A DNA stretch of 63,996 nucleotides, counting the filler, from Collodictyon triciliatum (Eukaryota): NCBI GenBank assembly GCA_043381765.1. It is 17 parts of 17 records of this genome, joined end to end, with 100 filler letters (N's around TTAATTAATTAA, not from the genome) between each part and the next. Parts side by side here need not be neighbours in the genome. Positions count along the whole stretch, not along the records: positions 60,478 to 63,996 come from JBHJMP010007191.1; 16 more parts are not named here. One strand, written 5' to 3'. Shown piece by piece: positions 1 through 63,996 of this stretch (positions are counted from its first letter, which is position 1; the number at the start of each line of letters is the position of its first letter). Under the pieces are notes generated by a model. The model ran no database searches. It was not told the DNA's origin and saw nothing but the letters and a program-made list of their open reading frames with translations. The position numbers and the translations under genes are program-made.

Positions 1-26544: not shown

Positions 26545-28610
26545 TAATAGAGAAAGAACAAACCGTAGAATGGAATGCTTTTGTTTGGTACAGGAAAGTC
26601 AAGTTTCAGCGGGCCTGGCAATGGGTTCTTTTTTTCGTAAATGAAAAGGATTAACCAAGCTGCCTCTAAATATTATGGTCATTGCAAGAATTCATTTTTA
26701 CATTATCAAATGAAATTATGGTGTTATTTTACGCCAGTATAATTGGCGTGTCTTACGTGCCAAAGTACATATAAAAAGAAGTTTACGTATTGGCGTTCTT
26801 ATTTTCTTTATTGCTTGTTGATTGTGTCAAAGTACCTTCGTTTTCCTTGACTCTTTGATGTTTATACGCTGTTCGACAGTGTGAACTCCCAAAAGATTAT
26901 CGATCTTTGTGCAAATCGTACATGTGTGATTGTTTCGTTGCCAGTGTTGATTGCATGCTGGTATCATGGCGGGATTTCAGAATGTTGTAAAATTACTCAC
27001 AACTCGCCAATAGTCCATCACATTGACGGTTCAATTTTTCAATTATCTTGCGGTGTTATTCAGGTGAAAGAGAAAAAAGGTATGTAAAAGGATCCTTTTA
27101 TGCCATTTGTTCAATAATGATAATAATAAAAACAAAAAAAAACCATTGCAGAAGGCCTCTGTTGCCCCAAGATATTTATAGACTCGAAGCTTAAGATTCT
27201 GACACACATTGCATACTAATTGCTTCGTGTAAATGCGCTTCTTCCGAGAGGATGACTTTGGATACTGCTCAGCTAGGTTGAAGGGGGAAATACATTACTT
27301 TATCGATCAATAAAAATAGAATAATATGTGAGGATACCATGCACTATGTTGAAAGCATATTACAATGATGTTATGATTGGTGATTTTACCCTCTACTTCC
27401 AGAGATATCATATTATCCTTCCTCTGCAATTTACACGGCATTTCATTAATGCTATCTGTCTTCATTTCGTGACCTATGAGGTAGTCAATAATTATCTGTC
27501 TGGAGATTAGATGAAAAACACCAACTTATGGACGCTTTACATAATTGGACTACACATCACACAATACTGTGTTAAAATTTGATATGTTGGCGGTTTCTTC
27601 TCATTTTTTTCATTTAAGAAAGTTGAATAATGGTTTCTGGAGTTCATAATTTGTGGCGTTCAACAACCATATTGAAATTAAAAGCTTCCATAATAATGAA
27701 GGTTAAAAAAAATGATAGAAGAAATATGGATTTTGCCGTGTGCTACCTTGCGTTGATGAATATGGGAATGAAGAGGGATATTGGCAGTTGTATGGCGTAG
27801 AGTAAAAGTAAGGAAGATGCTGGAATGCGGGCCATGTATTTCCAGGAAAGTTTTGCAGATAGAATGGGGTGCTAAACGGTGTATTCTGGCCAAAATGTGG
27901 AGTCGTAGGATATCCCATGCGAGTTCCGTCGCTGTTTGATGCGTTCACAGACAGATTCTGCGCAGAAGATAATATGTGGGAAGTTGGTGGGATGGCACAC
28001 GGTCCATTGTGAAGCCGAGAAGCCTGAGCACCGAGGCCAAATCCATGTGCTTGATTGTGCATTTGGGTAGAAGATGGGAACGAATGGACACTGTTTAACG
28101 CTGCTATTGAGATCCCGGTCATTTGTGAGTGCATTGACTGCTGCATTTGCTGACTGAGTCCTGCGGATTGTAAACAAAATCAGGATGAGTATTGTGAATG
28201 GGCTTGCTGTAAGTAAGGGTTTTCTAAATATATAATAGAGAATTTGAAGAGAAGGTGACTATACGATGATGAGCACATGAAAGATTTTGTTTAACTACAG
28301 TTGGGGAATCTCCATGGACAAAAATGATCAGTTATAGATCTTTTCTTTTTTATTTTCTTCTTCTTTCTTCTTTCTTCTTTCTTCTTTCTTTTTTCTTTTT
28401 TCTTTTTTTTCTTTTTTTTCTTTTTTTTTAGTTTTAGGTGAAAGTACATCACTCCTTCTGACCATGTGCCATCACATTTTGGTATTTTAAACTTATGTTA
28501 TTGCATTGTATATTATGATAGTAAAAGGTGTCGCTTTACAAACCAATCATGCTACTGTCTCCATGGGCCGGGTTCTCGTCAAGGCCGAGGCCGTCACTAT
28601 CCATATACAT
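26545..28610 (-). CDS. Putative transcription factor with Q/S/P/Y-rich region and divergent GATA-type zinc finger, multi-exon; ends uncertain
   Basis: Splicing 27144 to 26957 (GT...CAG) gives CNVC-QNLKLRVYKYLGATEAF-CNACNQHWQRN, i.e. C-x2-C-x17-CNAC, preceded by basic SRKKR. A low-complexity exon lies at about 27750-28160. Confidence 0.55.
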
Positions 28611-28967
28611 GAGACAAGCAGTGGATTCGGTAGCACCTCGTCTAAATGTTGCCTTTCACTTCGTTTGTGGCCCTCCCACAAGAGAACTATTGTGCAACTG
28701 GATATAAGGGCGAAAAGATAAGAAGCCGCTCAATGAAACAAACAATTATCCCATAAAATCATGTTAATTCTCAGAGCCAGCTGGTGTTCTTGAGACCTGT
28801 TCGTTAGGTTTAGGCCTTTTATATATGAAAGAGGAGGAAAAAACAAGAACAAGAACAAGAACAAGAACAAGAAGAACAAGAACAAGAAGAACAAGAACAA
28901 GAAGAACAAGAACAAGAAGAGCAGGAACAAGAATAACAAGAACAAGAAGAACAAGAACAAGAGCAAG

Positions 28968-29023
<56 letters not shown>

Positions 29024-29673
29024 GAGAGAAAGAAAAGAAAATGAAAGAGAAAGAGAAAGAGAAAGAGAAAGAGAAAGAGAAAGAGAAAGAGNNNNNNNNN
29101 NNNNNNNNNNNNNNNNNNNNNNNNNNNNNNNNNNNTTAATTAATTAANNNNNNNNNNNNNNNNNNNNNNNNNNNNNNNNNNNNNNNNNNNNGTTGTTTTT
29201 GTTGTTTTTGTTGTTTTTGTTGTTTTTGTTGTTTTTGTTGTTTTTGTTGTTTTTGTTGTTTTTGTTGTTTTTGTTGTTTTTGTTGTTTTTGTTTTGTTTT
29301 GTTTTGTTTTGTTTTGTTTTGTTTTGTTTTGCACGAAGAGAAAATATACGTAGTTTATGTGACAATAACGCAAGCAAATTATGTATGTAATCAAACAAAA
29401 TGTGGAGAAAATCGTCAGGGTAGGTGACTTCAGATAGAAAAAATACAAGCAAACGAACAAAACCATATTTTCTAGAAGGCAGGCTATCATATCCAATCAG
29501 GCATAATGGTTTGTGGTAGCGGTGAAGGGTGTTGTTCATTTTTTGTGTATATCAAACCCCGCTAAGGGATTTCATTTTAGATTGTGAGAGACAATTACAC
29601 TGATGAAGCATGGCGCAAAAGAAGTATTTATCATAGGCTAAGTCCATAGGGTCCAAAAGAATTGGGCGCCAGC

Positions 29674-31285
29674 TTAGAATGCAACATTGCGGTGGGATGT
29701 TGCTTGGTCAAACTTGTTTTCCAGGACGAAGCGGTAGCGGACATCACCAGCACGAACGCGCTCGAGGGCAGTATTGATGTTCTGGATGGGCAGAACTCCA
29801 ATCCAAGGACTGACGTTGTACTCGGCAGCAAATTGCAACATTTCTTTGATTTCGAAAGTGGAGCCGATGACGCTGCCATATAGGCCGACTTGGCTCATGA
29901 TAAGATTGAAGGGCGCGATTTTGGTGAGTTCCTCAGGGAGACCAACCACGACCATTTTTCTGTGAGTGTGGAGGAGTGAAAGATACCCACCTTAGTTCAT
30001 GTCGTTGCTGTTGGCTGTCACAAGGATAACATCCAACTAATTAATTCTGATTGTAAAACAAAGTTCACTTTCTTTATTTTAGCAATATATAAGCACATAT
30101 TAACGGATTTTTGTGTTTGATTCGCAAACGGTCTTTGCAGCAGCGATTTATGCAGGGTTGCTACTGTTGATGAAGTGATGCGCTCCAAGCTTGATAGCTT
30201 CCTCTTTCGTTTTGTCTGAGTGAGAAATGGCGGTTACTTCGCCTCGTAGGGCCTGCTTTTTTTTGTTTTAAATATATGAACACATGAATCGACTTTAAAG
30301 CGATATATGCCGTGAAGTTATTTTATTTTGCAACATAAATATCATAGTGAAAACAAATCTTGGCGAACCAGATTCCCAAATGCCCATGTCCTCTGATACC
30401 AATTATTCCTACCTTTATTCCAGTGCTTACACCGTGGCTGTTTATGAGAAAAAAAAAACGTAAAAATAAAGCGCTTCGTTTATTGTATCAAGAAATAGTG
30501 TAACTTAGGTATCTGTGAGTCTAAATGATGTCCCTACCGCCTCAGGGGAGCGAAAACTGTGATTTCAGCGCATAGAAGAGGAGCAGCAACATCAGAAGGG
30601 ATACTCTCTGGATGAGGAAGGCGAAGTCGGACAAGAGACGGATGCGGTCGGCATATCCACCCCTTGAGAGCTCACCGTCAGCGTAGGGTATATTGTAGTT
30701 GAAGACTTTCTTTGGGTACCATTGGTTATCCTTGTAGCTGCACTCATAACAATCGGGCTTCAGACAGGCAAAATACTGATGCTCACACCCACTCGGTCTC
30801 CTACATTGAAAGAAGGTCGATATTGATGAGAGGTGATCGCAAGACTACGTAACATGCAAAGCTTTACATGGATGGCATCTTTTTTTATGAGACTTACCAT
30901 CAGGTTCGTCATGTTATAACCTGCGGCAACAACCTCGCCGATAACCTCATGTCCAACAACCACAGGATAGACTGACCTCTTCCAGCCGTTATCGATGGTA
31001 TGGATATCTGTAAAGTTGTGAATAATACGGGTAAGTGGAGCAACAACATCAGAGTCTATGGTGCGGCGTTGCTTCTCATCACAAGATGAGCTTTACAACT
31101 TGCTGCAGCCTCTGTGTATTTTTTTTCAAAGGTCACTCACCCGAACCGCAGATTCCGCAGTGGGTGAAATTGATCTCAATGGTGCGCGGGCCAAGGATGC
31201 GGGGGTGATACGTCCATGGCTCAAGAGCTACTCCGGCACTCAATGCGGCATAGGAGTGGAATGTAACACTGGTCTTAACGGCCAT
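29674..31285 (-). pseudogene. Zn-dependent NADP alcohol/cinnamyl-alcohol dehydrogenase (CAD/ADH6-like) pseudogene, intron-containing
   Basis: HCGICGS|DIH, GHEVIG, GDRVGV, GGYAD, AAPLLC and GDVRYRFVL. Disabled by frameshifts near 30770 and 30612, an in-frame TAA at 30148-30150, and motif changes (GIRGHGH, CAE, last structural Zn Cys replaced by Tyr). Confidence 0.85.
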
Positions 31286-32002
31286 CTGGCTACTTTTTAT
31301 ATGGGATAGATGCGGGATAAGTTGAAAGAAAATAAAGCAATCTTGATGGGCATTATCATTGGCGTGCTGGGTTGAGATATCATTCCAAGATGCTCTGACA
31401 AGGTTGAGGCAGGGTGATGAAAAATAAATAATGGTTATTTAGATTGTGGTTTTTAAAGATTCTCGTCACTCTTTTGTTTTTCTTTTGCAGTTACAGTTGG
31501 TTTGCTGTTGATAGGTCAATTCATTGAGAAAACAGAGATATGTCACGCGTGGTGCTCGGCAAAGCAATCCACTTAACGTTTAGATTTCATAAGGAAATAT
31601 GTTACCTCTTCAATCTTCTGTCATCTGTCAAACCGGACGCCTATTTGTGTGTTCCTAAAGCTGGACATGCGTTTTTTTATATGCTCTGTTAAATCCCAGC
31701 CGGCAATGGCGAAGCACATTCGAAACGCATTAGGTGAAGTCCCTTTGGCGAGGTGGCAGGCAGGATGACATGTGGGCCCTATTGGTCAAAGGTATCCTAG
31801 ATGCTTCTGGAAGCTTTCGCCTTCAGTGCAACCTTTATGGAAAATACCACCTGTATTTTATTTTCCTCCATAATCTAATCATCATTTATGTCACGCTGGG
31901 AATGTCTTTTCAACTTTGGTTTTTTTTCTTTTTAGATTTTAGATTGAGTTGCCACATGAAAGTAACCAAAGACACTCCATCATTCCGTGCCTCTTTTACT
32001 TG

Positions 32003-32605
32003 AGTATCAAGGCAGTCATTGTTGCGTATCCGAAACGATAATCCAAAGCAAAGGCATCACAAGAATCAGCGCCCACCAAAGATAGTCCGTTTATCCCGCT
32101 CCAGCCTGTCGCACCGAGAACCAAGGAGCAAGAGCAAATACCACAAGTCGAATCCGAGCTTAGAAACTTCACACACCAATGACAGTCCGAGCAAGCAGAA
32201 GCGTATGTTTCTAAAACCACAAACGCGCATCCATACTCCGGTTAAGCAAAGTCCACTGCCAAATACGCATGGTTCTGAAACCAGGGGACGGTCAAGTGCC
32301 ACCTCCGATAATACCAGACAAACAACAACATATCGCGTTCTGTCTGAGTCGCCCAGCAAGAAACGTAAGGAAAGTGACCCGTTGTCCACTCATAAGACGC
32401 ATCCTGTGGAATGAAATAGGATGTACGGCTTGTCCGAGATAGACAGCTGAAAGGTCTTGTTGGAATCGATTCTTGAAGTAACAGCCATGCGCTTACTTTC
32501 ATCGACCCGACAACTTTATCCGCTCTTTTACAAGTGTCGAATACAATCAGAAATCGCGTTGGAGTTGAATCACCTGGGAAGAATAGTCTGCGTGAGAGAA
32601 TACTT
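32003..32605 (+). mobile_element. Repeat family A copy, 5'-truncated
   Basis: Homologous to 52095-52700. Runs into an expanded pyrimidine tract at the contig end. Confidence 0.82.
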
Positions 32606-32879
32606 TCTTTTTTTTTCCTTTTTTTCTTTTTTCTTTTTTCTTTTTTCTTTTTTCTTTTTTCTTTTTTCTTTTTTCTTTTTTCTTTTTTCTTTTTTCTTTT
32701 TTCTTTTTTCTTTTTTCTTTTTTCTTTTTTCTTTTTTCTNNNNNNNNNNNNNNNNNNNNNNNNNNNNNNNNNNNNNNNNNNNNTTAATTAATTAANNNNN
32801 NNNNNNNNNNNNNNNNNNNNNNNNNNNNNNNNNNNNNNNCCCCCCCCCCCCCAAAAAAAAAAAAAAAAAAAATTCAGGC

Positions 32880-34057
32880 AACTGGACTCCAACACCAGAG
32901 TGTGGTTCGGTTGAGGGTTCGAAAAATACCATACCCTCGCTTGATGCCAACCCTGACTTTAGGGATTTGAATGTGATCGAAAGCCAACAACCATTTTTGA
33001 AAAATACAAATGATACACCATCTATCACACAAGATATACCCTGCAACAACTCTGAGAATGATGGCCAAAAGGATGGGAAAGACCCTTCATATCTTCAACA
33101 TCATGGTATCTTGTTTGGTTATATATTAACCTACCAGATATATTTGATTGAATTATTTATTTATACTATTTAATCAACAACTGTTCTCTTTCTTAAAAAT
33201 TAGGCCAGAGTGTCATCCAATCCGATGCATTCCTTACTCGTGGAGCAGAATGTCATATCCAGTCGCATACACAACCGGAGGAATGGGTTACCTATACTGG
33301 ATGTGAGCATAGAAAGCACAGCGCATCAGAAGACGTTCCTATATCACCCGTGAAGTCACAAGAATATTCTCAAATAGAATCGCCCATGTTCAGTTTAGAA
33401 TCTGTTCAGGGCTCTCAGAATGATGCAGCTGATGCAAGAAGTTATGCGAGTGCTGACGCGAGACCGGCGAGCAATGACTGTCCTTCTAACCCTATATATC
33501 GACAAATAAATGTCAGTGATGATGCTCAACCATCCAATTCCTCTCCAAGTCAAGTCGATGCAGGAACTTCTGCAATTCCTATGGAACAACAAGGGCATCT
33601 TATAGCTAGTCACAACCACCACCCAGAATTGACAATCGCCCAAGAGAGCCCAAAGCCACTAGACTTACAATCGAATTTAGCATTATCAGAGGCGGTATTA
33701 CCAACTAGAACCATGTCAGGCATCAAAGAAAAGTCTAAATCGCCACCGACAGGAAACTCACAAGTCCCACTCGACGAACAAACAGGCGAAGCTCAAATGC
33801 ACACACCCCATGCAAAATCTACTCCTTATGGGGTTGGTGAGAATGAAAAACAGGAGCTCAAGACGGAAACAGGGTCAAAGCTCATTTCTCTTGGAGAAAC
33901 CCCAAATACTATTACCACTCATGTAATAACAACCTCACCGAATACACATACGACTGAAACATCCCCCAGACAAAGCTGGACTGGTCAAGGAGGAATAGTC
34001 GACTCTGCTGACTCAACAAACCACATTCCACCAGAGGTTGGCGACAACAAAGCTTAA
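32880..34057 (+). CDS. Hypothetical S/P/T/Q-rich low-complexity coding region, partial, possibly degenerate
   Basis: Open frame of at least 235 codons with disordered composition and a candidate intron at about 33107-33204. No recognisable domain. Confidence 0.35.
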
Positions 34058-34739
34058 ATACCCATCAACACCATAAAAGGAATAAATCTCTAGTCGGCAG
34101 AGTTCCCTATTGCCCCTGGACAAGTGTGGAAGTAGTGAGGCACTTGACCAGGTACAATTATTGTTTCCTTCCTTTCCATGTGGAGAACCGATTTGCCAAT
34201 ATACCAGCCATTCTTTCAACAGGTTCTTGACGTGCAACCACACCGCTAGGCGTTAAAAAAAAAAAAAAAATTACAGTAACACCATCGCCCTTCAAGCCAT
34301 CCTCAGAAATGGAGCCACACTTAATAAATAGCGATGCACTCATAATCAATACAATGGCCCGCAACACCCTGCCAAATGTACGGGTCGAACACCCGACCCT
34401 ACCATTATCTTAGGTATCTTTTCTTTTTTTCTGCTATGAAAATATACGCTCTCAGTATCTGACAGTTTGACATGAATCAACACGACCTTCAAGGAAGCGG
34501 TGCATAGCGTTCACTCAACAAATCCAAGCAGTACCGTTCGTGCGATAACTGAAACACACTAGCTGTCCCTTATCCATTCACCTTAACACCCATGTCCCCA
34601 GTGCTCTTGCATACCTGCCTGCCACCATTTTTCTAAATGTTGTCCTCTTTCATGCGCCCTCAGGCCCCCCGCTAAGTACCTTTGCTTGCTATTCCACTCA
34701 TACGTATGGCAGGTGTGATGTACGTTATGCATCAGCAAC

Positions 34740-35840
34740 GAAAATGTCTGCATAAAAGAACTGGCTGCCCCTGCTCTGGTGCGCTTGTGTGAGGACTACG
34801 TTAACTGTGCCCGTCGTTAGGGAACACCCCAATAAACGATGGGACTTCTGAGGAGAGAAAATCCAAGAAGTCTATCAGGATGTGGTAATGAACTCGCATG
34901 AGTATTACCATGAACCATCCCCCAGGTAATTGCACAAGTGGCCGAGCAACATGCCTGACAAGATATCTGTAACATTCGCCTGCTGCATCCTCTGATTACC
35001 CTCTAACCTTCGAATACCAATCCCAGTCCATTCCTTTATCTTGTGAGGCACCCCGACCCACAAGATGCTCTCTGAGCTTGATTACGCTCCCAACCGACTC
35101 AGCGCGTCTGATATCCTGTTTGGCCCATAATACCAAACGACCCACGACTCTAGAATACTCTGGACAGTCACAAGGGGACATATGCTGCAGTTCTTATGGA
35201 GTGTGCGTGCATTCTCTCGCTCTAATGGGTCACCCGAACGAGAAATCAATGTATCGAGGCTGGAAAGCCTCGTGCAATACAGCTTCCTGAACAGTCTGCT
35301 GAAACACGCTCGCATTCTTCGCTACTCTGACCGCAAGCGAAGGGGGATGTGGGAATGTGTCGTAACATATCTCCCACAACCAATCAACCAGTTGGGACGC
35401 CCACCTGACCAACTCGCTATCACTGACTTCTTTCCAGTGCTAGCCTCTCCACGGTAGTGTCTTCCCCTACTCACGTTTGCTCTCGCCCATGCGCTCCATC
35501 CCGCCCCTTTGTATGGCATAACCTCGCTACACTTTGAATCGAATAAAGGAAAAAAAATCTTGTGAGGCACCCCACAAACACCTTTTATTCACACCCACCC
35601 TGGTTCACCTGGGTTGAAAGCGGCTATTACCACCAACCGGCTTAGCCGCCATGGTTGCTCACCATTTCCCTTGCTCCTGAAGTTTTCGCGTTGTGTGTTT
35701 TCCCGCTTCTTTAAGTGTACCGCCAGCCTGGACGATACTCTGTAAGCTGCACAAACAAGAAGAGGGACTACGACAGTGTCAAAAAGTCCATCGAAGAAGA
35801 GCACCGCAGACAGCTTCAGCACCTACCGCCAACCCTGTTG
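34740..35840 (+). mobile_element. Possible degenerate LINE ORF1/gag relic interrupted by the family B insertion
   Basis: Frameshifted zinc-knuckle-like FFKC/RQPGRYSVSC at about 35705-35750 and RRM-like VCIKELAAP...EDYV at about 34745. Many stops. Confidence 0.3.
35055..35556 (+). mobile_element. 5'-truncated LINE family B insertion with 17-bp target-site duplication
   Basis: ATCTTGTGAGGCACCCC at 35038-35054 and 35557-35573 flanks an ORF2 3' end, UTR and A-tail homologous to 24845-25444. Confidence 0.93.
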
Positions 35841-36486
35841 TGTTTGTTCTATTATCACAAAGGAGGGGATACTGCTGGAGTTTCCTTGCATTTTTTTATC
35901 TTGTGTTGACGGCGTTTGTTGGTCTATCCTCCTGTTGTTTTATATATTGTTTTTATTGATGTTGTTGGTTGATTGATTGGTTTTGTTGGTTGTCCAAAGA
36001 GTTGAATGTGTCAAACGCACGGTTCTGTTTGCGGAAAAGGGCGTATCTTTTGTGGAAAACAAAGCTTCTAGCGCGGGGTGTGGAGAATTCACAGAACGGG
36101 GCGAGATTTGGAGAGATAATATGTATGTGGAAATTATAGGCGACAACAGCTGAGTCCATGTATATTTAGCTATGCCAACATGCAAGCACTACAACAATTC
36201 AATGCAGCGTGTGTGTCGCGGTATGTGGTAAAGTATCGGTGCCACGAGCCCGCATACGCGTTAAATCTGCAACATGAATCATAATTTCACGGCAAGGATA
36301 GTTCGGGTTTTAACTGGACTTGAGAAAGAGTGTAACCTCTTCTGTTTTTTTTTTTGTTTTATTTTTATTTTTTTTTGTTTGTTTTTNNNNNNNNNNNNNN
36401 NNNNNNNNNNNNNNNNNNNNNNNNNNNNNNTTAATTAATTAANNNNNNNNNNNNNNNNNNNNNNNNNNNNNNNNNNNNNNNNNNNN

Positions 36487-37192
36487 AGAAAAGGAAAGAA
36501 AAGGAAAATAAAAAGAAAATAAAAAGAAAATAAAAAGAAAATGAAAAGAAAATAAAAAGAAAATAAAAAGAAAATGAAAAGAAAATGAAAAGAAAATAAA
36601 AAGAAAAGGAAAATAAAAAGAAAAGAAAATAAAATGAAAATAAAATGAAAATAAAAGGAAAGAAAAGAAAAAGAAAAGAAAAATAAAATAAAAGAAAAGA
36701 AAAAAGAAAAAGAAAAATAAAAAGAAAAGAAAAGAAAAGTGAAAAGAAAATGAAAAGAAAATGAAAAGAAAATGAAAAGAAAATGAAAAGAAAAGAAAAA
36801 AAAGAAAATAAAAAGAAATGAAAAGAAAAAAAGAAATAGAAAAAGAGCAAGAAAAAGAGCAAGGAAAAGAGCAAGAAAAAGAGCAAGAAAAAGAGCAAGA
36901 AAAAGAAAAAGAAAAAGAAAAAGAAAAAGAAAAAGAAAAAGAAAAAGAAAAAAGAAAAAGAAAAAGAAAAAGAAAAAGAAAAAGAAAAAGAAAAAGAAAA
37001 AGAAAAAGAAAAAGAAAAGAAAAGAAAAGAAAAGAAAAAGAAAAAGAAAAAGAAAAGAAAAGAAAAGAAAAGAAAAGAAAAGAAAAGAAAAGAAAAAGAA
37101 GAAAAGAAAAGAAAAAGAAAAAAAAGAAAAAAAAGAAAAAAAAGAAAAGAAATAGAAATAGAAAAGAATAGAAAAGAAAAGAAAAGAAAAGA
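36487..37192. repeat. Long A/G-rich compound microsatellite (GAAAA, GAAAAA, GAAAAT units)
   Basis: About 700 bp of purine-rich simple repeats. Confidence 0.9.
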
Positions 37193-37229
37193 CCATCTAA
37201 TTTATTAAGAAATAATACTTATTATGAAA

Positions 37230-39271
37230 TTTTTTTTGAGGTATAACAAGAAAAACAATCGAGGTTGCGCATGAGGTCACCCTGCATGGCTTTCTAGCTT
37301 CAATGTAGAGATTGGCAATTTTGAGAAACTTCCAATCTTCGAGGGTACATACCAATTCAACAACACCTCTGATTCTGTTAACAGTAGAGTTCATCGATTT
37401 ACTCTGAAAATACTGGTGTATCGAAGGGGAATCACAAAATAAAACAGTTGATAAGTAATTGCGTGTGTCACAAGGGGACAATAGCTTCCAATCAATCACT
37501 GTAAAAAAAAAAAAAATTCTAAAATCCCTTCGTTTCCCTGAATCGAATAAAGGGGAAAAAAAGCCTTCAATTAACCAGAAAAGAACAAAAAAAAGCAAAC
37601 ATTTTCCTCTGCGATCGGGTGACCCACAGGCTTGAATGGCTAAAGAATTTCAATGATTTTATTCCAAAATAGAAACAGAATACCAACAATATAGTATTTA
37701 AATAAAATATTATTCCTAATCACACATTGCATAAAAATATAATAATCTTCACCCTGGAGAATGCTTCAGCATCATTCCTTTTTTAATCCGGCCATGTATA
37801 TTTTGTCGATTAAAGAGGAATAAGAATTATGGTATCAGGCGCAGTGTATATTAAAAGAATCAGTAATTTGGATGTGTCATGAGCTAGTTGAGTTATTCAA
37901 TCGCAAATCTTACGGTGCAATGTGTGGGCGATGAATGGTCTGTAAAGGCATTGCCATAGGCTGCTCCATCGGCACTTCAAACGGCAAATCGTATCTTCTC
38001 CAAGGTGGTATTGCGTTAGATTGCGGAGATGCGTCTTTTTTTTCTACAGGAGGTCTATTGTGCTCTGCGGCATGTATTATGAGTGCATAACGAATGAAAT
38101 GTACCAGAGTAATTGAAGCGGAAAATGAAATTAAAGAGTCATTCGCAACTCAGAAATGCTTACGGTTGATTTTGTAGGCAACCAGAGAGCGCCTTTCCAA
38201 TACTTTCTGTTTTGTATCCTATCATATTTCATCAGATAAGGTTTTTCTTCATTTTCCCCCTTTATTCAATTCAAAGTAAATCAATGTAACTCTTTGAGCA
38301 AATAACATATTCAAATATATTACACTTCGTATCGAATAATGGAAAAAAATTCAAATAAACTGCTGGGCTAAAAATAATAACAATTATAAACAGAGTCCTT
38401 TATGTAGCTGAGACAGCGGGTTAACAATGAAGAAAAGATTACAAACCTCAAATGTTTCATATTCTGGGGCATATCTGACTTTCAACAGATTCCCAATAAA
38501 ATGGTAGTCATCATTTTTCCTTTTTGCAAATCTGTAGACAAATTCTCATTAGTGGCAAAGAAAATAATTCTGTTACTAATACTCCTATGTATGCAATCAA
38601 TAATATATGGCGGGCTGCATAGACGAGATGAGTTGATTGAATAATAATTATCTCGAATCCTATATGTAAACTGCAAACTATTATATTCTTTACCGAGCAT
38701 TCTTAATATTACAAAATTTTATCCAATATGTATCAGTGTACGGCTCATTTTCGACTTCATCCATTATACGCCACCTAAAGAATAATAATAAAAAAATGTT
38801 ATGAAAATGATGAGTAGAATAACGGTACAAAAAGTTATCTTATGACCTATGCGTACGTGATATTGGCAAAGAAAACAAAATTAAAATTAAGTTAATCATT
38901 AGTATTCAGTATTCAATGGTTGACGTTAAAATGTAATGGAATATTATGAAGTTTGTTTGTTGGCTCATCGAATCATCATACTCTTCGATTGGACCGTATA
39001 AAGCGAACAATTGGAGGAGTTCGTGTACATTCCCAAATGCCGGTACGTTAGACACAATCAAATATCTGATATACACAAGGAAAGTTTAAAGTTTACAAAA
39101 GATAAATATTAGACGTCATTATGAGTTCAGGATGAGAAGGGTGGACCAAAATGACGGAAGATAACCTTACTTTGACTCTTGGGCTGGTGTATATACTTTG
39201 GTGGCAATGCCATCACGATATTCACGATACTTTGGCCGCTTCGCCTCCTGAGCGTCAGCATCGTCGCCCAT
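37230..39271 (-). CDS. RBM48: RNA-binding protein 48 (minor spliceosome factor), multi-exon; 3' end approximate
   Basis: Spliced: KVYTPAQESK|YLIVSNVPAFGNVHELLQLFALYGPIEE..DTYWIKFCNIKNAR|FAKRKNDDYHFIGNLLKVRYAPEYETFE|DTKQKVLERR, the RBM48 RRM signature. Confidence 0.9.
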
Positions 39272-39856
39272 TGGTTTGTCGCTGTGAAAATGAAACTCGC
39301 GCTGCTTGGTTTTTCAGTCAGCGTGATCCTCTTCTTTCTTTTTTTTTTTAATTGATATATCTCTAGTTCTTGACTTTCGTTTCTTCTGTTCTTTATTTTC
39401 GTTGTTTTTGTTATTTTATTTTTTTTTTTGTTTTGTTTGACCGAAGGAAACACCACGATTGTATTGCAAACGGAGCGTTAGAAAAAAAAAGAAAAAAAGT
39501 TGAATCGAAGCTGATAAGGACAAGCAACGAAGCTAATAGCCCGAGCAGGAGTATTACGAATAGAAAAATAACCTTAACAATGATGAACGTATCAGTGATC
39601 CACTCCACAGCAACCAGTTTTTTTTCAATTTTTTTTCCTATCAAACTCAGTCGAATCTCTTGATCTCCTTTATTTTTTTTTACCAGCGTCCAAGGCGTTA
39701 ATAAAAAGAGATGGAAAGGAATAGTTCATCGCAGGGCCGAAGCACAAGGAAGCAAGATAAGACAACCAACTCTTTTTTCTTCTAGTTATATTATTCTAGA
39801 ACCATAACAATCCATCTCAAGAAAATCTAGCTATTCCTGAAAGCGTTGGCTGTGGA

Positions 39857-39952
<96 letters not shown>

Positions 39953-40249
39953 TGTAGCTGTAACAAAGAGCCCTGTGTCGGGACAGCATATCGCACTGAA
40001 TAAACCCTAAAAAAAAGTAAGCAGATAATGGGNNNNNNNNNNNNNNNNNNNNNNNNNNNNNNNNNNNNNNNNNNNNTTAATTAATTAANNNNNNNNNNNN
40101 NNNNNNNNNNNNNNNNNNNNNNNNNNNNNNNNAAAAACAAACAAAAAACAAAAAACAAAAACAAAAACAAAAACAAAAACAAAAACAAAAACAAAAACAA
40201 AAACAAAAACAAAAACAAAAAAAAAAGGAAAGAAAAGGAAAATTAGAAG

Positions 40250-53454: not shown

Positions 53455-56440
53455 CTCGTGGTTGCGATGCCAGTATTACTAGCTTTAAACATGCAGCCAG
53501 TTGTAGGCCTGACGATATGATGATATCCAAATTTTTGAACCTTAATGAAAGGAAACATCAAATACAGATAAGAACTACTTTAAGAGAAAAGCGACTGATT
53601 TTTCTCATTTGAAAGCATATCTTTTATAAAAATGTCTCGTAAATTTCATTATCTAATATTTCAATTTTAGTATATTGAGAGCTCTGGAATATACCTGCAT
53701 ATAATCACCGCTTGTGGCCAGAGCCAGGCCGCCACAAAGCTTTAATTGATCAATAAAATCACCAGGTCCCGAACTTTTCTTCTTCTTCCACATGTTAAAT
53801 AAGTCCTTCACTGCCGGTGGCTTTAAAATTGCTGTTCTCCATGCACGTCCTTCGGGATGAACACTGTGTTGATTTTTTTTAATAAGTGTGAATTTTTTTT
53901 CAAGTGATAGATGCTTCAAAATGATATGCTTTTAATGATAAACTTTTGAAAACAATAGAATTGATACATTTACACTACATAAAACGGAGTATTTTTCAAA
54001 AAAAAAATATTACCCGGTCGCACGAATATCAGAGCCCCAATCTACATAAACATCTTCAATACTAGCAGCGTTGAGACGTTCAACTAACAAGTCCTAAAAC
54101 AATATGTAATTATGCAAAATATGACACATTACTTTAGTTATTTCTTTATAAAAAATGCTGATACACTAAAGCCACTAAAATAGAACCAAGAGAAATACAT
54201 ACAACACAGTATCCTTTTGCAATGGCTCCGACATCAATACGCACATCCGAGCTTTTTACTTTTGATATTTTGTTTCCTTCAACCAGAATATGCTCTTTCC
54301 ATCCGACCTACTTCATAAATCAGTGGGATTCTTATTCTATTACATATTATTAACATCATTAGCCCTTGTTCAATTTAATATTTGATTAAAAATAACCAGT
54401 TTGTTGGCTTCGTGGCGAGCTTCGCTTGTTGGGGGTGCACCCGCATTCAAGCTTTTTTTCCACAAATCAAACACAGGACTGATTGTAGGGTCAAATCTAC
54501 CCTCTGTTATCTCAACAAGAGACTGGGTCATGACCATGAAATCCCGAAGCTGTAAAAGCAAAAGTGACTAAGCTTGATACGCATAAAGCCTATTACTAAA
54601 ATAATTTTGCCATTCTTTTTTTTTTTTAATAGTTATTGATCAAATAATCATCGTTTTATTTATTCACTCGCCTTGTCGGACATTTGCATAGGGATTCCTG
54701 CAGCTGAGTTATTAAAGCGAGATATTTCAGACTCTGAATTCCAAGTATTTATTACTTTATGCACCTCATCGAAAGTTGAGGCTATTATTGGGGAGGCCAC
54801 ATCCAACAGTCGACGCGGGACAATAATCTTTGAGAATCATATATACTTTTAAAATCTTATACGTCGCCTCGCATTAAATGAAGTCAAATATATATAACAA
54901 AATATTGCAAAAGTAGATAAAATGTAGATATCAAGAAGGGATAGACTAAATTGAAATCTCATGATTATGAAAATCACTCGAGAATGTTTCTGCTTCAAAA
55001 GCAAGTTCAATAGCAGCTTGAAATAAGAAACACAAAAAAGGTTGCGACTTACTTTGTAGCCTACTGTCATTTGTATTCCTTCTAGCACGGCAAAAACTGT
55101 CATCCGGTTATCAATCAATAAACTGTCATTTGATGCAGCGCAGCGGGCACGAGCAATTTGAATATCCGATACTTGAACTCCCATGCTTTGGAGATAATTT
55201 ATTGCTTCCATAGTCATAGGTGGCTCTTCATTAGCTATAAATATATTTGATGTTTAAAATACCAATTAAATCAGCTAAATATCAGATAAGATATATACAT
55301 CGATGTACACAAAAATTATGTAGTGAATAAATGATGCCAGTGATGCAAAAATATGTAATCAGGCTCAAACCCTCTTCTTTTGGATTCTGTTTTGGGTCCT
55401 TCTCATCATGAACTAAAGTTGCTTGAGCCTGGTATAATTTTGCTTATTCAAAATAATTCGATAATAAATCATTATTTCATATAGGCCATGAACGAAAGAA
55501 AAATTAAAACGCAAGGCGTGGATAAATCGTACGACAGAATCCGGAGGAGCGTCAGATGCGTTTTCATGTACATGCTCTGCTTTAGATGGCTCTTTACTGA
55601 GAAATGCCATAGGGGACGGGCTCTCGGATTCTTTCAGGCTATCATGACCAACTTTTTCGCCAGCTATTACTTGGGCACCTTCTTGCGATGATGATGGTGA
55701 TAGTGACGTACTCGATACCGCCTTTGATGGACTTTTTAGAGTAGTTTCCGATGAGGGAAGTTCTTGCACTTTAGGTGTGGTTGGAGAGGAATTATGCTGA
55801 CTCGACGAGTCCAGGCTTTTAGACAACTGAGGGATTGAATATTCTGATGGATACACAAAATTATGAAACTGAAATGATTTTAAGACATATTACAATAATC
55901 ATATTTGCTAATACAAGTAACTGCGCAGAAGTTTGAATAAATCAAGAATTTTATTTAACGAAGGAATGTCGACGAGAAAATTGAATCATAAACACTTTTG
56001 AATAATATTATTTACAGTATAAAATATTAAAAAAAAAATAACGTTATTATACTTTCATTCTTCGACCCATTCACAGATATAGCCCCATCAAAATCTTTCT
56101 TAGATGTGAGCTGCCCTGAAGAGTTCTCAATAAAAGCTGTTTCGGACAGAGCAACTACATTAGCATGTGCCTCCACTAAAGGTTGAACTATTTCTGCTGG
56201 GCGCAGCAGAACGCTTTCAATTGTGGCCCCATTTTTGCCAGGTAGAGATGCTTCTTTCAGAAAATAGGCTTCTGATTCTCTCGACACCTGTAGAGCACTT
56301 TCCTCGACATCGACATTCTTAGCTGCGGGGATTATTACTTCTTTATCCGCTTCATGCATCATATGAGCCTTTGGCTTCTGCTGTGTAATGCTGCTAGGCG
56401 CTGTTTTCGGGACGCATAGTCTGCCCAAAGTCACTCCCAT
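53455..56440 (-). CDS. apbE: FAD:protein FMN transferase (ApbE/Ftp family) with long disordered N-terminal extension, multi-exon, probably 3'-partial
   Basis: INTWNSESEISRFN, TEGRFDPTISPVFDLW, IDVGAIAKGYCV|D, VYVDWGSDIRATG, GRAWRTAILKP, ALATSGDY and YHHIVRPTTG. Multiple GT-AG introns. Confidence 0.9.
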
Positions 56441-56643
56441 GCAAGCGTAAAGATATAGCAAGAAGGCGGATTTTCGTCTCAGAGGCTCGTGCAGATGGCG
56501 AAGTGATTACCGTTCCTCTCTGGAGCTACATGATTGGCGTTACAAAGAGAGTTGAAGACATGTACTATTTCATTCCCTTTCATTTTATCACCAGCCCTAC
56601 TATTAGCCTTGTTTTATACTAACTTACTCCCTGCGTTTTTAAA

Positions 56644-56718
<75 letters not shown>

Positions 56719-57061
56719 TAATAAATAATAAATAANNNNNNNNNNNNNNNNNNNNNNNNNNNNNNNNNNNNNNNNNNNNTTAATTAATTAANNNNNNNNN
56801 NNNNNNNNNNNNNNNNNNNNNNNNNNNNNNNNNNNAAAGACAAAGACAAAGACAAAGACAAAGACAAAGACAAAGACAAAGACAAAGACAAAGACAAAGA
56901 CAAAGACAAAGACAAAGACAAAGACAAAACAAAAAAAAACATAACAAAGACAAAGAAAACGAAAACGAAACAATAGAAAAAAGAAGAGAAAAAGAGTAAA
57001 ACAAGAAAAAAAGTCTACAAAACAAAATTGAGGAAAAAAAGAATATATGTCAGGAGTTACA

Positions 57062-60000
57062 TTATATTGGCGTTCAAACTTCTCCGAGATAAACTTAATC
57101 TCCAGGTCGAGCTGGTTATTTGAAGGAGCCGCAAGTGCTTGTGATTCTGGAGCGTGCCGCTGTCCTTTGCCTCTGTCCACAACATTCGGCGATTGTTGCT
57201 GCTTGCTCCCTTCAGACAACTGATTCACAGACCTCTGCAAATCCGTGTACAGACGAGTCAGCCTTTCTACCGACTGGCCCAGATAAGAAGCATCGTGCGA
57301 CTCGTCTTCGACTCTGTATGCAACTTTGCTCGCCACTGTCTGCGGATATGAGCGGGGTTCGGATAGCAATGTTCGTACATCCTGTGACAGCGCATCATGA
57401 TTCACCTTCACAACCTCCATGTCACCCACAATCGCGTTGGTCTTCGCGGTGATTCTGGCCTCCGAATCGGCATGGCCCGCAGCGAGCGAATCCACAAGCC
57501 GGGTGAGCTGTTCGAATCTCTGCTTTGTAACCGAGTCTGCCTTGAGCGACTCAATATCTGCCTGGGCACTTTGGATGCTGTTGAAGAGAATGCTGTTATG
57601 TCTGCTGATATTGATTGTTTCCTTCTCGTGGCCCTCTTTCCACACACGAAATTCCTTGGAATCCATTTTTTGGTCCCGCAAGTCTCGCATGTCAGTTTGG
57701 TATCTTTTTGTGAGGATGTCAAGCTGTTCCTTGGCGAGTCCAATGGTCTCCTGAAGCTGTGAACGGTCCCGGTCGACATCTGCCTTCCACGAAAAGAGTT
57801 CAGAGTATTGCTGCAGATTGGCCTTGGCCATAGTTTCTTTAACCATCTGCAAGTCGTTGGAAAAAGCTACCACCTGGGACCGCAGCTGGGCTGCTGGGCC
57901 CTCGTTCGCCTCACGATGCATGGCCTTCACACTATCACCCAAGGAATCGATTGCCCGCCTCTGCTCCGACAAGCCATTTTCTAGTATTGCTTGACGATTT
58001 CCGATGTGCTCAAGCGTATTTGTGTGCTTCTCGAGTGTTTGGCTGTTCATTTTGCGCTCTTTCTCTATGTCTCGTTTCCATCGGAGCACATCCTGGATTT
58101 GCTGTGTTGTGTTGGACTCGATGGTCTGGATGTTGTTTGACTCGCTGGAGATGCTTTCCTTCATGGCCTGCGATTCCTGCTGCAGCTTTGCGATGATTTC
58201 AGAATGCAGTGAAAATTCTCGGTGTCGAGCCCTCTTCTCGGTGTCCAGCTGTCCTCTCAGGTCATCCACTTTGTTACTGAGTGACGAAACGATACCTGTG
58301 GTTATGACAGTACTCGTGTTGAATTAAGAGAAAAAGAGAAAATAAAATATGAATTTGAGATGAAATGCGAAATTAAAACGTTGAATGAATCACAAATTAA
58401 ATACTAATAATCGTCACGTGCCATACTGATGAGAATAGTAAAGAACTGAACTTAATCCTGTGGGGGAAAAAAATGAATATATTTACCTAACAACCGAGAC
58501 ATTGATATCTCGGACGCATTTGAATTCTCCATACGAGAATCCTGATTGGTAAGCACATCATGATGAACCTCTCCTCCATTTACAGAAGCCTTTGTATAGC
58601 TCGTTTTTTCTTTTCGCGAAGTCGACTCAGTTGCAGACATGACCACAATACTAGCAACACTGTCTGGATTCTCTGTCATTTTTCTGCTCTCGCTGGCATT
58701 GCCATTCATACCTACGTAAATATCATCGGAATCGTTAGCAGCATCTTCCTCGCCGTGGTCAGACGCATCGCGAAACTTTGATGGGGCCCGCTCGATTCGA
58801 AAAAGTTGAGAGGGTCGCCGGCCAGTCTCTGCGATGGACTTTGCCTCGGACACAGGGGCCTCGTCGGGGAACTCAGCCGCAAGCCACGGGTGGCGCTTGA
58901 TTTCGGCCAGAGTGATGCGGGTGTCGGGGTCCGGCTGCAGAATGGCGCGGATGAGATCCTTCACAGACTCGGAGCCGTGGCGAGGCGGATGGTAGCGGCC
59001 GGAGATAATGCGCTGGCAAAGCATGTGCTGGTTGCTCTCATCAAAGGGAAACGAGCCGTTCATGACCGCGTAGAGGATGACGCCGATGGCCCACACGTCC
59101 ACGGCCGGGGTGTACGGCTGCCCAAGCAGCATTTCGGGCGAGTTGTAAGTGGGCGAGCCGCAGATGGTTTTGAGCAGATCCGCGTCGCCTCCGCTTCCCA
59201 GGATGGAGTTGGACAGCCCAAAGTCTGTGATCTTGACGGCGTTGTTTGTGTCGAGGAGGATGTTTTCGAGCTTGAGGTCTCTGTGCACAATCTGGTTGCG
59301 GTGGCAATGATCGACTGCGTCGATGATCTGGTGGATGATAGAGCGCGCTTCGGCCTCGGACAGGAGCGTGCGTTTGATGGTGTAGTCCAAGAGATCTCCG
59401 TTGTGTGCATACTCCAGTACAAGGTAGATGCGCTGGTTCTCCTCCATCACGCCAATCATCTGGATGATGTGACGATGGTGCAGCCTCTTGAGCGCCTCGA
59501 TTTCCCGCTTGATTCGCTCCATCCCGTTCATGGCGTTCACCTTGGATTTGTGGTAAATCTTGATAGCCGCCTCTTGGTTTGTCTGCGTGTGCACTGCGAG
59601 TCGCACCTTGCCAAAGCCTCCTTCTCCAATCAATCGTCCGAGTCGCCACTGCCCAACGATACGTCCTTCTTCCTCACCACTGGATTGCAGCTGATGCTGT
59701 TGCTGTTGTTGCTGTTGTTGCTGTTGGGTTGCTTGAGATTGTGATTGATGCGGTGATGGTGATATTTGCTGGTGGGTTGCTTGAGCTTGAGATTGATGCG
59801 GTGATGGCGATATTTGTGATTGGTGTGGTGATGAATGTGTTTGGTGTGGTGATTGAGGCTGTAATTGGGTGGCGATCTGCGTGTTTGTTGGGCTCGGAGT
59901 AGAAGGGATGGTTGAATGAGGTGATGAGACTGTCATGTGGGAAGCACTGCCTTGATGGGTCTGATGAGTCTGATGAGGCTGATGAGGCTGATGAGTCTGA

Positions 60001-60173
60001 TGAGTCTGATGAGTTTGATGAGTTTGATGAGTTTGATGAGTTTGATGAGTTTGATGAGGCTGTCGATTGGGTACTGCCACATTGGCATTGGAGGGCATCG
60101 ACCCAGCCGGCATGCGCGAGGGAACCGCGTATTGCTGAAACGACGGGCGCGAGTTTGAGTAGTACGGAAACAT
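57062..60173 (-). CDS. CAMKL (AMPK/MARK-related) Ser/Thr kinase with Q/H/S/P-rich N-terminus and long C-terminal coiled coil, 3'-partial (exons about 60173-58487 and 58295-57062)
   Basis: IGEGGFGKV, AAIK, HRDLKLENILLD, DFGLSN, LKTICGSPTYNSPE and DVWAIGVILY. An in-phase intron joins a coiled-coil exon of about 410 aa. Confidence 0.92.
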
Positions 60174-60324
60174 GTGGAGGTGCCCTATACTTTGTCAATA
60201 ATAGAATCCGTCTTGAAGAAAGCCCAATATTAAAAAAAAAACATAAGAAACGAAGAAATATCTATAACAAAACAAATAAAACGAGCCAACATCTCCACCA
60301 TCCTGCACAAAATTGAAAGGAAGA

Positions 60325-60368
<44 letters not shown>

Positions 60369-60477
60369 AAAGAAGAANNNNNNNNNNNNNNNNNNNNNNN
60401 NNNNNNNNNNNNNNNNNNNNNTTAATTAATTAANNNNNNNNNNNNNNNNNNNNNNNNNNNNNNNNNNNNNNNNNNNN

Positions 60478-62530
60478 ATGGGAACATTCGAAGCCCAATT
60501 CCCTGTTTATCGAGCAACGGAGTCTGCATCACACGCAAAGACTGCAAAGGCTCTGCACTATGCCGGAATGTGACGAAGTCTGCCTCACACAAGACCCACG
60601 AAGGCTCTCCGCTATGCCGGAATATGACGAAGTCTGCCTCATACAAGACCCGCAAAGGATGTGCGTTATGCCGGAATGTGACGAAGTCTGCCTCACACAA
60701 GACCCGCAAAGGCTCTCCACTGTGCCCGAATACGACGAAGTCTGCTTTACACAAGACACACAACCCTCGAAGGCTCTCCACTATGCCGGGATGCGACGCA
60801 GTCTGCTCCACACACACTATACGCGAAGGTTCTCCACTATACCGGAATACGACACAGTCTGCTTCACACACGCAAAGAACAGAGGCTCTGCACTATGCCA
60901 GGATGTGACGCTCTCTTCACACACAACCCTCAAAGGCCCTCCACTGTGCCGAATACGACGAAGTCTGCTTTACACAAGACACACAGAGGCCATCCACTAT
61001 GCCGGATTACGACGCAGTTTGCTTCACACAGAACCGCGAAGGCTCTCCAATATGCCGGGATGTGAAGAAATCTGCTTCGCACACACAACCCTCAAAGGCC
61101 ATCCACTATGCCGGAATACGACGCAGTCTGCTTCGCACACAAGACACACAGAGGCTCTCCACTATGCCGAACGTCGACGCAGTCTGCTTCACACAAGACC
61201 CACAAAGGCTCTCCACTATGCCCGAATACGACGAAGTCTGCTTCACAGACACACAACCCGCAAAGGCTCTGTACTATGCTGGGATGAGACGAAGTCTGCT
61301 TCACACACAAGACACACAGAGGCTCTCCATTACGCCCGAATACGACGCAGTCTGCTTCACACACAAGACACACAAAGGATGTGCACTATGCCGGAATACG
61401 ACACAGTCTGCTTCATACACAATCCTCGAAGGCTCTCCACTATGCCGGAATACGACACAGTCTGCTCCACACACAACCCTCAAAAGGCTCTCCACTATGC
61501 CGAACGTCGACGAAGTCTGCTTCACACACAACCCGCGAAGGCTCCACTATGCCAGAATACAACGAAGTCTGCTTCACACACACAAGACCCGCAAAGGATC
61601 TCTATCATGCCCGGAATACGACGAAGTCTGCTTCACACAAGACCCACAAAGGATCTCCACTATGCCGGAATACGACGCAGTCTGCTCCACAAGATACACA
61701 ATCCTCGAAGGCTCTCCACTATGCCGAACGTCGACGAAGTCTGCCTCACCCAACCCCCGAAGGCTCTCCACTATGCCGGAATACGACGCAGCCTGCTTCA
61801 CACACACAAGACCCGCAAAGGATCTCTATCATGCCCGGAATACGACGAAGTCTGCTTCACACAAGACCCACAAAGGATCTCCACTATGCCGGAATACGAC
61901 GCAGCCTGCTTCACACACACAAGACCCACAAAGGATCTCCACTATGCCGGAATACGACGAAGTCTGCTTCACACACCCAAAGTCAGCAAGGCTCTGCATT
62001 ATGCCCGGATACGAAAGCCGTAAGTCTTGTGCAATCAGATATTCTATTTTTTATCTTCGCTTCGACCACCTCGCATTGTATTTGCATATACTTAGTCAAT
62101 GTTTTTTTATTGTAATCCATACAGAATGGTATATTCATGCATGGAGTAAAAAAATTGAATTTTTCTTGTGTAAATGGTATTATGTGTCAGTTATGGGGAA
62201 CATTCGAAGCCCAATTCGCTGATTATTGAGTAACGAATCGTGGACACACACAGACTGCAAGGCTTTCCACTATGCCCGAATACGAAAACCGTAAGTCTTA
62301 AGCAATCAGATATTTTATTTTACACCTATTCGTATTTTGAGCACTTTGTTTTGTACTTGCACATACTTAGTCGATGTTTTTATTATAATTCATATAGAAG
62401 GTTTATTTATGCATAAAGCACAAAAAATGAATTTCCCTTGTCATAATATAGCATTATGTGTCGGGCTATGGGGACATTCGAAGCCCAATTCCCTGCTTAT
62501 TGAGCAACAAAGTCGAATCGCGGACACGAG
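60478..62530 (+). repeat. Outer 275-bp tandem unit (starts 60478, 62193, 62468) containing the minisatellite monomer
   Basis: ATGGG(G)A(A)CATTCGAAGCCCAATT recurs three times. 62021-62192 is homologous to 62291-62467. Confidence 0.85.
60547..62020 (+). repeat. Minisatellite, about 27 units of roughly 51-61 bp (consensus AAGGCTCTCCACTATGCCGGAATACGACGAAGTCTGCTTCACAC-ACAAGACCCGCA)
   Basis: Units counted by eye. Length variation is concentrated in the AC-rich tail. Confidence 0.95.
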
Positions 62531-63319
62531 ACACAACATATTCCCGTCCATGTGCAGACGCGAAGAACTTCAGGTGAGTATCCCATACAGACATTTTTAT
62601 CATTAAGAGAATTTCTTATTTTCTCCATTATCCATTACAACAATTCGAAATACTTNNNNNNNNNNNNNNNNNNNNNNNNNNNNNNNNNNNNNNNNNNNNN
62701 NNNNNNNNNNNNNNNNNNNNNNNNNNNNNNNNNNNNNNNNNNNNNNNNNNNNNNNNNNNNNNNNNNNNNNNNNNNNNNNNNNNNNNNNNNNNNNNNNNNN
62801 NNNNNNNNNNNNNNNNNNNNNNNNNNNNNNNNNNNNNNNNNNNNNNNNNNNNNNNNNNNNNNNNNNNNNNNNNNNNNNNNNNNNNNNNNNNNNNNNNNNN
62901 NNNNNNNNNNNNNNNNNNNNNNNNNNNNNNNNNNNNNNNNNNNNNNNNNNNNNNNNNNNNNNNNNNNNNNNNNNNNNNNNNNNNNNNNNNNNNNNNNNNN
63001 NNNNNNNNNNNNNNNNNNNNNNNNNNNNNNNNNNNNNNNNNNNNNNNNNNNNNNNNNNNNNNNNNNNNNNNNNNNNNNNNNNNNNNNNNNNNNNNNNNNN
63101 NNNNNNNNNNNNNNNNNNNNNNNNNNNNNNNNNNNNNNNNNNNNNNNNNNNNNNNNNNNNNNNNNNNNNNNNNNNNNNNNNNNNNNNNNNNNNNNNNNNN
63201 NNNNNNNNNNNNNNNNNNNNNNNNNNNNNNNNNNNNNNNNNNNNNNNNNNNNNNNNNNNNNNNNNNNNNNNNNNNNNNNNNNNNNNNNNNNNNNNNNNNN
63301 NNNNNNNNNNNNNNNNNNN

Positions 63320-63944
63320 TGGATGCGCTTTTGGAAGAAGTCCGGAAACTCTCTTTCTATCCAATAGCTGATATTGCCACTCTGAAAAGCTCCACAGAAC
63401 TGAATCTCAGTATCAAGAATCTGTCATCTGTGCCGCCTGGTGTTTTTCTGTTGACTGGTCTGAAAGATTTGTATCTTCGTGGCAATCAGTTGTCATCACT
63501 ACCTGCACAAATATCGTGTTTGACTGGTCTCACATGGCTTTCTGTTAATGGAAATCAGCTGTCATCACTACCTGCACAAATATCGTGTTTGACTGGTCTC
63601 AGTGTACTTTATGTTGGTGGCAATCAGCTGTCGTCGCTACCTGCACAAATATCGTGTTTGACTGGTCTCAGTGTTCTTGCTGTTTATAACAATCCGGTAT
63701 GTTTTTATTCATATATTATATTACTATTTATGTTTAAAAGAAAAATGACTGACGACGATACACACAGATGAAGGAGCTTCCAGCACAGATCACAGCACTC
63801 ACAAATCTGAAAGAACTGTATATAAACGCTGGATGCACACAAACCATAAAGAGAGCCCCGCGTGGCATCTCAAATCTCCCCTGCTGGAATAACACAGGAT
63901 ACGGTGACAACAAACACATCCGCGCTCTGCAGCTCTACGACCCC
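63320..63944 (+). CDS. LRR protein, paralog of the 22868 gene (exons to 63696 and 63768-63944), partial
   Basis: ALLEEVRK N-cap, 23-aa LRRs with 69-bp period, identical intron positions and the same ..KRAPRGI..WNNT..LQLYDP cap exon. Confidence 0.9.
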
Positions 63945-63996
63945 GTAAGCACACATCCACCCCCAACCCCCACATACACAACACAGGACACAACTA

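Follow-up and report, generated by a model that had tools for sequence, protein, structure and literature searches.

The window, the whole stretch of 63,996 nucleotides that was analysed, holds two members of one protist leucine-rich repeat (LRR) gene family, referred to here as gene A and gene B. It chains approximately 17 unlinked contigs of about 3.5 kb each, and 16 linkers of the form N44-TTAATTAATTAA-N44 were counted. Since the two genes lie on separate linker-bounded contigs, no physical neighbourhood of A and B is implied, and the sequence truly linked to each gene amounts to only about 3.5 kb. The paralogue at 22868 named in the original prediction is indeed a family member, but it sits on a contig of its own and not near gene B. 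Internal N gaps adjoin both genes, and their features are as follows.

21797-21896 and 25445-25544: linkers bounding the contig of gene A, located by linker search
22868..23110, plus strand: gene A exon 1, comprising the ATG, the N-terminal helix, unit 0 (22967-23035) and the canonical cassette A1 (23036-23104)
23111-23230, plus strand: gene A intron 1
23231..23425, plus strand: gene A exon 2, the cap, from the cap alignment
23426..23523, plus strand: gene A intron 2, which ends in TG, not AG, if exon 3 begins at 23524, as we infer
23524..24420, plus strand: gene A exon 3, comprising a linker, a degenerate protein-kinase domain and the start of a conserved C-terminal tail, interrupted by a 300-N gap
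60378..60477, no strand: contig linker N44-TTAATTAATTAA-N44, after which the contig of gene B begins at 60478
63320-63996, plus strand: gene B, truncated by the window end
63320..63414, plus strand: gene B exon 1, N-terminal helix region, from its translation, which aligns with gene A residues 6-33
63415..63483, plus strand: gene B LRR unit 0, old and diverged, framework KNLSSVPPGVFLLTGL, strand KDLYLRG
63484..63552, plus strand: canonical cassette B1, 48-nt framework NQLSSLPAQISCLTGL and 21-nt strand TWLSVNG
63553..63621, plus strand: canonical cassette B2, strand SVLYVGG
63622..63690, plus strand: canonical cassette B3, strand SVLAVYN
63697..63767, plus strand: gene B intron 1, GT..AG, 71 nt, from spliced contigs of relatives
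63768..63944, plus strand: gene B exon 2, the irregular LRR cap with its RAPRGIxxLPCWNN motif and two variable loops, from translation, cap alignment, family profile search and the fold of a relative
63945..63996, plus strand: start of gene B intron 2, GTAAGCACACA, common to gene A, up to the window end

The start codon of gene B is lost within a gap of 664 Ns (62656-63319), and its kinase lies beyond the window end, so that a kinase is visible in gene A only. Units 0-3 form a single unbroken reading frame (63322-63696), and exon 1 closes after B3 with AAT CCG (N P, 63691-63696). The canonical units had been predicted to start at 63484, 63553 and 63622, and both the register and the tandem repeat detected by TRF (period 69, 3.0-3.3 copies, 85-89% matches) bear this out. 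A 33-nt core of the framework occurs in three exact copies and in one with three mismatches (23051), with none expected from 100 shuffles. All six strand heptads, including RGLGLAC and TYLGVYG of gene A, read as reported earlier. Exon 1 scores 55.2 bits against Pfam LRR_8 (cut-off 27) and is predicted by AF2 (pLDDT 97.5) to carry one strand per 23 residues, formed by heptad positions 2-4 of each unit (residues 49-51, 72-74, 95-97 and 118-120). The Pfam profile and the single strand per unit place the repeats in the typical 23-residue LRR class (LxxLxLxxNxLxxLPxxIxxL), and in the AF2 model the variation falls on beta-strand and ascending-loop residues, the face to which it had been assigned. 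Splicing of intron 1 is documented in relatives: a cassette end is joined straight to exon 2 in 11 contigs (runs X2, X3 and X4), which start from different cassette positions and have other strand letters and cassette numbers, and one X4 contig omits precisely the 71 nt of gene B intron 1.

Gene A aligns with gene B across a 46-residue gap, equivalent to the two units fewer that had been noticed. The cap exons of the two genes diverge, as anticipated, mainly in two loops, among them EYQGRQ versus NAGCTQ. Exon 1 of gene A reaches 29.1 bits for LRR_8 (cut-off 27), and exon 3 matches Pfam Pkinase with an E-value of 9e-41. Canonical GT-AG joining of exons 2 and 3 gives no frame-keeping combination, the TG acceptor being the only in-frame option; an RNA-type contig of a relative reads ...TACGATCCC followed at the junction by GTTGCAGCCA, agreeing with 23524-23533 at 9 of 10 bases. 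The kinase retains DFG and PPE, but it is without approximately 20 residues including the VAVK (beta3) lysine, and HRS replaces HRD. The active-kinase signature (beta3 Lys of VAIK, HRD Asp, DFG) is incomplete, and gene A looks like a decayed copy that is non-functional as a kinase. It begins MADETALLEEVRK, in which direct reading, with no predictor used, finds no signal peptide; direct reading likewise finds no hydrophobic or membrane segment between the LRR-bearing cap region and the kinase, and no Pfam match to a Roc or COR domain was obtained in the pieces of gene A. Gene A does not have the make-up of a plant-type LRR receptor-like kinase. The earlier description as an LRR receptor kinase is therefore retained for the LRR-kinase family, whose kinase is seen in A only, while "receptor" gives way to an intracellular sensor, because signal peptide and membrane segment are both missing from gene A.

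The three cassettes of gene B are nearly identical in their frameworks and strikingly different in their strands. Comparison of B1-B3 in pairs shows 1, 2 and 3 differences between the 48-nt frameworks, all synonymous and located at framework bases 7, 12 and 15, which agrees with the near-identity even at silent sites that had been claimed for them; the corresponding counts for the 21-nt strand segments are 9, 7 and 10 (Fisher p 4e-5 to 2.5e-3). At the five exposed codons (heptad positions 1, 2, 4, 6 and 7), 6.0-8.7 of about 11.7 non-synonymous sites have changed (51-73%), as against 0 of 39 in the remaining 18 codons per unit. Whole-unit silent divergence within gene B is low (pS 0.16-0.24) compared with 0.62 for the pooled flanking coding parts of A and B (Fisher p 0.0003-0.003) and suggests that the units are young or homogenised; unit 0, by comparison between the two genes, has a pS of 0.71. 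The ratio of dN at exposed codons to dS of the unit is 4.8-9.8 for the within-B pairs, and the difference is significant in one of the three (p 0.008, 0.056 and 0.108), with tiny counts, interdependent pairs and approximately 19 silent sites per unit. Within the strand segments, pS (0.19-0.45) is no lower than in the frameworks, and pN is 0.38-0.55. Among relatives from Diphylleia rotans the framework x positions vary freely, so that the framework identity of B1-B3 points to recency and not to structural need.

The original prediction also drew attention to variable codons of the form NNY. The third base is T or C in 16 of 18 window codons at heptad positions 4, 6 and 7, compared with 139 of the 288 other codons of the family, so this part of the claim stands; the pattern is not specific, however, as 10 of the 12 codons for the invariant Leu/Val residues at positions 3 and 5 have the same ending. 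When four-fold codons alone are considered, the proportions are 9/11 versus 75/154 (p 0.057). Hand-translated strands from sequencing runs have T or C in 25 of 30 codons at positions 4, 6 and 7, and the combined window and run-derived strands give 15/15 at position 4 (6 from the window, 9 run-derived), 14/16 at position 6 and 12/17 at position 7, all counts excluding an X3 strand with an in-frame TAA at 63535 (a two-record consensus with 0.9 agreement). We regard most of the NNY appearance as a by-product of scarce silent divergence combined with amino-acid replacement: there has been little time for third bases to diverge, and third-base changes in TAT, GGT, GCT, TCT and CGT are silent or create a stop. 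The T/C content of position 4 somewhat exceeds what such a by-product predicts.

Both genes satisfy the cap-family motif ELPxxITxLxxLxxLxI-x(5-6)-xxxxRAPxGIxxLPCW ... LxLY. A profile built from the two window cap exons returned 876 protein matches at E<=1e-3; among the 150 matches listed, 23 cover nearly the whole cap, namely 19 D. rotans transcript clusters and four short genomic contigs. To judge from these comparisons, genes A and B belong to a lineage-specific LRR-cap family, in which the only named relatives among the matches listed are those of D. rotans (CRuMs). The architectures found among the cap relatives listed are LRR-cap-kinase, LRR-cap-Roc-COR and LRR-cap-RING-NHL, the relative P0207 matching Roc (E 1.8e-13) and COR-A (E 2.4e-13). 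Searches with exon 1 of gene B led away from the family: a metagenome contig scan gave three distant loci only (36-40% identity), and a near-length protein search gave 77 matches, all at or below 59% identity, of which the eight inspected are generic LRRs of the NQLSSLPAEIGxLTNL type. A fold search with a cap-bearing relative likewise returned generic LRR chains only (Leptospira LIC12234 and SHOC2). Judged mainly by titles and abstracts, no paper on this LRR-cap family in D. rotans or CRuMs was found.

Sequencing runs supplied further relatives, with 131 (X2), 126 (X3), 81 (X4) and 7 (X1) contigs of at least 80% likeness. Runs X2-X4 are of RNA type, and no run carries half or more of the sampled words of the stretch; runs X5-X20, with shares of 0.08-0.12, stood outside the contig comparison. 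The contigs repeat the framework-strand-framework arrangement (joint 63534 to 63483), and 16 of the 17 variant places listed within 63484-63690 fall among the 63 variable bases of these 207, although the choice of contigs by framework likeness biases the sample towards conserved frameworks. Two further points are borne out: cassette number differs between members, as seen in the A-B gap and in the run-contig joints, and the family has a fair number of members, with transcripts in relatives, as seen in the D. rotans transcript clusters and the run contigs.

In our view these patterns most probably arose, with a probability of roughly 0.6, when the 69-nt unit was recently duplicated in tandem and the concave face then came under diversifying selection; this would be ordinary evolution of an LRR sensor. 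The layout of the family is an N-terminal helix, one old LRR and a variable count of canonical 23-residue units, followed by the irregular LRR cap, which a separate exon encodes, the protein-kinase domain and the conserved C-terminal tail. B1-B3 would have arisen by recent in-frame duplication of the unit, caused by unequal recombination or by slippage and perhaps aided by exchange between paralogues, and their frameworks would for this reason be near-identical even at silent sites. Afterwards, the residues at heptad positions 1, 2, 4, 6 and 7 would have been replaced far faster than silent change accumulated, which suggests diversifying selection on a putative ligand-binding concave face, and scant time for third-base change would have left the NNY look. 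The family may function as a cytosolic sensor repertoire in which LRR recognition is coupled to a kinase output or, in relatives, to Roc-COR or RING-NHL.

The contrast between frameworks and strands could also reflect homogenisation and not fast strand change. Under such concerted evolution, old cassettes would have had their frameworks evened out by short-tract gene conversion or unequal exchange while selection kept the strands different. The comparison of A1 with the B cassettes is relevant here, as its pS (0.21-0.43) lies below the 0.62 of the rest of the genes, and this closeness indicates exchange between paralogues as much as simple recency; it is significant for B2 (0.29, p 0.012) and B3 (0.21, p 0.0017), but A1 versus B1 is indistinguishable from the flanks (p 0.19), and each unit offers only the 19 or so silent sites. 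Numerous X2-X4 contigs match the framework bases and members differ in cassette number, as homogenisation would have it, yet contigs chosen by likeness favour conserved frameworks, and gene conversion would need to act on successive 48-nt frameworks while sparing each 21-nt strand between them. We consider this account unlikely.

Improbable, in our assessment, is that relaxed constraint alone explains the strands, with omega near 1 at exposed positions, birth-and-death drift and gene A as a dying copy. Such drift would fit the similarity of pN and pS within strand segments, the two non-significant within-B tests and the state of gene A (no beta3 lysine, HRS for HRD, a TG acceptor). It would not account for exposed dN several-fold above whole-unit dS, nor for the absence of non-synonymous change at the 39 framework sites of B1-B3, given that the framework x positions are weakly constrained in D. 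rotans.

The assembly that gives gene B its cassette order is fragmented, and a short-read assembler might have stitched the array from paralogues sharing a framework, which would make the juxtaposition of identical frameworks and unrelated strands partly artificial. The contigs are short, N gaps stand right beside both genes, none of the contig pieces listed covers the entire stretch, and at position 63771 the window has A where all 22 covering contigs from four runs have G. Each framework nevertheless has silent differences of its own, reads of at least 100 nt cover a framework together with both its strands, and contigs of relatives show a like layout; we consider such a chimera highly improbable.

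A programmed process is harder still to credit, whether DGR-like RT mutagenesis of AAY codons, originally raised as a possibility, deaminase hypermutation or VLR-like somatic assembly. The T/C excess, the uniformity of position 4, the many strand variants in each run and the lack of adenine in gene B's invariant codons CTT and GTT would suit it, but B1-B3 agree at 10 of their 12 framework adenines, relatives vary at non-A bases of position 3 (CTT/TTG/CTA/CTC) and position 5 (GTT/GTA/ATT/CTT), the LRR exons of both genes are complete and open in germline sequence, and the NNY form extends to the Leu/Val codons. In the window, the cassette profile found no template repeat or extra donor cassette outside the genes' own LRR arrays, and the only trace of an RT domain was a zf-RVT remnant (50790-51299) that belongs to a different contig; as the window is a concatenation of contigs with about 3.5 kb linked to each gene, these absences carry little weight. 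It is very improbable that a deep-branching, CRuMs-like protist diversifies an intracellular LRR-kinase repertoire by exchanging cassettes somatically or clonally, or by hypermutation aimed at the five codons of the concave face; if it were true, the many strand variants per run would be products of the mechanism and not germline paralogues. No special mutagenesis machinery is required for the variation of this family.

Comparison with known systems places the family among the fast-evolving LRR sensor families with their usual mode of evolution, and by itself it reveals no new diversification mechanism. To our knowledge, DGRs occur only in prokaryotes and their viruses; the likeness to them lies in NNY-looking variable codons on a binding surface, but here the variation extends beyond adenine positions, spliceosomal introns mark the gene as nuclear and eukaryotic, and the window yielded neither RT nor template. 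Germline VLR genes of the lamprey are incomplete, and their somatic assembly draws on donor cassettes at their flanks. As here, their LRR modules combine a conserved framework with hypervariable concave residues and vary in number, but the LRR exons of A and B are complete and no donor cassettes were found on their contigs. In plant NLRs and LRR-RLKs, diversifying selection acts on the exposed residues of xxLxLxx, alongside tandem duplication, unequal crossing-over, gene conversion and pseudogenes. Exposed-residue diversification, probable tandem duplication, possible exchange and an apparently decayed copy recur here, unlike NB-ARC, signal peptide, transmembrane segment and extracellular LRR, none of which was seen.

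A close parallel is offered by the candidate immune receptors of the LRR-ROCO and LRR-kinase types in Ectocarpus, where each LRR of a ROCO gene is a separate 72-nt exon and diversity arises by exon shuffling (Zambounis et al., 2012; PMC3341825). According to the same account, those receptors, too, are intracellular LRR proteins of a protist or alga whose output is a GTPase or a kinase, with variable LRR number, positively selected concave-face sites and gene birth and death (PMC3341825). The LRR-cap-Roc-COR forms among the D. rotans relatives extend the likeness to ROCO proteins. In contrast to the arrangement in Ectocarpus, the 69-nt units of gene B are contiguous in one exon and one frame, a family-specific cap exon ends the array, and the lineage is CRuMs-like and not a brown alga. 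If our reading holds, a poorly sampled, deep-branching eukaryote lineage would join the independent builders of large, fast-evolving intracellular LRR families, combining one LRR-cap recognition module with kinase, Roc-COR GTPase and RING-NHL outputs. The members of the family are candidates for innate-immunity-like recognition in a lineage of predatory flagellates.

The repeat itself is of the 23-residue SHOC2/Ras-group type, as opposed to the 24-residue plant-specific type. SHOC2, RSU1 and LRRD1 differ from the family in being conserved single-copy scaffolds with neither hypervariable strands nor a kinase. SHOC2 (E 5e-51) and LRRD1 are the best sequence matches among solved structures (PDB), and residues 81-146 of RSU1 give a weak match to the cap profile (E 6e-6).

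The window is of eukaryotic character, with a G+C content of 39% and short introns bounded by GT..AG. It is interrupted by 16 pairs of 44-N runs, each enclosing the 12 bases TTAATTAATTAA, the first at 3551-3650 and the last at 60378-60477. This sequence, which stops translation in each of the six frames, is in use as a linker for chaining contigs; the spacing is approximately 3,641-3,650 nt, with a single exception of 5,772 nt, and the sequences flanking the linkers are unrelated to each other. The window is therefore a chain of about 17 separate contigs of roughly 3.5 kb each, laid end to end, and as the linkers separate contigs of similar size, adjacency across a linker is meaningless. The contig of gene A spans 21897-25444 and that of gene B begins at 60478; the two genes are thus non-adjacent, and sequence beyond its own contig is not physically linked to either of them.

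Features of the two LRR-kinase family members, genes A and B
22868-23110: gene A exon 1 (start ATG, helix, two LRRs)
23036: start of A1, the one canonical LRR unit of gene A, in register after its unit 0
23231-23425: gene A exon 2, the cap, with intron 1 before and intron 2 after
63415-63483: gene B unit 0 (old), in register
63484, 63553 and 63622: starts of the canonical units B1, B2 and B3 of gene B, in register
63696: end of gene B exon 1
63697-63767: gene B intron 1
63768-63944: gene B exon 2

With their 23 residues per unit, the LRRs belong to the cytosolic SHOC2/Ras-group type (SHOC2 match, E 5e-51), and direct reading of gene A revealed neither a signal peptide nor a membrane segment. 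The long exon after intron 2 of gene A matches Pkinase (E 9e-41), and its C-terminal end aligns with a conserved C-terminal tail of relatives, which is SAM-like by eye, without profile confirmation. Gene B is truncated by a 664-N gap at its 5' end and by the window end at its 3' end.

The original prediction of fixed 69-bp cassettes, in which near-identical frameworks alternate with changing strands, is borne out in gene B, as are the strand sequences it gave when compared in register. TRF detects a 69-nt period with 3.0-3.3 copies, and gene B has three perfect copies of a 33-nt framework core, gene A one with 3 mismatches, against none expected by chance. Among B1-B3 the frameworks differ at 1-3 of 48 bases, every change being silent, whereas 7-10 bases differ in the 21-nt strand segments. 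In gene B exon 1 as modelled by AF2 (pLDDT 97.5), each unit forms a single strand at positions 2-4 of the seven codons of this segment, and the variable residues are therefore predicted to lie on the strand of the concave face and immediately after it.

These units appear to have a different history from the rest of the genes. At silent sites, genes A and B have diverged almost to saturation (pS 0.72 in the N-terminal part, 0.71 in the unit 0 framework and 0.54 in the cap exon; 0.62 for the pooled flanks), whereas whole-unit pS is 0.16-0.24 within gene B (Fisher p against the flanks 0.0003-0.003) and 0.21-0.43 between A1 and the B units (p 0.0017-0.19), which suggests that the canonical unit is young or has been exchanged between paralogues. 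Within gene B, the 18 non-exposed codons hold 0 of 39 non-synonymous differences, pN at the five exposed codons (positions 1, 2, 4, 6 and 7) reaches 0.51-0.73, and the ratio of dN (exposed) to dS (unit) is 4.8-9.8 (p = 0.008, 0.056 and 0.108, on small numbers and with three pairs that are not independent). Framework x positions are freely variable in Diphylleia rotans proteins, so that the framework identity of B1-B3 probably reflects short time rather than structural need; given such short time, the strand changes look selected, within the limits of small numbers and dependent pairs.

Relatives of the cassettes were also found in sequencing runs. None of the indexed runs contained half or more of the window's sampled words, and four were aligned to it at a likeness of at least 80%: X1 (7 contigs, 0 of them at least 99% alike), X2 (131 and 32), X3 (126 and 29) and X4 (81 and 24). 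A cassette is joined directly to exon 2 at 63767 in 11 contigs (X2 5, X3 2, X4 4), one X4 contig omitting precisely the 71-nt GT..AG intron, and the 7 contigs of X1, which is labelled DNA, contain no such joints; where the likeness is below 95 or the sides are short, a joint may come from other organisms or repeats. The hand-translated strands between the joint sides are EVLFVFN, TRLDVES, IGLYVSD, SVLAVCA, TRLDIFL, TLLGVSV, TDLRVCN and TYLDVCR, and loose ends in X1 add KRLGLDG and TYLDVGD. Of the 207 bases in 63484-63690, 63 are strand bases, and these account for 16 of the 17 variant places listed there (binomial 6.6e-8), a figure biased to conserved frameworks by the choice of contigs by likeness. 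At 63771 all 22 covering contigs from the four runs carry G where the window has A, which changes the second codon of the cap exon from Lys to Glu; none of the four thus contains the exact gene B. At place 63535, a loose-end consensus of X3 (2 records, agreement 0.9) places a TAA in frame at position 2 of the strand of a family member; a transcribed pseudogene or an artefact of the consensus, among other causes, could account for it.

Targeted, adenine-directed mutagenesis had been raised as a possible source of this variation, on the grounds of a preference for T/C-ending (NNY) codons. The preference itself holds at positions 4, 6 and 7 in the window (16/18 against a background of 139/288; binomial p 4e-4, for codons that share ancestry), but it extends to the invariant Leu/Val codons (10/12), and with four-fold codons only it is 9/11 against 75/154 (p 0.057). 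Third-base changes in GGT, GCT, TCT and CGT are silent, and those in TAT give a stop or a synonym; amino-acid replacement over a short time is thus expected to leave NNY in place. The strands derived from the runs are T/C-ending in 9/9 codons at position 4, 9/10 at position 6 and 7/11 at position 7, and the overall count at position 4, 15/15, slightly exceeds what this argument would lead one to expect. Adenine-directed change itself is argued against by the framework, where 10 of 12 adenines are unchanged across B1-B3, and by positions 3 and 5, which change at non-A bases among family members. Neither a template copy nor an RT was found on the contigs, which is weak evidence as only about 3.5 kb is linked to each gene.

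The cap is an irregular LRR end. In a model of P0342, a relative's protein (pLDDT 95.4), a small hairpin comes after the last LRR strand and is the first of the two loops in which the cap exons of genes A and B had been said to differ, as their alignment confirms; beyond it the chain forms the RAP strand, then short helices at LPCW, a loop whose length varies and one last strand. In sequence there is a weak resemblance between the cap and residues 81-146 of RSU1, and a fold search returned generic LRR chains only. A profile of the two window cap exons, searched against 1.84 billion representatives, gave 876 matches at E<=1e-3, the best 150 of which were examined. We kept the 23 that cover nearly the whole cap; the other 127, such as a Rivularia and an Ipomoea protein, are partial and mostly cover the first ~20, LRR-like positions. 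Among these listed matches, 19 of the 23 are EukProt transcript clusters of D. rotans, and 4 are 72-81-residue products of 523-645-nt NCBI contigs; a fifth of that kind, P0246, covers profile positions 1-41 only. At least some of these contigs read through the intron-2 donor also found in the window genes and are therefore genomic; identity among the cap exons of these contigs, and between them and those of the window, is 42-66%. In D. rotans the module occurs as LRR-cap-SH3-kinase-tail, as LRR-cap repeats with Roc-COR and as LRR-cap with RING-NHL. The best relatives of two kinases on different contigs, that of gene A (D. rotans) and an unrelated one at 58452-60194 (Rigifila ramosa), suggest that the window belongs to the CRuMs group. 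A literature search found no paper describing this LRR-cap family; the novelty lies in the lineage and in an LRR-cap module, specific to the family, whose output domains are swapped.

Gene A itself looks decayed. Its kinase, whose best relative is from D. rotans (38% identity), lacks about 20 residues present in four relatives, including the VAVK (beta3) lysine, and has HRS in place of HRD, with DFG and PPE kept. No canonical GT-AG splice joins exon 2 to the kinase in frame. In an RNA-type contig of a relative, ...TACGATCCC continues into GTTGCAGCCA, which matches gene A 23524-23533 at 9 of 10 bases, and intron 2 of gene A would accordingly end in TG instead of AG. The stretch 23426-24420 holds all three signs, and the gene may be a pseudogene, encode a pseudokinase or yield an LRR-only product.

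Taken as a whole, the finding is a real example of LRR sensor family evolution, in which one LRR unit would duplicate in frame, paralogues may exchange units, the concave face would change fast and some copies would die; a programmed diversification mechanism is improbable, and nothing observed here needs one. The closest described parallel is the LRR-ROCO and LRR-kinase system of Ectocarpus (PMC3341825), where every LRR has a 72-nt exon of its own and exon shuffling generates the diversity, in contrast to the proposed in-frame unit duplication of the present family.

Other features of the window
3865-6942, +: RING finger protein with 4x MIB_HERC2
19398-20351, -: GDP-fucose O-fucosyltransferase
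48191-49488, +: COMMD1-like gene with introns
58452-60194, -: intronless 580-residue kinase, unrelated to that of gene A (best relative Rigifila ramosa, 50% identity)
50790-51299, +: match to zf-RVT (E 5.7e-7), the tail that binds zinc in RTs of non-LTR retrotransposons, with no RT domain upstream, on another contig than either LRR gene
60517-62014: minisatellite

The minisatellite is situated some 1.3 kb upstream of gene B, on the same contig (TRF: period 54 with a consensus unit of 56 nt, 27 copies, 76% matches, 224-nt higher-order period), and yields long spurious ORFs in several frames. Dispersed repeats of 85-90% identity (18250-18936, 20674-21795, 32004-32698 and 51644-52714; also 24841-25373 and 35056-35561) recur in either orientation on different contigs, and one of them lies just downstream of the 300-N gap that cuts gene A; the ORFs tested within several copies had no Pfam match. 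Another contig opens with a long AGAAA / AAAAGAAAAGA microsatellite, some 700 nt in length (36487-37192).
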